From: a virus
Reading direction: 5' to 3' (one strand)
IMG/VR virus record: IMGVR_UViG_3300034104_005002
Coordinates: 1-64,000 of that record
Length of the DNA stretch: 64,000 bases
How positions within the stretch are numbered: position 1 is the first letter of the stretch; each line of letters opens with the position of its first letter. Both the position numbers and the translations under genes were made by a program. The notes beneath the pieces are model-generated. The model had not been told where the DNA came from and ran no database searches. It saw only the letters and a program-made list of their open reading frames with translations. This document shows, one piece after another, positions 1-64,000 of the stretch.

Positions 1-174
1 GTTATGTAATACATTTAAAAGGCGGTTCTCTTCCAATGTTAAGGCATATATTGTAGCATCCTGTTCATGGAAAAAGGTAGTCAATTTTTTATCACCATCA
101 TAAACCGCCCAATCATTACATGCACAAGTTTCGGGGTGACAATTGCAATAGTTTTGTTTGACTGTAAACTTCAT
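1..174 (-). CDS. Hypothetical protein, 3' end outside the window (MKFTVKQNYCNCHPETCAC...)
   Basis: Translated by hand; open frame from ATG at 174, overlapping the Thg1 stop; Cys-rich CNCHPETC motif. Confidence 0.5.
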   Translation of the reverse strand, partial: MKFTVKQNYCNCHPETCACNDWAVYDGDKKLTTFFHEQDATIYALTLEENRLLNVLHN

Positions 175-944
175 AAAATAAACCATTCGGGTGAGATTGT
201 TTCAGGCGGGTTCCAGACAGAAACAGTAGTTCTAATAATAGGCTCAAGTGGTCTGTATTTTTCTGGAACATCTAAGCATTGGGATGGATCAAGCAAGATC
301 CGTTTTCTTTTTATGTAGGTTCCGGATTTAAAGAACTCTGGTAAATCTTCCCAAGGATTTGCAATTTCTTTTAGCATTTCTTTCATTTCATTTCCAGTTT
401 TATTCTGTAACTTTTTATGAGAAAAGAAGTGCCTTGCATACATTGAAACGGAGTTCTTTTGGGCATCCTTAAACCGCCAAAGAAAGTTTTTATAAACATG
501 CTCTAAATCAGGAACAGACCAAACCCTTGCATCGAAAGTCGGATATTGACCCACTTTTTCAGGAAGAAATTTTTGAAGATTTGCAACAAAAAATGAGGTC
601 GCGGTTGATGCAAGAACAGAAGTTAACTTTTGGAACTTACCTGAAAACCAGAATTCCCTATTAGAATAATTCTCTTTATCAAGATACCAATAAAGAGTAA
701 TTTCGTCTGATTGACAATAACCCAAAAGAGCCTCGCTTTCATTTACCAAATGTTTGGTTGTTTCGATCATTAACTCTACAAATTTCGCATCAAAAGGTCT
801 TTTGAGTCCTTTGGTAAATTTGCTGAAGCATTTACCATCAATCCTTGCCATAAGGGGAAGAAAGGGATCGGCTTTTCTTCCGGCCTCAATTTGTTCTTGG
901 GATTTTAGAAGATCTCCTAAACTGTCCATAAAAATTTGTCTCAC
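171..944 (-). CDS. thg1: tRNA-His guanylyltransferase Thg1 / Thg1-like protein (3'-5' polymerase family)
   Basis: Motifs RIDGKCFSKFT, PFD, GYCQSDEITL, FSGKFQKLTS and FDAR; real start may be Met at about 929. Confidence 0.9.
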   Translation of the reverse strand: MRQIFMDSLGDLLKSQEQIEAGRKADPFLPLMARIDGKCFSKFTKGLKRPFDAKFVELMIETTKHLVNESEALLGYCQSDEITLYWYLDKENYSNREFWFSGKFQKLTSVLASTATSFFVANLQKFLPEKVGQYPTFDARVWSVPDLEHVYKNFLWRFKDAQKNSVSMYARHFFSHKKLQNKTGNEMKEMLKEIANPWEDLPEFFKSGTYIKRKRILLDPSQCLDVPEKYRPLEPIIRTTVSVWNPPETISPEWFIL

Positions 945-1005
945 TTGAATGAGTATAAGACAGATTTGATTGGAAATCCAATTTCATGGACAGTTCAAAA
1001 ATTGT

Positions 1006-1179
1006 CTACTTCTCTTCGACAAAGTTCTTGATCTGATCAGCCAGGGCCTGAATTTCTTGTGTTGATGGGAATGGTATATATTTACCATCCTTAGAATATT
1101 CTCTTCTATTGCAAAAATCTTCAGTGGCAATTAGTCTGGCTTCTTTAAAAATCTCAAACCGTAATTCGTAAGGCGTCAT
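1006..1179 (-). CDS. Small hypothetical phage protein (MTPYELRFEIFKEA..., 57 aa)
   Basis: Translated by hand; ATG to TAG open frame, below the ORF-track cutoff. Confidence 0.65.
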   Translation of the reverse strand: MTPYELRFEIFKEARLIATEDFCNRREYSKDGKYIPFPSTQEIQALADQIKNFVEEK

Positions 1180-1222
1180 AAAATTCTTCTGTGTTTGTGT
1201 GTATTTTGGACTTTTTGTCCAA

Positions 1223-1293
1223 TCGGGATGGAAGGTACTGCCCCCTCTTTTTCACTTCCCAAAAGTGAAGTTATACTTTTCTACTACATCCCG
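1223..1293 (-). tRNA. tRNA-Pro(UGG), non-canonical D and T loops
   Basis: Acceptor stem CGGGATG/CATCCCG, discriminator A, anticodon stem TCACT/AGTGA with loop TTTGGGA, T stem GAGGG/CCTTC; T loop is GGCAGTA; no encoded CCA. Confidence 0.75.
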
Positions 1294-1332
1294 TTACAGT
1301 CTATATAGGTCAGAACTCCCAATAAAAACCAA

Positions 1333-2037
1333 ATGATTTACGACACCATTTTTGTTTCTGATGTCCATCTTGGAACGAACAGATGTAATTCTAAAAAATT
1401 CCTAAACTTCCTAAAAACCATAAAAACCAAAAAACTCATAATGGTTGGTGACATAATTGACATATACTGTATGGAGAAGCATGGGACACCATGGGAAAAA
1501 GAGCACACTGAATGTATTCATGAAATCCTAAATCACCTAAAAAATGGAACCGAACTTATTTACATTTTAGGTAACCACGAAGGAGAAATCCGGAGATATT
1601 GTAATTTTGAGCATAAAAACTTTCAAATGGTTGATGAGTACAACCACATTGATTCTAAAGGTAAAAAGTTTTTATGTGTTCATGGCGACAAATACTCCCA
1701 ATACTCGTCTGGTTCATGGAAACAATTAATTTTCAATAAAGGGTATGAATTTATAACTCCCTTAAGTGTATGGTTAAATCGATTTTTTAGATTCTCCTTG
1801 GTGTACTTTTTAAAAAATACCATAAACGGCAAAAAATACATAGACAAATATGAAAACGATATTACAAATTATTGCAGACAAAGAAAAGAAAATTTTGATG
1901 GTGTAATTTGTGGACATATTCACCACAACAACATAAGAAAATTTGATGACATTACTTACATGTGTTGTGGAGATTTTGTCGATACCTGTTCGGCAATTGT
2001 CGAACGAGATGGTGATTATTATAGCATTTACTTTTGA
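1333..2037 (+). CDS. Calcineurin-like metallophosphoesterase, LpxH / UDP-2,3-diacylglucosamine hydrolase-like
   Basis: SDVHLG, GDIID, GNHE, HGD and GHIH metal-binding motifs. Confidence 0.85.
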   Translation: MIYDTIFVSDVHLGTNRCNSKKFLNFLKTIKTKKLIMVGDIIDIYCMEKHGTPWEKEHTECIHEILNHLKNGTELIYILGNHEGEIRRYCNFEHKNFQMVDEYNHIDSKGKKFLCVHGDKYSQYSSGSWKQLIFNKGYEFITPLSVWLNRFFRFSLVYFLKNTINGKKYIDKYENDITNYCRQRKENFDGVICGHIHHNNIRKFDDITYMCCGDFVDTCSAIVERDGDYYSIYF

Positions 2038-2480
2038 TCCGGATTGACCCACGGGGCCTTTATGCCCATTTCCCCACCTAAAAGACCTTGGGCATTGCTT
2101 CCATCAGGCTCCTTATCATAAAAAACAGCACCCTTAACAATTTTCTTTTGTTCTTCAGAATAATCACCAGACTCAATCTCTGTTAAGATAGTCTCATTGA
2201 ACATATTAACCGGTTCGGGTTCTTCTAATTTCTCATATTTTTCTATGGCCTTATCCACATCTCTCTCAACCCTTTGATCAAGAAGTTCTGGAGTTTTGAT
2301 AATATACTCATTGAGCGTATCATCAATCCAGCCCCTTTTTAAAAATTCCCTTTGAATTTCATCAATCAATGGCCATAATTTATCCTTGGGGATCTTAAAG
2401 ACCCTAGAAATAAACTCAATAATAGCCTCAATAATAAGACTAATTTTTGCCCAGTCAAAGATAGTTCTTTTGGTTTTCAT
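2028..2480 (-). CDS. Hypothetical protein
   Basis: 150 aa ORF on the dominant strand. Confidence 0.6.
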   Translation of the reverse strand: MKTKRTIFDWAKISLIIEAIIEFISRVFKIPKDKLWPLIDEIQREFLKRGWIDDTLNEYIIKTPELLDQRVERDVDKAIEKYEKLEEPEPVNMFNETILTEIESGDYSEEQKKIVKGAVFYDKEPDGSNAQGLLGGEMGIKAPWVNPDQK

Positions 2481-2587
2481 GGGTCCAAAAATCGTCGTGG
2501 ATCATGTCATCATCATAAGGCTCATGCATAAGTTCTTGCACTTTTAAATGCCAGACTCTCTCAAACAAATCCCTATAATCTTCTTCT

Positions 2588-2734
2588 TCAATCATCATTT
2601 AATAATTTCTCTAATGGATCACCACCGCCTTTTAATATCTGACAGGCCCGTTTGTAATACATGTTATTCGTATTTCCGGATGCCTCCATGGCTTCTTTTA
2701 CTTTCTTCCAATTGTCTCTGGTTGTTTGATCCAT
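2588..2734 (-). CDS. Small hypothetical protein (MDQTTRDNWKKVKEAMEASGNTNNMYYKRA...)
   Basis: Translated by hand; 48 aa, packed against the upstream gene. Confidence 0.6.
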   Translation of the reverse strand: MDQTTRDNWKKVKEAMEASGNTNNMYYKRACQILKGGGDPLEKLLNDD

Positions 2735-2735
2735 T

Positions 2736-3107
2736 CTAGTACCCGTGGTTTTCGATGGTTTTTGTATAATGTCTCATAATTTCACCAGCAACGGAATTGG
2801 CCTCATTTTCGCAATTTGATCCAGATGTTGGATCTAATTCTGCCCCTGAAATTTTCTGTTTGTAATGAACCATCTCATGGGATAGGGTCCGAAAGACGTC
2901 TAGAGGATGGCGATTGGCCACCTGGATCTTTATAATATCATTTTCAAGATCAAAGCACCCAAAAGTTTTGTTGTTTATAGAAAATTGTGGATCGTTAATT
3001 ACAACAATTTCAGGTAAAGAATCCAGGTCAAGATAATTCTTTACAAATTTTGCAAAAGACATAATTTGTTTTTCTTTAGATTCTAACAGAAATTGTTTAT
3101 AGAGCAT
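2736..3107 (-). CDS. Putative zinc metallopeptidase-like protein (HExxH)
   Basis: RTLSHEMVHYKQ followed by ENEAN; late promoter TAAATA upstream (3117-3122). Confidence 0.65.
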   Translation of the reverse strand: MLYKQFLLESKEKQIMSFAKFVKNYLDLDSLPEIVVINDPQFSINNKTFGCFDLENDIIKIQVANRHPLDVFRTLSHEMVHYKQKISGAELDPTSGSNCENEANSVAGEIMRHYTKTIENHGY

Positions 3108-3119
3108 TTTTAATTCTAT

Positions 3120-3356
3120 TTATCGAACCTCAAAGTCCAGTCTTTTTACTCCTCGTTGTTTCCTTTCCTCTTGCCACATAAGATCCGAATTGGTCAGATG
3201 CTTATTTGAGGCCTTTTCATAAGTCTCAAGCATAACCACCTGAGACAGATCCAGGGCCGTGATTTTATCGTTGCGGATAGATGCCATATTTGGACACCCG
3301 CAGGTTCCAGAACCATGTACCTCATTTCCACACATTCTACATCTAATTTTAAGCAT
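3120..3356 (-). CDS. Hypothetical Zn-finger-like protein
   Basis: CRMC and CGC motifs; TAAATA upstream. Confidence 0.6.
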   Translation of the reverse strand: MLKIRCRMCGNEVHGSGTCGCPNMASIRNDKITALDLSQVVMLETYEKASNKHLTNSDLMWQEERKQRGVKRLDFEVR

Positions 3357-3395
3357 AAAAAATACCTCAAGTTATTTAAACCTGAGGTATTTATA

Positions 3396-5735
3396 TCACT
3401 CTGCTTTAGCGAAGAAATTGTGCAAGCATTGGCTTGCATTAATTCTTACATGCTCAAGAGTATAATCAACCAAAAGTTGACCATTCTCATAAATAGTTAC
3501 TAACTCGTCTTTATTCCAGGGTCTTTCTGGAACAGTCTGATATTCTCCTTGTTCATTTTTGATGAGCTGAAGTCTACCTTTTTTAGATGTTTTGCCTGGG
3601 TCGGTTACAGGGTCTTTATAAACGTCACGCCAGGTTCCGTTTACATTTACCGAACTGCACTTCATTGCGAATTTAAAATCATCACGATTTACGTGTTGAA
3701 GCAATCCGCCACCTTGACCGAAGGCAATGTTATCCGAACTGTATCCATTTGCTTCTAGAACGTGAAGAACCCGGTCAATAGTTTCATAATTCACACCGTC
3801 CCCTTGAATGAGTCTGACGTGATTTAGAACCTTATAACCCTTAGAGTTCATAGTACTTCCAAAGTGATTATCCAAAAGTTGGGCGCACTTTAGATTGACT
3901 TCTACTGGGTCCCCAGAATTACCAGAAACCGCGATTCCCCTATTCCTTTTTACTAGAACCATTCCACTAGGAACTTTAACGCAATGTATAGTTCCTTTAT
4001 AATTTACTTTAGTTTTAGTAATAGATTGCCCACCAGCATAGGGAGTATCTAATATGTGGGTAGTATAGACTGTAGAGAAATGTGGTTTTCTATTGTCCTC
4101 CGCTACTGAAATTAAAACCCCCTTCCCAGCTGAAATAGAAATGTATTCTACTACATCCACGTTAGATTTGATAGTGGTATCATACTTAAATCTACCATCG
4201 TTTCTAATGGACGAATCCCAATGCTTCAATTCTTCGATGAATTGTTCACACCAATTGCCATCTAAATTAGAAATGTCAACCCAATCAAATGTTTTAGATA
4301 CTAAATTATCTATGGGAACTGAAATAGTTATAGTAGATTGACCTTTTCTACTAGTAAGATAATACACATTAAATTTATAATCTAGATTATTAAGTATATT
4401 AAGTAATCTGTTGTGCTTTCGTTCCTTTTGAAAATTAAATTCTATTTTATAATTCATTGAAGATGCTTTTTTAATACATCCATCTGCTTGTAGAGCGATT
4501 AAAAATCTCTCATGCCAAGTTAGTTGTTTTCCGGATGTCTTTGCTTTTGCTGAACGCAATTTTCTATAAGCCCAATTTCCTGGTTTATAATCTTGAGCCT
4601 CTTGTATACGAATTTTATCATTTCGATCAATAGTTACCACCCTATGATTGGGTGTAACTAATAGATCAATTTTACCATGAAAATCACGAATTTCATACAT
4701 ATCCCCCTCATATTGTTCATTTACAATTTTAAGAGGTTTAACAAATTCATAAGTCATGTCATCATTAACTTGTGCAACTAGATCGTTCTCTGTTAGGTTA
4801 GAAAAATATTTCCATCCACTAGGAGTCAAAATCTGCGTCTGATCGTCGTAGCAATCAGGCCTGACCACCAAGGTAGCCCCAGATTCAATTACTTGTTCTT
4901 TAAGTTCTTCTCCCCAAAGTTTATCGCAAGCATTGTAGATGTCATAACTATCACTTACACAAGCAATAATAGCACCCGGCCTCGCATAAAGATTCAACAT
5001 ATTACGATATGCCTCTACTTCATTTTCCTTACCCCAACTCGTGATAGTACTATGTTCTGATGCTGGAATACTGTAGCCCGCCATATCTTCGTGATAAAAT
5101 TCTTTACCATAAAGAAGCGCCGCAACAGTGTCGGTGCCCTTAAAATTAACTAGGTGAGCTAGTCCACCAATTCCTGCTGATTCATAAGAACTCACTCCGC
5201 GAAATCCAAAGTCTTGCATCTTAAAATCAATGAGATTCGGGTCTCCATTGCGGATAAGATAATTGAGAATAAGTTTCTTAGAATTATAAGAATTACTTGC
5301 AACAGTCGTTGGATACCAAATTGCGCGAAGTAGAGCAGTCTCTAAGAAACTAGTTAACCAATAGCAATTTGGGTCGGTATTTTCAATTGTAAGCAAAACA
5401 TTCTTGACAGGAATTACCATTCCTTCTGGAACAGCCTTGATTCTTACGGGGAGATATCCACCGTGCTTTTTGACAATGTATTCCCAACCACCGCGGTAGA
5501 AAGGTTCACCGTGAGCCTGAATAATTGCCTCGGCAATATCAATATCTTCCATCCTAATTGGTTTCATCAGATAGTCTTTTAGAAACATCTGAAGGCCAAA
5601 GAATAGCGTTTCATCGTGATGACCACCACGACTTTCAATGTAAGAAAATACACCTTCCGTCTGTGTGGGATATTGTGGAAACTGAGAATACTTATAGGAA
5701 TCCGAGTTGAGCAGTAAATTTTTGTTTAGGTCCAT
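3396..5735 (-). CDS. nadV: Nicotinamide phosphoribosyltransferase (NAMPT/NadV) precursor containing an intein
   Basis: DSYKYS, DFGFRG, IPASEHS, VSDSYD, split RPD|SGD, IQGDG, FGQGGGLL and KDPVTDPGKTSKKG motifs. Confidence 0.95.
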   Translation of the reverse strand: MDLNKNLLLNSDSYKYSQFPQYPTQTEGVFSYIESRGGHHDETLFFGLQMFLKDYLMKPIRMEDIDIAEAIIQAHGEPFYRGGWEYIVKKHGGYLPVRIKAVPEGMVIPVKNVLLTIENTDPNCYWLTSFLETALLRAIWYPTTVASNSYNSKKLILNYLIRNGDPNLIDFKMQDFGFRGVSSYESAGIGGLAHLVNFKGTDTVAALLYGKEFYHEDMAGYSIPASEHSTITSWGKENEVEAYRNMLNLYARPGAIIACVSDSYDIYNACDKLWGEELKEQVIESGATLVVRPDCYDDQTQILTPSGWKYFSNLTENDLVAQVNDDMTYEFVKPLKIVNEQYEGDMYEIRDFHGKIDLLVTPNHRVVTIDRNDKIRIQEAQDYKPGNWAYRKLRSAKAKTSGKQLTWHERFLIALQADGCIKKASSMNYKIEFNFQKERKHNRLLNILNNLDYKFNVYYLTSRKGQSTITISVPIDNLVSKTFDWVDISNLDGNWCEQFIEELKHWDSSIRNDGRFKYDTTIKSNVDVVEYISISAGKGVLISVAEDNRKPHFSTVYTTHILDTPYAGGQSITKTKVNYKGTIHCVKVPSGMVLVKRNRGIAVSGNSGDPVEVNLKCAQLLDNHFGSTMNSKGYKVLNHVRLIQGDGVNYETIDRVLHVLEANGYSSDNIAFGQGGGLLQHVNRDDFKFAMKCSSVNVNGTWRDVYKDPVTDPGKTSKKGRLQLIKNEQGEYQTVPERPWNKDELVTIYENGQLLVDYTLEHVRINASQCLHNFFAKAE
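3918..4853 (-). mobile_element. Cis intein (312 aa) with LAGLIDADG-like endonuclease domain in NAMPT
   Basis: Starts CYDDQTQILT, block B VTPNHRV, LIALQADG, ends HCVKVPSG...SGN before Ser+1; removing it restores RPDSGDP. Confidence 0.92.
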
Positions 5736-5737
5736 TT

Positions 5738-5780
5738 TAAACTCCTTAAAATGATAGGTTTAATTTCGGCGTCTATCGCC
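5738..5780 (-). promoter_or_regulatory. Candidate RNA leader element upstream of nadV (GGCG-ATAGA-CGCC hairpin plus TAAGGAGTTTA RBS)
   Basis: Same loop, same RBS 11-mer and same loop-to-RBS spacing as the nadM leader. Confidence 0.55.
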
Positions 5781-5812
5781 TAGTTGTGTTTTTATGACTT
5801 TAACACCTGTCA

Positions 5813-6304
5813 TTAGGGTTGATATTCAACCACAGTTACGTCAGCATAATCAGAAACATCTTCTGAAAACTGTTCAATCATTTTGGAAATTCTACTCCAA
5901 TCGCCACCAGCAAGTCCAGCGCCAATTTGAGGGAATCCAATGCTTACTTTTCTATGTGGTCCCTGTGTATAATCAGGGACACATTTAGAAAATAACTCTA
6001 AGAATTTTTCAAAGGCACCATATTCAAATACATCTTTAGTATTACTCATTTCATACTGAGTGTAGGCATTTATCACAGTAAAAATTGTTTTTCCTGTGTT
6101 TATTTGAGCCGTAGTAAACCTACCCAACTTTAATTTATCCCCCCTAGTTGTACACATATCCGCTTGTTTTACTTTGGGATATCGGTCTGCAAGTTGTTTT
6201 GCCAACCCCCCACCCATAACATTATAGCAGTTACAACCTTGAATAATAATATCAAAATTACCTTTTTCGGCAAGTTTAATTAGATCTCCTTTGATTGTTT
6301 TCAT
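5813..6304 (-). CDS. Macro domain protein (ADP-ribose binding or hydrolysis)
   Basis: IKGDLI, QGCNC..MGGGLAK, NAYTQ and FPQIGAGLAGGDW motifs. Confidence 0.9.
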   Translation of the reverse strand: MKTIKGDLIKLAEKGNFDIIIQGCNCYNVMGGGLAKQLADRYPKVKQADMCTTRGDKLKLGRFTTAQINTGKTIFTVINAYTQYEMSNTKDVFEYGAFEKFLELFSKCVPDYTQGPHRKVSIGFPQIGAGLAGGDWSRISKMIEQFSEDVSDYADVTVVEYQP

Positions 6305-6313
6305 AAGTTTACC

Positions 6314-7360
6314 TCAGATAAAATATCGAATAATTTGATAATGGTCTTCAAAGCACTCTCTTGGGTCAAGTTCAGAGAAAGGAATCCAGAATGCCTTATC
6401 AGCATCAGAACCACCTTTTACTCTTGGAAGTTCTCCATCAGGAAGAACAATATTAAAGGCATGAGTAATTGTTCGCCCTCGGCTGCTTCTATAAATATCA
6501 TCAAATACATGAGTATTTTTAATACATCCACGAAGAACCGGAGAAGGAACCTTAAGTCCGGTTTCCTCTCGGAGTTCTCGAATCATAGCATCTTCTAGGG
6601 AGGAATCGGTGTTTGCGTCTAGAAAACCGCCTGGCAAGGCAATCAGGCCCTTTCCAGGATAGGCATTTCTACGGACCATCAAGACATGACCAGATTGAAA
6701 CACTACAGAATCTACTGTAACAAAAATTGGTGGCCAGGGCAAGGAAGCATACTGAGACTTATATTTCTCGACAAATCTACGCTCATTTACGATATGATTA
6801 TGCCATTCAGAACTCTTCATACTATCAAGATAGTTAAAGATTTTTTCTGGAACAACACTCTTTACAAAATCCATATTAGGTTCTTCGACAAAGTAGAGTT
6901 CCCTGATCTGAGTTGCACTTAGATTTTGCTCAAGAGGAACCTCAATTAGTTCCCATTGTGGGAACATCTTCAGGTAATAAGAAGTCTCGTCTTTTTCACA
7001 ACCGATGATACCAACATTAGCAGATGGTGAAATAGTCTCAAGACAATATTTTACCTTTTCTTGAACTTCATTACACCACTTGGTATCACCATAAATATCT
7101 TCTTGAATTTCAATTTCTAGTGGAGCTTCTTCTGAAGTCACTTCTAAAATGGATTGCCTCAAGGCAGACCAGTAACTATGAGTATTCAGGTGCTCAAGAG
7201 AAATTTGAAATGGATTTTTGTAGGTTACTGGTTTATACTGAGAACCAATAATCATAATGAGATTATCAGTCAGTTCATATGCTCTTTTTACAATTTCTAG
7301 ATGAGCATTATGAAAAGGCTGAAATCTTCCAATAAAAACAATTGCGTCGTATTTTTTCAT
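6314..7360 (-). CDS. nadM: Bifunctional NMN adenylyltransferase / Nudix ADP-ribose pyrophosphatase (NadM-Nudix)
   Basis: IGRFQPFHNAH (HxGH-like), LSATQIR, Nudix box GGF...AMIRELREETGL, RSSRGRTITHA. Confidence 0.93.
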   Translation of the reverse strand: MKKYDAIVFIGRFQPFHNAHLEIVKRAYELTDNLIMIIGSQYKPVTYKNPFQISLEHLNTHSYWSALRQSILEVTSEEAPLEIEIQEDIYGDTKWCNEVQEKVKYCLETISPSANVGIIGCEKDETSYYLKMFPQWELIEVPLEQNLSATQIRELYFVEEPNMDFVKSVVPEKIFNYLDSMKSSEWHNHIVNERRFVEKYKSQYASLPWPPIFVTVDSVVFQSGHVLMVRRNAYPGKGLIALPGGFLDANTDSSLEDAMIRELREETGLKVPSPVLRGCIKNTHVFDDIYRSSRGRTITHAFNIVLPDGELPRVKGGSDADKAFWIPFSELDPRECFEDHYQIIRYFI

Positions 7361-7365
7361 GATTC

Positions 7366-7412
7366 TAAACTCCTTAGAATTAATTTGGTTTTTAGGAAAT
7401 CTATTTTCCTAA
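7366..7412 (-). promoter_or_regulatory. Candidate RNA leader element upstream of nadM (TTAGGAAA-ATAGA-TTTCCTAA hairpin plus TAAGGAGTTTA RBS)
   Basis: 8-bp perfect stem with ATAGA loop; mirrors the nadV leader. Confidence 0.55.
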
Positions 7413-7481
7413 GGTGCCTCTTTTTGAGGACCCTCCTAGTATATAGGAGGGATTTTCTGAATTTGTCGGGTTATGTGCCAG

Positions 7482-7640
7482 TTATTGAGGTGGCTGTTTT
7501 TTATTATACTCTAATATAACCCAATTCCGTAATGCATTGATTTCCATTTTTTCTTGTGGCGTAAAATCGTCATCCGAGTCCAAATAAAAATATAGTGCAT
7601 TGATGACAAGTTTTCTATCCTGCTGTGAAATAAGTGACAT
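7482..7640 (-). CDS. Small hypothetical protein (MSLISQQDRKLVINALYFY...)
   Basis: Probable true start at 7640 after a GGAGA RBS, within ORF-track call 7482..7730. Confidence 0.55.
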   Translation of the reverse strand: MSLISQQDRKLVINALYFYLDSDDDFTPQEKMEINALRNWVILEYNKKQPPQ

Positions 7641-7642
7641 GA

Positions 7643-8071
7643 TTAATCTCCCCAGTATTCGTATAAAAATCCATAATTTGTTGAATAGTGAACATGAAAA
7701 ATTCCATGTTGAATAAGAAACCCTGAACAAATTCTACATGGTCTGGCATCTCGGATCTCTTTTCCACCGTGCCCGCCGACCCGGCAAACAACAATAGTAT
7801 CAGATAATTCTCCTTTGGCCTTAATAATCGCACTAATTTCACAATGCAAATATTGCTTCATACTATAATCTTTTTGATTATAAAGCCTGGCAGTTCTCTC
7901 GGCGGCCCATTTTTGAATGGGATGGGTCTTTGTATAACTATTGGTTGCGGCAGAAACAATTTTATTCCTCTTCAGAAGAATCGCACCCATTCGTTTCGGA
8001 GGATCAGATGCTATGGCAACCGCAATTGCCTGATCTAGAATGTTCTTTTTTAGATGACTTTTTTGTATCAC
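7643..8071 (-). CDS. Cytidine/deoxycytidylate deaminase-family zinc protein
   Basis: HCE and PCRIC zinc motifs. Confidence 0.8.
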   Translation of the reverse strand: MIQKSHLKKNILDQAIAVAIASDPPKRMGAILLKRNKIVSAATNSYTKTHPIQKWAAERTARLYNQKDYSMKQYLHCEISAIIKAKGELSDTIVVCRVGGHGGKEIRDARPCRICSGFLIQHGIFHVHYSTNYGFLYEYWGD

Positions 8072-8358
8072 GATTTACCGTTCAACACATAATAAAAATA
8101 TTCCCTAGTCGCTGAGTCATTTATGACCATAAGCTGCTTCCAATATTGAAAAGGAAGACCGAGTTGTGAAAACCTAAAACGTAATTCTGACATGGCAATA
8201 AAACTAACGAAACCCAACAATAACACAAAAAAAGCAAAGTTGTGTAAAGAGTGGACAGTTTTACGATTGGCCATTAGAGAAGAACCAGAAGTGGTATAAG
8301 AAGAGTAAGATAACCAATAATTGCCCCAGAAACTCCTTGAAGAATCTGGAGCCACGTA

Positions 8359-8679
8359 CTATATTCGTCCATTTTGCCAGTTAATAATTTGCGAAAGTCG
8401 CTCGGTTGTAAAAAAGTCTTGTTTTAAGTACCAGTCTGCCCAGAATTGATGGCCCTTAGAATGATTACATTCACTACAGGCACAAACAATATTAGTGATT
8501 CGATCAGATCCCCCCTTAATTCGGGGAGTAATGTGATCTAAAGTTAGATTGTCTTCAGATCCGCAATATGCACACTCATAATTCCAATGTTCTTTAATCG
8601 AGTTTTTCCATTTTCTTTTGGCCTCTGAACTTGATGTTGCCTCTAAATTAAACATCAGGTCTTGATATGTTTCGTGCAT
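8359..8679 (-). CDS. HNH endonuclease
   Basis: CAYCG...LTLDHITPRIKGG...NIVCACSECNHSKG. Confidence 0.92.
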   Translation of the reverse strand: MHETYQDLMFNLEATSSSEAKRKWKNSIKEHWNYECAYCGSEDNLTLDHITPRIKGGSDRITNIVCACSECNHSKGHQFWADWYLKQDFFTTERLSQIINWQNGRI

Positions 8680-8685
8680 TTGGGA

Positions 8686-9024
8686 TTAATTTTCAGTTGT
8701 TTCTCTTACAAGAATTGTTCCTACCACAGAAGGAAGCGTCTTATTATTAGAAACAACAAATATATCAAAATAATTTCTACCAGATTCTAAGGAAGAAGTT
8801 TGTGTCTTATTTAAAATAAGTTTTATTGACCCTTGAGGCCTATTTAAATATTCAACTGCAAAAGAAGTAGAAATTCCAGCACCAGGAAACTTTTGAATTT
8901 TTGCTACTATTGTTTTTGTAGTTAGATCATTAGCAGATCCATCTGAATTTTTAAGTTTAAATTCACTTTCAAAATCAGTCCCTTTAAAAATTGAACGATC
9001 AACTATTTCTAGTGGAACCGTCAT
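8686..9024 (-). CDS. Hypothetical protein, probably virion-associated
   Basis: Beta-rich 112 aa ORF (GRNYFDI); late promoter CTAAATA upstream. Confidence 0.55.
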   Translation of the reverse strand: MTVPLEIVDRSIFKGTDFESEFKLKNSDGSANDLTTKTIVAKIQKFPGAGISTSFAVEYLNRPQGSIKLILNKTQTSSLESGRNYFDIFVVSNNKTLPSVVGTILVRETTEN

Positions 9025-9086
9025 ACAATTAAATTCTAAGTTCTTAAGTTATTTAGGTTTTCTAAATAGTTAAAAGAGTTCCTACC

Positions 9087-9341
9087 ATGGACGACCGCAA
9101 AAAAGTCATAACTAATTTGATCTTTATTATTTGTGTGTCCATTATTTCCTTTATTGGAATAAATTTTCTTTCTTGTAATTTTTTGATTCCTGGATCTATC
9201 AACCGGGCCAATTTTTTAGGTGGACTAGTTAATCCTCCAGTGCTAGATTGTCAGGAATCAGAAAGAAGAGGATATGAAACTCTTATGATGTTACTGACTA
9301 CCGTGATTGCGTTGAAGACCAAAATAGATGAGGACAACTAA
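9087..9341 (+). CDS. Hypothetical membrane protein
   Basis: Hydrophobic N- and C-terminal segments; CTAAATA at 9062-9068. Confidence 0.55.
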   Translation: MDDRKKVITNLIFIICVSIISFIGINFLSCNFLIPGSINRANFLGGLVNPPVLDCQESERRGYETLMMLLTTVIALKTKIDEDN

Positions 9342-9386
9342 TGCCTGACTATTGGAATAAATACATAAGCTAGGCATACTTTACTA

Positions 9387-9581
9387 ATGTCTTCTCGCAC
9401 CTTCAATACTCCTCATCGTGAGAACTGGAACTCTCCGATACATAATATTCTAAAGGCAATAGATAATCACACTCAAGAATATCTTAAGAGTGGTGATATC
9501 TGGCATTTACAAAAAGCACAACTGCTCAGAGAATACGTCTCAGAACTTAAAACTTGGATTCATAGGGAAGAACAAAAATGA
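9387..9581 (+). CDS. Hypothetical phage protein
   Basis: 64 aa ORF with TAAATA upstream. Confidence 0.6.
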   Translation: MSSRTFNTPHRENWNSPIHNILKAIDNHTQEYLKSGDIWHLQKAQLLREYVSELKTWIHREEQK

Positions 9582-9658
9582 CAGAAGTAGTATGGTCAGT
9601 AAATATTTTAATTGGAATTGGCCTAATTGGGGTGGCCTGGGTTATTTTTAAAATCCTG

Positions 9659-10885
9659 TTAGAGGATTTCTAGGCACCGCTTATAGTACATCTGCCTATC
9701 AGCAAGACCATTAGTCCCACCATTGACTCTTCTGGTAACCTGCTCTACCGATGGATTAGTGTCACAAAGGGCATTCATTTTGTTATTCATCCACCAATAT
9801 CCAGCACTTGTACCTGAATACTTATCGGCAACATAATCAACCCCCTCCATAATTCGGGGATCTTTCATAAAGTTTGCAAATTGTTGATAATTAAATCTTC
9901 CAGTAAGTTGAATATACCCGGCTCCTTTGAATCGTCTTCCGTCTCCGGGTTGAGTGTTTCCTAAATCTTTTCTTCCTTCATAGGCATCACCAGAAGCAAG
10001 TTCTTTCATCCATTTTCCACCACCAGATTCATGAGAAATTTGAGAAATAAAATGGGCAAGTCTTGATTTTGTAGTGATATCGAATCTCTGTAGGGCCTCA
10101 TTAAGTTCTTTTACTTGGGCATCAGTAGGGGTTCTTTGCCATACATGCTGTAGCTGGGCCTTTGTGAAGATTTCTTTTGGTTGAGAGGAATTCCTATATC
10201 TTACGGCGAATTCTTTTTTAACGTCATCAGGAGTTTTGCTTTCAAGATAGTTAAAGGCATCTACTTGTTGAGGCTCCTCTTTATAAAACTTGGCTGCATC
10301 AGTGAACTTAATCGGCTGTTTAGATGGGATAGTAGTTTCTGGTTTAGAAACAACTGGGGGTTTAATTGCTAGATTTGCTTCTTGATAAACAGAAATATAA
10401 ACGGTTCCTTTATTATAAAGAGGAAGAATCTTGTCTCTTAGATCAATATTATAGATTCTCACACAACCATGAGTAGCGAATAGTGGTTGTTTCGGTGCCC
10501 AGGCCCCAGGCCAACCTGCGGCTGATCCACCACCATGAAGCATAATTCCAGATCTACCATATTTGGAAACCTGGCCCTCTAGTTCATTCATGTCAAAAGA
10601 ATACCAACCATAAGCCGCAAGAGTTCTATCAAAAGCCGGATTTGCTCCGACTCTTTCAAAATCTTTATAAACGATCCCTAGTTTATAGAGACCAGGAGGA
10701 GTATCTGTTCTTACAACTCTAAATTCAATATCAGATCCTTGACCTCTTGCAAGAGCCGGAATTTCCCAAAGAAGTTTACCAGAAAAATCATAAGCCTTTG
10801 CAGTTTCAACAATATCATTGACTACAATATGAGTATCACCTTGTTTAAATCCAAAATCTTGAGGTCTTTTTGTAGGTCCGATCAT
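9659..10885 (-). CDS. Endolysin: N-terminal YkuD/L,D-transpeptidase-like domain plus C-terminal glycoside hydrolase family 19 domain
   Basis: MLHGGG...ATHGCVRI (HxxxxSHGC-type); [47 protein letters not shown]. Confidence 0.88.
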
Positions 10886-10923
10886 TGTATTATAAATAAA
10901 GATTACAATGCTATTTAGTTTTT

Positions 10924-11361
10924 GTGTGGTATTTTAACGGTCAAGAATTTAATGAGGTCGATAAAAAGTATGAGGGATTTGTTTACTTAATAACAAACCT
11001 AGAAAACGGGATGAAGTACATTGGAAAGAAACACTTCTGGGAAAGAAGAAAAAACGCAAAGACTGGAAGAAGACAGACAAAAGAAAGTGATTGGAGAAAA
11101 TATTTCGGTAGTTGCGACCAACTAAAAGAAGACGTTAAATCTTTAGGTGAAAACAAGTTCAAAAGAGAAATTTTGTATTTATGCCCTCATAAAAAAAGTA
11201 TGTCCTATTATGAGACATGCGAGCAGTTTAAAAGAAATGTTTTATTAGATGAGGCCTATTATAATACTAATATTGAAGGAAAATTTTATTCTAGCGAAGT
11301 AGAAAGAATCTATGGGCTGGTTATTTCAGGAGAGAATCCACAAGGAAAAGAACCTCATTGA
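10924..11361 (+). CDS. GIY-YIG family endonuclease (Seg-like)
   Basis: GFVYLITN...KYIGKK, YFGS, FKREIL and YYNTNI motifs. Confidence 0.8.
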
Positions 11362-11473
11362 GGTAATCATCAGCGAGGTTCTTTTCGTTTTGTGGATTTT
11401 GTTCTCTTTGGAGTTTATTTTTAAGGCCGTTTAATTTGGCCTTAAGAGCATAAACATCAGTAGAGTGGATCAT
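11321..11473 (-). CDS. Small hypothetical protein (MIHSTDVYALKAKLNGLKNKL...)
   Basis: Translated by hand; 50 aa, start coupled to the stop of the upstream gene. Confidence 0.55.
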   Translation of the reverse strand: MIHSTDVYALKAKLNGLKNKLQREQNPQNEKNLADDYLNEVLFLVDSLLK

Positions 11474-12750
11474 CAGTCGTTAAAATAATCAAGTGCAATA
11501 TCAATTACGCTATCTTCGGTCAATGATTCAAATAGATCAAGAGCTTCTAGTACATCAGAAGCATAACCTTCTGAAATCATGTCCTCAAGAATATAATCAA
11601 CTAGAGTGTTATAATCTTGCTCGGATAGTTGAGATGCAAACTTGGCAAGACGCTCTTTATAACCAGTCTTGGTTCTTTGGCTAGAAAGACGAGCCCCTGG
11701 ACCAGAAAATCGAGTTCCCCTAGCAGTTGAACCTTCTGCGGCCTTGGCAATTTTCTTGGCGGCCTCTTGTTTACGAGCCGAAACTGTTCTTTGGACAGCA
11801 GGCTGGCCAGAGGTTTTTGCTGGAAGAGCAAGCATTGGTTTTGGCTTTGCAAATGCATCACCCACTTCTTTCTTGGCAGATGTAGTTCTTTCGGACTTAC
11901 GAGACTCATAATCAGCCCGACTCATTTTGGGTTCATCTTTCTTACCCGCCTTTCTTTGAAGCGCAACACCTACTTTACGAACAGCCCGACCAACAGCCTG
12001 CCTTTTACTACCACCAGGCTCTGTGGTAGTGGTAACAGTGGTGCGACCAACCTTGGCGGTTCTAGTGGTTGCTGGAGCAGCGGATGCCGCTCTACCACTA
12101 CCCTCAATTGCCTTTCCAGCACCATAGATGGCCTTACCACCACGACGAAGAATCGATTTTAACATGGCCTTACCTTTTTCTACTACTTTACCACCCATAG
12201 CCTTAGTGGCACGGCCTAGACCACCAGCAGAACCTGAGATAGACTGTTTTACAGAAGAAATAGGACCACTGAGTTTGGATTTAACCTTAGAAATAGCATT
12301 ACCAACTCGTGCGGCGCGAGCTGACATTCTTTGCTTTGATTCTGCATCCAGGCCAGCCGCAACCGCCTTACCAGACTTTCTGGCTAGTTTTTTAGCAGCA
12401 GATTGTTGGGCCATAATATCACCACGACCAGAAGTCACTCTATCCTGAGCAGAGCCAGCATATTGAGAACGCTGGGATCCTTTGGTAACAGTTGCCTCGG
12501 TGAGAATATCTTCAATAAGCTCATCGTAAGACTCACAAATTACCTCATCGGTCGAGGCAAATGAGAGCATTTCAAATGATTCGTCTAAGGTATTACCATA
12601 ATCACGGAATTCCCAAACGAGTTCTTCGACTACTTGTTCAATATCTCCATCTTGCATGTAATCAACAAATCGAAGATTATCAAACAGATCTTCGACCTTT
12701 CGGTGATCGTAAATTTCTGAATAGGCTTCTGTTAGACTATAAAGTGACAT
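11473..12750 (-). CDS. Late protein with acidic ends and a Lys/Ala/Arg-rich core; possible internal head protein
   Basis: MISEGYA motif shared with paralogs; CTAAATA at 12778-12784. Confidence 0.65.
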   Translation of the reverse strand: MSLYSLTEAYSEIYDHRKVEDLFDNLRFVDYMQDGDIEQVVEELVWEFRDYGNTLDESFEMLSFASTDEVICESYDELIEDILTEATVTKGSQRSQYAGSAQDRVTSGRGDIMAQQSAAKKLARKSGKAVAAGLDAESKQRMSARAARVGNAISKVKSKLSGPISSVKQSISGSAGGLGRATKAMGGKVVEKGKAMLKSILRRGGKAIYGAGKAIEGSGRAASAAPATTRTAKVGRTTVTTTTEPGGSKRQAVGRAVRKVGVALQRKAGKKDEPKMSRADYESRKSERTTSAKKEVGDAFAKPKPMLALPAKTSGQPAVQRTVSARKQEAAKKIAKAAEGSTARGTRFSGPGARLSSQRTKTGYKERLAKFASQLSEQDYNTLVDYILEDMISEGYASDVLEALDLFESLTEDSVIDIALDYFND

Positions 12751-12938
12751 ATTTTTTAGAAATAGGTTTTCTTTTAGTATTTAGTAAAAAGACCCTTAAA
12801 GGGGCCGGGGTTATTTAATTCTTATTCGATTTGATTTATCTATTCCTCTATTTCTCTGATACAAAGTAATTTTATATGTATAAATTCTCGGATTTAATTT
12901 AGTCATTTATATTCTGTTAGTACGACATTAATATTTAT

Positions 12939-12964
12939 AAAAAAAGGTGCTCATATGAGCACCT
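12939..12964 (-). terminator. Rho-independent terminator downstream of nrdB
   Basis: AGGTGCTCA/TGAGCACCT inverted repeat followed by a T run on the minus strand. Confidence 0.7.
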
Positions 12965-13011
12965 AATCCTGTCTGTGGAGTATTGTCGTACTAACAGACT
13001 AATATATTTAG

Positions 13012-14160
13012 TCAAAGTTTGAAGTTGGCGAAACTATCTGGTTTAATGTCCTGATTAAGACCCCCTACTAGATAAGAAGTAATCTGAACCTCTTGAGGTG
13101 CAACCTGCACCCCCTTTGAACTGAGCCAGTTATCCGTCCATGGAAGAGGATTATTATTGGCCGGAATATCATAAAGAGGTTTAAAACCAATAGCCTTCAT
13201 ACGTCTATTACAAACCCACTCAACATATTGACAAAGAAGAGCGGAGTTTAACCCTATAAGTGAGCCGTCTTTAAAAATATATTCGGCCCATCTTTTTTCT
13301 TGATTAACTGCTTCTTCAAATGTCTTATAAACCCATTGCTCTTCTTCTTTTGCAATTTTAATCATATCAGGATCGTCGCCTGATTTCCATTTTGAAAGAA
13401 TATTTTGAGTTATATTTAAATGAACGGCTTCATCGCGGCTAATTAGCGAAATAATCTTCGCACTTCCTTCCATTAACTTCAGCTCACCAAAGGCAAAAGA
13501 ACAAGCAAAGGAAACATAAAAGCGAATTCCTTCTAGGATATTCACTGCCATTATGGCTCGATAAAGTTTTCTCTTTACCTCATAAAGCTCATTTTTACCT
13601 AAATCTACACCCTCATTATTAAATTGCCAAAGATTTGAAGAAGAGTATTGTTGAGCATGTTGAATATATTCATCGTAATTATCAGTAATACTCTTGGCTC
13701 TCTCTAAAATTCTCTCATCTCCAATAATAGTATCAAATATTTCGGATGGATTAGCATAGATATTTTTTATAATATAAGTATATGATCGACTATGGATCAT
13801 TTCCATGAATCCCCAGGCTTCTATACATGATTCAAGTTCTGGTAAAGAACAATATGGCAGAAAAGCAATTGAAGTTCCTCGACCCTGAACAGAATCAAGC
13901 ATAATCTGATACTTTAAATTAGAAGTATAAATGTGTTTTTGCTCTGAGCGAAGAGTCTGATAATCTGCCCTATCTTTTTGAAGATTTATTTCTTCTGGAC
14001 GCCAAAAGAAACTGAGCTGCTGTTGTGTGAGTTTTTCAAAAATTGGGTATTTATACTCATCATATCGTTGGATCCCCAATGGAGCACTAAAAAACATTTT
14101 TTGCTTTTTAGTGTTAATTTCTTCTGTATTAAAAACTGTCATTCCTTTTACTTTAGACAT
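13012..14160 (-). CDS. nrdB: Ribonucleotide reductase class Ia beta subunit
   Basis: FFWRPEE, LDSVQGR, EMIHSRSY, LEGIRFYVSF, RDEAVH and VQVAPQE motifs. Confidence 0.97.
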   Translation of the reverse strand: MSKVKGMTVFNTEEINTKKQKMFFSAPLGIQRYDEYKYPIFEKLTQQQLSFFWRPEEINLQKDRADYQTLRSEQKHIYTSNLKYQIMLDSVQGRGTSIAFLPYCSLPELESCIEAWGFMEMIHSRSYTYIIKNIYANPSEIFDTIIGDERILERAKSITDNYDEYIQHAQQYSSSNLWQFNNEGVDLGKNELYEVKRKLYRAIMAVNILEGIRFYVSFACSFAFGELKLMEGSAKIISLISRDEAVHLNITQNILSKWKSGDDPDMIKIAKEEEQWVYKTFEEAVNQEKRWAEYIFKDGSLIGLNSALLCQYVEWVCNRRMKAIGFKPLYDIPANNNPLPWTDNWLSSKGVQVAPQEVQITSYLVGGLNQDIKPDSFANFKL

Positions 14161-14172
14161 AAATTTCCTAGA

Positions 14173-14715
14173 TTAAACGTTACATGCGATACATTCTTCT
14201 TCTTCTGATGATAATATTTCAGATATTAAATCATCATTTTTAATTTCTTCGGCGGAAACATCATCGGTTTTGCCGTCATATGTGTTATGATAATATGCAG
14301 TTTTTGCACCATATTTGTATAGTAAAAGAATATTATTGACTATAACAGTGATCGGTACTTCATTATTTGGATAATTCTGAGGATTATAACTATCATTTAC
14401 ACTAATTCCCTGGTCAACGAACTTTTGCATAATAGAGACACAATTAATATATCCTTCATTTGAAGGCATTTCCCAGAGAAGTGTATAATTATTCTTTAGT
14501 TTATTATACTGAGGTACAATCTGTTTGAGAGTTCCCTTTTTAGATTGTTTAATGGAAAGATAATCCCTAGGAGGTTCTATTCCATTTGTTGCATTACACG
14601 AAACTGAACTATTATGAGATACTAGTCCTTCACAGTTGTAATGATGTACTTCCGGAACTTCAATGTCATAAGTTGGAAGAATTTCTCCTTCAAATTGAAT
14701 CGTTTTTACTTTCAT
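14173..14715 (-). CDS. nrdA: NrdA fragment 3 (C-terminal 145 aa) fused to split-intein IntC2
   Basis: After ..VSHN| come SSVSCNATNGIEPPR, QKFVDQGIS, KTAYYHNT and the C-terminal CIAC. Confidence 0.93.
   Translation of the reverse strand: MKVKTIQFEGEILPTYDIEVPEVHHYNCEGLVSHNSSVSCNATNGIEPPRDYLSIKQSKKGTLKQIVPQYNKLKNNYTLLWEMPSNEGYINCVSIMQKFVDQGISVNDSYNPQNYPNNEVPITVIVNNILLLYKYGAKTAYYHNTYDGKTDDVSAEEIKNDDLISEILSSEEEECIACNV
14611..14715 (-). mobile_element. Split intein 2, C-fragment (35 aa)
   Basis: MKVKTI...TYDIEVPEVHHY...LVSHN followed by Ser+1 (blocks F and G). Confidence 0.92.
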
Positions 14716-15766
14716 GTGTCTCCTTAAATTTTTTGTACTCGGTTAAAAGGTGGGTTTTAGTAATAGAACATTTATGTTGTTTTGAGCCATTAATACTCGC
14801 TGGAAGTATCTCTAAATTTACTATTGATCCAATTATTTCAGCTGGAATATTATTTATAAATCCCATTTTAATTGAATATTTGTGATCTAATTGAAAGTCT
14901 TTAGATCTCAATTCTAAATTCTCAATCAATTCTCCATAAAATAATAAACTCTGATTAGTATATCTAATTACAAGCGTTTTATATTTTTTAAAGTCGTCAG
15001 CAATGTCATTTTCAATCCATACTCCTAACTCCTCCATTCTTTTTCTATATTTTTCAGATACTTCAAGATAAATCTCTTGCCAAGTATCGGGGTATTTTTC
15101 ACGGAGATAATTGGTGTTTCTTTTATGATTGGGTTTTTTCTTATCTATTTCATTAAAAATAACAGCAATTTCATCTTCACTATATCCTCTTTGTCTATAA
15201 TATTCTCTATGAACACCAGAGGTTGATCTTTGATATTTACTAACTTCAATTTTAGCTTCTTCTAAACTATATCCACGATGGGTCCAATATTCTACAGTTC
15301 GTTTAGATTTTCTTTTCATAGCATATGCTTTTTCTTCTTCCCATGTTTCCCCATATTTTTCTTTGAACCATTCATCGGAAGACGGATATGCGCTGGTTAA
15401 TCTAAATTTTTCATACATTTCTAATCCTTTTTCTTCTCCATATCTTTTTATAAAAGCCTCTTTTGTTTGACCATTATCTATTTTATTTTGTTTAATAAGC
15501 TCAACAGCTTCATTATAAGAAAGGTTCCTTCTGTACATCCAATATTCTGGTTCATATTGAAGTTTTCTTTTATTTGGGTATAGAAAAACATAACTAACAT
15601 ATTTTTTAATAACCTCAAGATCAAATCTCTCTGGCGGGGTTTCTTCAAATGGCTTTCTTAATGACCTATAGTCAATTTTTCCGATTTGTTTCAATTCTGT
15701 TAAGAGTTCGTGCGGGGTTAAAATGTTAAATCTGGTTTTCATTAGAGTAACTAGTTTTGTCTTCAT
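14690..15766 (-). mobile_element. Free-standing HNH-like homing endonuclease between nrdA fragments 2 and 3
   Basis: Repeated YW..RG.S.EEA units; C-terminal LDHKYSI..GF.N.IP...NL.....N..K...CSI; paralog of 17508..18503. Confidence 0.75.
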
Positions 15767-15767
15767 T

Positions 15768-15811
15768 GATGCCTTTACTAAACTATTATTATTTAGTAAA
15801 GTGAAGGCATC
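15768..15811 (-). promoter_or_regulatory. RBS-sequestering hairpin containing a late promoter (TAAATA, 15790-15795) upstream of the endonuclease gene
   Basis: GATGCCTT..TACTAAA / TTTAGTA AAGGCATC inverted repeat ending 1 nt before the ATG. Confidence 0.75.
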
Positions 15812-15817
15812 AACGCA

Positions 15818-17518
15818 TTAAATCTCAACTACTTCGTCATCTTCATTCAATTCATAAACTCGCTTCCAGATAGTGGAACCATTTTCTAGTCGAACCAAAA
15901 ACTTATGATTGGGTGTACACTTAATCACTTTACCATTTTCAAAGGTAATAGTCGCAACTTCTTTATTTCCATTGAAATAAAGTTTATCAACTTCTTTGTA
16001 TCCATCTTGAGTTTCAACTGTAATAGTCTTGTTCAGGTCATACCAGCCGATTGCATCATTTTCCTCAATCCCTCTCCAATCAAGTCCACCATATTCGGCA
16101 ATTTGATGGAAGTCCATTTCCCCGGTAGAAGTTTTAATCTTATGTTCCCAAAAAAGGCAACTCTCCGTTGGGGGTTGAGAGGAGAGTGTAGTATGGCGAA
16201 GACCATGTTCTAAAATATCCTGACGAAGTTGTTCCCAGTCATGAGTATATTCTACATCACAAATTTCATCAACTTCTTTCTTATAAGTATCAATTGGAAG
16301 AATTCCATCAGAATACTTAGTGTGTTTAAAGTTGTCACATGCACCCTTTTCTTTTGCTAGATTATTGGATGATTTTAGAAGATAATACTGAAAACTTTCA
16401 GTTAATTTGTGGACGGCTTCCCAGGCGCCAGGATCAGAATATTTAAATCCCAATTTAGCAAGATAATGAGCCAGACCAATATAACCAATACCTAGAGAAC
16501 GACTAGCCTTGGTTGTTAATTCGGCGGCCTTAACAGGATATTCCTGGTGGTCAATTAGCTCATCTAAAAATCTAACGGAAAGATCACAACATTCTTCAAG
16601 TTCTTTATCAGACTTAATTGTACCTACATTAACACAAGAAAGAATACAAAGAGCAATAGATCCATCTACATCATCAATATGTTCAATCGGGGTAGTTTTC
16701 AGCAAAATTTCCATACAAAGATTACTCATTGTAATCTGATCCTTAAAAGGACCGTGCGAATTACAATGATCAATATTCATAAGATAAATTCGACCGGTCT
16801 CCGCACGCTCTTTCAAGATATCAATAATAAGCTCTTGGGCCTTTACTTTTTTCTTTGGAATAGAAGGATCATTTTCATACTTTACATAAAGTTCATCAAA
16901 TCCATCTAAACCAAATTTTTCATAAAGACCTGGAACATTATGCGGTGAAAACAGAGTAATTTCTCCATCCTGAATAAATCGCTCATAAAAAATTTTACTC
17001 AGCTGAATGGCATAATCAAGGTTGCGAACACGATTATCTTCTGAGCCTTTATTATTTTTTAATACAATAATATCCTCGATTTCTTGGTGCCACACAGGAA
17101 AAAATACTGTGGATGAATTATGAGTTAAAGTAAATTTTCCATTTTTGCCGACAAAATAGTTGTGATATTTATCAACAGTAAAATCATAAAAAGTTTTATC
17201 ACAATTAGATTTATAATTATGATCATTTAAAATGTCAATATAATCACCATAAACCCCTAATCCAAAAATGTTGTCGATTTCCCGTGAGTCCACCCATTTC
17301 TTATTAAGTCCATCATAAAAAGGATGAATACTAGAAGTATAAACAACCTCCCCACCAATAAGAATTTCTTCCTGATATTCTTTTTTTATTGTTGGAGTAA
17401 ATAAATTTGTTACATTTCCAACACAAAATTTATCATCAAATTCGTTATAACAATAGACTCTATCTCCAACGGAGACATCTGAAATTCTTTTCTTTGCCAG
17501 ATTAATTTTAATTTCCAT
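15818..17518 (-). CDS. nrdA: NrdA fragment 2 (catalytic middle 319 aa) flanked by IntC1 at the N-terminus and IntN2 at the C-terminus
   Basis: ..THN|SSTVFFPVWHQEIED, ERAETGRIY, MSNLCMEI, LCILS, RSLGIG, QPPTES|CLFWEH. Confidence 0.93.
   Translation of the reverse strand: MEIKINLAKKRISDVSVGDRVYCYNEFDDKFCVGNVTNLFTPTIKKEYQEEILIGGEVVYTSSIHPFYDGLNKKWVDSREIDNIFGLGVYGDYIDILNDHNYKSNCDKTFYDFTVDKYHNYFVGKNGKFTLTHNSSTVFFPVWHQEIEDIIVLKNNKGSEDNRVRNLDYAIQLSKIFYERFIQDGEITLFSPHNVPGLYEKFGLDGFDELYVKYENDPSIPKKKVKAQELIIDILKERAETGRIYLMNIDHCNSHGPFKDQITMSNLCMEILLKTTPIEHIDDVDGSIALCILSCVNVGTIKSDKELEECCDLSVRFLDELIDHQEYPVKAAELTTKASRSLGIGYIGLAHYLAKLGFKYSDPGAWEAVHKLTESFQYYLLKSSNNLAKEKGACDNFKHTKYSDGILPIDTYKKEVDEICDVEYTHDWEQLRQDILEHGLRHTTLSSQPPTESCLFWEHKIKTSTGEMDFHQIAEYGGLDWRGIEENDAIGWYDLNKTITVETQDGYKEVDKLYFNGNKEVATITFENGKVIKCTPNHKFLVRLENGSTIWKRVYELNEDDEVVEI
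15821..16159 (-). mobile_element. Split intein 2, N-fragment (113 aa)
   Basis: Starts CLFWEHKI, block B CTPNHKFL, ends W....L..DD.V at a stop codon. Confidence 0.92.
17117..17518 (-). mobile_element. Split intein 1, long C-fragment (134 aa)
   Basis: ISDVSVGDRV, block B TSSIHPFY, FYDFTVDKYHNYF, terminal THN before Ser+1. Confidence 0.9.
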
Positions 17519-18503
17519 TTTCGTACTTTTCTAATAAGGTTTCGAGTGTTATTGAGCAATTAGATTGTTTTTTTGAGTTTTCTGATTGAGAAACATATCT
17601 AAGATTATAAATAGATCCAATTATTTTTGGAGGAACATCATTATAAAAACCCCAAAAAACGCTATACATATGATCTAGAGTTTGACTTTTATCAGTTTTG
17701 ACAAAAGTATCTTTATACAATCTTAGAGTTTTTTTTGTTTCGCGTTGAACCTCCTTTTTATAAACGAAAAAAGCATATTCATCACCAATTTCGACACTCT
17801 TTTTATTTTGAATATTAGTTTTTTTGGTTTTTTCAAGTATAGATTCTTGTATATCAAGAGCCTCAAATTTATCGCACCCATATCGTTTCATTATGGCACT
17901 TATAGAATTGTTATCTTGATATTCAGAAACTTTTAATTTTGCTTCTTCTTCGGTATAACCAATTCTAATCCAATAATATATGCTTCTTGGGCTACTTTCT
18001 TTTGAAAATTTTGATACTAATTTTTTTGCATCCTCTAATGAGTGACCCCTATTTAACCAATAATCCACTGTTCTAGGAGAACAACTTCTCCTTCTTTGAC
18101 AACAATATTCATATGCCTCATCATAACTACAATTTAATTTTTGTTGAACATTTTTAATCTCAACATCAAATCTATTTTGAAGATTTTCTTTTCTTTTATT
18201 AAACTTAGCTAGACCCTCCTCCTCTCCGTACTTCTCAATATAAATTTCCAAATCTAAAGGCTTAGATTGAAATTCCCTAACCTTTATTATGGCTTCTTCT
18301 TCGCTAAATCCTCGGGTCATCCAATACTCTTTTGCATTGGGTCTATTATGTTTTTCTTTAAATGGTACATTTTTATCCAAAAATTCCCTGTAAAGTTTCT
18401 GAGCTTCCTCTTGATTTCCATTGGTTTTTTTAAGATAAAAGTAGATACTAAAAGGAGATCTACTTTTTCTAATCGTTTCTTCGTTCCAAATTAAGTCTTC
18501 CAT
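17508..18503 (-). mobile_element. Free-standing HNH-like homing endonuclease between nrdA fragments 1 and 2
   Basis: Three YW..RG.S.EEA-type repeats; LDHMYSV..GF.N.VPP.IIG...NL......ENSKKQ.NCSI. Confidence 0.75.
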
Positions 18504-18506
18504 TTT

Positions 18507-19559
18507 TTACTCCAATAACATAACGGTTTTATTTCCGTTATGACTATTTATAATTTCAGACACTTTAACCCCATCAATTTCATCATCGAGTGTATAAATT
18601 TTACCATCAATTTCTACACTATCAATTAATAAAACTTCAGAATCAGAATCAAAACAACCCCCGCGAATTCCATTTTGCGTACAACTTTTTACAGTGGCCT
18701 CAAACTTTTTCAGATAAGGAATAACTCCAGTGTGGACAACCTCACCGCCACGAATTTTACTATTTATTCCTCTAATACGCCCAGCATTAATACCTAGACC
18801 GGCTCGCTGTGCGACATATCTAAAAACCGCAGCATCACTGGCCTCAATGCTAGAAAGACTATCTCCCACGTCAACAAGAACACAACTACTATATTGCCTC
18901 AATCTAGTTCTGACTCCAGCAAGAATTGGTGTAGGAATATTAATTTTATGTTTACTAATTGCATCATAATAACGCTTCACATAAGACATTCTTTTGTCTT
19001 TAGGGTATTTTGCAAAGCCCGTAAGAGCAATTAATAAGTACATAAACTGCGGAGTCTCATAAAGAACGTTATCCACTCGGTCTTGCACAAGATACTTATC
19101 AACTACCTGCCGAAGGCCAGCATAAGTAAACAAAAGATCCCGGTCATGGTCAATAAAAGAATTGACCAAATCTAGTTCTTCTTCAGAATAGTTCTCATAA
19201 ATGGAGGCATCATAAACACCAAGGTCTACACACTTTTTAATGTGCTCACTCAGATGAGGTAGATCAATTCGACCACCATAGATCTTCTTCCGAATTGAAA
19301 ACAGAAGAAGTCTTGCGGCCACGTATTGATAATTAGGATTATCTAGAGAAATAAGATCAGATGCGGCCTTGATCAAGATTTCTTGAATTTCATTGGTTGA
19401 AATACCATCATAAAATTGAATCCCAGATGCCATTTCTACCTGAGATACTGAAACTCCAGAAAGGCCCTCACATGCGCAGGCGACCATCTCATGGAGTTTA
19501 GAAAGTTGCAATGGCTCAATAGTGCCATTGCGTTTTTTGACTTTGATTTCTTCGCTCAT
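18507..19559 (-). CDS. nrdA: NrdA fragment 1 (ATP cone, N-terminal 301 aa) fused to split-intein IntN1
   Basis: VKKRNG ATP cone, DKYLVQDR, YETPQF, PTPILAGVRT, QYSSCVL, QNGIRGG|CF. Confidence 0.93.
   Translation of the reverse strand: MSEEIKVKKRNGTIEPLQLSKLHEMVACACEGLSGVSVSQVEMASGIQFYDGISTNEIQEILIKAASDLISLDNPNYQYVAARLLLFSIRKKIYGGRIDLPHLSEHIKKCVDLGVYDASIYENYSEEELDLVNSFIDHDRDLLFTYAGLRQVVDKYLVQDRVDNVLYETPQFMYLLIALTGFAKYPKDKRMSYVKRYYDAISKHKINIPTPILAGVRTRLRQYSSCVLVDVGDSLSSIEASDAAVFRYVAQRAGLGINAGRIRGINSKIRGGEVVHTGVIPYLKKFEATVKSCTQNGIRGGCFDSDSEVLLIDSVEIDGKIYTLDDEIDGVKVSEIINSHNGNKTVMLLE
18510..18656 (-). mobile_element. Split intein 1, short N-fragment (49 aa)
   Basis: CFDSDSEVLL block A directly after GIRGG; no block B before the stop codon. 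Confidence 0.85.
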
Positions 19560-20517
19560 TTTTCTTCCAATAGTTGAATTTAAGTTGTGCTTCTAGGTCT
19601 TTGTAAATATTTTTGGACAAAACGTCCTCAACATCAATTCCCGCAAGAACTGCATCATTAACGTCTTTTTGTTTTATTGTATCTGGCCATATGACTATTG
19701 AATAACCCTCTTTGATTACCTTTGACATTCTAGAATGTATTTCTTGGTTGCGAGGTTCGTTGTCATAAACATATACCGGGTAATAGATATTTAGACTTTT
19801 TAGATCTAAATCGGCCCCGCACATGGCGACCGAATTTTTAATAAAGTAAGAATCAAAAGGTCCTTCTAGGACATAAACAAATTCTTTTTTATTAACATTA
19901 TCATAATTATAAATCTTCGGAGAATGCTCATCAAACATGATTGTGATGTATTTTACCGAAGAAGAATTAAGGGCTCGGCCTTGTACTCCTATTAATTTCT
20001 TATTATAGTACAAAGGTATTACTATTCTGGGCTCTTCTAAAAGATTTGGCTCATAAGTAATTTCATTGATCCATTGTTTGAAGTTTTCGGTATAATAAAA
20101 CTTATCCGGATCAATTTTTCTTTTTAAGAGATATTGTCTTGCAACATCATTTTTAGATGCAGCCGGAAGCCCAACTCTTTCTCTAAAATTTGGTTTTGAT
20201 ATTTCAAATTTAGGAGCCTCAACAACAAAATTCTTTCCAGTAAAGCCAGCCTTATATTTTTCAATTGTAAACTCTTTATAAAGAGGTGGGTCTATTTCTT
20301 TTAAAAAGTTATTAAGAGAAATACTGATTCCGCAGTTATGGCACTTATAATTCGTGTTATTATCTACCGGATAGAGATATCCTCTGGCCTTTTTTTTAGA
20401 TCTAGAAGAGTCGCCACAATAGGGACATCGAAAATTATAAAGTTTAGGTTTTACTTTCTTGAAGTTTTGTAGTCTAGGTGCAACACGTTCAATAAAGGTT
20501 TCATCAATAAAATCCAA
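19516..20517 (-). CDS. gp61: DNA primase (T4 gp61-like)
   Basis: NFRCPYCGDS, CHNCG, EGPFDS, YDNEPRN and KDVND motifs. Confidence 0.95.
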   Translation of the reverse strand: MDFIDETFIERVAPRLQNFKKVKPKLYNFRCPYCGDSSRSKKKARGYLYPVDNNTNYKCHNCGISISLNNFLKEIDPPLYKEFTIEKYKAGFTGKNFVVEAPKFEISKPNFRERVGLPAASKNDVARQYLLKRKIDPDKFYYTENFKQWINEITYEPNLLEEPRIVIPLYYNKKLIGVQGRALNSSSVKYITIMFDEHSPKIYNYDNVNKKEFVYVLEGPFDSYFIKNSVAMCGADLDLKSLNIYYPVYVYDNEPRNQEIHSRMSKVIKEGYSIVIWPDTIKQKDVNDAVLAGIDVEDVLSKNIYKDLEAQLKFNYWKKNERRNQSQKTQWHY

Positions 20518-20523
20518 TTCACA

Positions 20524-20979
20524 TCACTTCTGGACTGGGGCCATTGTAGCATGAGGAACAGGAGTTGTCAAGTGCTGTGGATGTGCCAGGATCTTAACAA
20601 AGAACCCAGAGTTCTGAATGACAAATCCAAGAAATGTACCGATGCCTAGAACCACAGCGATTTTTAGATTAATTTTATTTTGACCTTTTTCTACATCAGT
20701 TAGACGCTTATCAATATTAGTACTTAGTGTCTTTATTTCAGTAAGAACATTTTTATGATCTTCCTGCATTTGTGTATAGATTGTGTCTATTTTTTCATTA
20801 AGACTCTTTTCGGCTCTTTCTCTAGTGTCAATTTTTTCTTCATGGACCGCAATCATTTTTGTCAGGCTGACATTTACCTGGCTTATTTTTTCGATTGCTT
20901 CATCAACCTTAAGAACAAATTCTTTAAGGTCTTGAACTCGTTGCTCTAGAACAGCAACTTTGATTAAATCTTCTGACAT
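20524..20979 (-). CDS. Coiled-coil protein with a C-terminal transmembrane segment
   Basis: Heptad-rich sequence and hydrophobic IAVVLGIGTFLGFVI. Confidence 0.6.
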   Translation of the reverse strand: MSEDLIKVAVLEQRVQDLKEFVLKVDEAIEKISQVNVSLTKMIAVHEEKIDTRERAEKSLNEKIDTIYTQMQEDHKNVLTEIKTLSTNIDKRLTDVEKGQNKINLKIAVVLGIGTFLGFVIQNSGFFVKILAHPQHLTTPVPHATMAPVQK

Positions 20980-21034
20980 GGGCTTTAAGTGAGAATGGTT
21001 GTATTTTCACCTAAAACATTAAGATTATAACTAT

Positions 21035-21262
21035 TTATGCAAGTCCTAATGACTGGAGAAGCATCTTATACTTCTTAATAAACGGATTTCTCTTGTCTAA
21101 TTTGCCACTTTTATTTCTTCTTAGACCAAACATTGGCTGTGAATATCCCGCAGTCGGTCCTTCTTTAGGTGAATTTTCCCCGAAACCACCAGACTGACCA
21201 GGGGCATTTGCCACTGTCATTTCCTCTCTTACCATCTGAATGATTTCGTCAATTTTTTTCAT
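21035..21262 (-). CDS. Hypothetical protein
   Basis: Likely start MKKIDEII within ORF-track call 21035..21307. Confidence 0.55.
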   Translation of the reverse strand: MKKIDEIIQMVREEMTVANAPGQSGGFGENSPKEGPTAGYSQPMFGLRRNKSGKLDKRNPFIKKYKMLLQSLGLA

Positions 21263-21635
21263 TTGAGAGATCCTTGAGTTTCTGCATACAATATTCATCC
21301 ATCTCAATCTGATGAATATAACAAATAGGATATTCGGGAAGACGATTCAAAAAAACAATAAAAGTTTTAATTAAACTCCAAAGCTCTTGGGGCATTTTAA
21401 AGAAGAGCATTGGGGTTGCTGCATCACCAAAAATATTATAGATAATAATCAAATGCTTTAATAAAAGATTAATTTTTAATTCCCCACAAGTGACATATTT
21501 GTTTAGATGTCTTTTGACATATCTAAAATGAGTCAGATCTTTATAAAAATCCTTTTCGGTTAGCCCTTGTGGGTTATTATAATTTTTTATTGCAAAGAGA
21601 AGAAAATTATCTTCGTTCAGTTCATCAAAAAACAT
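21249..21635 (-). CDS. Conserved T4-like phage hypothetical protein (MFFDELNEDNFLLFAIKNY...)
   Basis: Recognisable cyanomyovirus-type conserved ORF. Confidence 0.7.
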   Translation of the reverse strand: MFFDELNEDNFLLFAIKNYNNPQGLTEKDFYKDLTHFRYVKRHLNKYVTCGELKINLLLKHLIIIYNIFGDAATPMLFFKMPQELWSLIKTFIVFLNRLPEYPICYIHQIEMDEYCMQKLKDLSNEKN

Positions 21636-21645
21636 ATTAAATTAT

Positions 21646-22170
21646 TCAGGCGGGAGGATAAACAGGTACATTACCCGTTTCAATTCCAGACATTGCAACC
21701 AGAGTTTCGGTCTTTACCCTGAGTTGACCATCACACATATAAGTAGTAACACCAACCCAACCAGCATGAGTCAGATCATATCGGGTATTTTCAGCGGCAT
21801 TTGCTCCTTGCTGAGCAACACCATAAACAAGAGCATCATAAGTAGTATTAATACCAGTCCTCTTAGTATAGTGGGGATCGTGAATAGTGTATTTTGGTAG
21901 TTGGCTTACTTCAAATGCCGTACTTGCAATACCCACCCCACTTAGACCAGAAGTACTTGCGATGGATAGTTGAGTAGTGCTTGCAATACCAACAATTACA
22001 GCATCACCAAAATAGGTTCCAGAGCGACTACCGAAGCGAATCACATCTCCAGTAGACGCGGCTCCTGTTCGTCCAAAAGTAGTTCCGGTTCCTGTGACAA
22101 CTAGAGTTGAATAATTAAGTGATACTAGACCACCAGAACCAACATTGTCTTTTACGCCCCAAAGAGACAT
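21646..22170 (-). CDS. Putative virion structural protein
   Basis: MSLWG start, Gly/Thr-rich, HAGWVG..RVKTETLVAM; late promoter at about 22203. Confidence 0.65.
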   Translation of the reverse strand: MSLWGVKDNVGSGGLVSLNYSTLVVTGTGTTFGRTGAASTGDVIRFGSRSGTYFGDAVIVGIASTTQLSIASTSGLSGVGIASTAFEVSQLPKYTIHDPHYTKRTGINTTYDALVYGVAQQGANAAENTRYDLTHAGWVGVTTYMCDGQLRVKTETLVAMSGIETGNVPVYPPA

Positions 22171-22353
22171 GGTTATCTTTCCTAATTTAACTTTATGATA
22201 CTATTTAGTAATTTTATTCATCAGCAACAAAATCTATAAAAATCCACAAAAATGGTGTAATTAAAAGTGCAAACAAAATTGTCGGTAGTGGGACAATTCC
22301 TGTTAGCCAAATAAGACCAGGAGGAAGTCCCACCAGCAACGACAATGTTCTCA

Positions 22354-22530
22354 TCAACCTAGAAGTTTTGTACGAACAAGATCCACTACCATATTGTCAA
22401 TATCGGTATCAGTAGACTTTGCATAACGCTCTAGAAGATGTACAACAAATTCCTTGACCTCACGGGATTGCCAGAAAAAATCAACTACTTTTTCTGCAGC
22501 AACAAGAATTAGATTCCAGCTAAATGACAT
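22354..22530 (-). CDS. Small hypothetical protein (..LLERYAKSTDTDIDNMVV..)
   Basis: Translated by hand; 58 aa, AAGGA RBS and late promoter upstream. Confidence 0.6.
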   Translation of the reverse strand: MSFSWNLILVAAEKVVDFFWQSREVKEFVVHLLERYAKSTDTDIDNMVVDLVRTKLLG

Positions 22531-22568
22531 TGTTTTATCCTTTAATGGGGGACATAACTATTTAGAAA

Positions 22569-23888
22569 TTAGCTGTTTTGTCTAACAAATTGAATAACTT
22601 TCTCTGCAAGCTCTTTCTTTTCGGGAACATCCTCATGTTGAGTTGCGGCATATTTGCGAATTTCTGCCTCGCTCATGGTATTCACAATTTTTAGAACTTC
22701 TGGACTCACTTTATCTCTTGAGGTTTCACCCCTTTTTACAGAAAGAGCCAACCCAAAGAGTTTTTGTTGTTGTTCAGAAACCGCTTTTTCTTGAAGTTTA
22801 TACTCTTCATACAGTTCGTCCCAGGTGTATTCGGAAAGATCATAACCTTCTCCTAGAAGGCTGTCTACCCATTCTCTAAATTGAGCAGTTCCTTTTTTAA
22901 AGAAACTCCCGAGAGCAGCCCCAGCTCCACCACCAAGTTGTTGGGCAAGAGAACCACCTTTCTTTTTAATTTCCATTGCTCTTTGATGACCTTTGGCAGC
23001 AGAAAGGGCTCCTCTGGAAACAGTATCAAGAGCACCTCTCACTGTAGTCCTAATATTTTCAGGAGAACCTGCCGATTGTGCAATACTTTTAGCACCTTTA
23101 ATAATTCGTTCTTGACCAGGGGGGCGAGAAGATTTGGGCGCTGGCGTTGCTGCTTTTGAAGAAACAGTTGTTGGTTTTTTAGAGGCGGCTTTTTTAGCGG
23201 CTGCTGCCTTTTCTCTAGAATCGATTTCGGCCTTAATTTGCTCTACTGTTTTTTTTGGTTTTGCCCTTTTGGCTGTTCTTTCTTCATCAAGAAGTGTCTC
23301 ATAACCAAGTTGCATAACCCACTCACTAAATTCTTCAACCCCAAGTTCATCAATAAGATCCTCAACATCCTCAACAGAAAGACCTTCTTCACAAAGATAT
23401 TCGGTTGCAATGTCAATGGATTCTTCAATAAAATCTTCATTGAGTTCTTCAGAATCAATCAGAACTGATTCAGTTTTCATTTCAGGATTTATGGTAACCA
23501 CAGGGGTTTTACCTGAATAATTATCAACTTTCTTTTCTTTTACAATCTTATTGTCCGAAACGTCATTGATTTCATGAAGAAGAGATTCTTCTACAGTGTC
23601 TCTCCAGCTATAAAAAATATTTTCAGCTACTGGTGGTTTAATATTCTTATTTATTTGCCTAGTTCTTACGGCTCTTCGTTTTAGAAGATATCTATCAGTT
23701 TTATCAGTATCACCATCATTATCAATGTCACTATCTTCTTGCCCAACTGGATCTAGTTTATTTTTTTTATATTCAGTAACCTGTTGCATTTTTTCTTCTA
23801 GAACTCTTTGTTGAGGATCATTGTCACGAACCTGCTCAACATAAAGCTCTTTCATCTTGGCAAGAGCACCTACAATTCTTTCAGACAT
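22569..23888 (-). CDS. Late acidic/basic mosaic protein; possible internal head protein
   Basis: DSDIDNDGD, YLCEEG and LLGEGYD motifs, KAVSEQQQKLFGLAL domain; CTAAATA upstream. Confidence 0.65.
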   Translation of the reverse strand: MSERIVGALAKMKELYVEQVRDNDPQQRVLEEKMQQVTEYKKNKLDPVGQEDSDIDNDGDTDKTDRYLLKRRAVRTRQINKNIKPPVAENIFYSWRDTVEESLLHEINDVSDNKIVKEKKVDNYSGKTPVVTINPEMKTESVLIDSEELNEDFIEESIDIATEYLCEEGLSVEDVEDLIDELGVEEFSEWVMQLGYETLLDEERTAKRAKPKKTVEQIKAEIDSREKAAAAKKAASKKPTTVSSKAATPAPKSSRPPGQERIIKGAKSIAQSAGSPENIRTTVRGALDTVSRGALSAAKGHQRAMEIKKKGGSLAQQLGGGAGAALGSFFKKGTAQFREWVDSLLGEGYDLSEYTWDELYEEYKLQEKAVSEQQQKLFGLALSVKRGETSRDKVSPEVLKIVNTMSEAEIRKYAATQHEDVPEKKELAEKVIQFVRQNS

Positions 23889-23911
23889 AAGAAATTATTT
23901 GCGATTTATTA

Positions 23912-25120
23912 CTATTTAGAACTTTTTCTCTTCTTAATGAAATTTTGAATTACTTTCATTCCAGTCATCTTCATAGCATATTCCCTGTAAGCGTCAGTAC
24001 CCACCTCTCTCTGTTCGGCAGGAACACCAGAAACATCGGTCCATTCTTTAATATCCTCGATCCAAGACTTAAACATAATATTCAAATCCTCATTTACACA
24101 AATGACGTAGTTAGGACCTCTTCTTATAATTTTACCAGTTAGCCCAGTATTGAGATTTTCAATAAGGTCCCCGGTTTTATAAATGTTTTCTTTATAATAT
24201 TCTTCTTTAAGAATCTCATAATTTGAAGATGGATCTATTTTCCAGGATTCCTTTTTCTCACCTGAAAGAGCCCTCTGAACAGCAAAAAATAGGGCCTGCT
24301 GTTGCTTTGCATTTAATGTTTTTGGGAGACCTCTTTGGAATGCAAAGAAATCATCTTCTAGGGCTGCCTTTCTGAGTCTTGCAGAAGAAGATGGATTAGG
24401 GCTATTTTCTAGATCTGGATCCTCACTAGGAAGGGCAATTACATTAATATCTGCAAGATTATAAATTTCTCCATTGTATTGATTTGCTAGACGATCAAAT
24501 TCCGATCTTCTCTTTGCACCGGTTACAAGATTAACAGTTTCATAGCCTTCTTCATCGGCCAATTTAAGAACATCAAAAATTGTTTTCATATCATCATCAT
24601 TGATGATATTATCAGCAAATTTTGGAAAGGCCTTTCTCATATAATAAATCTTATCAGAAGGACTTAAAGGGTTGGAAGGATCTCCATATGACCTTGAAGG
24701 ATAGATCTTTAGATCACCCGATTGGGCTATTTCTTTAGCCTTCTTTAATAGCCTTTCATGACCAATTGTTGGTGGATTAAATCTCCCAAAAACAACTGTG
24801 AGAACTTCTTGAGTTTCTGGTTCTGGGGCCTTTTCTTGTTCTTTTGGTGGCGAGACTTGTCTTTCGGGTGGTTGCCTTTTTGTGAGAGGTGTGGCGGTTC
24901 TTGCGGAAGGTTTCATTGATGCAGAAGGTGGGGCGGCCTTTTCGGCTGCTGGGGATTTTCCTTTTATAAAAACCAATTGACCACCTTCGGTTTTTGCAAC
25001 CTTACGACCGGATCTATCTACCCAATATCCGTGACCGTCAGATGCAAGACCTAGATTTAGGGCCTTTTCTGAGGCTTGGGAACCTCTGGCCTCATATAGA
25101 AATTCAAAGTACTTTTTCAT
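23912..25120 (-). CDS. Cytidyltransferase-like nucleotidyltransferase
   Basis: FGRFNPPTIGH (HIGH-like) and SSSARLR motifs. Confidence 0.85.
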   Translation of the reverse strand: MKKYFEFLYEARGSQASEKALNLGLASDGHGYWVDRSGRKVAKTEGGQLVFIKGKSPAAEKAAPPSASMKPSARTATPLTKRQPPERQVSPPKEQEKAPEPETQEVLTVVFGRFNPPTIGHERLLKKAKEIAQSGDLKIYPSRSYGDPSNPLSPSDKIYYMRKAFPKFADNIINDDDMKTIFDVLKLADEEGYETVNLVTGAKRRSEFDRLANQYNGEIYNLADINVIALPSEDPDLENSPNPSSSARLRKAALEDDFFAFQRGLPKTLNAKQQQALFFAVQRALSGEKKESWKIDPSSNYEILKEEYYKENIYKTGDLIENLNTGLTGKIIRRGPNYVICVNEDLNIMFKSWIEDIKEWTDVSGVPAEQREVGTDAYREYAMKMTGMKVIQNFIKKRKSSK

Positions 25121-25122
25121 AA

Positions 25123-25737
25123 TTATCCACGTTGCCTAGGGAATCTGGCTCCAGTTCTAGATTGACCAAGATTCGGTAGTGCGGAGGTTGCTCCACCTGC
25201 TGACATGCTTGTATATTTACCTGTTCTTCTCACACCGGTAGATTGTCTAGATGCAAATCCGGCTCTATCTACTTCTGGTGAAGTATTTGTTTGCCTAGAT
25301 ACTTCTCTCTCTGCTGCAGCAGCAAACCGAGGATCATTAAGTCTTGATCCTGTCATGGGACGATCAGTTCTAGATGCGGCGGTTCTGGTTGTTGCAATAT
25401 CACTAGTTTGGGCTCTTTCTCCTCTTGGACCAGTTGGAGTTTTTTGGGAACTTTTACTTCCACTTCTTTGAGCCAATTCTGTAGCAACAGGTCCCTTTAG
25501 TCCGGTTATTTTTTTTCTAAGATGACTTACTTTTTTTGGATTAAAGGTGGGGGATGCTGCTCTTCGCATTTCAGCATCCATCTCTTTTCTTGCCTTGGCA
25601 GTTGCATTAATAGCAGATATTTGAGCCTCAATAAGATACTCATAAAAACTATCACTTACTGATTCTAGAATCTTTACGGCCTCTAATTCACTGTTACAAT
25701 ATCTTTCTTCGATAAGAAAGTCTACTAGTTCTTGCAT
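25123..25737 (-). CDS. Late hypothetical protein (acidic N-domain, basic low-complexity tail)
   Basis: FLIEERYC motif related to paralogs; CTAAATA at 25758-25764. Confidence 0.6.
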   Translation of the reverse strand: MQELVDFLIEERYCNSELEAVKILESVSDSFYEYLIEAQISAINATAKARKEMDAEMRRAASPTFNPKKVSHLRKKITGLKGPVATELAQRSGSKSSQKTPTGPRGERAQTSDIATTRTAASRTDRPMTGSRLNDPRFAAAAEREVSRQTNTSPEVDRAGFASRQSTGVRRTGKYTSMSAGGATSALPNLGQSRTGARFPRQRG

Positions 25738-25983
25738 TTTACTACAATTGTTTTAGTTATTTAGTAACAAAAAAGCGCCTAGATGGCGCTTAAAATTGAT
25801 AGACTATTTACCTTTTAGAGTCATAATTAATCATACTCTACACCATAAAGAATTTCATTTTTAGCATAATAACCAAGTTTTTTTTGGATATTATAAATTT
25901 CATGGTGTAATTCTTTTTGTCTTTCGTTTACTTTTTCTAACTCACTTCTAAGAGATTTAAGAGTGTTTTTTAATTCAACCATT

Positions 25984-26397
25984 TCAAATATCTCCTTCTC
26001 GTCGGTTTTCGGAGCGTTCGACAGTAAAATGGCCTTCTGGATATCGTGCGGAAAGTTTATCGAAATTTATCTGCATAATATCCTCAAAATCTACACCCAT
26101 TGCAATGCAAAACTGAGCAAAATACCAGTGGCAGTCAGAAATTTCTTTTAAACAATGGATTTGAGCCTCTTTATCGAATTTTTTACCTTGTAAGAGACAT
26201 TTTTTAATAATTTCAACCGCTTCTCCTAGTTCAGCAGATGCTCCTAAAGCAAATGTAAGTAGATGAGTCAGCTTAACACCCTCACCATCAAGTTCACGAA
26301 TTCGATCAATAAGAACATCAACATCCGAACTTGCAGGACTCGTTGTTTTCTTTACAAACTCAATATATTCTGTGCTGTTAATTTTTTGGTTAGTCAT
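25984..26397 (-). CDS. mazG: MazG-family NTP pyrophosphohydrolase
   Basis: AELGEAVEIIKK, KEISD..WY, NFDKLSARYPEG. Confidence 0.9.
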   Translation of the reverse strand: MTNQKINSTEYIEFVKKTTSPASSDVDVLIDRIRELDGEGVKLTHLLTFALGASAELGEAVEIIKKCLLQGKKFDKEAQIHCLKEISDCHWYFAQFCIAMGVDFEDIMQINFDKLSARYPEGHFTVERSENRREGDI

Positions 26398-26402
26398 AAT
26401 AA

Positions 26403-27773
26403 TTAATCAAAGTTAATAGTTTTAAATTTGGATTTTAAATCTGGTGAATCATTATTTGATATTCTATTTTCAATCAGTTCCTCTTGGGCCGACTGATCCA
26501 CATCATACACCCTCATCTTGGATCTGTCAACCCCCACCACAAATTTACGATACCGATCCAAAGGAGCATAACGATTTTTTAATTGTTTGACAAGAAGTTG
26601 ATTCATCTGTTCTAGTTCTTCTGTTGAAATAAGAGCCAACAATAAATCAGCAGTAAATGCAATACCATAAGAATCTGATACATTTTCCATGGAAGAATCG
26701 CTTGTGGAGCTACCTTCACGATTAAATTGTGCCGCCGAGACTGTTGGTATATTATATTCCACGCCCAATCCCCTCAATTCTTCTGCAATAGATTTTACAT
26801 AAGTGTAAGAATTGGAAGTGCTTGTTTTATATTTAGATGAAGAACAGAGATTTAAATAATCAATTACAATTGCATCAGGAATAAAATTCTTTTTCATTTC
26901 AAGTTCTTTCAATAATACTTTAAAATGATTTGCACTTGCAGTTCCGGGTGGATACTCCTTAATGATAAGTTTACCTTGAGTCTTTTTACTCAATTGAGTT
27001 GTCTTACTTAAAAACTGCTCTTTTGATAATTTTGAAATATCTTGAACCGGTACATCAAGAAGATTGGCATCAATTCGTTCTGCAATTCTCTCCTCGGCCA
27101 TTTCAAGAGTGATGTATAAGACATTCTTTCCTTGAAGAAGAGTTGCCGCTGAAAAATGGCAAAGAAAAAGACTTTTACCAACACCAGGCGGTGCCACAAA
27201 AAGATTTAAAGTTTTGGGTGATAAACCACCATCTGTAATTCTGTTAAGATAATCAACATCAAAAGGAATTTTAAGATCTTTTTTATGATAAAACTCATAA
27301 CGAGCCTCAACGTCTTCGATATAGTCATGCCCAATTGATATATCAAATGAAACAGAAAGTGCCTCTTGTAAGATAGAAGGAATAGCATCTCGATTTCTTT
27401 TCGAGTCACCGCCATCCGCAATATGGATAGATTCCATAAGGGCCAGATAAATCGCCCGATCTTTACACCACTTTTCGGTGGTCGCAAAAAGCCATTCACT
27501 TTCTACTGGATTGTAATCAAGCCCAGAAGTAATCTCCATACAATCCTTAAAGGACTGTTCAGTTAAATCAGTCCTGTTCTCAATTTCAATCTCAATTGCT
27601 TCTTTGGTTGGTAGTTGATTATAAGAAGAAAAGAATTCTTGAATTTCTTCAAAAATCACTTTTTCTGAATAATTCTGAAAATATTCAGATTTTAGGTAAG
27701 GTAGAATTTTTCGTACAAATTCTTCATTATATATTAAGTTTTTTAAAATCAGTAGTTCGACTTTATCCATCAT
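26403..27773 (-). CDS. gp41: Replicative DNA helicase (T4 gp41-like)
   Basis: APPGVGKS Walker A, YITLEMAEERIAERIDAN, IDYLN, KQLKNRY. Confidence 0.96.
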   Translation of the reverse strand: MMDKVELLILKNLIYNEEFVRKILPYLKSEYFQNYSEKVIFEEIQEFFSSYNQLPTKEAIEIEIENRTDLTEQSFKDCMEITSGLDYNPVESEWLFATTEKWCKDRAIYLALMESIHIADGGDSKRNRDAIPSILQEALSVSFDISIGHDYIEDVEARYEFYHKKDLKIPFDVDYLNRITDGGLSPKTLNLFVAPPGVGKSLFLCHFSAATLLQGKNVLYITLEMAEERIAERIDANLLDVPVQDISKLSKEQFLSKTTQLSKKTQGKLIIKEYPPGTASANHFKVLLKELEMKKNFIPDAIVIDYLNLCSSSKYKTSTSNSYTYVKSIAEELRGLGVEYNIPTVSAAQFNREGSSTSDSSMENVSDSYGIAFTADLLLALISTEELEQMNQLLVKQLKNRYAPLDRYRKFVVGVDRSKMRVYDVDQSAQEELIENRISNNDSPDLKSKFKTINFD

Positions 27774-28351
27774 TTATAATGTAAGTATCCTGTTAGGATG
27801 TATTTGTCATTGGTCACTGGGACTTCTCCTTTATGGGGGAACATCCACATGGGAGGAAATATTAGTAGAGAACCCTTGGTGGGATTGGCTCTAAAATTGG
27901 TAAAAGATGTCTCTCCACCAAGCTCCACAGTGTTAAGATAATAAGTAAAAGATAAAAATCTTCTAGCAGAATTATAATCGAGAACGTCTACATGCGTATT
28001 AAAGAATTCATCTCCATTATTTTTATATCTTTTAATTCTAAACTGCTCAAAATTGTGTTTTTCAGGAAAGCACCGATCATCAACATATTCATAATACTTA
28101 TTTTTATACTCAAAAGTTTTTGAGATTATGTATTTATGAACAGTATTGACTTCATCGGTGATTTTGCAATTTTCTGTAAGATTAACTTGAGTGAAATTTG
28201 GAGTCCCATCATTTTCAATTTTTTCTTGAAGATGGTACTGGGACTCAAAAAAGTTAATTAAGAAATCACAAACATTATCTTCAATTGCATTGGGATATAG
28301 CTGAATTAGATCATTTAGTTCAATCATCAATTGGTTCCGGTTCTTGTTCAA
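27770..28351 (-). CDS. 2OG-Fe(II) oxygenase
   Basis: HVD...YLN...GGET...FPP.W.FPH...KY motifs. Confidence 0.9.
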   Translation of the reverse strand: MNKNRNQLMIELNDLIQLYPNAIEDNVCDFLINFFESQYHLQEKIENDGTPNFTQVNLTENCKITDEVNTVHKYIISKTFEYKNKYYEYVDDRCFPEKHNFEQFRIKRYKNNGDEFFNTHVDVLDYNSARRFLSFTYYLNTVELGGETSFTNFRANPTKGSLLIFPPMWMFPHKGEVPVTNDKYILTGYLHYK

Positions 28352-29375
28352 CTACCAGATCTTCGGTTAAAGAAGAGCCATACTTGAATTTCTTCTGGGC
28401 ATAAGCATCTAGTTGTTCAAGAAGTTCTGGGGTGAAATATTCTTCTGGATTTGCATAAATGACGTTTTTACCAATCTTTTTACCGTTGATCTCATAACGG
28501 TTGCCGACCCTGGGAATTATACCAGATTCCTCACCGATGTCCAAAAGTCCGTAGTAACGGTCGAGTCCGCGATGATCATAGTATAAACGTACTGATACTT
28601 CTTGATTCTCTCTACTTAAACGAGACTTAAATGTTTTGGCCTTAATAATACTACCAACGATTTCGGTTCCGTCTTTTTCTTTAGATTTGGTTAATTCAAC
28701 AATTGTAGAAGCCGAATATTGCATTCCAGAACCAGAACTTTGAACAAATGCCGGACCATAACCTCCCACATTTGCATAAATGTGATTGGTCACAATCATT
28801 GGAATGTTTGCCTTACCAAGTTTAAGTGTAAGCATTCTAAACGCCGCCTTTGTAAGTTGGGCTCTTGTCATATCACGTTTTTCTTCACCAGCAAGGGTAT
28901 CATTAATCTCCTTATTAGTCGAAAGCATCCCAAGAGAATCAAGAACAAACATACATGGTCTTCTTTCTTCCTCTGGCTTCTTCATATAAATGTCAACCGC
29001 CTTAAGAGCCTTAGTTCTAAATTCTTCCACAGTAACCACGTTTAAAACTACTACCCTTGAAAGGTCAATTCCCTTTTCCGATAGCATTTTTCTAGTAACG
29101 GCAGCCTCAGTGTCAAAATAAAGACAATATCCTTCTGGATTCATTTCTAAGTAATTCTTGACTACAGCAAGAGAGAAGAAAGTTTTTCCCGATGCGTTCG
29201 CCCCAGAAAATGTAGTAATTTTATTACCAGAAACTCCCCCGAAAAGAGAACCACTGACAAGGGCATTAAGCATAAATGACCCAGTATCTACATAAATTTC
29301 GTCTTCACTAATATCTTCGGCTAGTTGAGCATATTCTGAGCCGACTTCCTTAATAAGATTTTCTAAAAATTCCAT
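28320..29375 (-). CDS. uvsX: RecA-like recombinase UvsX
   Basis: GANASGKT, YFDTE, LDSLGML, DMTRAQ; likely start MEFLENL. Confidence 0.95.
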   Translation of the reverse strand: MEFLENLIKEVGSEYAQLAEDISEDEIYVDTGSFMLNALVSGSLFGGVSGNKITTFSGANASGKTFFSLAVVKNYLEMNPEGYCLYFDTEAAVTRKMLSEKGIDLSRVVVLNVVTVEEFRTKALKAVDIYMKKPEEERRPCMFVLDSLGMLSTNKEINDTLAGEEKRDMTRAQLTKAAFRMLTLKLGKANIPMIVTNHIYANVGGYGPAFVQSSGSGMQYSASTIVELTKSKEKDGTEIVGSIIKAKTFKSRLSRENQEVSVRLYYDHRGLDRYYGLLDIGEESGIIPRVGNRYEINGKKIGKNVIYANPEEYFTPELLEQLDAYAQKKFKYGSSLTEDLVVEQEPEPIDD

Positions 29376-29380
29376 AAGTT

Positions 29381-31879
29381 TTAAATGAAAAATTGATCGA
29401 GTGTAATTGTTTCTTCTGTTTTCCAACCAATAATATCCAATATTGCCTTTAACGGTTGCACAAAAGTTTTATCGAACTGGGTCTCATAATCCACGTAAGC
29501 ATGTAGACCGAATTCTTTTGGTAGAGTCTGTATAAATCCAATCACATTTTCCATGATCGGATTGGGCATCTTCAAGTAGCAATATTTTATCTTTTCGCCG
29601 TTGGATATAAAGTTGTATTTGTTCTCCAGGCCATGTTTTTTGAGGCTGTTGTTGTATAGGATGGAACCTCGTACATGGATAGGTGTTCCCTTTTTATATA
29701 GGGAGGTTGTTGACGAAAATTTGGTCACGTCTGATACACCTTTTGGAAATGCCACTTCTTCTGGGTCAAGTTTGAAGAATTCTTTCTTCGTTTCCTCAAC
29801 AAAGTTAATCATGTCCTCTTCGGTATAATTCATAAGAACCTTAAAAGCCGCATTGAGTTTGTTTCTACAAAATGCCGGAGTAGAAGACTTGACCGCCTCA
29901 ATCCCAGTAACAGAAATCTTTGGCTCAGAATACCTTACCCCCTCATTATCCCAAACATTAATAATGTAATGCTTTTTGCCTGTAATAAGAAACTTATCGG
30001 CAATTTTTTCTCTCTTCATGTGTAGCTTGTTTTTATAAGCATGAAGATAATTGGCTAGTTCAGTATAAGACTCATTGATGTATTCTTGAATCTTGGTTGA
30101 AAATATAGTGTTAATAAAATTAACAATCTTTTCTTTTGAGGCGTCTTTTCCTTCAAATATTTTATTGACTAGTGGATCAACATTGAGCATCACCGAATCA
30201 GTATCACCATAAATGCAGTAGTCAACTTTTTCAGTCTTAAGGAGTTTATTGAAATAAATGTTTAGTTTATTCTCGATCCATTTGAGGGCAAGTTGACCTG
30301 ATGAGGTAATGGCCTCGGCATTTCTTAGTTCATAAAACCTAAAATATGGAGATCCAAGAGCCCCGTAACCACTGTTTAGACAGACCTTAAGACTCAATTG
30401 CTTTACCTTATAATTAGAGATTTTATATCTTAAGGAATTGTCTTTAGATTTTTCGTATTCCTTTTCGGCGGCGATCTGGAGATTCTTGTATTGCTTTCTT
30501 TTTTCATACATGTCCTCAAGAATGGCCGGAATAAAACCCTGACGTTCTTTTGAATACATTGAACCATTAGGGCAAATTGAATACTCTGGATAGATTGATG
30601 TATCTACTTGTTTTTTAACAATCTTATCAACAGATATTGAAGGAAATGGTTGGTCTATAAGAGTCTCAGGGCTCACGTTGTGTTGCATCATAATATGTGG
30701 GTAGAGTGACGTAAGGTCAAGAGTCACTGTCCAACCATAAAGACCTGGAATTGGCTCCTTTACATAAGCACCCGCAAACTTTTCTGACTTGTTTGACTCT
30801 TTTTTGAGTGGGATGGCGATCTTCTTTTTATTGAGGTAATTGAAGATAATGTTGTCCCACATTCGCACCTGATAAAAAACGTCTTCGTAATTAGACCTAG
30901 ATTGATAAGCAAGATCAATCGCCATGTTAATCAGTTGGAGTTTTTCTTCTAGACGATCAACTAGTTCTACGTCAATCTTGTTATATTTGACGTAAGTATC
31001 CCAACCATAAGTATAAAAGTCCTTAAAGGTCTCATACTGAGAGTGATCCAGTTTATTCTGACCTAGTTCATTATAGGCAATTGTATCCAGTCTATAATTT
31101 TCTGGGTTCTTAAAGGAATACTTTTTATAAAGCTCCATGTAGTCAAGAAGACTTACCCCATAAATTTCGTATTGGGTTTCTACTTTATTGTTCTTTTGGA
31201 TCTGACGATCACGAATAAATTTCCAAGGAGAAAGCCTTTTTGCATCGGCAGTTCCAAGGACTCTTTTGATTCGGTTGATTATGTATGGGATATCGAAGCC
31301 ACTCCCGTTCCAGCTAGTCACAACATCCGGGTAATTAGACTCCCAGAAGGTCAAGAACTTATTAAGAAGATCGACCTCATTGGCACATTCTTGATAAACA
31401 TAATTATCCATTACCTCAGAAAAAGGCCGACTTCCCCAGGTATAAATTTTCTTGGTTGAATAATCCTGAATAGTAATCAGGAGAATTTCTTCCTGGGCGA
31501 TATCTGGTTCAGGAAATCCTCCAAGTTCGGCGGCAGTTTCAATATCAAGTGTATAAAGCCTGATTTTATTGATATTAAAATCTTCAATCTCTTCTGGATA
31601 CTTTTCGGAAAGGTACTGATAAATCGCAGTTTCATGACCATAGACAGAAATTCCGTCAACGTCTTTGTACTTTTCAAGCCATTCCCTACATTCATACATT
31701 GATCCGGGGTTGATCGCGGCAACGTTTTTTCCATCCAATGTTTTCCAATTGGATTCTTTGTTAGAGGAAATATAAAAAGTGGGTCTGAAGGCTACCTTGT
31801 CTTGAAAGGGTACTCCTTCATTATCATAACCTCGTTCATAAACATAGCTTCCAATTTGTTTAACACTTGTATAAAACAT
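29381..31879 (-). CDS. gp43: DNA polymerase family B (T4 gp43-like), uninterrupted
   Basis: DIET exonuclease motif, DLTSLYP, K..LNSGYG, YGDTDS. Confidence 0.97.
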   Translation of the reverse strand: MFYTSVKQIGSYVYERGYDNEGVPFQDKVAFRPTFYISSNKESNWKTLDGKNVAAINPGSMYECREWLEKYKDVDGISVYGHETAIYQYLSEKYPEEIEDFNINKIRLYTLDIETAAELGGFPEPDIAQEEILLITIQDYSTKKIYTWGSRPFSEVMDNYVYQECANEVDLLNKFLTFWESNYPDVVTSWNGSGFDIPYIINRIKRVLGTADAKRLSPWKFIRDRQIQKNNKVETQYEIYGVSLLDYMELYKKYSFKNPENYRLDTIAYNELGQNKLDHSQYETFKDFYTYGWDTYVKYNKIDVELVDRLEEKLQLINMAIDLAYQSRSNYEDVFYQVRMWDNIIFNYLNKKKIAIPLKKESNKSEKFAGAYVKEPIPGLYGWTVTLDLTSLYPHIMMQHNVSPETLIDQPFPSISVDKIVKKQVDTSIYPEYSICPNGSMYSKERQGFIPAILEDMYEKRKQYKNLQIAAEKEYEKSKDNSLRYKISNYKVKQLSLKVCLNSGYGALGSPYFRFYELRNAEAITSSGQLALKWIENKLNIYFNKLLKTEKVDYCIYGDTDSVMLNVDPLVNKIFEGKDASKEKIVNFINTIFSTKIQEYINESYTELANYLHAYKNKLHMKREKIADKFLITGKKHYIINVWDNEGVRYSEPKISVTGIEAVKSSTPAFCRNKLNAAFKVLMNYTEEDMINFVEETKKEFFKLDPEEVAFPKGVSDVTKFSSTTSLYKKGTPIHVRGSILYNNSLKKHGLENKYNFISNGEKIKYCYLKMPNPIMENVIGFIQTLPKEFGLHAYVDYETQFDKTFVQPLKAILDIIGWKTEETITLDQFFI

Positions 31880-32130
31880 TACTTAATAAGTTCTTGATAT
31901 TTTTCAAGTAGTGGAGAATTTGGATCAGCAATAGTCAGGAATTTATCCGAATGCATCATAAAAGTATTTTGTGTAGAGTAATTTATCAACCAGGGTTCTA
32001 AAAAGTCACCTTTAATCTCAAAAGGTTCAATGATCTTACAGTCTGGTTGTCCAATATCTTCTGGGACAACTTCCATAATCTGAGAAATAAGAATCAGAGA
32101 ATTTGGAAATAAAATTAGTTTAATGTTCAT
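31879..32130 (-). CDS. Conserved hypothetical protein upstream of gp43
   Basis: 83 aa, GQPDCK..EP and PW motifs; coupled to gp43. Confidence 0.7.
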   Translation of the reverse strand: MNIKLILFPNSLILISQIMEVVPEDIGQPDCKIIEPFEIKGDFLEPWLINYSTQNTFMMHSDKFLTIADPNSPLLEKYQELIK

Positions 32131-32158
32131 GAAAAAGAGGGCCTCTGTGGACCCTCGT

Positions 32159-32186
32159 ATTATAGCACCTCTTGGGCTTTTGTCAA
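32159..32186 (-). promoter_or_regulatory. Sigma70-like early promoter for the DNA polymerase operon
   Basis: TTGACA-N16-TATAAT with extended TGn; similar promoters at about 20544-20571, 35670-35699 and 40300-40328. Confidence 0.7.
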
Positions 32187-32292
32187 GAGGTCTTGTTGCG
32201 CCGACGTTATGGGGTGGGTAGCCAGAAGTATTTATATCTAATGTATTAAATTACTACAAGAGGGATCCAGTTTATTATGTAATAAGTGGTGA

Positions 32293-32736
32293 TTACCGTA
32301 CTTGAGGAGTCTCCTTTTTTTTACCCAAAGAATATTTTTCAACCAAATTCCAGTTCGTTTTATCCGCAAAAGAAATAATTTTTATCTGGTTTAATGGCGC
32401 TCGATCCTCCACCTGTGCAGGGTTTTTGATTTTTACGAGACCCCACTGCTCCAAAAGCGCCGAAATCGTGTGAAGCCTTTCCAAATCGTTTACAGTGATT
32501 GTGGCCTGACGATTATCCAGTGCAAACCCAAATTTATAATGAATAATATAATATTTTGCAGATTTATATAAAATATGTGCCGTCTGAAAAAGCTCTTTCT
32601 TATACCTAGAAGCCACCCCAATTCGGGTTAGTGTTTCTTTTGCAAGTAGAAAAGAATCTGGAGTTTCCAGTTCTACTTCTACCATAAGGTCTGGACTCCA
32701 ACGCACATATTGTCCATCCATTTCATAATTAGCCAT
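32293..32736 (-). CDS. regA: Translational repressor RegA
   Basis: ETLTRIGVAS, LFQTAHIL..KYYIIH, LL.QWGL, WNLVEKYSLG. Confidence 0.92.
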   Translation of the reverse strand: MANYEMDGQYVRWSPDLMVEVELETPDSFLLAKETLTRIGVASRYKKELFQTAHILYKSAKYYIIHYKFGFALDNRQATITVNDLERLHTISALLEQWGLVKIKNPAQVEDRAPLNQIKIISFADKTNWNLVEKYSLGKKKETPQVR

Positions 32737-32880
32737 AAAAATTCCTCAAAATAAAGTAATTATCAATTATTTAGTTTTAACGTAATGCAACTCTCGCCTG
32801 TCTTGCTCTCCGTTCCGGATCAGTTGTCGAATCTACATCCATTCTTCCCGGCTTAAGGGCCGCTTTTTTTTGTGGAGTCA

Positions 32881-33348
32881 TCACCATTCCAGATTTTTTG
32901 GAGATCTGCCGGATTGACCTTTACGAAATCTTATTTGTCCACTACCAGTCACCTCATCTAAAATACCATCGCGCCATTCTTCCGACATGTTTGCCATAAT
33001 TACACCAGCGTCCTCATAAGAATCACAGAACCCTTCAGAGACAAGATACTCGGAAACGATGTCGTAGAGGTCTAATTCTTCATTATAGGGGCCACCAACA
33101 TGTCTCATAGTACCAAAAGCACTTTTAGCACCCTTTTCTTTTTTCTCTCCCCTTCCAGCTTTATGATACGATCTACGTTCACTAGTTTGATCGCCAACAG
33201 GCATTACTAAATTTCCTTCTTTATTCCTTTTTCTAATTTTCTGAAGAGGAGTTAGACCTTCATCAGCTTTTGCCTCAGAAAGAGTTTTCTCGGCATAAAC
33301 CTCGTTGCGATAAATTTCGTTTATCTGCATTAAAATTTTGGGGTCCAT
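32881..33348 (-). CDS. Late hypothetical protein with YLVSEGF module
   Basis: 40 aa module nearly identical to one in 35797..36600; CTAAATA upstream. Confidence 0.65.
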   Translation of the reverse strand: MDPKILMQINEIYRNEVYAEKTLSEAKADEGLTPLQKIRKRNKEGNLVMPVGDQTSERRSYHKAGRGEKKEKGAKSAFGTMRHVGGPYNEELDLYDIVSEYLVSEGFCDSYEDAGVIMANMSEEWRDGILDEVTGSGQIRFRKGQSGRSPKNLEW

Positions 33349-33373
33349 TTTTAAATAGTAAATTATTAACTAT

Positions 33374-33748
33374 TTAGATCCCGCCAACATTTAACTTCTC
33401 TTTGATATAATCAATCTGTTCTTTGGATAATAGTTTCAATGCCTCGATTGCCTTTTCATTATTATAACCATAATAAGACTTAACTAATTCTAGATCTTCT
33501 AATGAATTCTTTTTTAAATAATTAGAAAATCTTTTTCTTTTAGGAACTGCATAGAGAAGAAACTTGTATTGCATTTCCTTGTCCATCGTGAACCTTTCAT
33601 TCAGCTCACTTGCAAAAAGAGCCGTATCGATATTTCCTGATAACATTCGATTGACAATAAAGGCTGGATATTGATTGGGATTATCAACCTCTTCTAATAA
33701 GTTTTTCTTGCTAAAATAAATTGAATTCAGCCAGTCTTTTAATTCCAT
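33374..33748 (-). CDS. gp62: Clamp loader small subunit (gp62)
   Basis: LKDWLNSI, YPAFIVNR.LS, YYGYN.EKA; synteny with gp44. Confidence 0.92.
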   Translation of the reverse strand: MELKDWLNSIYFSKKNLLEEVDNPNQYPAFIVNRMLSGNIDTALFASELNERFTMDKEMQYKFLLYAVPKRKRFSNYLKKNSLEDLELVKSYYGYNNEKAIEALKLLSKEQIDYIKEKLNVGGI

Positions 33749-34671
33749 TCACACTCGACCATCAATTTAATAAAACAGGCAATCAGATTAATTTCATTAT
33801 CCACAACATTCTTACTCATATGATCATGAATAATCAAAATGGCCTGTGGAATTGAAGGCTTGGGCATAACATTCTCTAGACCATCAAAGACCTTTCTTAG
33901 GATAACATTTGGATCACTGTCTAGGTTATTAATCACCCACTTTCGAGTTTCTGTAAAGTTTTTCTCTTTAAGATACTTATAAAGATCAGAAATCTTGACA
34001 TCAGAAGACTGGGCCAGAACAGAAGAATCAATCACACCAGAATTAGAATATTTCTGAAGGACATTCAGAACTCGTCTAAAATCTGGAAAATGTTTAATCA
34101 GAAGTTTGACAATAATCTTATCATCTTCACATTTAATTCCTTCTTGATCTAGGATATAAAGAATTCGATCATTAAACTGCTTGGCTAGAGCAGGCCTTTC
34201 TTTTGAAGGAATTGTGAAATCAATTACCGGGCATCTTGATTGCAGGGCCGGGTCAATTCGGTTTTTATAATTACAGGTAAACACAAAGGAACAATTAGAC
34301 TGTAGATCCTCAATAATGGCCCTGAGAGCCAGTTGAGAATCATTGGTCAGATTATCTCCCTCGTCAATCAGAAGAATCTTCTTTCCAGAAGAACAGAGTG
34401 AAACCGTAGAGGCGTAATTCTTGACCTTATTACGAATCACATCAATGGATCTTTCATCAGAGCCATTAATAATCAAAAAGTCTCGGTCAAGACTTTTTGC
34501 AAGAGCCTTAATTACATTTGTTTTTCCAATTCCTGGCGGACCAGAAAGAATCATGTTCGGAACATTTCCTGATTGTTCGATCTCAAGAAAGACTTTTTTA
34601 ATAGATTGTGGGAGAATACATTCCTCCACATTTTTAGAAGCATATTTTTCGACAAAAAGGAAATTACTCAT
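33739..34671 (-). CDS. gp44: Clamp loader ATPase subunit (gp44)
   Basis: FVEKY, GPPGIGKT, IDEGD, SRC, FPDFRR. Confidence 0.95.
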   Translation of the reverse strand: MSNFLFVEKYASKNVEECILPQSIKKVFLEIEQSGNVPNMILSGPPGIGKTNVIKALAKSLDRDFLIINGSDERSIDVIRNKVKNYASTVSLCSSGKKILLIDEGDNLTNDSQLALRAIIEDLQSNCSFVFTCNYKNRIDPALQSRCPVIDFTIPSKERPALAKQFNDRILYILDQEGIKCEDDKIIVKLLIKHFPDFRRVLNVLQKYSNSGVIDSSVLAQSSDVKISDLYKYLKEKNFTETRKWVINNLDSDPNVILRKVFDGLENVMPKPSIPQAILIIHDHMSKNVVDNEINLIACFIKLMVECEWN

Positions 34672-34677
34672 AATAAA

Positions 34678-35343
34678 TTATTCAAAGGTGGAATCAGGCT
34701 CCATTGCAACCCAATATGTCAATGGAATTTTTTTGTTTGTAAACTTGGAAATACCCTTCCTTGAAATCACCACATCATAAGACCCTGGATAGAACTGCAG
34801 ATTCTCATTTTTGATGTGCATACAGAACTTTTCGGTGGTTGATCCAACTTCAATAGAATATTCATTTGAGGTGTCGTTCTTTTTATCGTGAACGATCAAT
34901 TGAATAGTCTCTCCATCACCAACCACCGAGAGGTCATCCAAGGAATAAATCTGCCTGGCCTTTACAATCTTATCAAGAAAGGCCTGTTCCATAATGAAGC
35001 AAATGTCCTGAGAAGGCATTTTGATTTGCTTGTCTGGAAGATTTGGAATTGTTGAAAGACTTGCATAAAAATACTTGATCTTTCTTTTTCCTTCACTTAG
35101 AACGACGTACTTATCACTAGAAAAATCTAGATCTGGATCATCTAAGAGATTAAAGCTATTGAGAAATTGATTGAGATTGTAAATTCCAAATTCCTTTTCA
35201 AATTTCTCTGGGATGGTTGCTTCTCCATAAACGGCCCTGGATCCTTTAACTGTTTTTAGAGAATTTCCGGGTTTAATATGAATTGATTGACTGATTGATG
35301 CGAAGTTCTTTAGAAGAGCAAGAGTTTCTGGTGAAAGTTTCAT
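34678..35343 (-). CDS. gp45: Sliding clamp (gp45)
   Basis: MKLS..T..LLKNFASI, FGIY.LNQFL, YWVAMEPDS. Confidence 0.95.
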   Translation of the reverse strand: MKLSPETLALLKNFASISQSIHIKPGNSLKTVKGSRAVYGEATIPEKFEKEFGIYNLNQFLNSFNLLDDPDLDFSSDKYVVLSEGKRKIKYFYASLSTIPNLPDKQIKMPSQDICFIMEQAFLDKIVKARQIYSLDDLSVVGDGETIQLIVHDKKNDTSNEYSIEVGSTTEKFCMHIKNENLQFYPGSYDVVISRKGISKFTNKKIPLTYWVAMEPDSTFE

Positions 35344-35627
35344 TTATTTTCAATTAGGTCAAGATGATTAATAAGAAGCATAGTATAATGTAGAACCTTA
35401 AAGAGATCTGCTCGGGGAGTTCCCTTGCAATCATATCTGTCGATATATTTTGTGACATTTCCAGCGCAGAATCCTTCTCTTCGGGAATACTTAATTTTAT
35501 CTATTGTTTGATCATTACTCCCAGAAGACCTATCAACATAATGTTGATTATATGTAGTTTTCAGATATTCTTCTAGTTGTTTGAGAATCCTGTCCTCATT
35601 ATATTTCCAAAAGTGTTCGTTACTCAT
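35340..35627 (-). CDS. Conserved hypothetical protein
   Basis: TY.QHY, GFC.GN..KY..RY..K, DL.KVLHY motifs. Confidence 0.75.
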   Translation of the reverse strand: MSNEHFWKYNEDRILKQLEEYLKTTYNQHYVDRSSGSNDQTIDKIKYSRREGFCAGNVTKYIDRYDCKGTPRADLFKVLHYTMLLINHLDLIENK

Positions 35628-35796
35628 AATATTACAATAAAAAATCGGCTCTCTTGTGGGAGAGAACCGATTTTAGCACGTTAATGGGGAATTTGTCAAG
35701 TAGTCAGGAGATCAGGGCACCTAGGGCCGTGTTTTTTACAAAGTATCGCATCTGGTGTTTGTGCATAATTTTCTTCTATTAAGAAGTTTATTGGGT

Positions 35797-36600
35797 TCAT
35801 CGACCACTTGCTCTACGACGACGGGCGCGATAGTTTGTTGGAACTGTTCTATATCCAGACAAAGAGTTTGTTGATACTGTTTCTACATCATCATTACCAT
35901 CATAATCATGTTTCACTTCAACATTCTTTTCAGCATTCATGCGTTCTACACTTGCTTTTGCTTGTTTAGTTGCTCCTGAGCCATATTGATATGGATTTTT
36001 ATGTCCTTCCTTACCCATATCACGTCTAACGCCAGTTTCTACTCTATCTTGCCATTTTGGTTTTTTATATATGGTTGAACCTCCACGCCTTACCTGACGA
36101 ATATCATTCCCAGTGATTCTATTTCCAAGAGATCTTTGAGAACCTTTAACTGCTTCATCAAGAACCTCTTCAACAATGCCTTCGCGCCATTCTTCGGACA
36201 TGTTAGCCATAATTACATCAGCGTCTTCGTAAGAATCACAGAAGCCTTCTGACACCAGATATTCAGAGACTAGATCATATAGGTCTAGTTCTTCTTTTTG
36301 CTCTTTTCTTTTATTATTCTCCACTTTGCTAGGATTATGAACTCTAGCGGGTCCAGCATTTTTCATCAGTAGTGGATTTTTAGAGGATTTTATAATTCTT
36401 TTTGGCGCTTCTTCATCAAGAGCACTTAAATAAGCCTTATAAAGTTCTTCATCACTGTATTGATCAAGATCGTAACCCTCTTCAATAAGGGCCTCAACCC
36501 ATTCTTCAATGGAAAGCATTTCTTCTTCAGAAAGGGTTTCTTCATTATAAACACCGTGGCGATAAGCCTCGTTCAAAAGTGCGAGAGTATTTGGATTCAT
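35797..36600 (-). CDS. Late hypothetical protein with LIEEGYD and YLVSEGF modules
   Basis: Paralog of 32881..33348; CTAAATA upstream. Confidence 0.65.
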   Translation of the reverse strand: MNPNTLALLNEAYRHGVYNEETLSEEEMLSIEEWVEALIEEGYDLDQYSDEELYKAYLSALDEEAPKRIIKSSKNPLLMKNAGPARVHNPSKVENNKRKEQKEELDLYDLVSEYLVSEGFCDSYEDADVIMANMSEEWREGIVEEVLDEAVKGSQRSLGNRITGNDIRQVRRGGSTIYKKPKWQDRVETGVRRDMGKEGHKNPYQYGSGATKQAKASVERMNAEKNVEVKHDYDGNDDVETVSTNSLSGYRTVPTNYRARRRRASGR

Positions 36601-36627
36601 TTGTAAATTACTAAAACTATTAAGTAT

Positions 36628-38343
36628 TTAGGAAATGTCCTCTTTAAAAGTAAAATGTCCTCTCTTTTCAAACTTAATAATTTTATCGAACTTACTGTCC
36701 AAATTATCCCTATGTGAAATCATAAAGATATTCTTGTTCTTCATGTCTTGGCGAATAATATTCAAAAATAATGAAATTCCCTCAGCATCCATCGAGCCAT
36801 CTAGGATTTCATCGAGAATCAAGAGGTTCGTGTTGACCGAGTTCTTAAGAGCCGCAACACTCATAAGACCAAAGGTAAGGGCCAGATTGATCCGTTGCTT
36901 TTGTCCTTCTGAGAAATTACCATAAGAAAAGTTCTCAAAAGTGGGAGTTAAAATAGTCTCATTAAATTCCCCGTCTAAAGTAAAATTCACATAAAGCTCC
37001 ATCATCTTCAGATATTCATTGATCTTTTGATTAATCAAAGGAAGATATTTATTGATAATTACGGTCTTAACCCCGCCATCTTTAAGAATATTTCCAACAA
37101 ACTCATAGTATTCTGAGGCTTCTTTGGTCTGAATAATTTCATTCTTGACTGCATGAAGCTCTTCATAAAAGAATTCTAATTTGGCATTTTCTTCTTGTAG
37201 ATCATCAACTTTTTGTAAGTCATTAATCTCATTTTGAATCTCGGAGATCAGTCCAGAATATTGATTCATTCTTGATTGATTCTGAGAAATTGTCTGATTT
37301 AAAGAACTAATCTCCTGAGAAATCTCAAGAAACTTCTTTTCCTTTCTCTGTTCAGATCGAATCGTATTCAAAAGATCCGAATAACCAGAAGATACTTCTT
37401 CAATAGTTTCTTCGGATTCTTTGAGTCTTTTTTCTTTAATCTCTGATGAGATATCCTGAGAACAAGTCGGACAAACATCATTATGTTCAAAGACGGAATG
37501 GTTCTCTTTTAATGATTCAATTCTTTGAGAAATCTTTCCTTTAAGAGATCCGAGTTTTTTTAGCTGGGCAGAGGCCTTGGAATAATCCTGCAATTTATCC
37601 TGAAGTGTTTTGACTTCTTCTTCGTGTTCTTTGGTCTGAGTAAATAATTCCGAAATAAGATCCTGATACTTTTTAATCTTGTCTTTTTTATCCTGAAGAT
37701 TCGCAGAGTCCTTTTGTTTGATCTGTTCAATAAACTGCTTTTGAAGTTCTAGCTTTTCTTCAAGCCCAACTTCCTTAACGCGAAGTAGCTTGATGGCATC
37801 TCTAGAGGCCTTTATGTTGTCTTTAACCAACACGTTCATTGAAGAGAATACTTTTATGTCAAGAAGCTCTTCTATAATTTCTCTTCTGTCCCCGGTGGTG
37901 AGCTGCATGAAAGGAATAAAGTTTGATGTCCCAAGAACAATGATCTGGGTAAACGTCTTAAAGTTCATCCTTAGGACATTTTGCTCAAACCATTTTTGCT
38001 GCTCAATTACTGATGAATGTTGATCAAGCAGTTCGCCATTTTTATAAATCTCAAACACAGCCGGGGCCAGACCTCTTACAACTTTCCATTCGGTTTTATT
38101 GATTTGAAATTCCAGTTCTGCAACACAATCTTTTTTGTTTATATTATTAATTAGTTGCGGGAGATTTACTTGTCTATAGGCCTTTTTAAATAAGCAAAAA
38201 GTTAATATGTCTGCTATGGTTGATTTTGATACACCATTAGCTCCCCTTATGAGAGTTAAATGATCAGCATTTAACTCATATTCAAGAAAAGAATTTCCAA
38301 TAGAAAGAAAATTCTTGGCTCTGGCTTTTTTAAAGATCAGCAT
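36628..38343 (-). CDS. gp46: Recombination endonuclease subunit (gp46, Rad50/SbcC-like)
   Basis: KNFLSIGN, Walker A region, CPTC hook, FSEGQKQRI, LILDEI, ISH. Confidence 0.96.
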   Translation of the reverse strand: MLIFKKARAKNFLSIGNSFLEYELNADHLTLIRGANGVSKSTIADILTFCLFKKAYRQVNLPQLINNINKKDCVAELEFQINKTEWKVVRGLAPAVFEIYKNGELLDQHSSVIEQQKWFEQNVLRMNFKTFTQIIVLGTSNFIPFMQLTTGDRREIIEELLDIKVFSSMNVLVKDNIKASRDAIKLLRVKEVGLEEKLELQKQFIEQIKQKDSANLQDKKDKIKKYQDLISELFTQTKEHEEEVKTLQDKLQDYSKASAQLKKLGSLKGKISQRIESLKENHSVFEHNDVCPTCSQDISSEIKEKRLKESEETIEEVSSGYSDLLNTIRSEQRKEKKFLEISQEISSLNQTISQNQSRMNQYSGLISEIQNEINDLQKVDDLQEENAKLEFFYEELHAVKNEIIQTKEASEYYEFVGNILKDGGVKTVIINKYLPLINQKINEYLKMMELYVNFTLDGEFNETILTPTFENFSYGNFSEGQKQRINLALTFGLMSVAALKNSVNTNLLILDEILDGSMDAEGISLFLNIIRQDMKNKNIFMISHRDNLDSKFDKIIKFEKRGHFTFKEDIS

Positions 38344-38602
38344 TACTATATCCTGGTGGCACTACAAAATCATTTCGACTAATTTTAGTATACTTAAATC
38401 CGACTAGTTTACAGGTTTTTATGAGAAGTTCCTCTTCATATTCTGCGATTCCTAGATTATCCACATCCATTTCTTCAAGCATCATCATGTAACGATGAGC
38501 ATCATCAAAATCCTCAAAGAATAAAATAACCTTTTCGTCCAATTCATTAATAACCGAAAAGGCTCCTTTTTCTCGACCCTCAGTAGAAACGATAACGTAC
38601 AT
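38330..38602 (-). CDS. Conserved hypothetical protein between gp47 and gp46
   Basis: 90 aa ORF, FFE..DDA.RY and DFVVPP motifs. Confidence 0.7.
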   Translation of the reverse strand: MYVIVSTEGREKGAFSVINELDEKVILFFEDFDDAHRYMMMLEEMDVDNLGIAEYEEELLIKTCKLVGFKYTKISRNDFVVPPGYSNADL

Positions 38603-39636
38603 CAGACAGCATCCATTGAAGAAACGTACAATTGATTAATAATATTTTTAATCTTAGATTTATCCAGAGTGATATCGCATTCATCAACATAAGAATGAAG
38701 AATACTCATAGTATCTTCTGATTCGATTTGCTCAATAGCCGAAGAATCAATAATATTCTCCAGACTTTCAATAATCTTCAGTTCAAATGGTCCTTGATCA
38801 TTGATCTTTTGAATAAATCGCTCAAAGAGCTTGACTGACTTTTTATTTCTGACCACAACCCGAACCAGCTTTCCTTCTAGGTCTTTAGGGACCCGAATTC
38901 GATCCTCATCATAAACAATCTGGTAATGAAGTTTATAAGGATTATCAACGTGATAATGCTCTAGGGTTTCCGTGTCAAGAATCGTGAAGCCTCTAACATC
39001 GTCCACATCATTGAAATATATTTCATAAGGATTTCCCAGGTAAAAGATCTTTCCATTATCAGACCGGGTGTGATAATGTCCTGAAAAAACCTTTTCAAAT
39101 TTAAAGAACGGATCAGCATCCCTAGAATCTTCCATGACATGTCCTCTATGGGCCACAAAGCCATTGAGTTCTAGATGTCCTACAGCCAGTCTACATTTGG
39201 ACTTCTCAATCGTCCGATAAACAATCTCTTCATTTTCACTTGTGATCCAGGGAATAAAGAGAACATCCAGGCCCTCAATATTAACCTCTACTGGTTCTGA
39301 ATAAACATGAATATTCGGGTATCCTTGTAAAAGAAGAGAAGGAGAATTAATACGATTAGAATTTCTTAGAAAAATATCATGATTTCCCACGATCATGTGA
39401 GTCTCATAATTTTTTAGTGGATCTAGAACAACTCTTTGAGTCCAATCAAGACCATCATATTCAATAATTCTTCGATTGTCAAAGGCATCACCCAAATGAA
39501 GAACCGTTTTAATTCCTTCTTCCTCTAAAGTGGGAAAAAAGACGTTTTTATAAAACAGCTCAAAATAATCCTGGAAGAGTTTAGATGACTTCCTCGCGCA
39601 GTAATGTGTGTCGGTAATACAAGCCACCTTAGCCAT
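38602..39636 (-). CDS. gp47: Recombination endonuclease subunit (gp47, Mre11/SbcD-like)
   Basis: ITDTH, LGDAFD, GNHD, GHLE and SGHYH motifs; likely start MAKVAC. Confidence 0.95.
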   Translation of the reverse strand: MAKVACITDTHYCARKSSKLFQDYFELFYKNVFFPTLEEEGIKTVLHLGDAFDNRRIIEYDGLDWTQRVVLDPLKNYETHMIVGNHDIFLRNSNRINSPSLLLQGYPNIHVYSEPVEVNIEGLDVLFIPWITSENEEIVYRTIEKSKCRLAVGHLELNGFVAHRGHVMEDSRDADPFFKFEKVFSGHYHTRSDNGKIFYLGNPYEIYFNDVDDVRGFTILDTETLEHYHVDNPYKLHYQIVYDEDRIRVPKDLEGKLVRVVVRNKKSVKLFERFIQKINDQGPFELKIIESLENIIDSSAIEQIESEDTMSILHSYVDECDITLDKSKIKNIINQLYVSSMDAV

Positions 39637-39777
39637 TGATCTCATCCTCAAAAGACTGCACCAATAGTAATAGCAGTGCCCGATCCTCAGACTTTTCTAG
39701 CTTTTCAAACAATTTTTCCATCATTACTTTTCTTTTGTCTTTTCTCACCTTAAATTGTTTAGATTCACTAAATCCCA

Positions 39778-40272
39778 TCAGAGTCGATTCTTAAAGTGTA
39801 CATTATCACGAATAGAAGAATAATCTGAATAATTATCCATGTAGTCTCCATCATCTACCATCACTTCGCTGAAGTTCAGTCTTTCAATGATGAGAGACTT
39901 TTTCTCCGATTCTCTTTTTTCAATTTTAATTCTTCTTAAGAAAGCATAGTAAGTAATTTGAGTAAAATAAGCAAAGGGGTTGGTTGATTTTTCTGGATCA
40001 AAGTTGAGAATATACCTAGACATATTTTCAACAGCATCAGAAATTAGTTCTTCTTTGTAAGAATAATTTGCATAATTTCCTTGAAAACCAAATCGGGTGG
40101 CTATTTGTAAAAAACATTCTCCGATATATCTGGGAATTTGTGGTCTTTGTTCTCCTTTTTCTTTGGCAGTTGCACAGTCTAATTTATACTGAACCAAAGC
40201 ATCTAGAAACTCTTTATTATTTACATAATGAACTGGTCTTTTCTTTTTTGTCATTAATGATGTTGTAATCAT
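39778..40272 (-). CDS. gp55: Late sigma factor (gp55)
   Basis: HYVNNKEFL, YIGECF, NPFAYFTQI.YYAFLRRI; likely start MITTSLM downstream of the promoter at 40300-40328. Confidence 0.95.
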   Translation of the reverse strand: MITTSLMTKKKRPVHYVNNKEFLDALVQYKLDCATAKEKGEQRPQIPRYIGECFLQIATRFGFQGNYANYSYKEELISDAVENMSRYILNFDPEKSTNPFAYFTQITYYAFLRRIKIEKRESEKKSLIIERLNFSEVMVDDGDYMDNYSDYSSIRDNVHFKNRL

Positions 40273-40351
40273 ATTAGCTCTTAACTGATATTTATCCAAA
40301 TTGTAGCATGAAAAGCAACTTCTGTCAAGCCCCCTAAATAAGACAAGATGC

Positions 40352-40741
40352 ATGGGACAGATGGAGTTTTCAGCAACTATTAAGCTAATTTCCGGAGAAG
40401 AGATTTTTGCTAAAGTAACTCCGTGTGAAGAGGACAACAAAGATCTTCTTCTTCTTTATGAGCCGGTAATTATCAGTACAATTAATACAGTCAATGGTTA
40501 TGGATACAAAATTGAACCCTGGCTAAAAACTGCTGATGATGATATGTTTATTATCCAAAAAGATCGTATTATTACAATAAGTGAATGTAGAGATCAAGAT
40601 CTAATTTCTTATCATGAAAAATTCATTAGACAAAAGAACAAATTGAGTTATTCTAATCCTTATGAAGAGAAATTAGGAAAAGAACAGGGTTATGTTGATA
40701 CAGTAAAAGAGATGAGAGAGAAACTAGAGAAACTTCTTTAA
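40352..40741 (+). CDS. Conserved cyanophage-type hypothetical protein
   Basis: ATIKL.SGEEIFA and EPWLK motifs; CTAAATA upstream. Confidence 0.75.
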   Translation: MGQMEFSATIKLISGEEIFAKVTPCEEDNKDLLLLYEPVIISTINTVNGYGYKIEPWLKTADDDMFIIQKDRIITISECRDQDLISYHEKFIRQKNKLSYSNPYEEKLGKEQGYVDTVKEMREKLEKLL

Positions 40742-40749
40742 ATCTTTAT

Positions 40750-41088
40750 TGTTTATTAATTAATATAGAATATAGCTCCCGCATCTTCGGAACAAACCAA
40801 CTCTACTAGAAGTCCAAATAAAAGTCAAGTGCCTATGTGACAATCTCTAGACTGTCATAATACAAAGCATTAAAAAGAAGCAATTGAAAGTCCTTCGGAC
40901 TTTATTCCCCGAAGGGGAATTGCTTCTATATTATTTAAATATTTATTGTTTATTTAATATTAATATACTAGTCCTATCAAACCGACAAACCGATTCTAGG
41001 CTCGATTCGAGAGAAAGTCAAGTGGGTATGTGACAATCAAGGAATTGTAACAAGGGTGGTTGACAGATTTGGATATAGGGTGTATTAT
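40750..41088. promoter_or_regulatory. Promoter cluster: two repeated leftward sigma70 promoters, one rightward promoter and palindromic boxes
   Basis: Minus TTGACT-17-TAGAGT (40800-40828) and TTGACT-17-TAGAAT (40993-41021); plus TTGACA-17-TATTAT (41060-41088). Confidence 0.7.
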
Positions 41089-41112
41089 ACGCAAGTTCAA
41101 TAAATTTTTATA

Positions 41113-41415
41113 ATGTCTAATCTTAAAAGCCTTTTTCATGTAAGCAACCATGTCGATAAGTCCACTCGGATTTCTTATGAGGAATCCCAGGCCATAGTTG
41201 CACTAGCCAATGCAGTAGTAGAAAACGCCAGGGCTATTTCGGCTATTTGTGATTTGGCCAGTGTATCTGGTCCAGTGGCCAATGTTTCTAATTGTAATTT
41301 CTACAATAATGCCTCTGATACCTCCGCAATGAGTGTTGGTTCCGAGGATCCTGAAGAAATGGAAGATCCAGTGGAGGTAGAAGAATCTGAGGATCTGGAA
41401 GACTCTGAAGTGTAG
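41113..41415 (+). CDS. Hypothetical protein with acidic tail (early region)
   Basis: First ORF after the rightward promoter. Confidence 0.6.
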   Translation: MSNLKSLFHVSNHVDKSTRISYEESQAIVALANAVVENARAISAICDLASVSGPVANVSNCNFYNNASDTSAMSVGSEDPEEMEDPVEVEESEDLEDSEV

Positions 41416-41583
41416 AATGGAAGACTTTAATGGAATGTCCCTCGCGTTAGAAGAACTAAGATTCCATATTAAACTTAATGGAGAAATTAGCGCATCAACA
41501 CATTCGATGCTTATAAAATGTATATCAGTACAAAACCCTGGGTAAAAAAATAATTACCTCAAAATTCCTTCTAGAAAACCCGA

Positions 41584-41889
41584 TTGGATTTAATTATGCT
41601 CGATTCAGAATTTATTGATCAGTTTTTTGATGGTCCTGAACTTAATGAGGACCAAAAAGGTGCTTTTAATGTCTTGGATGTAAGGCTAACCGACTTTGAC
41701 CATAGATCAGAATTGTCAGAATTGGATGTTTATAATTCTTGTATGTTCTTCACTAGACTTTTAACAAAAATCCAAAAAATGGAAAACCGAATACAAGAAC
41801 TAGAAGAACAGCTAGAAAGTACTTTTTATAATCTTGGAGAACTAGAAGATCGGGTAGAAAAAAAAGGTGTCTACATGGAGGATTGGTGA
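41584..41889 (+). CDS. Hypothetical protein
   Basis: ORF in the plus-strand early cluster. Confidence 0.55.
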   Translation: MDLIMLDSEFIDQFFDGPELNEDQKGAFNVLDVRLTDFDHRSELSELDVYNSCMFFTRLLTKIQKMENRIQELEEQLESTFYNLGELEDRVEKKGVYMEDW

Positions 41890-42071
41890 TGCTTATAGGT
41901 TATTATTGTATTTGCATACATGATTTTCCAGAGGACGAGGGCATCGTGTACTTTTATGAAACTCCAAAAGTTGGTGACGAGTTTGAATTACCATCAAGTG
42001 ACTATAAAGAAACCTGGAAAATAAGTTCAGTTAATGAAGAAGACTTAGTAATTCATGCAGTAGAAATCTAA
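41883..42071 (+). CDS. Hypothetical protein
   Basis: Coupled small ORF with a GGAGG RBS. Confidence 0.5.
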   Translation: MVMLIGYYCICIHDFPEDEGIVYFYETPKVGDEFELPSSDYKETWKISSVNEEDLVIHAVEI

Positions 42072-42548
42072 ATGAAACCAGTAAATATTTTCAGACTAAC
42101 ACATGAAGTTGCATATAGTTATAGTGATTATGAAATGCAATTTCTTTATTTTGATAGACCAGAACCAATAAAATTTTTAAAATTTGACGAAGATACAAAT
42201 CTTGAAATTAATAAATCAAAAATTTACTCACAAAAAATAAAGAAATTAAGTTTCAATAGTGAAACTCTTTTAAATTTCTTCAACAGAAATAATTTCAATA
42301 TTCAGGGAAATAGTTTTTATTTTGTAGTAGATCCATTTCTTGAAAAAGTGTTGGACACACCTTACAGAGAACAAATAATTTCTCTAAATTATTCAATATC
42401 AGAAGTAGAACAAGAAAACGAAAAACTAAAAGAAAAACAAAAACAATTAGAGAATACTAATCTTAATCTTCTAAAAGAGATTAAAAAGTTTGAACGTTTT
42501 CCATTATGGAAAAGATTATATTTAGCATTTATAGGAAGAACTAAGTGA
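42072..42548 (+). CDS. Hypothetical protein
   Basis: 158 aa coupled ORF, C-terminal coiled coil. Confidence 0.55.
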   Translation: MKPVNIFRLTHEVAYSYSDYEMQFLYFDRPEPIKFLKFDEDTNLEINKSKIYSQKIKKLSFNSETLLNFFNRNNFNIQGNSFYFVVDPFLEKVLDTPYREQIISLNYSISEVEQENEKLKEKQKQLENTNLNLLKEIKKFERFPLWKRLYLAFIGRTK

Positions 42549-42844
42549 CAAAATTTACAGTAAATCGAGCAGATGGATCTACTTATGAAATCGAATGGCC
42601 TCCAGAATTTCATAAAGAGCCCTACAATGAGATTTCGATCCAATGTGAGGATCCAGAGGCCCTTGTAGCGTCTCTGATAGCCAAATACGAGGCAATCAGG
42701 GCTGATGCCCATCAGGACCTCATAAACTTCCCAGGAGACACAAATTTTATTGGCAATGCTATTTTCTCGGTTCAAGAATCACTTGACAGTCTCCTTTATT
42801 TTTTAAAAATGATTGAGTACAGAAAAGAACATGGAACATTTTGA
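42545..42844 (+). CDS. Hypothetical protein
   Basis: 99 aa coupled ORF. Confidence 0.55.
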   Translation: MTKFTVNRADGSTYEIEWPPEFHKEPYNEISIQCEDPEALVASLIAKYEAIRADAHQDLINFPGDTNFIGNAIFSVQESLDSLLYFLKMIEYRKEHGTF

Positions 42845-43050
42845 GTTTTATAAAGTTGGTTATATTTACATGGAAAAACAAATGTTTTCGGTCCATTTCT
42901 CTTTAGCAATTGCCCAGGCCGCCATGAGAAACATGATTGATAGAGGGGTTCAAGTAACCGGGTTAGAGTCTCAGACACTTTAAAAACTGACCACTCATAA
43001 GACCAAGAGAACAAAAGTCTGATATACTTAGTAAGTTCAAAAACAACATT

Positions 43051-43671
43051 ATGAAAAAAACCATCAACGGAAAAGAGTACACTATTGAACCGGGCGCCAA
43101 TCTTCGGAACGCCAATCTTCTGGGCGCCAATCTTTGGGGCGCCAATCTTTGGGGCGCCAATCTTCGGAACGCCGATCTTCAGTACGCCAATCTTGTGGAC
43201 GCCGATCTTCGGGGCGCCAATCTTGTGGATGTCGATCTTCGGGGCGCCGATCTTCGGGGCGCCAATCTTGAGGGCGCCAATCTTCGGGGCGCCAATCTTG
43301 TGGGCGCCAATCTTGTGGGTGCCGATCTTGGGGGTGCCGATCTTGAAAATGCAAAACTTCCTGATTTCCAACTCCCTCCAGAAGAAGGTTCTTTTATTGC
43401 CTATAAAAAGGTAACCACTGGAGTCATCAAACTTCTAATTCCAGAAGATGCTAAGAGGACTTCATCGCTAGTTTCTCGCAAGTGTCGGGCTTCTCATGTT
43501 AGGGTTCTTGAAGGCTCTGGATTTTCCCCGACACATACTGAAAAGAAATTAGAATATAAAGAAGGAGAAGTTGTTTATGCCGATGCCTTTAATGACGACA
43601 TTAGGGTTGATTGTACTTCAGGAATTCATTTCTTTATGACAAAAAAAGAAGCCGAGGAGTGGTATTCATAG
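43051..43671 (+). CDS. Pentapeptide repeat protein with an additional C-terminal domain
   Basis: About 17 A(N/D)LxG repeats, then [25 protein letters not shown]. Confidence 0.9.
43093..43350 (+). repeat. 15-bp tandem coding repeat (GGCGCCAATCTTNNG) encoding the pentapeptide repeats
   Basis: Directly visible tandem units. Confidence 0.95.
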
Positions 43672-45132
43672 AGTAATATTATAAATATCATACTCAAACT
43701 CTTCTTCATTGTATAATTTCACTCTTTCTATAAAGTGGTTTAAAGTATAATTCTTCCCACAATCATCCGCAATATCATAAAGAATACATTTATCTTTGGT
43801 TTTTGACTTTCTTAATCCTCGACCAATTGTTTGCAATACTCTAATCTTTCCTTTACTTGGAAATCCAAAGATGATGTTGTTAAGATTCTTAATTGAAATT
43901 CCGGTGCTAAAAACTCCATAAGATGCAACAATAATCGCATTATTTTCTCTCTCTACAATACCGCGAACTTCTTCTCTTTCTTTTGCCTCTACTCCACCAT
44001 GAACAAAGAATATCTTTCTTTTATCATCTGCGGCATTCTTAATTAAATTGTAAAGAACTTCCCCATGAGTCTCTACTCTTGAGAAAATCAAAAGAGTGTT
44101 TCCTTTTAAATTCAATGCAAGATTTTTTAAGTAATTATTTCTCTTCTCACTAGTAATCAGAAACTGAACTTCTTCTTCATAATTCGCAAACTTTTGTTCT
44201 TTGTGCTTTAATACCAAACACTTAATATCTAATTTTGCGGCTCTACCCTTTTCAATCAATTCTTTGGTATTAATGGCCCGATAAGGGGGACCAAATAGAC
44301 CAGTAATTGTCAATTCATTACAGGCTTTTCCATCATCATTGTTACTGAGAGTACCAGTAAAACCAAAACGGTATTTGATCTCATGGCAGTTTTTCATAAT
44401 ATTGATGAGACTCTTGGACTTTACTCCGTGACATTCATCAACCATGATAACGTCATAATTATCATAAAAGGACCTTGGATTCTCGTAAATCCCCTGCCAA
44501 GTACTGTAGGTTACTGATTTATCTGTCTTATGATTTTGCCCAGCATAAATCATATGAATGTTTGATTCGGAATCATATCCATACTCAATCCAGTCATTAT
44601 ACATCTGATGTATCAGTGATGTGGTAGGAAATACACAAAGAATTCTCAAACCCTTCATCAAGTAATATCTTGCGATACAGTAAATCATAAAAGATTTACC
44701 AGAAGAAGTAGCCGAAACAATTGTTTTTCTATTGTATCTTAAACATTCATAAACAGTTCCAATCTGATAATCATAAGGATCCAGACCTGATTTTTTTCCT
44801 AGGGCCTTAACAAACTCGGCCACACCTTCTTTGGTGATTTGTTCATTAACCTCAAAAGGACAGCCAAAGAACTTACTATTTTTAAATTCATAAGAATAGC
44901 CATAAGCCTTAATTTTTTCAATAATCTTATCAATTAAACCACAATAGATTTCTCCATTGGTCTTGGACAAAAGACTAATCTGGCCATTCCAACCACCTCT
45001 TTTATATGCCGGGGAAAACTTGGCCCCCGGAACCTCAAAGGTAAAATAGGGAGCCAATTCGTATAGAACATGCGGTTCGCAAATGAGGCGATTATAGACC
45101 TCATTTTTCTTTTCAATAATTACGTCTGACAT
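43666..45132 (-). CDS. uvsW: DNA helicase UvsW
   Basis: [34 protein letters not shown]. Confidence 0.95.
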
Positions 45133-45558
45133 TTACTGTCCTGCGATAAATTTACTCCATTCAATTGAATCACGAATTTGAAATGATCGATTATGAATCA
45201 TTTTCAAAATGTCTGTTAGGTAAGACATCACAAAACCCAAGTATTCAACCTGAGTCTTAAGTTTGACTAGCTCTTCGTCTGAGTTTAAGTAGATCGGAAG
45301 ATCTGCCTTTATAATTCGATGACCAAGAGGTTTTTCTATGTAGACATGAGGATCGGACTTCCCCAAGTAATAATGAGTCTTTTCTGCATATAGATTATTA
45401 TATTCAGACTCTTTGAGTTTCTTTTTTATATACGTCTTATTCTGCATTTCATGATACCTACCATGTAACTGTGGAATTCTCAGGGCCTCTTCATGAAGAT
45501 TATCCGGATCAATTTGAGAATCAATTTTCCACATTTCTTCAATTTCATTTATGTTCAT
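45133..45558 (-). CDS. uvsY: Recombination mediator UvsY
   Basis: W..DS.ID, IPQLH..Y, R.FQI..SIEW..F.AG. Confidence 0.92.
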   Translation of the reverse strand: MNINEIEEMWKIDSQIDPDNLHEEALRIPQLHGRYHEMQNKTYIKKKLKESEYNNLYAEKTHYYLGKSDPHVYIEKPLGHRIIKADLPIYLNSDEELVKLKTQVEYLGFVMSYLTDILKMIHNRSFQIRDSIEWSKFIAGQ

Positions 45559-46127
45559 AGGGGGTTTCCTTTATTATCAGTAATAATGTAGTGTGAATAC
45601 TTGAATTTAACTTCTGCTGTAAATGGATCGGAATCAGTCAGAGTGGCATCAAACAGCAAAGTGGTGAGACCATAGGGGAAGAGATTAAAATACTTCACCA
45701 AGAAATTAGGTCTCTGACTGCTATTTAGTACCTGAAGAGTACCGTCCGAATAAATTCCTAGCCCTGGATTGATACTTCCATAACCACTTTCTACATTGTC
45801 TCTTTGTAAATCATAAATTTGATGAAGATCTTCTGGATATCCAAGACCTTTAATCCACTTATGAATCTCTAAATAATTTTCTAGATTTTCATCCACCAAG
45901 AACTGAAGATTCAGGTCCTCAAAGGTAATCTTGTCCCCAGGTTCTTGTAGGTCTCTGAAGGGAGTGGGGAAATCCGCAATTCCCAAATTCATTGAGGGGA
46001 TGTTTGCTCTGTTAGAATAAAAAGAAACTTTGGGAGTTCTTGATAGAGTAAATAAGAACTGAGTGGGCTGAAGAAAATTTCGGTTCTCTATTTGTCTATC
46101 TGGCTTCAAATAAGGAAATTCAGGCAT
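45555..46127 (-). CDS. gp3: Tail completion / tube terminator protein (gp3-like)
   Basis: NRNFL.P..F.F, PGDK..F.DL.L.FLVDE.L.NY.EI..W; position after gp23. Confidence 0.85.
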   Translation of the reverse strand: MPEFPYLKPDRQIENRNFLQPTQFLFTLSRTPKVSFYSNRANIPSMNLGIADFPTPFRDLQEPGDKITFEDLNLQFLVDENLENYLEIHKWIKGLGYPEDLHQIYDLQRDNVESGYGSINPGLGIYSDGTLQVLNSSQRPNFLVKYFNLFPYGLTTLLFDATLTDSDPFTAEVKFKYSHYIITDNKGNPL

Positions 46128-46150
46128 TTCATAAACTCTTTTAACTATTT

Positions 46151-47650
46151 ATGGACAATTTCAAAGAATTGGTTAAAGCCTCATGGAGTGATAAAAGTCT
46201 CTTTGCGTCGCTTGTAAAGAACAAAGAATTTGTTTCTGAATTAAGAAATCAAACTTTCTTTATGGATAAACAGTATGAAAAGATTCAAAACAAGCACCGG
46301 GCCTATGTTGTTCTGAATGACATCAAAAAAGTTCCTTTATGTGAATGTGGTTGTGGCCTAGCAGCCAACCTTAACTATACCTATCCAGAACAAGGATTTA
46401 GAAGATTTTATAATAATGACCACTCTTTAAAAGTAAAATCTCCAATCATTACAAAAGAGACTCTATATAATGAAAGAATTGTTGCTCAAAAATCAGTAGA
46501 CCAGATTGCAAGTGATCTAAAAACAAGTCCGGTCACGATCCGAAACAAACTTAAAGAATATGGCCTAGATAATCTTTTTGACGCAAGACAAAGAAATCTA
46601 AATGCCAATCGAATTCTTCAGTCCAAGGAAGAACTATCTGCTCTTTATAGTTCGGGTCTTAAAGTAGAAGAAGTTGCCGAACAATTAAATACCACAAAAG
46701 GAACCGTTTCTAGATGGATGCAGGTTCATGGAATTGAAACCAGAAGTTCAAATTCTTATGAAAGAAAAATCAAAAAGATTAGTAAAGAAGAAAATGAGAT
46801 TTATAATTGGTTGAAAACAATCTACAATAAAGAAATTCAACAATCTAATCGTTCTGTTCTTAATGGGAAAGAATTAGATCTTTATTTACCAGAAGATAAT
46901 CTGGCAATTGAGTATAATGGGTTATACTCTCATCTTTATCGTCCTTGGGAAGAAAAAGAATGTTTAATTAAAGGTCCTTCTTATCATTTACAGAAAACAA
47001 TAGAGTGTAGTAAAAATGAAATACAACTATTACAGTTTTATAGTGATGAGTGGAAATTTAAAAAAGAAATCGTTCAAAATATTATCAAAAGTAAATTGGG
47101 TCTAAATAAGAGACTTTATGCACGAAAATGTATTGTCAAAGAAATCGACGTTTCATTAAAGAATTCTTTTTTAAACCAAAATCATATTCAAAGAGAAGAC
47201 AAAAGTAAAATTAAACTGGGTCTTTTTTATGAGAATAAACTAGTTTGTGTAATGACTTTTTGTAATTCTAGATTTAATCGAAATTATCAGTGGGAACTTT
47301 CTAGGTTTGCCTGTCTCGGTGGAATTACTGTTGTTGGTGGATTTTCTAAGATGTTGAAGAATTTTATTGATTCTTATGGTGGTTCTATTGTAAGTTATGC
47401 TGATCGAAGAATTTCTAATGGTGATGTTTATAAGAAAAACGGTTTCAATTTAATTCATGTTAATGGGCCTTCTTATTTTTATGTCGATAAGAATTGTTTA
47501 GAGCGGCACAATCGAATGAAGTTTCAAAAGAAATTGATAGGGGCGTATGATTGTTCAGAGTATGAGAAGGCCAGAGAAATGGGATTTGAGAAAATTTGGG
47601 ACTGTGGGAGTCTTACTTATGGGTTGGGACCTTTCGGCCCTATAAATTAG
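46151..47650 (+). mobile_element. Hef-like homing endonuclease (HTH repeats, PD-(D/E)xK-like nuclease, GNAT-like C-domain)
   Basis: ELDLYLPE.NLAIEYNG, YARKC, FL..NHIQ, WELSRF, SYADRR, IWDCG; antisense to the flanking structural genes. Confidence 0.8.
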
Positions 47651-47651
47651 T

Positions 47652-47848
47652 CTAGTTTTTTTTACTCTATAGCCTTTATAATCGTCCTGTTTACCATAAG
47701 CAACTAATCTCATAGAACTATTATTTAATTCTCGTTCTCTACAATATTTTGAAAGATTTACAATAATTTCTTCAGTTCCATCTGGAGCAATAATAAGCCA
47801 ACATTTACTGTTTGCTTCTTCTGCTCGTTTCTTTTGTAAAAACTTTAG
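47652..47848 (-). pseudogene. Remnant of a homing endonuclease C-terminal DNA-binding (NUMOD1-like) domain
   Basis: Frame reads KCWLIIAPDGTEEIIVNLSKYCRERELNNSSMRLVAYGKQDDYKGY with no in-frame start codon. Confidence 0.6.
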
Positions 47849-47868
47849 TCATAATTTTATTGCAAATG

Positions 47869-47894
47869 AAAAAGAGGTGGTTTCCCACCTCTTT
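47869..47894 (-). terminator. Rho-independent terminator after gp23
   Basis: AAAGAGGTGG-GAAA-CCACCTCTTT followed by TT. Confidence 0.85.
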
Positions 47895-47926
47895 ATATTG
47901 GCTAGTTTTAGCTAAGGTTTTAGATA

Positions 47927-49336
47927 TTAAGATAAGTTTCGGATGGAAACTCTACGATAATAGCGGTTGCTATTGATTTTCAGACGGCCCAGGCCTTGAT
48001 CCAAGCCCTCAGCGAAGGGGTTTGCGACCATGCCATAACGAGTCTTAAATCCGATAGCAGGCTGGAAAGTCTTAGGATCTACAGCACGAACCATTTGCAG
48101 TGGCAAATATGGAGCATAGAAAATCCCCGCATCATAAGGTGAAGAACCCTTGTAACCAACAACATAATACTGATTAGCACTTACGTTGGCAGAATAAGGA
48201 TCAATGTATACACGGTACTTACCCATAAGAACGCCAGCAAAAGTATTGCCAGTATCGTCTACGTTTAGGTTAGCATTTAGAGCAGGAGTATAATCAAGTA
48301 CACCAGCCATGGTTAGCGCGGAGGCTACGTCAGCAGAGCACATGATTACGTTACCCTTCCCTCTACGAGTACGCTGGGCGATAGCGTTTGCATCACGCTC
48401 AATCTGGAAGATTAGACCCTTAAACTTCTCAACTGACCAACGACCGTTGGAGTCAATATCAAGGTCAAAAATACCAGGAGTAGAAGTGTTTACGGCTGCA
48501 CCTTGTTCGGCTACCTTATAAATGGTACGAATAACCTCGCGGTTAATTTCGGCAAGAATTTCGGTAGACAGAATGTTAGCCAGCTCGGCTTCGGCAGAAA
48601 GACCATGAATCGCCTTGAGATCCTGGGCCATTTCTAGAGTGTACTGAGCCCGGAGAGCGCGGCTCTTAGCCTCAACAAGAACTTTCTCAATCGAGAAGCT
48701 CATTTCGTTGAACTGATTATTATCACCATTGCCAAGATTCTCAGCATCACCGGTTACCATACCCTGACCTAGGTTATATGCAGCCTGATTGGCTGAACCG
48801 GTTGGGTTAAGTAGACCAGGATTGGTGCCAAGTTGACCAGCAGTAGTACCCATACCAGAGATGGCAGAGGTGATACCGGCAGTCAGGCTACGACCACTGT
48901 TTTGAGCAGAGAATGAGGTGTCTACTTCATCGAAGAAGGTCTCATCACCACTTTGGCCTTCATAGCGAGAGCGCATGGCGAAGATTAGACCAGTAGGACC
49001 AGTCATGGGCTGTACACCAGCCAGATCATAGGCCACAAGATTAGGCATAGCACGACGAATCATGCTGATTAGAATTGGGTCAAAACCGGCTACTGGACCA
49101 GCAGCATCGGCTGAGCCGCTAAAACCACCAGATGCACCAGGGGCATTAGCAATAGTAGGACTTTCTAGAAGAAGTCCATTGTTGAAAGAATTGGTTTCCC
49201 GAAGATCATGTTCGGCGTTTTCTAGCAGGATAGCGGTGATCTTTCTGCGATGAGCATCCTTGATGGGATCAAGGCCGTCAAAGTTCAGAAGCGGAGCCCA
49301 CTTTTCCTGCAATTGGCTTTCGTTAAGTTGAAGCAT
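47927..49336 (-). CDS. gp23: Major capsid protein (gp23)
   Basis: KWAPLL, GVQPMTGPTGLIFAMR, AKSRAL, GRWSVEKFKGL, GFKTRYG. Confidence 0.98.
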   Translation of the reverse strand: MLQLNESQLQEKWAPLLNFDGLDPIKDAHRRKITAILLENAEHDLRETNSFNNGLLLESPTIANAPGASGGFSGSADAAGPVAGFDPILISMIRRAMPNLVAYDLAGVQPMTGPTGLIFAMRSRYEGQSGDETFFDEVDTSFSAQNSGRSLTAGITSAISGMGTTAGQLGTNPGLLNPTGSANQAAYNLGQGMVTGDAENLGNGDNNQFNEMSFSIEKVLVEAKSRALRAQYTLEMAQDLKAIHGLSAEAELANILSTEILAEINREVIRTIYKVAEQGAAVNTSTPGIFDLDIDSNGRWSVEKFKGLIFQIERDANAIAQRTRRGKGNVIMCSADVASALTMAGVLDYTPALNANLNVDDTGNTFAGVLMGKYRVYIDPYSANVSANQYYVVGYKGSSPYDAGIFYAPYLPLQMVRAVDPKTFQPAIGFKTRYGMVANPFAEGLDQGLGRLKINSNRYYRRVSIRNLS

Positions 49337-49390
49337 TTTGCGTTTACCTCTTTAGAGTTTAAAAGTTTGGGTTTGATTTAAATATTGAAA

Positions 49391-50557
49391 TCAATTTTTA
49401 GCTATCATTGAAGCCATTCTGAGATAACGATCCATTGAATTTGAGTAAGACTCAGGTGCAACAAATTCGGTATCTTCGGTTAGTACTTCAGAGTGAGCGA
49501 TTGGAGAGACATAATTCGCGGGGAAATAAGATTCCCGTAGAGTCTCTAGTTTTTCACGATAAAGATCTTCACCTTCAAACTCAACACTTTCGGCAAGTGA
49601 AGCGAGCTTTTCTTTCTGAGTTTCGGCTAGGCCCTCAGCAACATCATCAAAGATTCCATCAGCAACAGCCTCACAGAGACGCTTGCTAAGTTGAATATTT
49701 TTCTCAATTTGCTCGTTGAGTTTATCTTCCATTTCATCTAGTTTAGTCACCATGTTCTCAAGAACATCATATTTCTCATCAGGCATGGACACATAATGTT
49801 GCTCAAAAAGATTCTTGAGATTGACAAGGAATGACTCGGTGAGTTCTTCCTTGATTCCGCGAGTGATTACTAGCTGATTCTCATGCATCCACTCGTCTGC
49901 AACATATTCTAGGTAGGAATCAGCACGTTCCTGTAGTTCTTCGGCAATAGCCTGAACTTCTTCTTGAAGAGCCTGGGTATAGCTCTCTTCCAGAGATTCT
50001 TTGATCTCGGAGACTTTAGAACGAAGTGCGGCCTCAAAGATGGTCTTGGCCTTTTCTTTGAATTCTTCGGAAAGATCTTCGCCACCTACAAGAGCCTCGA
50101 CATCTTTATCAATGTCGAAGTCTTCTTTCATTTCATCTTCATCTTCGTCATCTTCTTTTTTCTTTTTCTTATCATGCTTTTCTTCATCTTCATCTTTTTC
50201 TTCATCATCTTCGCATGATTCCTCAGTTACGAGATCCTCTTCGTCATGCTCATCCTCTTCAGGAAGAGACATTTTTGACATTGCCACATCACCTTCTTGT
50301 GAACCTTTACGACCGCGAATAATCTCGGCAACTCGCTTAATGTTTGAAGCGGGATCCTTGAGTTTTGCGCTGTCGTCATCAGGCTTGGCATTTTCTGGAG
50401 TTGGGCCACCAAGATCTTCCCAGCTGCCTGTTTGACCATCAGGAATACCAGTGGTGAGTTTGGGCATTGGATCGCCTGGCTTGGCATTTGCATTCACCGC
50501 AGTCTTAGACTGGGGATTCTTTGCTTCCATTTCATCTAGTTGTTGCTTGCGAGCCAT
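49391..50557 (-). CDS. gp22: Prohead core scaffold protein (gp22)
   Basis: WEDLGGPTPEN, LSEEFKEKAKTIFEAA, YLEYVADEW. Confidence 0.95.
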   Translation of the reverse strand: MARKQQLDEMEAKNPQSKTAVNANAKPGDPMPKLTTGIPDGQTGSWEDLGGPTPENAKPDDDSAKLKDPASNIKRVAEIIRGRKGSQEGDVAMSKMSLPEEDEHDEEDLVTEESCEDDEEKDEDEEKHDKKKKKEDDEDEDEMKEDFDIDKDVEALVGGEDLSEEFKEKAKTIFEAALRSKVSEIKESLEESYTQALQEEVQAIAEELQERADSYLEYVADEWMHENQLVITRGIKEELTESFLVNLKNLFEQHYVSMPDEKYDVLENMVTKLDEMEDKLNEQIEKNIQLSKRLCEAVADGIFDDVAEGLAETQKEKLASLAESVEFEGEDLYREKLETLRESYFPANYVSPIAHSEVLTEDTEFVAPESYSNSMDRYLRMASMIAKN

Positions 50558-50634
50558 TTAAAAAGTCTCCTTAACAGTTGTATTTAATCTATTATTATTT
50601 AGAAAAGTTGACACTTTAATAGAGTTATTTAGCA

Positions 50635-51285
50635 TCAGAGCATGTTCAAGTAGTTCTCAAAATGCATAATCATACGCTCTTCACTCAATCTTTTGCTTAC
50701 TACGTCACGTTCAATCTTGTTTTTAATATTCATTGCGACATATTCTTGCTTTGCGGAGTCATAAATCCATTCTTTTCCTTCATAAATGCCATTGACAAAT
50801 GCGGCGGCACCAACAGAAGGATCATGAACAATGTCCACACAATTAATAACAAGATCCGGACCAACTACGGAATATCCTTCGTTAGTTTGTTTAACACTAC
50901 CCAGAGCCCGTGAACTGACTCCAAGAACTACCCCCTCATCAATCAGACCCTGAGCAATTTTACCCATTGGGGTGTTTAGAATTCGGGCCTTACCATAAAA
51001 ATAATTACCATTCTCTTTAAGAGAGGTAATCATATGAGATACTTTTGTTAGATCTACTCCTGGAATGGAATTATGATTAAGTTCACCTAGAGATCTTTTT
51101 GATTCAATAAAATTCTTAGTATAGGTATTCACTGCATCTCTAAGAATTTTCATTGGATATACTCGATTATTTCTATTTGGCTCATTGGCCATAAGAAAAT
51201 TTCCTTCAATACAAAGAGCCTTTTTACCGTTAATTTCTTCGGTAATGTATTTTACTGATTCTGCTTCTTCGATGATTAGTTTCAT
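50635..51285 (-). CDS. gp21: Prohead protease (gp21)
   Basis: NRNNRVYP, LGELNH, VSHMI, GVSSRALG, DIVHDPS. Confidence 0.95.
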   Translation of the reverse strand: MKLIIEEAESVKYITEEINGKKALCIEGNFLMANEPNRNNRVYPMKILRDAVNTYTKNFIESKRSLGELNHNSIPGVDLTKVSHMITSLKENGNYFYGKARILNTPMGKIAQGLIDEGVVLGVSSRALGSVKQTNEGYSVVGPDLVINCVDIVHDPSVGAAAFVNGIYEGKEWIYDSAKQEYVAMNIKNKIERDVVSKRLSEERMIMHFENYLNML

Positions 51286-51287
51286 TT

Positions 51288-51854
51288 TTATGCCTCTGAT
51301 GCGATTTGAATTTCTGTAATATGAACTTTGTTGGGGCCAAAACCACCATCAAGAGCCGATACCTTAACGGCTTTCCTAATTTCTGCAGAATCAGTAGCCG
51401 TTATGACTCCAGTGACAGAAGATGTATTCCAGTCCAATGCAATACGAGTAGAATAATATCCACCAACACCGGATGATGTATAAATATTTGATACTCTTGC
51501 ATAATTAGTATTAATTCCAACTGGTTGAATCCCAGAAAGGCTCACATAATCATTGACCTCTACTGGAGAACCAGTTCCTTGTGGAAAGTCGATTAGTGTA
51601 TTAGTTCCAGTAATAACACCTACCACTCTTTGTGATGCTATGTTTTCTTTAAGGACTAAGGTTTCGGCCCTATCAATCCAAAGACTAGATATTGTATTAA
51701 TACCGACTGGTGTATATCCAACTTCAAGATAACAATCAGATTCGGCCCTGATTCTTAAATATCCACTTTTTAGAGAAATGGGATTACTAGTTTGTACACC
51801 GCTCAGGGGTAAAATAAGTGAATTCACTTCTTGTACTATTTTGAATGCAGCCAT
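51288..51854 (-). CDS. Putative virion protein
   Basis: Beta-rich ORF directly upstream of gp21; late promoter at about 51878. Confidence 0.6.
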   Translation of the reverse strand: MAAFKIVQEVNSLILPLSGVQTSNPISLKSGYLRIRAESDCYLEVGYTPVGINTISSLWIDRAETLVLKENIASQRVVGVITGTNTLIDFPQGTGSPVEVNDYVSLSGIQPVGINTNYARVSNIYTSSGVGGYYSTRIALDWNTSSVTGVITATDSAEIRKAVKVSALDGGFGPNKVHITEIQIASEA

Positions 51855-52216
51855 GATTTCATTTAGGGTATAAACCTATTTAGAAAAAATAGACATTAAA
51901 AAGGTCCCTTAGGGGCCTGTCGTTTATAATTCAGGCATTTCAACCAGCGCCATATTCATGAGTATGGCCGCAGGGCTGTAGCTCAGCCCCCTACGGCTGC
52001 ACCAGATCAAACACCACCCAGCCGCAGACGACCGCGACGCCCAGCGCCACCGGTAGGGGCACGGCACTCAGCAGCCGTGCAACTGCAGCAGGCTGGCCAC
52101 CAGTGCAACGGCGGCGGTGAAGCGGATTAGGTGGGGCATGGGGTGGGCTCCAGCAGCACCGCAACGGCAACGCTGGCCGGGGGGTATCATCGCGGCGATC
52201 ATTGCGACATCACAGG

Positions 52217-52996
52217 TCATGGGATAGCAGCTCCGAACGCGTTGATTAGCGTGGTGACGCGGGCATTCAGCAGGGCGAGGTTGAGGGATTCGCCTATGCT
52301 GTAGAAGGCGAGGCGGGATGCTGACCTAGCGCTCGCAGCAGTATCCGAACCAAACACGCCAACATTTAGGCCCGTAGGAGTCTGCGAGACCCGCGAGTAA
52401 GTGGTGCTTGTGCCGCCGGTGCGGCCGACAAATGTCGAAGAACTGCTGCGACTGGCCCCCGTAAGGCCGGATGCAGGAGTCCCGATAACATTGTTGGTGT
52501 TGCCGTTTCGGCTTCTAAAAAACGTAGAGCTACTAGGAGTCTCATATCCTAATGTGTTCGCGCCTGAACTAAACTGCCCGGCACCTATCAAGTATGCCGT
52601 GGATGCCGCAAAACTGGTGGCATAAAACGACAAGTGGTAGTTGTCTTGCGGGTCAGCGTTGTCGGCCCTGTTGCTATTCAAATACTTCGTACTTCCATTC
52701 CCCACCAGCCCAGTCTTCCTGTTGTAATCCCCCGCCACAAAGTTAAAATTCGTCGGCGCAGGCCCCACCAACGGCACCAACGCACCATTCAGCGTGCGGG
52801 CGCCGGCCATGATGCAACTCGCCTTGATAGCGCTCCAGATGCCGTCCGCCTTGCACCCCACCACAAACGCCTCGATGGCAAGAGCCACAGCAGGTTCCAG
52901 TGTTTGGCCTTCTGCGTTGTGAACCCTTTCCAAGTAGTCCCTAGCATCAACATCCGCGATGTAGCCATAGAACGACGACGTAATAATCCAGCTCAT
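52217..52996 (-). CDS. Tandem paralog A (conserved ends, variable core); putative virion or adhesion protein
   Basis: GCKADGIW.AIKASCI.AGARTL.GALVPLVG.APTNFNFV.GDYNRKTGL...RLAFYSIGESL. Confidence 0.8.
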   Translation of the reverse strand: MSWIITSSFYGYIADVDARDYLERVHNAEGQTLEPAVALAIEAFVVGCKADGIWSAIKASCIMAGARTLNGALVPLVGPAPTNFNFVAGDYNRKTGLVGNGSTKYLNSNRADNADPQDNYHLSFYATSFAASTAYLIGAGQFSSGANTLGYETPSSSTFFRSRNGNTNNVIGTPASGLTGASRSSSSTFVGRTGGTSTTYSRVSQTPTGLNVGVFGSDTAASARSASRLAFYSIGESLNLALLNARVTTLINAFGAAIP

Positions 52997-53042
52997 CGCA
53001 CTATCCTCCGAAACTCATTAGTGGCAGTGTCTAGTGTGTAGG

Positions 53043-53846
53043 TCATGTGATAGCAGCTCCGAACGCGTTGATTAGTGTGGTGACGCGGGCGTCAAGTAGG
53101 GTGAGGTTTAGGCTTTCGCCTATGCTGTAGAAAGCTAGGCGGGCATTGGTATAAAAACCTGGAGACCCATTATTGTTGTAGGCAAAAATGAAGTAATTCA
53201 ATGGTGTTGTATTTGTAGACGTGTTTGCCTGTGTTGCTGTTTGGTTGTTGACAATCGTATTACTCTGCCCTGCCGTAGATCTGGAAATGCCCAATAAAGT
53301 TGAATTTTGAGGCACTGCCAAAATAATTTGAGCTGTAGATTGTAAGTAAAATCTTGAGGATTGACTGGATCCCAGTCCTACTAAGGATACAGTGGTAGTA
53401 GGGGCATTAAATAAGCCGATGTAACCACCTTGCGCGCTACCATGTGTTGACGCAAAAGATGACAAGTGGGCGTTGTTTAGCATCTCATTGGCGCTGCTCC
53501 TATTGCTATTCAGATATTTTGTACTCCCATTCCCCACCAACCCCGTCTTGCGGTTGTAATCCCCCGCCACAAAATTAAAATTCGTCGGCGCAGGCCCCAC
53601 CAGCGGCACCAACGCACCAGCCAGCGTGCGGGCACCGGCCATGATGCAGGAGGCTTTGATCGCTGGCCAGATGCCGTCCGCCTTGCAGCCTTTTACAAAA
53701 GTATGAATTGCCACCCGAACCTCAATCTCCAAGGGCTGACCATCTGCAATCTCGACCGCTGTGATGTATGCCGCAGCGTCAGGGTCGTCCAGGCCAATAT
53801 ACGTCCGGCGAAGTATTAACTTTCCTGGAGTGTAAATTGGGCTCAT
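53043..53846 (-). CDS. Tandem paralog B
   Basis: Same conserved blocks; N-terminus identical to paralog C. Confidence 0.8.
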   Translation of the reverse strand: MSPIYTPGKLILRRTYIGLDDPDAAAYITAVEIADGQPLEIEVRVAIHTFVKGCKADGIWPAIKASCIMAGARTLAGALVPLVGPAPTNFNFVAGDYNRKTGLVGNGSTKYLNSNRSSANEMLNNAHLSSFASTHGSAQGGYIGLFNAPTTTVSLVGLGSSQSSRFYLQSTAQIILAVPQNSTLLGISRSTAGQSNTIVNNQTATQANTSTNTTPLNYFIFAYNNNGSPGFYTNARLAFYSIGESLNLTLLDARVTTLINAFGAAIT

Positions 53847-54668
53847 GGTATTACGACTGCGAATCTGTTGATTAGGGTGGTGATGCGGGCGTCGAGTAGG
53901 GCGAGGTCTAGGGATTCGCCGATGGAGTAGTAGGCGAGGCGGTGAGCACTAAAAGCGTCTACGCCACGTCTTGAAAAAATAAATATATTTCCAGCGGATG
54001 GAGCTACTGACACTAACGTGTTAGCTGTTGAGCTTCCTCCTGCTCTAAACACAAAGCCTGCAGACGCAGATCTATTGGTGCCCTGAAAGCCGCCAGCGCC
54101 TGAGCCCGGTATTGCAAGACCTGTGCGGTTCCTGTTTGTACTGCGGCTTATCAAGTTAACACCGCCTGAATCCCCCCCGCCCATCATTGCCTGTGTTCCA
54201 CTATTAAAAGACACAAATACAGCGTTGTGGTTGTTATCCTGCGGGTCTGCATTATTTGCTCTGCCAGAGTCAATGGTCTTATTGCTCCCATTCCCCACCA
54301 ACCCCGTCTTCCTGTTGTAGTCACCAGCCACGAAATTAAAATTCGTCGGCGCAGGCCCCACCAGCGGCACCAACGCACCAGCCAGCGTGCGGGCACCGGC
54401 CATGATGCAGGAGGCTTTGATCGCTGGCCAGATGCCGTCCGCCTTGCAGCCTTTTACAAAAGTATGAATTGCCACCCGAACCTCAATCTCCAAGGGCTGA
54501 CCATCTGCAATCTCGACCGCTGTGATGTATGCCGCAGCGTCAGGGTCGTCCAGGCCAATATACGTCCGGCGAAGTATTAACTTTCCTGGAGTGTAAATTG
54601 GGCTCATGGTATTACGACTGCGAATCTGTTGATTAGGGTGGTGATGCGGGCGTCGAGTAGGGCGAGGT
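53572..54668. repeat. Exact 336-bp direct repeat (53572-53907 and 54333-54668) spanning gene junctions
   Basis: Base-by-base comparison by eye, offset 761 bp. Confidence 0.85.
53843..54607 (-). CDS. Tandem paralog C
   Basis: Same conserved blocks. Confidence 0.8.
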   Translation of the reverse strand: MSPIYTPGKLILRRTYIGLDDPDAAAYITAVEIADGQPLEIEVRVAIHTFVKGCKADGIWPAIKASCIMAGARTLAGALVPLVGPAPTNFNFVAGDYNRKTGLVGNGSNKTIDSGRANNADPQDNNHNAVFVSFNSGTQAMMGGGDSGGVNLISRSTNRNRTGLAIPGSGAGGFQGTNRSASAGFVFRAGGSSTANTLVSVAPSAGNIFIFSRRGVDAFSAHRLAYYSIGESLDLALLDARITTLINRFAVVIP

Positions 54669-55374
54669 TTAGGGATTCGCCTATGGAGTAGAAGGCGAGG
54701 CGGGCGTCCGAATACTCAGTGATAGTTGCTCCTGAGCGCCTGTATACGAGAAGATTTTGGTTCAATGGGGTCTCCGAAGTTACCCCTGTAAAAGAAACAG
54801 TTTGGTCGTTTCTCCGAAGGTCAAATGTTGCAGATGAATTGCGAGACGCCCCGGCAAGACACGGGGCAACAACGGCAGCAGCAGTGCTGAATGCACTTCT
54901 GTTTACCGCAACTTGAACAGAATCAGTAATAAATGTCCGACCTGTTCCGGCTGCTGTCGCAACAAACGGTCGCCCACCACCGCTGCCAATTGAAACGGCA
55001 TAGGCAGCAACGTGCTTACTATCCCGAGGGTCAGCATTATTATTTCTATTGCTATCCAAATACTTCGTACTCCCATTCCCCACCAGCCCCGTCTTGCGGT
55101 TGTAATCCCCCGCCACAAAGTTAAAATTCGTCGGCGCAGCCCCCACCAGTGGCACCAACGCACCGGCCAGCGTGCGGGCACCAGCAAGGATGCAGCTTGC
55201 TTTGATCGCGTTCCAGATCCCATCAGCCTTACAGCCCCTAATAAACTCATCAATCGCCACCGCTACGGGGTATTCCAATCCCTGATTATCGGCCTCCTCT
55301 ACCCTTGTCAAATACGACTGAACATCAGGATCGGCAAATGTTGTTATGTAGCCTGGGCGCCATATCAACGTCAT
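54604..55374 (-). CDS. Tandem paralog D
   Basis: Same conserved blocks; C-terminus identical to paralog C. Confidence 0.8.
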   Translation of the reverse strand: MTLIWRPGYITTFADPDVQSYLTRVEEADNQGLEYPVAVAIDEFIRGCKADGIWNAIKASCILAGARTLAGALVPLVGAAPTNFNFVAGDYNRKTGLVGNGSTKYLDSNRNNNADPRDSKHVAAYAVSIGSGGGRPFVATAAGTGRTFITDSVQVAVNRSAFSTAAAVVAPCLAGASRNSSATFDLRRNDQTVSFTGVTSETPLNQNLLVYRRSGATITEYSDARLAFYSIGESLNLALLDARITTLINRFAVVIP

Positions 55375-55775
55375 CCGTCGCCACCTCCATCCGTCTGCAC
55401 CCAGGCCAGAGACTCGCGCTCGGGCGTTTCAGGATCATCTGCAGCAAACGTGCCGTCAGGGTTAATGGCCTGCACCACCGTCCACTCCTGCCCGCTGCCA
55501 TCAATCCATGTCTGACCGACAGTGAGTGCTGCAGGCCGCTCAGGCGGCGGCGCCCAGCCATACGGTGTCCCGTCCTGATTGAACTGCGGGTCAACCGCAC
55601 CGACGAAGTACGGCCCAACTTTGTAGATCTCGGCACGCTGGCGGATGATTTCCACCACGCTCGCCTTGAAATACTCCTCAGGCGTTGCCGCAGGCACCTT
55701 GCCCTGCACCAGACTGAACTCTGCCACCAGGGCCGGAAGCAGATAATCGGGAATCTCGACAGTGAATGAAGCCAT
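55371..55775 (-). CDS. Hypothetical protein (island)
   Basis: Coupled ORF with a GTF.ADDP.TP motif. Confidence 0.65.
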   Translation of the reverse strand: MASFTVEIPDYLLPALVAEFSLVQGKVPAATPEEYFKASVVEIIRQRAEIYKVGPYFVGAVDPQFNQDGTPYGWAPPPERPAALTVGQTWIDGSGQEWTVVQAINPDGTFAADDPETPERESLAWVQTDGGGDG

Positions 55776-55789
55776 GGGTGGTGATCTCC

Positions 55790-56488
55790 TCAGTTAGTAG
55801 TGGCTTTTACTACTGCAAAAGCGATCACAACCGCTTCGCTCAGCGCCCCAGAAGTCACGTTCCGCACGGTGATCGTGGCCGAACCAGCAGCCGCTCGGGC
55901 ACCGAACATGTACGCCCCGGTCGTGCCGCCTGAAACGTGGTTGATGATGATCAGGTCGGTCGCCGTGATCTGGCTGTTGGTCAGCGTGAACGACACCGCC
56001 GTGTTGGCTGTCAGCTCAGCCGCATTCATCGTTACCTGCCCGCAGCGGGTGTCCAGCGTCACCCCAGTGCTCTTGCTGGTAGCCTGGGTCTGCGTGCCTC
56101 CAGCGCCGATCCCGTAGCCGAATGGCAGCGTGAACCGGGTGCCAGTCGTGGCATCGAAGATAGTGTTAGTGCCAACAAGAGCGCCGTTCAGGTTGTAGAG
56201 AACCTGCCCAGTAGAGCCGCCCACCAAGGCCACAGTCCCCGTCTGATCAGGGAATGAGATGGTGTTGTTCTTGGTCGGCGTTACACGCTGAATTATTGTA
56301 GTGAAGCTGCCGCCGTCATCAAGTTTGATGTCACCCGGAACCTGCAATTCACCAGTGATCCAGCGAAAACCGGAAACAGCACCGAAGGCGCCATCCAGGT
56401 TTAGCTGAATGTCGCCACTGTTTCCAGCAGGGTTGCCGCCGCCAGCCGCATCCAGGGTTCCAGTAAATGGGTTGAACTTATATTGCAT
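55790..56488 (-). CDS. Fiber-like virion protein (island)
   Basis: YKFNPFTG, G..IQ.N..GAFG, TQATSKSTGVTL...GQVTM and RNVT.GALSEA motifs; Gly/Thr-rich. Confidence 0.65.
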   Translation of the reverse strand: MQYKFNPFTGTLDAAGGGNPAGNSGDIQLNLDGAFGAVSGFRWITGELQVPGDIKLDDGGSFTTIIQRVTPTKNNTISFPDQTGTVALVGGSTGQVLYNLNGALVGTNTIFDATTGTRFTLPFGYGIGAGGTQTQATSKSTGVTLDTRCGQVTMNAAELTANTAVSFTLTNSQITATDLIIINHVSGGTTGAYMFGARAAAGSATITVRNVTSGALSEAVVIAFAVVKATTN

Positions 56489-56493
56489 AAAAA

Positions 56494-56829
56494 TCAGCTC
56501 CTAACGACCGAAATAAGGTTATTACTCCCATCATAAGAAAGAGTTAAAGTAGCAACACCGACATTATTAAAACTGTATGCAACACCAACTAAATTAGATC
56601 CCGAATATGCAAGGGATACTCTATTGTGGTTTGGAATATTTAGTCCAGAAATAACCGGAACTGGATTAGAAACGGTATTAGAAACTGTTACTACCCCGAC
56701 AGTTGTAGAACCACCTCCACTACCCCCAAATGAAGTAACTTGATTTCCGTCACTATCAACTACAGCAACTCCCTGAACAAGTTGTCCAGAATTTAATTTT
56801 ACTGAGGATTTTTTATCAAGAAGCGACAT
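56494..56829 (-). CDS. Putative virion protein
   Basis: Gly/Ser/Val-rich, ends VATLTLSYDGSNNL. Confidence 0.6.
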   Translation of the reverse strand: MSLLDKKSSVKLNSGQLVQGVAVVDSDGNQVTSFGGSGGGSTTVGVVTVSNTVSNPVPVISGLNIPNHNRVSLAYSGSNLVGVAYSFNNVGVATLTLSYDGSNNLISVVRS

Positions 56830-56870
56830 TTTTAACGGGGTTTCTTTAGTTATTTATTAAAACTATTTAG

Positions 56871-58127
56871 TCAATAAATCTCTTTCCACCTCAAAGAAAC
56901 ACCAACATTTGTTGAATTAGAACCAATATTGGTAACTATTACAGAAAAAATCTCAGAATTGGTTGAATTATAATTCTGAGACAAGAAATTTTTCTTTGAT
57001 GTGGGGCCAGATTGAATGTTAGAAGAAGTTGCGGCTGGTTTATTTACATTTTGACTGTCACCAGAAGCATATCCACTCATAAAATCCTCAAATAGAGTTG
57101 TTCCAACTCCGGTTGCAGTTTGGTTGTATTCAACAACAGATTCGGGGTGTTCAGAAATCCAGGTCCCGGTTGTACTCAAACCCACGGCACTATTAATTTT
57201 TACTACCTCATACTTTATATTTGATCCAACACTAAAAACTGAAATATCCTCTAATTTTACCGTAGCTCTATTTGGATAACCTTTAAAAGAATTTTTAAGT
57301 TTAATTGCCAGAACAGGAACTGTTGATCCAACACCAACAGATCTTAAAGAAGTTGCATGAGAAAATTCTCTTCCAGCCTCTGTATAACCACCCTCACTCA
57401 TCACAGTAGAGCAAATTTGGATAAAAGACCCCCCAGCACCAACTTGAGTTCCAGTGTTTCTAATTTCACATCTTACTGGGAGATTGGGATTTGACATGTA
57501 AACGGTATCAACATTATTAGAATTATAAAATTCATGTGCAACAATATTCTTACCATCAAGACTAAATCCACAACGAACTCTACCAACACCAAGCCATTCA
57601 AAATCGGTAAAGAAAAGTTGAGTTTTTGTAATGTCTAAATCAAATCCAGAGACGCCACTTCCATCAAGTTGATCTTTGTTCCATTGAGATTGTGGAATTC
57701 TTCTTTCCGAATTACCAATACCGGCATTAACAAAAGAACGAATTACAAAATTAAGATTTCCATTTTGATCCTGTTCAAAATAAATTCCGTCCCTATCATC
57801 AAAATAACCGGTCCTCTTGATTACATTTTGTTGAGGTTGTCCAAAGTTAAAAGAGGAGTAAATCAATTGAGATTTACCTGGCATATAATGATGATATCTT
57901 TTTGTCTGATGAATTGTATAACCATTAGTAGAAATACCAGATTGAAGATTCGCGGCTGCCTGGTTGACGTTAAAAGTCAATGTGGCGCCGATTCCAGAAT
58001 AAACATCAATAAAATCTGGATCAATTGAATAAAGATGTTTATAATCACCTAGGGTAAATGGCTCAGAAACTCTTGCCCTACCAAAAGCATCATCTTGAGG
58101 TTTATATGGTTCATAAAGGTGTGACAT
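56871..58127 (-). CDS. Putative virion structural protein
   Basis: DAFGR.RVS.P, Y.PGKSQ, WLGVGRVR.G and NLPVR.EI motifs. Confidence 0.7.
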   Translation of the reverse strand: MSHLYEPYKPQDDAFGRARVSEPFTLGDYKHLYSIDPDFIDVYSGIGATLTFNVNQAAANLQSGISTNGYTIHQTKRYHHYMPGKSQLIYSSFNFGQPQQNVIKRTGYFDDRDGIYFEQDQNGNLNFVIRSFVNAGIGNSERRIPQSQWNKDQLDGSGVSGFDLDITKTQLFFTDFEWLGVGRVRCGFSLDGKNIVAHEFYNSNNVDTVYMSNPNLPVRCEIRNTGTQVGAGGSFIQICSTVMSEGGYTEAGREFSHATSLRSVGVGSTVPVLAIKLKNSFKGYPNRATVKLEDISVFSVGSNIKYEVVKINSAVGLSTTGTWISEHPESVVEYNQTATGVGTTLFEDFMSGYASGDSQNVNKPAATSSNIQSGPTSKKNFLSQNYNSTNSEIFSVIVTNIGSNSTNVGVSLRWKEIY

Positions 58128-58787
58128 TTAGATGACTCTCCAAGAATTATTTCTCCAAATGAAGGTAAGAGATCCAAAATTATAAGCAAGAATTGCCCGA
58201 TCTCTTCCATCAATTAAATCTGAACTTGATGGTAAAATAGTGATGTATCGATTGGTTCCTTTGGATGCTTCTCCTAACTCGTCCTTTACAACAAAAATCT
58301 TCCCCTCTCTTTCGGCTTTAGGAAGTACAATTGTTACTGCACCTGAGAAATTTACTCCAATATAATAGTCTTGTGGAACTATTTGATAAAAAGAAGAAGT
58401 TACGGATGTCATTGGAACATCCATAAAAGTCAGATTAGTTTCACCACCTCCACCTAGGGTAGAGAGCTGTTGTTGAACCCGATCAATAAAGATCTTATAG
58501 TGCTTTTGGAATTCTTCTAGAGTAAGAAAGTTTTGATTAAGAGGAGTTAACGGATCAGAATTATTTGTTTTAATTGGTTCCGCAAGAAGCCCCAGGGATT
58601 TTTGAATGAGAGTTGGTTGACCAAAAGATGTCTCTTCTTTTTTCTTCTTTTTTGGTCTAGATTTCTGTTCGATTAGGGGTTTAACAAAAGATTCTTCAAA
58701 GGAATTGGATATTAATTCATCCAATTCCTCCTTGGCCTTTCTTTTTTCTTCAGATACTAGTTTAAAGAAATCTGAAAGATCACTCAT
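58128..58787 (-). CDS. Putative virion protein
   Basis: QQLSTLGGGGE, DYYIGVN and VKDE.G motifs. Confidence 0.65.
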   Translation of the reverse strand: MSDLSDFFKLVSEEKRKAKEELDELISNSFEESFVKPLIEQKSRPKKKKKEETSFGQPTLIQKSLGLLAEPIKTNNSDPLTPLNQNFLTLEEFQKHYKIFIDRVQQQLSTLGGGGETNLTFMDVPMTSVTSSFYQIVPQDYYIGVNFSGAVTIVLPKAEREGKIFVVKDELGEASKGTNRYITILPSSSDLIDGRDRAILAYNFGSLTFIWRNNSWRVI

Positions 58788-58929
58788 TTACGTTAAACAT
58801 ACTAGCAGCAACTTCTGGTCGGTATTCATCAATTTTTTCTACTGCCTTGACAGAAAGAATATTTTTGATTGCATCGCTGATAGCAGAAGGAGATTCATCC
58901 TCAATAATGGCATTAATTAGTTCTTCCAT
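58780..58929 (-). CDS. Small prohead core protein (gp67-like position)
   Basis: Translated by hand: MEELINAIIEDESPSAISDAIKNIL..; directly after gp20 with a late promoter. Confidence 0.65.
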   Translation of the reverse strand: MEELINAIIEDESPSAISDAIKNILSVKAVEKIDEYRPEVAASMFNVNE

Positions 58930-58955
58930 GGTTGTTTATAATGAACTGCTACTAT

Positions 58956-60635
58956 TTAGATGTCGCCACCTTTTGGCATTTCTACTGCCTTTGTTTTGAC
59001 TTCTGGTTCTGTTGGAACCTTACCCATATCACCTTCAATTTCCTCTGGTGGTGGTTCTGCGAGAGGCTGCCCGGTTTCTGGATCAATAGGAATAGAAGGA
59101 TCTGGGATAACTCCGGTCTCAATTTCCTTTTGAATCAGAGCATCTTGTTCAACAATTTCTTCATCAGTCTGTCTAAGAACTTTCCTTCTAACATAATCCT
59201 GGGAATAAAATCTTCCAATATAAGGCTCGGCCATTGAGACCATATTCAGTCTTTCGGTGAGAAGCTCAGATTCTTTGAGTTCTGCAAAATGATTATCATA
59301 AAGGAAATCAAATTGAATATGCTCACTCATCTCGGCCCAATCTTCTGGAGTAATAATATTCTTAAGAATCAATTGAGTTCTTAGGAGGTCCACAAACAAC
59401 CTAGAGAATCGTTTTCTAAGTCTCCCCACAAACTTTGAAAACTTAACTTCGTCTCTGAGAATTTCTGAAGACCTACCTAGGTTAAAACCACTTTCACCAT
59501 CAATTCTTGAGGACGGAACATTCAATGACTTATAAAGTTTTCTCTGGAAATAATTAAGGTCAGTTAGTTCTCCAAGATTCTGTGATCCAGGGAGAGTAGT
59601 TACCTCAGTTCCTCTTCCACCTTCTCGTCTTGGAAGCCAATAATCATCCATAAGACTCTGGAATCTTCTGTCGTTTGAAACTTCTCCGGTTTCAATATTA
59701 TAATTCATCTTATTTCGGTATCTCATCATTGTTTCTCTGAGATACTGCTCGGCCTTGACTTTGGGCATATTACCCACATCAATATAGAAAATTCTTCTCT
59801 CGGTCCCTCTAACCATTCGATAAATTACAATACTATCCTCAATCATTCTAAGTTGATTAAGAGATTTAATTGCCTTATTAAGATAAGAAAGAGTAATATT
59901 TTTATTGCGATCAATCAGACCAGAAGTACAAAAAGTTACACTATCTTTGGCTAGTTTAATTTCACCATCATTATCATTTCTTGCTGAAGAAATATTGGTT
60001 CCAGAATTTGGATAAGATGGTCTTGGACTATAAAGAAAATATTCCTCCATTTCGGGGAACTTATAAGTCATTGGATCACTATTTCTAGGATCGTGCTGAA
60101 GAATTCTATTATTACTCTTATCTTGCTTGGCCTTTCGGATATACCTCATCTTCAGGCTGTCAATATACCGAAGTTCTTGAATTCCTAGTTCTGGTTTTTT
60201 AAGATCAATAACCTTATGGTAATAAAGTCTACCATCAACATACCAATTTCTATAAATCTCATGACATTTTTTATCAAAATCAAGAAGTTTTAGAACGTGT
60301 TTAAATTCCTCTCTGATTTTTGTCTTAATACCATCACTAGCATTTAGATTAGACAATTCAATCTGAACCGGACTGTCATAAGTATCAGAAACAATTGCCT
60401 CATTTACAATATCTTCAATGGCCTCGTCCACCTCTGGGTGAAGTGCCATTTCTCGATAACGTTTGATTAATTCAAATTCGTTTCTATAAACACCCTCAAT
60501 ATCAACATAAGAGCCAAAAAACCCAGACGTTAGATAATAATCTGCCCCGTCCTCGGCATTTTGAGGAACGGGGGAGATTGTACTTGGGGTTAATTCGGTG
60601 CGATCATTAATCGAGAAACCAAATAACTTTGCCAT
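58956..60635 (-). CDS. gp20: Portal vertex protein (gp20)
   Basis: YREMALHPEVD, WYVDGR, ERRIFYIDVGNMPK.KAEQY, YWLPRREGGRGTE. Confidence 0.98.
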   Translation of the reverse strand: MAKLFGFSINDRTELTPSTISPVPQNAEDGADYYLTSGFFGSYVDIEGVYRNEFELIKRYREMALHPEVDEAIEDIVNEAIVSDTYDSPVQIELSNLNASDGIKTKIREEFKHVLKLLDFDKKCHEIYRNWYVDGRLYYHKVIDLKKPELGIQELRYIDSLKMRYIRKAKQDKSNNRILQHDPRNSDPMTYKFPEMEEYFLYSPRPSYPNSGTNISSARNDNDGEIKLAKDSVTFCTSGLIDRNKNITLSYLNKAIKSLNQLRMIEDSIVIYRMVRGTERRIFYIDVGNMPKVKAEQYLRETMMRYRNKMNYNIETGEVSNDRRFQSLMDDYWLPRREGGRGTEVTTLPGSQNLGELTDLNYFQRKLYKSLNVPSSRIDGESGFNLGRSSEILRDEVKFSKFVGRLRKRFSRLFVDLLRTQLILKNIITPEDWAEMSEHIQFDFLYDNHFAELKESELLTERLNMVSMAEPYIGRFYSQDYVRRKVLRQTDEEIVEQDALIQKEIETGVIPDPSIPIDPETGQPLAEPPPEEIEGDMGKVPTEPEVKTKAVEMPKGGDI

Positions 60636-60665
60636 AATTTAAATTTTAAGATCACCCTATTTAGG

Positions 60666-61286
60666 TTACTTAACTGGCCTGTTTGCCTGATCTGCTGGAC
60701 TACCGGCTTCCCACCAGTTTACTTGGAAATCGACAGTAAACCGCTCGATTTCATTGTTGGTTCCATAAGATAGATCAATTGCTGATACATTGGAAGGCCA
60801 AATATCATACATTTTATAGGTTCTTAGTGGAGTAAGAGAACTATTATTTTGGGCAGTACTAGCAGTATCAGAAAAACTAGTAGAACCCCGACCAAGTTGA
60901 TGGACCAAGGCATCAACCATATAAGCATTTGGTGAAGTAGCACCAGTTGCATTTTCAAGTTTGTTGATTAGATTAGCCCAGAGTTCAAATGCAGAACGGA
61001 GCCTGAAGTCCTCATCGTTGATTACGGTTACTGACCAGATATCAATAGTACGGTCTCCGGCCACTTTCATAATACGACCCCTGAAAGGAATATTGATTGG
61101 ATCAATATTTGATGCTGGCATTGAGGTTGCATCACAAAGAAATTTAAAGGATGTTTTTTCCTCTGTTCCCCAAATACCACTAAGGGAATTTGGAAAACTT
61201 GGAATTTCAACCTCAAACAGATTAGGGCGAGCACCACCACCTTTTAGGGCTGATTTAAAACCGTTGATTGTGCGTAAAGTAGACAT
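60666..61286 (-). CDS. gp19: Tail tube protein (gp19)
   Basis: GGGARPNLFEV, FRGR..KVAGDR, W..TVIND. Confidence 0.95.
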   Translation of the reverse strand: MSTLRTINGFKSALKGGGARPNLFEVEIPSFPNSLSGIWGTEEKTSFKFLCDATSMPASNIDPINIPFRGRIMKVAGDRTIDIWSVTVINDEDFRLRSAFELWANLINKLENATGATSPNAYMVDALVHQLGRGSTSFSDTASTAQNNSSLTPLRTYKMYDIWPSNVSAIDLSYGTNNEIERFTVDFQVNWWEAGSPADQANRPVK

Positions 61287-61321
61287 TTTAGAAAATCCTC
61301 CTTAAGTTAATGGGTTTATAA

Positions 61322-63502
61322 TTAAACTCGTCCAGTCACTTCTTCAAAGCTAACCCCAGTTCTAGTAGCAACGAATGTAAGAGTTACATAGTTGATAGAC
61401 TTGGTGGGCTTTAGGAAAATGTCTGCTCTAAATTCATTATTATCAATAACATCTGGAGTGTTATTAGTTTCGTCACAGATCACCCGGAAATCAATCAGAC
61501 CTCGTTTTGCCTGAACATCCCTTAGATAGGGCTCAACAATGTTGATAAAGTTTGCTCTGGTAATGGCATCATTCAGCTCAAAGAGTTGAGCCTGAGCAGT
61601 TCTTTCAAGAGCCTGTTCAACAGTAAGGAATAGCTTTCTGACATTGATACGATCAAATGCTGAGGCAAATCCAAGAGCAGTTCTGTCACCAAACAGAAGA
61701 GCCCCGATACCAGGCTGGTTTACAATGGAATTGATCCGTAGAGGATACAAACGATCTCTCTGGGCCTTGTTTGGATTGTAGGCCAGTTTGATAGCATTGT
61801 TTAGGATACCTCTTTGCTGACCAGCAGGAGAGAACCAAGGATAAAGTTCAATCGCGGTTCTTACCATTAGACCTGCAACGTCAGCATTGCAAGGAATGTA
61901 ACGGAACTTGTTATTGAAACGATCAAATGTGTACTTATAACCGCTATCAAAAACAGCATAGGAAGAAGAACTCAATGGGGAGAAGAACTCAATAATCTCA
62001 TCGGTTTGCTGATTTGAGTCACTGATGTCTACTACATCGCCCCGATGAGGAGAAATCACTGCAATACAATCCTTACGATTATTCGCAATTGAAATCAGTT
62101 CTTGGGCCTTTGCCTGTGATTCAAATTTATTACCAAGACCAGGACCCATAATTAGATAATCAACCTCAATTTCATCTCGGTTAGAGAAGAGGCGATATGC
62201 ACTAACAAGACCACCCAGAGTTGCGGTGTAGCCATCAGTTGGTGTGTAGTTCTTACCACCAGAGAGATTGTAAGTAACGTTTCCTAGGGCACTGAAGGTC
62301 TTGTCTTGGGCAGGAAGATTCCATTGACCCTGTGAAGTGGAAAGACCAGTAAAACCAGAGGCAAATCCAGTTTGTACTACTACTTCATTTGGATTAGAAT
62401 TGTCTGAAGGGTTATCGCCAGCATAAACATAATTGGAGAACTGGGCGATGTAAATCTTCCAGAAATTCTTCTGCGCAGGATTTACTGCAGAAATTGCATC
62501 AGATGCCTTGGAGAGGAACAGATGCTTCTCTATCAGATTACCTTGAATTCCGGTTACGCTACCGCTATCGTCAACAATGGCAACATGAATGGAATCATTT
62601 TTGGCACTACGCTCTAGGGCAAACTGAGTAGTGGTTGGTTTAGGAGCAATAGAACTCCATAGAATTCGGCTATTATCCAGCTCAAGGAATTGCTCATCAT
62701 ACCAGTCTTTTACTGAACTAGCAGCAAGAGTATGAGTAGTGGTAGCAGAACCTGAGCTGTTTACAACTGAAATGGTATTGCCAGCCAGAATAGAAGCCGC
62801 CTGATTTCTTTGCTGATAAGTTACTGGGATATCTACAGTAGTACCAGAGGCAACAACCGAGGTGATTTTTACGTCAAGAGTGGAAGCCCCAACTCCGGTA
62901 ATAATACCCTTCAGGTGGCCATTAAAGAGGCTAGTTGACCCGGCTCCGGCAATGACCTGATTAGTAAGAGCAACTGTTACACCAAAACCAACTGATGCGG
63001 CAGATCTGGTAGAAGAGTTTACAGTCAGAATTTGGTCAGCTTTGTCATCAATCACACAAACTTTTAGGCCATTTGCCCAAGTACCAGGAGTCTTGGCAGC
63101 AAAGACGTAGTTGGCCAGATCATCATCATAATTTAGTTCATAATCATCAAAGTTTTTGATTTTTAGAGTCGGTTCTCCGGCAGTAGAAACACCAGCAGCA
63201 TTGCGAATTGCATTCGCAGTAACCAGATTGTCGTCATCAACTCTGGCTACTTTAAGAATACCGCCATAAGATAGATAAGAGGATGCTGAAATCCAATATT
63301 CATATTGAGAGTCTTCATTTTTTGGTTTACCAAAAACGTTGATAAGTTCCTGTTCTGTGGTGATGTCTACTGCTTCTTCGACAGGACCAATTGGAAAAGG
63401 TCCAGCAATAGCGCCAATATTATCTAAAATATTGTCAACACGACCTACTGTGAGATCAACTTCCCTAATTAGAACCCCAGGAGATAATTGAGGTGTAGCC
63501 AT
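61322..63502 (-). CDS. gp18: Tail sheath protein (gp18)
   Basis: SPGV..RE.DLT, PWFSPAG..RG, FDRINVR.LF, CDETNNTP. Confidence 0.97.
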   Translation of the reverse strand: MATPQLSPGVLIREVDLTVGRVDNILDNIGAIAGPFPIGPVEEAVDITTEQELINVFGKPKNEDSQYEYWISASSYLSYGGILKVARVDDDNLVTANAIRNAAGVSTAGEPTLKIKNFDDYELNYDDDLANYVFAAKTPGTWANGLKVCVIDDKADQILTVNSSTRSAASVGFGVTVALTNQVIAGAGSTSLFNGHLKGIITGVGASTLDVKITSVVASGTTVDIPVTYQQRNQAASILAGNTISVVNSSGSATTTHTLAASSVKDWYDEQFLELDNSRILWSSIAPKPTTTQFALERSAKNDSIHVAIVDDSGSVTGIQGNLIEKHLFLSKASDAISAVNPAQKNFWKIYIAQFSNYVYAGDNPSDNSNPNEVVVQTGFASGFTGLSTSQGQWNLPAQDKTFSALGNVTYNLSGGKNYTPTDGYTATLGGLVSAYRLFSNRDEIEVDYLIMGPGLGNKFESQAKAQELISIANNRKDCIAVISPHRGDVVDISDSNQQTDEIIEFFSPLSSSSYAVFDSGYKYTFDRFNNKFRYIPCNADVAGLMVRTAIELYPWFSPAGQQRGILNNAIKLAYNPNKAQRDRLYPLRINSIVNQPGIGALLFGDRTALGFASAFDRINVRKLFLTVEQALERTAQAQLFELNDAITRANFINIVEPYLRDVQAKRGLIDFRVICDETNNTPDVIDNNEFRADIFLKPTKSINYVTLTFVATRTGVSFEEVTGRV

Positions 63503-63552
63503 TTGTACTCCCTTTATATACTTGCTATTAATTATTTAGAAAAAAGGAGAGC

Positions 63553-63996
63553 TTAATAACTATAATCCCACAAAGAAACAAGTTCATCCGGAGAAACTAC
63601 ATTCCAGAGTAAATCTTTTTCAACAAAGGTCTCGGGCTCTATTCCGGTTTCTATAAAACCTATTGGTAAAATACTGTCATCTTCTTCACGCTCTTCATTT
63701 TCTTTAAATAATCTTTTTCTTATATCGTCATCAGTGATTTCTCGGAAGTATTCTTGGGTGGAAGCCCAGGAAAAAGTAACAAGACAATCAACCAAGTCGT
63801 CATTTTTCCCTTCTTCGGCCTTAAAGGTATTTGATTTTTGGACAAAGGTGAAGAGTTCGCTGATCGTGTCATAATCTTCAATGATTAATTTATCTGATTC
63901 AAGTAACATTTTTAAATTGAGAGATCCGATTTTCTTCACATTAGCGGACATTTTTACACCATAATCAACTCTGTCTCCACCAAATCCCTGCCCCAA
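63553..63996 (-). CDS. gp17: Terminase large subunit (gp17), C-terminal part; gene starts outside the window
   Basis: GVKM...VKKIG..NLK...E.DKL, ISEL.TF, AEEG.NDDLV; upstream of gp18. Confidence 0.9.
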   Translation of the reverse strand: MGQGFGGDRVDYGVKMSANVKKIGSLNLKMLLESDKLIIEDYDTISELFTFVQKSNTFKAEEGKNDDLVDCLVTFSWASTQEYFREITDDDIRKRLFKENEEREEDDSILPIGFIETGIEPETFVEKDLLWNVVSPDELVSLWDYSY

Positions 63997-64000
63997 AACC

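Follow-up and report, generated by a model that had tools for sequence, protein, structure and literature searches.

Described systems closest to the leader

Translation is controlled by a short hairpin at the Shine-Dalgarno sequence (SD) or the AUG in several autogenous operators, including those of E. coli thrS (ThrRS), gene 43 of T4 and RB69 (DNA polymerase) and the MS2 replicase (coat protein), all of which are read by enzymes or phage proteins. The leader described here is like them in placing a short hairpin by the SD and AUG, in combining a stem of free sequence with a fixed loop, and in its presumed control of translation. It differs from them in serving two to three separate cistrons of one pathway, in being spread over very distant phages and bacteria, and in having a reader that is hypothetical.

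A second group of relevant systems are riboswitches. Guanidine-II (mini-ykkC) RNAs consist of two mini-hairpins (here called P1 and P2) with conserved loops and a free linker, and have the SD near P2, an arrangement that the leader shares, with its SD in or beside the second hairpin. Unlike those of guanidine-II, however, the loops of the leader are not self-complementary, and its P1 loop changes between lineages. We rejected membership of this class, considering that it requires ACGR tetraloops, whereas the leader has AUAGA and GGAGU loops, and that there is no Rfam match. The NAD+ riboswitches of class I (nadA) and class II (pnuC) resemble the leader in being cis-regulators of NAD genes with the SD inside a 3' structural element, but the leader has neither a bulged-stem domain nor a pseudoknot and stands before different genes (nadV and nadM).

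Two protein-read RNAs were compared with the leader by sequence only. PyrR, a nucleotide- and PRPP-responsive enzyme of the phosphoribosyltransferase fold, binds a purine-rich, AG-containing hairpin loop similar to that of P1, but acts by transcription attenuation and on a longer conserved loop. The two-site operator of CsrA has the same general layout as the leader, with CsrA bridging two loops, one upstream and one at the SD.

The same two-hairpin leader precedes nadM-Nudix and nadV

The genes nadV and nadM-Nudix make up the costly NARP2 pathway, by which phages rebuild NAD+ and defeat NAD+-depleting systems such as Thoeris, DSR and SIR2-HerA. The stretch of DNA analyzed here (the window, 64 kb) belongs to the 161-kb genome of a T4-like phage, in which both of these NAD-rebuilding genes are headed by the same small two-hairpin RNA. 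On the minus strand, which is the mRNA strand for both leader elements, lie nadM-Nudix (NMN adenylyltransferase and ADP-ribose pyrophosphatase, 348 aa, 6314–7360; Pfam CTP_transf_like and NUDIX), a macro-domain gene (163 aa, 5813–6304; a weak Pfam Macro match of 20.3 bits, under the 22-bit cut-off of the family) and nadV (nicotinamide phosphoribosyltransferase, 779 aa, 3396–5735; Pfam NAMPT_N, and NAPRTase split over two stretches). Alignment to a 467-aa relative (locus L010) explains the size of the nadV product by an intein that it carries. The macro gene starts 9 nt behind the end of nadM and, as part of the nadM operon, has no separate leader, in agreement with the first-pass annotation, which had reported that the element is lacking there.

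The complete nadV leader (P1, linker, P2 and AUG) spans 5729–5783 on the minus strand and folds into two hairpins. P1 (5768–5780, minus; −4.5 kcal/mol) pairs GGCG with CGCC around the pentaloop AUAGA (5772–5776), which is closed by a G-C pair. P2 (5733–5753, minus, from the fold) pairs CAUUUUAA with UUAAAAUG around the loop GGAGU, with the SD at 5742–5747 and the AUG (5733–5735) inside its 3' arm. The nadM-Nudix leader, composed of the same parts, spans 7357–7413 (minus), and its minimum-energy fold consists of exactly two hairpins. Here, P1 (7392–7412, minus) reads UUAGGAAA-AUAGA-UUUCCUAA, with an 8-bp stem, the loop at 7400–7404 and an A-U closing pair; it is followed by a G-free linker of A, C and U (7381–7391, minus) and by P2 (7362–7380, minus; about −4 kcal/mol in the fold), in which AUUCUAA pairs with UUAGAAU around GGAGU and the pairs covary. 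The SD AAGGAG is located at 7370–7375, and the AUG (7358–7360) begins 1 nt past the P2 stem. Both AUAGA hairpins were found exactly where the first-pass annotation had placed them, with stems that pair and identical loops.

The 11-mer TAAGGAGTTTA, present in the nadV leader (5748–5738, minus, including the SD) and in the nadM leader (7376–7366, minus), is the top of P2, the second hairpin around the SD that runs into the AUG and that the first-pass annotation had overlooked. It has three copies in the window against 0.06 expected, the third of which (30238, plus strand) is antisense within the DNA polymerase gene. An identical 24-nt offset from loop to 11-mer had been remarked upon; it is exact in both leaders, but the equality is incidental, since the linkers of relatives range from 4 to 15 nt.

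Conservation and gene specificity of the leader

A covariance model, R1, was built from the leaders of relatives and searched against viral and bacterial contigs. The family that it defines has an A-N-A-G-A P1 pentaloop, a covarying stem, a G-poor linker and a P2 around the SD that ends at the AUG, and precedes nadM or nadV in the sense orientation. Both sites in the window belong to this family over the full model length, with 49.6 bits (E 1.6e-8) for nadV and 49.1 bits (E 2e-8) for nadM-Nudix, and they are the only real matches in the 161-kb genome; the next best (85361–85406, 21 bits) has no ORF behind it and was rejected. The genome contains 14 ATAGA-loop hairpins with a stem of at least 4 bp, only two of which, those of nadV and nadM, are followed by an SD hairpin, and starts with the SD in a hairpin are otherwise rare in it.

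In the viral and bacterial contigs, the R1 layout was matched about 200 times, always on the sense strand except for one marginal match, and nearly always 5' of nadM-Nudix or nadV, with a few matches 5' of small ORFs without known function. The 112 matches in NadV-centred loci are divided into 57 before nadV, 44 before nadM and 11 before small ORFs, all of them sense, and NadM-centred loci show a similar pattern. Cyanophages, jumbo phages and free-living proteobacteria are among the carriers, the bacterial ones belonging to the alpha-, beta- and gammaproteobacteria, and bacterial nadM-nadV operons have a separate leader for each cistron. The canonical form is also found in cultured phages, namely Synechococcus phage B23 and Roseobacter phage DSS3P8.

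Across the family, the leader measures about 55 nt. The P1 stem comprises 4–11 bp of free sequence and carries the pentaloop A-N-A-G-A, usually closed by G-C, while P2 consists of 5–8 AU-rich pairs around GGAG(U), with the AUG at or inside its 3' foot. Exactly two hairpins were found in the fold of 160 of 163 leaders, and the stability of P2 varies little around a median of about −4 kcal/mol. Both stems covary strongly: 91.9% of paired cells are complementary versus 55.5% in shuffles, double changes occur in 13 of 14 pairs, and the covariation score is 0.83 versus at most 0.14 for slid registers. Of 171 distinct leaders, 132 have a P1 loop G-AUAGA-C and about 145 have AUAGA, and the loop is kept while the stems are replaced: in loci L005 and L006, whose NadM is 99.7–100% identical, the P1 stem is swapped to GUGG/CCAC around the same loop. 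The linker (4–15 nt; 43% A, 36% U, 16% C and 5% G in the 171 leaders) is free in both length and sequence, and only about 12 nt of the leader are conserved, 5 of them being the SD.

Some lineages deviate in P1. The same architecture carries P1 loops GAUGUA and GUUGUA in Serratia phage BF, GCGAA and GCGGA in E. coli phage EJP2, and GUAGU or GCAGU in a group of lake phages, and in some lineages GGAGU occurs in P1 as well. Loop type tracks lineage and is never mixed within a locus, with agreement in 70 of 70 multi-leader loci, although AUAGA is so common that this test is weak; in the few genomes found with another loop, those of the two leaders are near-identical. KVP40-like phages (including phi-pp2), Klebsiella phage KP15 and Sinorhizobium phage phiN3 have P2 only, as does the nadV leader of the GUAGU group. 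Considering that such leaders exist, P1 is dispensable and may be accessory.

The first-pass annotation had proposed a structured cis-regulatory RNA of NAD-salvage genes and had suggested collecting homologous leaders as a check. The structure, conservation, gene specificity and strand of the leader bear the proposal out: the motif is tied to nadM and nadV across about 130 viral loci and in bacteria, and both stems covary in the collected leaders.

The leader is absent from Rfam

At gathering thresholds, Rfam 15 placed no family in the window. Lenient scans of both leaders (E up to 10, 4227 models) yielded noise only and no NAD family, and Rfam on 16 related loci likewise yielded only noise; across these scans, the noise consisted of matches such as GP20-a (14 bits) and Spy490380c (24 bits versus a cut-off of 65). 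A search of the 161-kb genome with the NAD+-I riboswitch model (nadA, RF03013) gave no hit with E up to 10, and neither a full-text literature search nor the NARP2 preprint yielded a mention of a leader RNA of nadM or nadV. The leader is uncatalogued; the first reading had likewise been unable to match it to a named class.

The same reading had likened the layout to compact pseudoknot riboswitches, and this likeness did not hold. Complements of the loop (UCUAU and its 4-mers) are not enriched anywhere from −60 to +160 nt in 135 leaders, the linker is free, and no Rfam family matches. A PreQ1-I-like H-type pseudoknot was rejected in a sequence-level test, given the unconserved linker and the missing loop complement. 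Kissing between the two loops was rejected as well, with at most 2 complementary positions and no covariation between the loops. For NAD+-II (pnuC), which we also rejected, no NAD family matched among the 4227 Rfam models, a set that may not include pnuC, and the loop complement was not enriched over the interval given above.

A putative translational operator

We believe that the leader is probably a translational operator, in which P1 is read by a trans-acting factor, likely a protein of the module itself. Such an operator would head each translation unit of the NARP2-type NAD-salvage module, that is, nadM-Nudix with the macro gene, and nadV, and would act at translation initiation. P2 may be viewed as a weak clamp on the SD and AUG, which, given its median stability, would on its own only throttle ribosome entry, and P1 as the recognition hairpin. 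A reader bound beside P2 would then keep the SD/AUG hairpin closed or blocked, resulting in feedback on the two enzymes that drain PRPP and ATP. The NARP2 paper provides a rationale for tight control: it describes toxicity of the KVP40 operon in E. coli, and NAD+ overproduction by the pathway that comes at a cost in PRPP.

Action at the RNA level rather than the DNA level is indicated by the location of the SD and AUG within P2, by the G-U pairs and by the presence of a leader for each cistron. The P1 loops, which are lineage-specific and matched within a genome, lean towards a co-evolving protein over a universal ligand, and the agreement of loops within genomes is suggestive of a reader encoded in the genome, although shared ancestry alone could explain this agreement. 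The reader would most likely be NadM-Nudix or NadV, both of which are oligomeric, nucleotide-binding enzymes. The two genes co-occur in all loci with enough sequence, about 45 of 80 NadV-centred loci have the order nadM-macro-nadV, and all longer records with a nadV leader have nadM elsewhere, so that gene presence cannot separate these two candidates. No NadM feature peculiar to P1-bearing genomes was found, the invariant YLKMFPQW block being also kept, in diverged form, in P1-less phages. Small ORFs that are found under the same leader in relatives (phrog_33851, phrog_12218 and the 'SGGYPYWS' family) were rejected as a universal reader, as they are absent from the 161-kb genome.

The leader would be the first regulatory layer described for NARP2 counter-defence, and, at 55 nt, it is a compact and portable part with cultured carriers, including those of the loop variants (Serratia phage BF and E. 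coli phage EJP2). If NadM or NadV were its reader, this metabolic enzyme would have a second role as an RNA-binding repressor, a new example of moonlighting.

Alternative explanations

The occurrence of the leader in a single pathway across phages and alpha-, beta- and gammaproteobacteria would also suit a universal effector. In a metabolite riboswitch, the hairpins would dock as in guanidine-II, which sets a precedent for the architecture; the ligand between them would be related to NAD (NAD+, NMN, nicotinamide, ADP-ribose or PRPP), and P2 would be stabilized and translation turned off. The marginal stability of P2 and its narrow spread are as for a switchable platform. We nevertheless consider this unlikely. 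Conservation is limited to the dozen positions given above, the pseudoknot partner is absent, no Rfam riboswitch family matches, and changes in the P2 loop (GAG, GAU, GAA) are unmatched in P1, with which it has at most 2 complementary positions. In addition, a P1 loop that varies between lineages, and a P1 that is missing in some, are unexpected for a ligand pocket. A new minimal class, in which the two mini-hairpins close around an NAD-related metabolite such as an NAD+ cleavage product from host defence, is quite unlikely; if true, the counter-defence would stay off until the host attacked its own pool of NAD+. Any metabolite reader would make the leader a new riboswitch class.

Alternatively, the leader might need no factor at all, with P1 stabilizing the mRNA 5' end, the linker serving as a ribosome standby or S1 site and P2 presenting or mildly masking the SD, which would amount to a constitutive throttle that is portable and moves together with the genes. 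The low G content of the linker, the weakness of P2 and the existence of P2-only leaders fit this design, as do promoter-like elements that end 2–10 nt 5' of P1 in many leaders, which would make P1 the mRNA 5' end. In the window and before internal cistrons, however, P1 is not 5'-terminal. A stabilizer needs no invariant loop, yet AUAGA outlasts full replacement of the stem, and the design is not shared by other genes of the genome. Overall, this explanation seems quite improbable to us.

Compared with the operator favoured above, reading of the leader by a CsrA/RsmA-type global regulator of the host is very unlikely. A dimer would bridge the upstream loop and the GGA loop at the SD, and P2 indeed looks like an ideal site, as its short loop at the SD contains GGA; GGAGU is also found in P1 of some lineages. 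CsrA needs GGA in both sites, though, and in the window leaders only P2 has it, the dominant P1 loop AUAGA lacking the GGA core. Moreover, the leader is found in a cyanophage and in alphaproteobacteria, settings from which, to our knowledge, CsrA is generally absent, and a global regulator would not explain the limitation to two genes.

Finally, explanations outside RNA regulation are extremely improbable: for a DNA operator (NrtR, for example, controls nadV and nadM in bacteria), the 21-bp palindrome with 5-nt spacer formed by nadM P1 is offset by variable arms around a conserved centre, the opposite of a dimer operator, and by 110 G-U versus 4 A-C pairs in P2; for an intrinsic terminator, there is a U-tract after neither hairpin, A-rich sequence follows both P1 hairpins, and a consensus scan gave none on the minus strand; and chance is ruled out by 49 bits versus 21 bits for the next match.

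Sequences around the leaders

Further structures are predicted by the fold on the 5' side of the nadM leader, namely a mini-hairpin, CCUC-AAAAA-GAGG (7417–7429, minus), and an 8-bp hairpin (7431–7451, minus) whose loop contains part of CTATATAC. In the window, no sigma-70 consensus lies directly 5' of either leader. The motif CTATATAC has a single occurrence in the 161-kb genome and TATATAC lies 2–8 nt 5' of P1 in several relatives; both can be regarded as a candidate promoter-like element. The short motifs UCUA in nadM P2 and CUAUC in the nadV linker, which contain parts of the P1 loop complement UCUAU, are confined to the lineage of the window phage.

Two-hairpin leaders precede nadM-Nudix and nadV

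The window derives from a T4-like myovirus (161-kb record, 37.7% G+C), encodes a family-B DNA polymerase and tail sheath, portal and major head proteins, and carries most of its genes on the minus strand. There, nadM-Nudix (7360..6314), a macro-domain gene starting 9 nt later (6304..5813) and nadV (5735..3396) form an NAD+ reconstitution module of the NARP2 type known from phage KVP40.

The first-pass annotation had noted AUAGA-loop hairpins, an A-rich stretch and a shared 11-mer, TAAGGAGTTTA, before nadV and nadM, and all are borne out on the mRNA (minus) strand. The first hairpin (P1) reads GGCG-AUAGA-CGCC (5780..5768) before nadV and UUAGGAAA-AUAGA-UUUCCUAA (7412..7392) before nadM, and in each leader the 11-mer lies 24 nt from the last base of the loop, as claimed. 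Against an expectation of 0.06, the window contains three copies of the 11-mer, the third of which lies antisense inside the polymerase gene. What had been overlooked is a second hairpin (P2), at whose tip the 11-mer sits. Each leader folds into exactly two hairpins, with GGAGU in the P2 loop and a 3' arm of P2 that stops 1 nt short of the AUG of nadM and includes that of nadV. R1, a covariance model of the leader made from relatives, scores 49.6 and 49.1 bits at these two sites; its next-best match in the genome (21 bits) has no ORF behind it. Hairpins of at least 6 bp occur at eleven gene starts of this genome, three of which (nadV, nadM and 50557) have a strong Shine-Dalgarno (SD) sequence inside the hairpin, with the longest stems at nadV and nadM.

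Conservation and anatomy of the leader

Upstream DNA was compared for 53 viral homologues of NadM-Nudix, 32-100% identical and chosen by protein similarity alone. Most have a G-AUAGA-C hairpin with an unrelated stem, a short linker and then an SD hairpin; even in two contigs with a NadM 99.7-100% identical to that of the window, the P1 stem is a different one (GUGG/CCAC), with loop and P2 unchanged. Covariation of both stems, which the first-pass annotation had proposed checking, is supported across 40 leaders by a score of 0.83, versus at most 0.14 for slid registers, and by double changes in 13 of 14 pairs. Paired cells made up 91.9% versus 55.5% after shuffling; as these leaders were chosen for having stems, the paired fraction is inflated, and the diversity of pair types is not.

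Among 171 distinct leaders, the P1 loop is G-AUAGA-C in 132, and AUAGA with any closing pair in about 145. Loop position 2 is free (U, C or A), and positions 1 and 5 covary (A..A or G..U). The linker spans 4-15 nt (median 10; 43% A, 36% U, 16% C, 5% G), and the P2 tip is G[GAG]U, G[GAU]U, G[GAG]C or G[GAA]C. Exactly two hairpins are folded by 160 of 163 leaders. The P1 half has a median stability of -7.7 kcal/mol, and that of P2 is set narrowly near -4 kcal/mol (median -3.9, quartiles -4.5 to -2.9).

Distribution across phages and bacteria

In NadM-centred loci, R1 found 84 matches, 83 of them on the sense strand; by manual count, about 36 precede nadM, 26 nadV and 10 small ORFs of unknown function. 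All 112 matches in 80 NadV-centred loci are on the sense strand, ahead of nadV (57), nadM (44) or small ORFs (11). Only nadM-Nudix and nadV are invariably present with the leader. Both genes are each headed by it in bacteria as well (Methylococcales, Methylophilaceae, Rhodocyclaceae, Piscinibacterium, Kordiimonas and Rhodospirillales), where several copies passed over by the search speed filters are evident by eye.

The small proteins, usually encoded just upstream of nadM (L016:3229-3555, L016:3621-3992, L018:3645-4001, L112:2587-2940 and others, in related loci), fall into three recurrent families, phrog_33851, phrog_12218 (CxWNHTDxCGW motif) and a 118-aa 'SGGYPYWS' family, which probably also belong to the NAD module; the window genome has none of them. 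In another related phage contig, a GOLLD RNA (218.8 bits, L031:7360-7794) is located some 2.3 kb downstream of nadM, beside tRNA genes.

Synechococcus phage B23, which has the closest cultured NadM (55% identity), and Roseobacter phage DSS3P8 have canonical leaders ahead of both genes. In Serratia phage BF the architecture is retained, but the P1 loops are GAUGUA and GUUGUA; those of E. coli phage EJP2 are GCGAA and GCGGA, and a lake-phage group has GUAGU or GCAGU at nadM and P2 alone at nadV. KVP40-like phi-pp2, Klebsiella KP15, Cronobacter GAP161, Sinorhizobium phiN3 and Stenotrophomonas BUCT608 are without P1, and their nadM SD still lies within a short hairpin finishing at the AUG. Since P1-less phages retain the SD hairpin and loops vary by lineage, P2 is the constant part and P1 an accessory with a lineage-fixed loop. 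Loop types agree in all 70 loci with several leaders.

A candidate translational operator

The leader is an RNA element of the mRNA strand, and we infer that it acts at translation, because P2 contains the SD and AUG, even cistrons within operons have separate copies, and G-U pairs are strand-specific (in P2, 110 versus 4 A-C). At about -4 kcal/mol, P2 alone could only throttle translation. P1, whose loop is conserved although its stem varies freely, would be a recognition hairpin for a candidate reader. Loops differ by lineage and are near-identical between both leaders within BF and within EJP2, the two cultured variant phages in which P1 occurs twice, which suggests a reader evolving together with the genome, although shared ancestry could produce this pattern. 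Given these loops, the invariable presence of nadM-Nudix and nadV, and the small ORFs missing from the window genome, the reading we prefer is an autogenous translational operator whose reader is one of the two enzymes; substrates of that enzyme might compete with the leader. Its nearest functional likeness is to translational operators read by enzymes or phage proteins. A search for a protein feature tied to P1 found none.

A metabolite riboswitch resembling guanidine-II, the nearest known layout, is unlikely: the defining ACGR loops are missing, and a ligand pocket is disfavoured by the little conservation beyond the SD, by a free linker and by a P1 loop for which no pseudoknot partner was found. 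The last two also give no support to the compact pseudoknot layout suggested in the first-pass annotation. Nor did the Rfam search proposed there, NAD+ families included, match any family (Rfam 15; window, either leader at lenient thresholds, 16 related loci); the nadA (NAD+-I) model found nothing in the whole window genome, and a full-text literature search returned no description of the leader. Slightly less probable still is a factor-free throttle, which would have no need of a conserved P1 loop.

Promoter-like elements upstream of the leaders

In many nadM leaders, TATATAC or a late element of the T4 type (TATAAATA or CTAAATA) ends 2-10 nt before P1, so that P1 would usually lie at the mRNA 5' end; several nadV leaders follow sigma-70-like promoters. 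These are putative assignments, made from sequence. TATATAC just upstream of P1 recurs in relatives with NadM only 43-55% identical. In the window, the promoter-like CTATATAC, which occurs once in the 161-kb genome, is found 26 nt upstream of the nadM P1, where the loop of an additional hairpin (7431-7451, minus) contains it; a second additional hairpin (7417-7429, minus) also lies before P1. Across the whole genome, the coding (minus) strand has 36 copies of CTAAATA versus 7 on the other, which fits a cyanophage-type late promoter.

Insertions in the NAD module and elsewhere

The window nadV contains an in-frame 311-aa intein (3921-4853, minus) at the conserved RPD|SG motif, with Cys at its start, TPNH within, GN then Ser at its end, and weak Pfam matches to Intein_splicing and LAGLIDADG; a 96% identical nadV (L010) is without it. 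In two close relatives (L005:5927-6460 and L008:6482-7015), the nadV frame after the leader ends at 178 aa, 93-97% identical to the window N-terminus, which suggests a different interruption, such as an intron, homing-endonuclease gene or frameshift. At about residues 55-75, where relatives have a conserved FT..ER..M stretch, the window NadM (6314-7360, minus) carries a short and divergent insert (around QISLEHLNTHSYWSALRQSI). Elsewhere, the C-terminal stretch of the ribonucleotide reductase large-subunit ORF (15818-17518, minus) matches phrog_16259, as does the phage helicase, and may be a mobile insert, and a 499-aa HNH homing endonuclease gene (46151-47650, plus) lies on the opposite strand between helicase and head genes.

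Follow-up and report, generated by a model that had tools for sequence, protein, structure and literature searches.

How is one ribonucleotide reductase alpha subunit (NrdA) obtained from a gene that is broken into three open reading frames (ORFs)? This question is raised by a 64,000-nucleotide stretch of viral DNA (the window; IMG/VR record IMGVR_UViG_3300034104_005002), corresponding to the first 64 kb of a T4-like and cyanophage-like 161-kb genome. The gene order around the locus is T4-like (primase, nrdA, nrdB), the closest cultured relatives of the NrdA are those of Synechococcus myoviruses (71-74% identity), and the sequencing runs listed as holding the contig are mostly lake-water metagenomes, none of them an RNA dataset.

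The three-piece nrdA and its predicted joined product

The nrdA gene consists of three minus-strand ORFs of 350, 566 and 180 aa (all the features described below are on the minus strand). Piece 1 (18507-19559; 350 aa) includes extein residues 1-301, with the ATP cone, the C225 equivalent and loop 2, followed by an intein N-part (IntN1); piece 2 (15818-17518; 566 aa) includes an intein C-part (IntC1), extein residues 302-620, with the equivalents of N437/C439/E441 and C462, and a second N-part (IntN2); piece 3 (14173-14715; 180 aa) includes IntC2 and extein residues 621-765, with the YY pair and the C-terminal CxxC. The directly downstream nrdB gene (13012-14160) encodes an intact class Ia beta subunit. 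A further nrdA copy is absent from the genome, the three-piece nrdA being the sole copy. We call the break after residue 301 site a and the one after residue 620 site c; a third position, site b, is the thiyl Cys. Joined (empty) alleles of sites a and c are present as DNA in the same lake habitat.

The genome was assembled from a metagenome, and a similar locus in phage CPt10 was annotated as a pseudogene (PMC3653736), both of which would fit a chimeric assembly or a decaying pseudogene. Against this, single contigs of independent lake-metagenome runs cross break 1 (17097-18685) and break 2 (14522-16404) with 0 differences, ruling against the assembly errors which the original prediction had named as a possible refutation. 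The same architecture is present in diverged phages, nrdB is intact, nrdA is the only copy and all the intein halves show purifying selection (see below). This explanation is largely refuted, and we consider it barely credible.

Removal of 49, 134, 113 and 35 intein residues leaves exteins of 301, 319 and 145 aa, which together make a protein of 765 aa and 86.6 kDa. The coordinates and the profile tiling agree with these originally predicted lengths: Pfam PF02867 is tiled by pieces 1, 2 and 3 at positions 1-79, 79-392 and 392-523, without gap or overlap, and PRK09103 likewise at positions 1-301, 300-624 and 622-751. Aligned to four intact NrdAs, a check proposed with the prediction, the in-silico spliced protein is about 73% identical to intact phage NrdA and has 525-561 identities over 765 residues, no gap before residue 738 and no indel at either junction; the junction sequences in intact relatives are GIRGG-S and SES-S. 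The motif positions in the product (SSC 224, NLCME 433, LCIL 457, YY 726, CxxC 760) bear out the claim that the catalytic residues are spread over the three pieces (SSC in piece 1; NLC.E and LCIL in piece 2; YY and CxxC in piece 3). The product has the features of a class Ia NrdA: ATP cone, barrel, equivalents of C225, N437, C439, E441, C462, Y730 and Y731, the C-terminal Cys pair, and an adjacent nrdB. The breaks map onto positions 300/301 and 624/625 of E. coli R1, which we take to be the end of loop 2 and the substrate-phosphate loop, respectively; both fall in the active-site region of NrdA.

Split inteins at the two breaks

Both breaks carry intein halves, as predicted, with full motif sets identified by Pfam and TIGR profiles (PF14890, PF07591, TIGR01445, TIGR01443). 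Intein 2, at site c, has a canonical split (113+35 aa): IntN2 (15821-16159; 113 aa) is a canonical N-half with Cys1 and block B (TxxH), IntC2 (14611-14715; 35 aa) is the start of piece 3, and the intein has the block F Asp, the terminal His-Asn and the +1 nucleophile of a class 1 split intein. Intein 1, at site a, has an atypical split (49+134 aa), and the shortness of its N-half is a point we add to the original prediction. IntN1 (18510-18656; 49 aa) includes Cys1, block A as its only block, a beta-hairpin (also present in one contiguous allele) and a dual-coded tail; IntC1 (17117-17518; 134 aa) includes block B (TxxxH), the block F Asp and the terminal His-Asn, followed by a +1 Ser. Intein 1 thus also combines Cys1, block B His, block F Asp, terminal His-Asn, +1 nucleophile and HINT fold, and the IntC1 profiles match solved HINT domains (E 3e-9). 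The similarity between the two inteins is non-significant (E 0.4). Empty alleles already have the +1 Ser at both sites, so that it is no sign of selection for splicing.

When IntN1 and IntC1 were modelled as one complex (ESMFold2), the score was 0.91 compared to 0.01 for the best control, a mark reached by 58 of 80 solved pairs and by 2 of 110 mismatched pairs; the agreement of contacts between runs was at least 98%, the partner pLDDT was at least 85, and the IntN1 contacts were residues 1-18 and 39-48. This result may stem from a resemblance to solved inteins. At this site intein 1 is contiguous in locus L216 and in Campylobacter phage IBB_35, whose intein has the first twenty or so IntN1 residues in common and lacks the promoter-coded tail (see below). 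Because the IBB_35 intein has the IntN1 start without this tail, an endonuclease cassette was probably inserted into the first loop of an originally contiguous intein.

The splicing residues are invariant among the alleles compared: all 10 IntN1 and all 10 IntN2 keep Cys1, and all 17 IntC1 and all 11 IntC2 keep the block B His, the block F Asp and the His-Asn. All four halves are under purifying selection, the pN/pS being below 1 (IntN1 0.24-0.84; IntC1 0.28-0.44; IntN2 0.13-0.43; IntC2 0.06-0.18). Together with the IntN1/IntC1 model and the lack of another nrdA copy, these data make the originally predicted assembly, two protein trans-splicing reactions, the best reading: we infer that two split inteins very probably join the three NrdA pieces into one chain. 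The pieces would be translated separately, IntN1 (piece 1) would fold with IntC1 (piece 2) and IntN2 (piece 2) with IntC2 (piece 3), and two class-1 reactions (Cys1 thioester, transfer to Ser+1, Asn cyclisation) would release a 765-aa NrdA working with the adjacent NrdB.

The intein halves might instead act as docking clasps in a non-covalent three-chain enzyme, as in Aeh1, with one or both junctions unspliced or merely cleaved. Aeh1 NrdA-a/NrdA-b is active without ligation (PMC3045599), and the relatives L159/L160 and L221 have an intein-less, Aeh1-like break near residue 440-450; however, the catalytic intein residues are invariant in every allele examined, and the breaks lie in the active-site region, where a retained domain of 150-180 aa should be disruptive. 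We consider the clasps improbable. Given that Aeh1 NrdA tolerates non-covalent assembly (PMC3045599), the splicing may be incomplete or dispensable.

Two trans-splicing reactions in one protein demand specific pairing, because the IntC-extein-IntN layout of piece 2 would otherwise lead to cyclisation. The split points of the two inteins differ, so that neither wrong pairing would rebuild one normal intein domain: IntN1 with IntC2 (49+35 aa) would lack most of the intein core, and IntN2 with IntC1, the pair that would cyclise the middle piece, would have the core duplicated. Pairing specificity would, therefore, be partly built in, and orthogonality is predicted. The four halves are all net acidic, and a charge complementarity is not obvious.

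Endonuclease genes and their putative control elements

Each break holds a free-standing HNH-like endonuclease gene, a further point added to the original prediction. Endonuclease 1 (17508-18503; 331 aa) consists of helical repeats and a C-terminal HNH-like domain, and the last 11 nt of its gene are shared with the start of piece 2; endonuclease 2 (14690-15766; 358 aa) is a paralogue (29% identity) of the same make-up, and the last 26 nt of its gene are shared with the start of piece 3. In the C-terminal domain D277-H278, N300 and N309 are invariant; the model of this domain (pLDDT 90) has HNH nucleases as its top structural matches, and these are weak (Z 5.0, rmsd 4.4, 69 aligned; Foldseek E above 0.5). 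The full-length model (pTM 0.35) gave no usable Foldseek match, and an Atlas search with the endonuclease gave only weak HNH/NUMOD leads. We use HNH-like here for the motif and the weak fold matches only. No GIY-YIG or Vsr-like Pfam match was found in the endonucleases of the window, and in the relatives GIY-YIG was seen at site b alone.

There is almost no spacer ahead of endonuclease 1, and its putative control elements lie within the last IntN1 codons. A T4-type late promoter motif, TATAAATA (18545-18552), lies within the IntN1 coding sequence and is kept in 9 of 10 aligned split alleles (L207 having a one-base variant); further along the coding tail of IntN1, ahead of endonuclease 1, is an 8-bp RNA hairpin (18519-18542; z -2.8). 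Across alleles 90% of cells in this hairpin are paired, with no covariation beyond that of shuffles, and the synonymous divergence in the region of TATAAATA and the hairpin is 0.25 compared to 0.44-0.56 elsewhere in IntN1. Motif and hairpin probably serve endonuclease 1. At the second break, a strong hairpin (15764-15815; -24.1 kcal/mol, z -6.1) buries the endonuclease 2 start codon and holds the late-promoter-like ACTAAATA (15790-15797); this region is conserved in seven loci (L161, L194, L196, L200, L201, L207, L208). The same control elements were described for fractured genes, following work on Aeh1 mobE (PMC2677866), and by analogy the endonucleases would be under late expression control.

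The pieces might instead be joined in the RNA or during translation, through an intron that takes out the endonuclease gene, read-through or bypassing, which would yield contiguous inteins splicing in cis. Bypassing was raised as an alternative by Dassa et al. in 2009 (PMC2677866), endonuclease 1 of the window lies in the frame of the IntN1 stop, IntN2 and IntC2 share a frame in L158, and group I introns do occur in phage nrdA, such as the probable one upstream in Klebsiella phage KP13-7 (E 2e-8, below the Rfam gathering score). Conversely, the window has no Rfam match, the gaps of 3 and 51 nt and the overlapping 3' ends leave no space for an intron core, and the reading frames are not kept between alleles: run X17 lacks 1 nt at 18503, the spacer of L160 is out of frame and L198 has an additional stop. 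Piece 3 has a strong Shine-Dalgarno sequence of its own; none is clear for piece 2. We judge such joining very unlikely. A read-through fusion of IntN1 and endonuclease 1 was also rejected as a candidate, since their frame varies between alleles.

Combinations of breaks in relatives and comparison with known systems

In the best reading, each break would be a mobile cassette (IntN, a late-expressed HNH-like endonuclease gene, IntC) homing into empty nrdA, and cassettes at sites a, b and c would spread independently, two of them in one allele making a three-piece gene. All three pairwise combinations are present in close relatives: a+c (the window, L207, L208, L210, L211), a+b (L187/188, L191, L192, L202) and b+c (L194, L196, L198, L200, L201, L233/234). 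Over 8.8 kb, L187 and the window are 99.2% identical, but in L187 a GIY-YIG gene splits site b, and site c is empty. When viral contigs were searched with all of piece 2, or with IntC1 and the extein together, intact nrdA dominated the matches, and intein-only queries were used instead: 18 of the 38 clusters found by IntC1 end in a second IntN, as did 13 of the 120 clusters starting with a site-b IntC, among the matches listed, in IntN2. The cultured phage KP13-7 is split at b and c; both breaks contain a nuclease-like gene, that at site c being related to those of the window, and two of its nrdA pieces are annotated as hypothetical. Among the loci examined, none was found to be split at all three sites, which would make a four-piece allele.

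The exteins of the window, L187 and L194 are nearly identical, and an extein tree (a quick version with long branches, used for interleaving and not for the order of events) places split alleles in among the empty ones. Because near-identical exteins differ in their split sites and split and empty alleles interleave, the sequences point to independently mobile cassettes. The endonucleases would home into empty nrdA alleles, which fits the patchy distribution and the co-occurring empty alleles. The split state is kept after endonuclease loss in L158, L160, L198, L210 and L211.

We consider it likely that these loci represent a natural, selected form of tandem trans-splicing, in which orthogonal cassettes stack combinatorially in an essential enzyme, the orthogonality of a and c comes from split geometry, the population swaps ligated active-site junctions, and IntN1 has absorbed the promoter-hairpin as coding sequence that is part of the binding interface in the model. 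The fractured-gene model, made for a single break, would then also cover an active site that is broken repeatedly and independently, and the loci make testable how an IntC-extein-IntN middle piece avoids cyclisation. Such loci are wrongly annotated, as hypothetical proteins in KP13-7 and as a pseudogene in CPt10, and marker-gene surveys of phage nrdA are biased as a result.

AceL-TerL and VidaL are known atypically split inteins. Others are that of the GOS terminase (PMC2677866) and PolB16 OarG (15+168 aa; PMC10189870). Intein 1 is like them in its short IntN with block A only and its long IntC with blocks B, F and G; it differs in its location in NrdA, its 49-aa IntN, which includes an additional hairpin and a dual-coded tail, and the presence of a canonical partner intein in the same gene.

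The fractured genes of Dassa et al. (NrdA-1 to -7, gp41, NrdJ, IMPDH; PMC2677866) share with the window the order of host N-part plus IntN, free-standing endonuclease and IntC plus host C-part on one strand, a cyanophage-like NrdA, a hairpin with a late-promoter motif before the endonuclease, and an endonuclease 3' end overlapping the IntC start (6-69 bp there, 11 and 26 nt here). Those loci are fractured in two (DnaE-1 alone has part of a further intein), interrupt NrdA at the thiyl Cys (site b) and carry GIY-YIG or Vsr-like nucleases, whereas here there are two breaks and three pieces, sites a and c, HNH-like nucleases, and a site-a regulatory element inside the IntN coding sequence (PMC2677866). 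Judged by sequence, each break alone fits the fractured-gene family; the double layout is the departure. In Aeh1 nrdA-a/mobE/nrdA-b (Crona et al., PMC3045599), a class Ia NrdA is likewise interrupted by the gene of an HNH endonuclease, which is controlled by a late promoter and a hairpin, but the two NrdA pieces are intein-less and associate non-covalently via tails, whereas both breaks of the window carry full intein motif sets.

The original prediction did not recognise a natural three-fragment ligation as described. A natural gene requiring two split-intein trans-splicing events was not found in the literature searched (subscription journals mostly outside its scope), and this part stands; the layout is, however, not a one-off, since it recurs in relatives. 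It is a recurrent stacking of fractured-gene cassettes of known type, apparently undescribed in print. Three-fragment ligation is an engineering goal that needs hand-picked orthogonal inteins, and these loci offer sets that co-evolved in nature (a, b, c), among them a new intein of atypical split that has Cys1/Ser+1 chemistry. Engineered tandem trans-splicing (Humberg et al. 2025, PMC12707363) uses the same IntC-segment-IntN middle piece and two orthogonal inteins, in artificial combinations; the nrdA described here is natural and under selection.

nrdA breaks and possible endonuclease decay in related loci

A further three-piece nrdA was found in the related locus L159/L160 (L160 1658-6991), whose order is a contiguous (cis) intein at site b (the thiyl Cys), an intein-less break like that of Aeromonas phage Aeh1, with four ORFs inside it, and a split intein at site c (after residue 620) that keeps only a remnant of the nuclease; an intein-less break of like kind is present in the nrdA of L221/L222. 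At site a (after residue 301) L193 (4190-6382; P0017) carries a contiguous intein, and a shorter contiguous form occurs in L213/L221. The L193 intein retains the TATAAATA late-promoter motif and the hairpin, suggesting that it was re-fused once the endonuclease had been lost. The homologue of endonuclease 2, the HNH-like gene of the site-c break, is broken into two ORFs in L200 (9014-10100) but intact in the near-identical L201, which suggests continuing decay of this nuclease.

Inteins and a GIY-YIG-like ORF outside nrdA

The nrdB of the window has no intein, whereas those of the close relatives L194 (10654-12768) and L158 (6936-9074) include a contiguous one. The L158 nrdB intein is akin (E 1e-32) to the contiguous intein, of about 310 aa, within the NadV/NAMPT-like gene of the window (3396-5735, minus strand), which adjoins a NadM-Nudix-like gene (6314-7360). 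A small free-standing GIY-YIG-like ORF of the window (10924-11361, plus strand), its family being SegE-type in the sister locus L187, lies on the strand opposite to that of its neighbours.

nrdA of cultured phages

In Campylobacter phage CPt10 (2797-6864), nrdA is annotated as a pseudogene but looks like a gene with an intact split intein at site b and a cis intein at site c. The nrdA of Campylobacter phage IBB_35 is cis at a, split at b and cis at c. Klebsiella phage KP13-7 encodes nrdA as four ORFs (2347-7877), with split inteins at b and c (the +1 residue at c being Thr) and, probably, also a group I intron.

Follow-up and report, generated by a model that had tools for sequence, protein, structure and literature searches.

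An uncultured 161-kb phage encodes the large subunit of its class Ia ribonucleotide reductase (nrdA) in three open reading frames on the minus strand. Profile, structural and comparative evidence supports the reading that the first break in this gene carries an intein that is split by nature and in an atypical way, its C fragment holding block B. The window analysed here is a stretch of 64,000 nucleotides, positions 1 to 64,000 of the IMG/VR record IMGVR_UViG_3300034104_005002. From the layout of the locus, the motifs and the fold of a relative we infer that this intein is active in protein splicing. We regard the locus as a well-supported new example of a rare, useful and already known class of split inteins.

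Organization of the nrdA locus

The three nrdA reading frames (Table 1) tile the Pfam barrel profile of the reductase exactly (positions 1-79, 79-392 and 392-523). The first piece also carries the ATP-cone and the all-alpha domain (Pfam PF03477, PF00317 and PF02867 in all), the thiyl-radical motif SNLC lies within the second, and nrdB follows directly after the pieces. A megablast search of GenBank phages with the locus returned no match.

The halves of the first intein, IntN1 and IntC1, lie on adjacent separate reading frames with a free-standing endonuclease-like gene between them, the arrangement of the fractured genes described by Dassa 2009. A stop codon closes IntN1 and, one codon further on and in the same frame, the 331-residue HEG1 begins. 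IntC1 is read in a different frame; its first 11 nt coincide with the last of the nuclease gene, and its start is preceded by no clear Shine-Dalgarno sequence. By eye, HEG1 contains an HNH-like motif and repeated modules that resemble DNA-binding ones. Since its sequence had no match in Pfam, NCBIfam or the PDB, 'HNH-like' refers to this eye-read motif only; a protein atlas gave weak leads (DUF7487, NUMOD3, HNH). The second intein of this nrdA is canonically split, as in the fractured nrdA genes of Dassa 2009 (PMC2677866), and the gene in its break, HEG2, is a paralogue of HEG1 (33% identity, E 1e-28).

Table 1. Features of the fractured nrdA locus (window coordinates)
Feature	Position	Strand	Remarks
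nrdA piece 1 ORF	18507-19559	-	3' end codes the 49-aa IntN1
Piece 1 N-extein, 301 aa	18657-19559	-	ends GIRGG
IntN1, 49 aa	18510-18656	-	Cys1 (CFDSDSEVLL) directly after GIRGG; TAA at 18507-18509
IntN1 core, residues 1-21	18594-18656	-	Cys1, block A strand beta1, small beta-hairpin; kept in the contiguous mini form
IntN1 tail, residues 22-49	18510-18593	-	conserved extension; predicted strand ~29-37 and turn HNGNK
HEG1, 331 aa	17508-18503	-	free-standing, nuclease-like; phrog_5104
nrdA piece 2 ORF	15818-17518	-	opens with the 134-aa IntC1
IntC1, 134 aa	17117-17518	-	ends THN; then Ser+1 at 17114-17116
IntC1 head, residues 1-6 (MEIKIN)	17501-17518	-	predicted second hairpin strand; absent from the mini form
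IntC1 HINT body, residues 7-134	17117-17500	-	basic patch and helix alpha1 (KKRISDVSVGD), blocks B, F, G
Block B TSSIH, IntC1 61-65	17324-17338	-	aligns to TTFDH of 2lwy
Blocks F and G, terminal His-Asn	17117-17191	-	TIGR01443
Piece 2 middle extein, 319 aa	16160-17116	-	Ser+1 first; Pfam PF02867 79-392
IntN2, 113 aa	15821-16159	-	long N-terminal half of intein 2, split canonically; carries blocks A and B; Pfam Intein_splicing
HEG2, 358 aa	14690-15766	-	in the canonical break of intein 2; phrog_5104
IntC2, 35 aa	14611-14715	-	ends SHN, then Ser
Piece 3 C-extein	14173-14610	-	barrel profile 392-523

Identity of the first intein

Residues 10-126 of IntC1 match positions 9-125 of the 137-position Pfam PT-HINT profile (E 1.6e-7), TIGR01443 (intein_Cterm) scores 22.6 bits on IntC1 at a cut-off of 15.6, and IntC1 12-127 aligns with residues 20-133 of the BIL domain 2lwy. 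For the contiguous relative L005 (150 aa, 63% identity to IntC1) a full HINT model was obtained (pLDDT 85.3, pTM 0.79), which matched solved HINT domains in Foldseek (E 1.9e-8) and gave VIA Z values of 20.4-14 against solved inteins and BIL domains over its whole length, Cys1 through the final Asn. The profile match of IntC1, far beyond what chance would give, and the model of L005 thus predict the HINT fold expected of an intein. The first-pass annotation had proposed an atypical split that leaves block B to the C-fragment of the intein, and the PT-HINT, 2lwy and L005 structure matches bear this out; the coordinates and lengths that it gave to IntN1 (49 aa) and IntC1 (134 aa) proved exact on rechecking, and the block B (TSSIH), block F and THN that it read on IntC1 were all located there.

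The traits of a class 1 intein are present throughout, namely a nucleophile at position 1, block B of the form (T/S)xxH, blocks F and G, His-Asn and Ser+1. Cys1 follows GIRGG in this phage and in all 18 IntN sequences, and the catalytic Thr61/Ser62, His65, Asp112, His133 and Asn134 are invariant in 20 family members. At 60 loci with intein-less alleles, NGIRGG runs on to SATVHFPIWH across the junction and the exteins are colinear, which points to an in-frame insertion at the conserved NrdA site GIRGG/S with an exact junction.

The best matches of the intein, in sequence as in structure, are BIL and PT-HINT domains. A BIL or pretoxin HINT domain is expected in a variable or secreted protein, away from a conserved enzyme site and usually without a +1 nucleophile; the conserved NrdA site, Ser+1 and the colinear intein-less alleles speak against this assignment.

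Does the intein splice at all, or do its halves merely hold the reductase together? A phage nrdA broken without any intein has a precedent in Aeromonas phage Aeh1 (PMC3045599). There the free-standing mobE separates NrdA-a from NrdA-b, the terminal tails at the break contribute to function, and the two halves, held together by these tails, which arose at mobE insertion, assemble non-covalently without splicing. Relatives L005 and L006 also have an nrdA break that involves no intein, with tails on either side of a GIY-YIG gene. The present pieces could likewise assemble without splicing, the HINT halves acting as a dimerisation module, but we consider this very improbable: all catalytic splicing residues are invariant across the family, the junction is exact with respect to intein-less alleles, and a binding module would not be expected to retain, through 30-70% divergence, Cys1, the His of block B, the Asp of block F, His-Asn and Ser+1.

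Position of the break

The break falls at an already known position, S1 as defined in PMC13014065, between strand beta2 and helix alpha1. When the contiguous relative P0013 is aligned with reference inteins, its counterpart of IntC1 10-11 falls on their residues 16-18, and in the model of the mini form L005 the segment equivalent to alpha1 is found downstream of the point that matches the break. The mini form (L005/L019, protein P0031) is without exactly IntN 22-49 and IntC 1-6 and keeps all catalytic motifs.

The break itself appears to sit inside an extra conserved beta-hairpin of ~34 residues. This prediction is drawn from one AF2 model, that of P0013, of moderate local confidence: its hairpin strands 329-337 and 343-347 have a local pLDDT of 56-65 at a whole-protein mean of 45.6, and the N-terminal strands are docked away from their canonical position. 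The underlying alignment is without depth in the NrdA parts, and the model is poor outside the intein. At the place of the break, an allelic intein of Campylobacter phage IBB_35, which is contiguous, carries an insert of 19 aa.

A break inside an extra hairpin would explain why IntN1 is longer than the 15-37 aa of published atypical inteins, lengths that peptide synthesis can reach: it measures 49 aa here, 47-53 aa in the close family and 43 aa in the diverged L185. The label 'short' given to IntN1 on first reading does not fit these lengths (PMC13014065). The same reading took it for block A plus an acidic tail; it consists instead of a HINT core (residues 1-21) and a conserved extension (22-45), only the last four residues of the tail being variable.

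The IntN tail

Is the tail needed? It is conserved in 18/18 IntN sequences of split forms, and its pN/pS (0.36) is close to that of the core (0.34), a substitution pattern indicative of purifying selection. Since the natural contiguous form L005/L019, which is without the tail, models as a full HINT domain, the tail is dispensable for the HINT fold; given its conservation and its pN/pS in split forms, it is therefore probably needed in trans, where it probably serves fragment association. The first-pass suggestion that much of the tail may be dispensable thus holds for the fold, as the mini form indicates, but probably not for the split forms.

At synonymous sites the tail has also diverged less than the core (pS 0.36 vs 0.55), as would be expected if the tail had no role in the protein and were kept as a DNA flank of the endonuclease gene, with association through the 21-residue core only. 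Such a flank could act as translation-start context, regulatory RNA hairpin, homing site or co-conversion tract. An 8-bp RNA hairpin (18519-18542) does lie a short way ahead of the GGAG and start of HEG1, changes in L015 and L020 keep it paired, and the natural mini form does without the tail. The hairpin has a z of only -1.5, however, and its stem contains a C.A mismatch in most relatives, while the pN/pS of the tail speaks for constraint on the amino acids themselves. Moreover, the tail persists in P0013, where the endonuclease gene is absent, and the contiguous Campylobacter phage intein also has an insert there. We consider a pure DNA flank unlikely and retain a probable role of the tail in fragment association.

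Local alignments of the tail with the neighbouring segment, of which it might have been a duplicate, were non-significant (shuffle p 0.07-0.35), and this origin was rejected.

The net charge is -9 for IntN1, +3 for residues 1-12 of IntC1 and -4 for the whole of IntC1. In line with the earlier proposal that an acidic IntN pairs with a basic IntC head, the close family keeps these charges (IntN -5 to -10, IntC head +2 to +6). L185, diverged but of the same layout, has an IntN net charge of about -1 by hand count; electrostatic steering is therefore not general, and the proposal may apply to the close family.

Relatives and contiguous forms

About 30 metagenomic clusters have the same layout; the clusters found comprise 33 of IntC and 11 of IntN, and a hand-made intein pattern recovered 11 loci on metagenome contigs. 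In six independent split loci the intein halves flank a gene of about 1 kb, and the order IntN, endonuclease gene, IntC is found in L002, L003, L004, L015, L016 and L185. Seven diverged clusters share the same IntC head and the same extein junction. As scan queries, the diverged proteins P0045 and P0067 gave almost only extein matches. L185 combines its 43-aa IntN with an orthologue of the endonuclease gene (34% identity, E 2e-50), which suggests that intein and endonuclease gene diverged together.

Some allelic loci look worn: the eight conserved residues that precede the junction are missing from L186, L187 and L189, and L188 retains only a remnant of the nuclease gene. That the gene of this phage is itself decaying into non-functional fragments nevertheless deserves almost no credence, as all five reading frames of the locus are open, pN/pS stays below 1, many independent contigs show the layout again and nrdB directly follows.

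The contiguous forms are of two kinds, P0013 with the tail and hairpin and without the endonuclease gene, and L005/L019 as described above. Both fall among the split forms, an indication that a split intein may become contiguous again once its endonuclease gene is lost.

Proposed mechanism

We propose, as the likely course of events, that a class-1 intein (Cys1, Ser+1) was inserted between GIRGG and SAT of NrdA and that a free-standing endonuclease gene then fractured it at S1. After translation, IntN1 and IntC1 would associate, with IntN residues 1-21 providing the N-terminal strands that the HINT horseshoe would otherwise lack. The IntN tail (strand ~29-37) would probably pair with the IntC head (residues 2-7) and so re-form the added beta-hairpin, and opposite local charges may aid this pairing in this lineage. 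Trans-splicing would proceed by an N-S acyl shift at Cys1, transesterification to Ser+1 and cyclisation of Asn134, which would join pieces 1 and 2; the second, canonically split intein would join pieces 2 and 3.

Comparison with known systems

The characterised natural inteins with an atypical split are few (AceL-TerL, GOS-TerL, VidaL and PolB16 OarG, with IntN of 15-37 aa; PMC13014065). VidaL and PolB16 OarG (PMC10189870, PMC13014065) share with the present intein the S1 break, an IntC with blocks B, F and G, and a phage or metagenome origin. The mini-form model and VidaL (6vgv) share the HINT fold (Z 14.3 over 136 residues, 18% identity), and beyond the fold sequence kinship to both is undetectable. 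They differ in their IntN of 15-16 aa, whereas here the break apparently lies inside the extra hairpin, the host is NrdA and the nucleophiles are Cys1 and Ser+1. GOS-TerL and AceL-TerL (terminase locus, Dassa 2009, PMC2677866) likewise come from a fractured gene with a lopsided split, but their break is at S2, after helix alpha1, which here belongs to IntC, and their host is the terminase large subunit (IntN 25-37 aa).

The same host gene is split in NrdA-1 to NrdA-7 (PMC2677866); in these phage class Ia nrdA genes, too, a free-standing endonuclease gene separates the two parts of an intein. Their inteins are inserted at the thiyl-radical Cys and split canonically (IntN 88-105 aa), and their endonuclease genes are GIY-YIG or Vsr-like, whereas here the site is GIRGG/S, the break S1 and the endonuclease gene of phrog_5104. 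The intein of Campylobacter phage IBB_35 occupies the same site (GRGG/C ... HN/SS) with 31% identity to IntC1; it is contiguous, without an endonuclease gene, and its insert is unrelated in sequence. In the literature that we covered, with subscription journals largely outside it, we found no atypically split NrdA intein.

Implications

Atypically split inteins are sought as tools for protein semisynthesis. The present family adds a new host site for them, GIRGG/S of class Ia reductases, and supplies dozens of natural sequence variants. The native IntN of 49 aa is too long to attract peptide synthesis; the mini form suggests the 21-residue core as a candidate shorter IntN, putative in trans. 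As natural controls, P0013 (contiguous with hairpin), L005/L019 (contiguous without it) and the split forms with IntN of 43-53 aa offer a ready test of what the fragment tail contributes to association.

We speculate, tentatively and with rather less than even confidence, that the family represents a distinct natural design, in which the S1 break is placed on an extra beta-hairpin module, an in-built zipper by which the fragments capture each other. If this is true, the intein would form, together with intein 2, a natural orthogonal pair for three-piece ligation. The endonuclease family phrog_5104 has so far been unreported in fractured genes, and, as this locus shows, two inteins broken in different ways can share a single phage gene, with paralogous endonuclease genes settled one in each.

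Layout of the nrdA locus

In the window, the opening 64 kb of an IMG/VR virus record 161 kb long, five ORFs are tightly packed at 14173-19559 (-). Three of them carry the extein pieces of NrdA, which tile the Pfam RNR barrel profile as 1-79, 79-392 and 392-523 with no loss and no overlap. HEG1, the nuclease-like gene between the halves of the first split intein (IntN1 and IntC1), lies in frame with IntN1, starting 3 bases past its stop, and overlaps the start of the next ORF by 11 bases. Only TAA and one codon separate the NrdA-N/IntN1 frame from HEG1 (18501-18512 (-)), and loss or read-through of this stop would give an endonuclease-IntN fusion.

Features of the nrdA region
Feature	Content	Position	Strand
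NrdA N-part ORF	ATP-cone, all-alpha domain, barrel profile positions 1-79, then 49-residue IntN1	18507-19559	-
IntN1	49 residues	18510-18656	-
HEG1 ORF	331 aa	17508-18503	-
NrdA middle ORF	IntC1 (134 residues), NrdA middle part (319 residues), IntN2 (113 residues), in that order	15818-17518	-
IntC1	134 residues	17117-17518	-
HEG2 ORF	358 aa, paralogue of HEG1	14690-15766	-
NrdA C-part ORF	35-residue IntC2, then NrdA C-part	14173-14715	-
nrdB	next after NrdA C-part	13012-14160	

An atypically split intein

The first-pass annotation had proposed an atypically split intein with a 49-residue IntN and block B on IntC, and motifs, profile matches and an exact junction bear this out. Cys is residue 1 of IntN1, immediately past GIRGG, and IntC1 ends in His-Asn, with Ser as the next residue. 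IntC1 residues 10-126 match positions 9-125 of the 137 of Pfam PT-HINT (E 1.6e-7), so that the C fragment lacks only the first eight profile positions, i.e. block A; its score for TIGR01443, the intein C-terminal region, exceeds the cut-off, and phmmer aligns residues 12-127 with residues 20-133 of the C. thermocellum BIL domain 2lwy. Thr61, Ser62 and His65 of block B, Asp112 of block F and the terminal His133 and Asn134 are invariant in a 20-member family alignment. Aligned to TTFDH of 2lwy, block B (17324-17338 (-)) has Ser62 at the Thr position of 'TxxH', and the Thr61 just before it is likewise invariant. In 60 loci with intein-less phage nrdA, NGIRGG is directly joined to SATVHFPIWH, which makes the insertion exact and Ser+1 native to the site. 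On these sequence grounds IntN1 and IntC1 are intein halves for which protein splicing is predicted.

The fold was approached through a contiguous 150-residue version (protein P0031), encoded independently by an IMG/VR contig (L005) and a JGI contig (L019), from which exactly IntN residues 22-49 (the tail) and IntC residues 1-6 (MEIKIN, the head) are absent. Modelled from a 16-row alignment, this mini form reached a mean pLDDT of 85.3 and a pTM of 0.79 and matched solved HINT domains by Foldseek (E 1.9e-8) and by VIA (Z 20.4 to 14, rmsd about 2 A), its residue 6 (Cys1) falling on residue 1 of the reference intein and its residue 155 (Asn) on the last.

Position of the break

A second contiguous form, P0013, retains the whole extension. 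It was modelled as the full 730-residue protein with alignment depth confined to the intein, and confidence is poor overall (mean pLDDT 45.6) and moderate within the intein (56-80). A beta-hairpin is predicted for the extension, its strands at 329-337 and 343-347 flanking the turn HNGNK. From residue 352/353 onward, its HINT body aligns with Npu DnaE, Ssp DnaB, Mtu RecA and gp41-1 from their residues 16-18 (Z 5-6.7). Residue 352/353 corresponds to IntC1 residue 10-11, immediately ahead of KKRISDVSVGD, a segment whose counterpart in the mini-form model is predicted to be helix alpha1. The modelled break therefore falls between beta2 and alpha1, a position that PMC13014065 names S1. Natural atypical breaks have so far been reported only at S1 (VidaL, PolB16 OarG) or S2 (AceL-TerL, GOS-TerL), with an IntN of 15-37 aa (PMC13014065). 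In contrast to VidaL and PolB16 OarG, the S1 break here is apparently hairpin-borne: it appears in the models to lie close to the tip of an added hairpin, ~34 residues long, with one strand and the turn contributed by IntN and the other strand (MEIKIN) by IntC, which would explain the 49-residue IntN. Since the contiguous allelic intein of Campylobacter phage IBB_35 carries a 19-residue insert in the same loop, sequence comparison argues that the excursion is a family trait and not debris of endonuclease insertion.

Role of the IntN tail

Is the tail dispensable, as had been suspected? For the fold it is predicted to be unnecessary, because the mini form lacks it. In split forms, however, it is conserved and under purifying selection as strong as in the core, residues 1-21, with pN/pS of 0.36 for IntN codons 22-45 vs 0.34 for codons 1-21 (21 pairs, seven loci). 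The proposed pairing of an acidic IntN with a basic IntC N-terminus holds in the close family, where net charges are -5 to -10 for IntN and +2 to +6 (mean +3.3) for roughly the first 12 IntC residues; the window has -9 for IntN, +3 for that IntC stretch and -4 for the whole IntC. It does not extend to the diverged locus L185, whose IntN is close to neutral by manual count. We consider it about an even call that tail and head form an inter-fragment hairpin raising affinity, with charge helping in the window's lineage.

Alternatively, the tail DNA could be constrained as a flank of the endonuclease gene, as lower synonymous divergence in the tail (pS 0.36 vs 0.55) would suggest. Within the tail's coding sequence, at 18519-18542 (-), there is an 8-bp RNA hairpin (CAUAACGG / CCGUUAUG, with an A-rich loop); the ribosome-binding site (GGAG) and ATG of HEG1 follow about 10 nt downstream. 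Conservation is partial: two changes in L015 and L020 preserve pairing, but most relatives have a mismatch, and the hairpin falls short of significance (z -1.5).

Distribution and history

How widespread is this arrangement? A word-index search gave 33 IntC1-carrying clusters at 90% identity, 31 starting at the IntC head and two contiguous, and 11 IntN-carrying clusters, all of 47-53 residues with the tail conserved throughout. On six independent contigs the three genes recur in this order, the halves being separated by a gene of about 1 kb. With a cut-off of E <= 0.001, an exhaustive representative search returned 367 proteins, most of them PT-HINT or BIL domains, and also seven diverged clusters (about 30-40% identity) that, as in the close family, start with an M-x-I-K-I-N-type head and end in the HN/S-A-T NrdA junction. 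In one of these diverged lineages, L185, IntN is 43 residues long, its tail is similar, and the endonuclease gene is orthologous to HEG1 along the whole length (34% identity, E 2e-50). The intein and the endonuclease gene seem to have diverged in step, suggesting an old break.

In a maximum-likelihood tree of the IntC body, rooted only by midpoint and one long split outgroup (P0062), both contiguous forms nest within split forms at different places: P0031 on a near-zero branch next to P0007, P0009 and P0011, and P0013, from a single 6.4-kb Logan contig and so possibly an assembly artefact, with P0020, P0021 and P0024 (support 80/85). Given modest support and weak rooting, the tree would fit two separate losses of the endonuclease gene, each re-fusing the intein, the one near-precise and the other also deleting the hairpin.

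Several loci vary further. P0001, 99% identical to IntC1, has an extra split intein immediately past the thiyl-radical motif SNLC, where Dassa et al. 2009 place the canonical NrdA site; it is absent from the window (16160-17116), so very close phages differ in whether a third nrdA site holds an intein. In L005:457-4278 and L006:1-2475, nrdA is broken again downstream of the mini-intein, this time intein-less, by a 258-aa GIY-YIG-like gene with unrelated tails on both nrdA fragments, resembling the Aeh1 mobE case (PMC3045599). In the allelic locus of L186, L187 and L189 (1300-2250, 2359 onward), an IntN of only 22 aa directly follows KSC, the conserved eight residues before the usual junction (SQGGVRGG) are absent and the halves have no endonuclease gene between them; this locus may be damaged or use a shifted junction. 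Another, L188:2-2186, has an IntN of about 75 aa and between the halves only a 132-aa remnant that keeps YW/YY-x-RG-x-x-E-x-A repeat modules without the nuclease motif and, by sequence, looks like a decaying endonuclease gene. L008:1289-1837 (also L009-L011) holds a 27%-identical HINT segment ending HN/SGKTT in a small P-loop-like gene; its tblastn match begins upstream of the open frame, and it may represent a further intein that is broken or atypically split.

Comparison with fractured genes

The layout is that of the 'fractured gene' described by Dassa et al. 2009 (PMC2677866). There, seven NrdA cases were canonically split at the thiyl-radical Cys, and only a terminase case was broken near the N-terminus. 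Their endonuclease genes are GIY-YIG or Vsr-like, whereas HEG1, for which a profile match was not found, has an HNH-like motif read by eye. HEG2, within the second, canonically split intein, is 33% identical to HEG1 (E 1e-28), and both match phrog_5104. In the literature searched, we found no description of an atypically split NrdA intein. What makes this locus peculiar and useful is its S1 break, apparently carried on a hairpin, together with natural variants that are fused or deleted and a three-piece nrdA that holds paralogous endonuclease genes.
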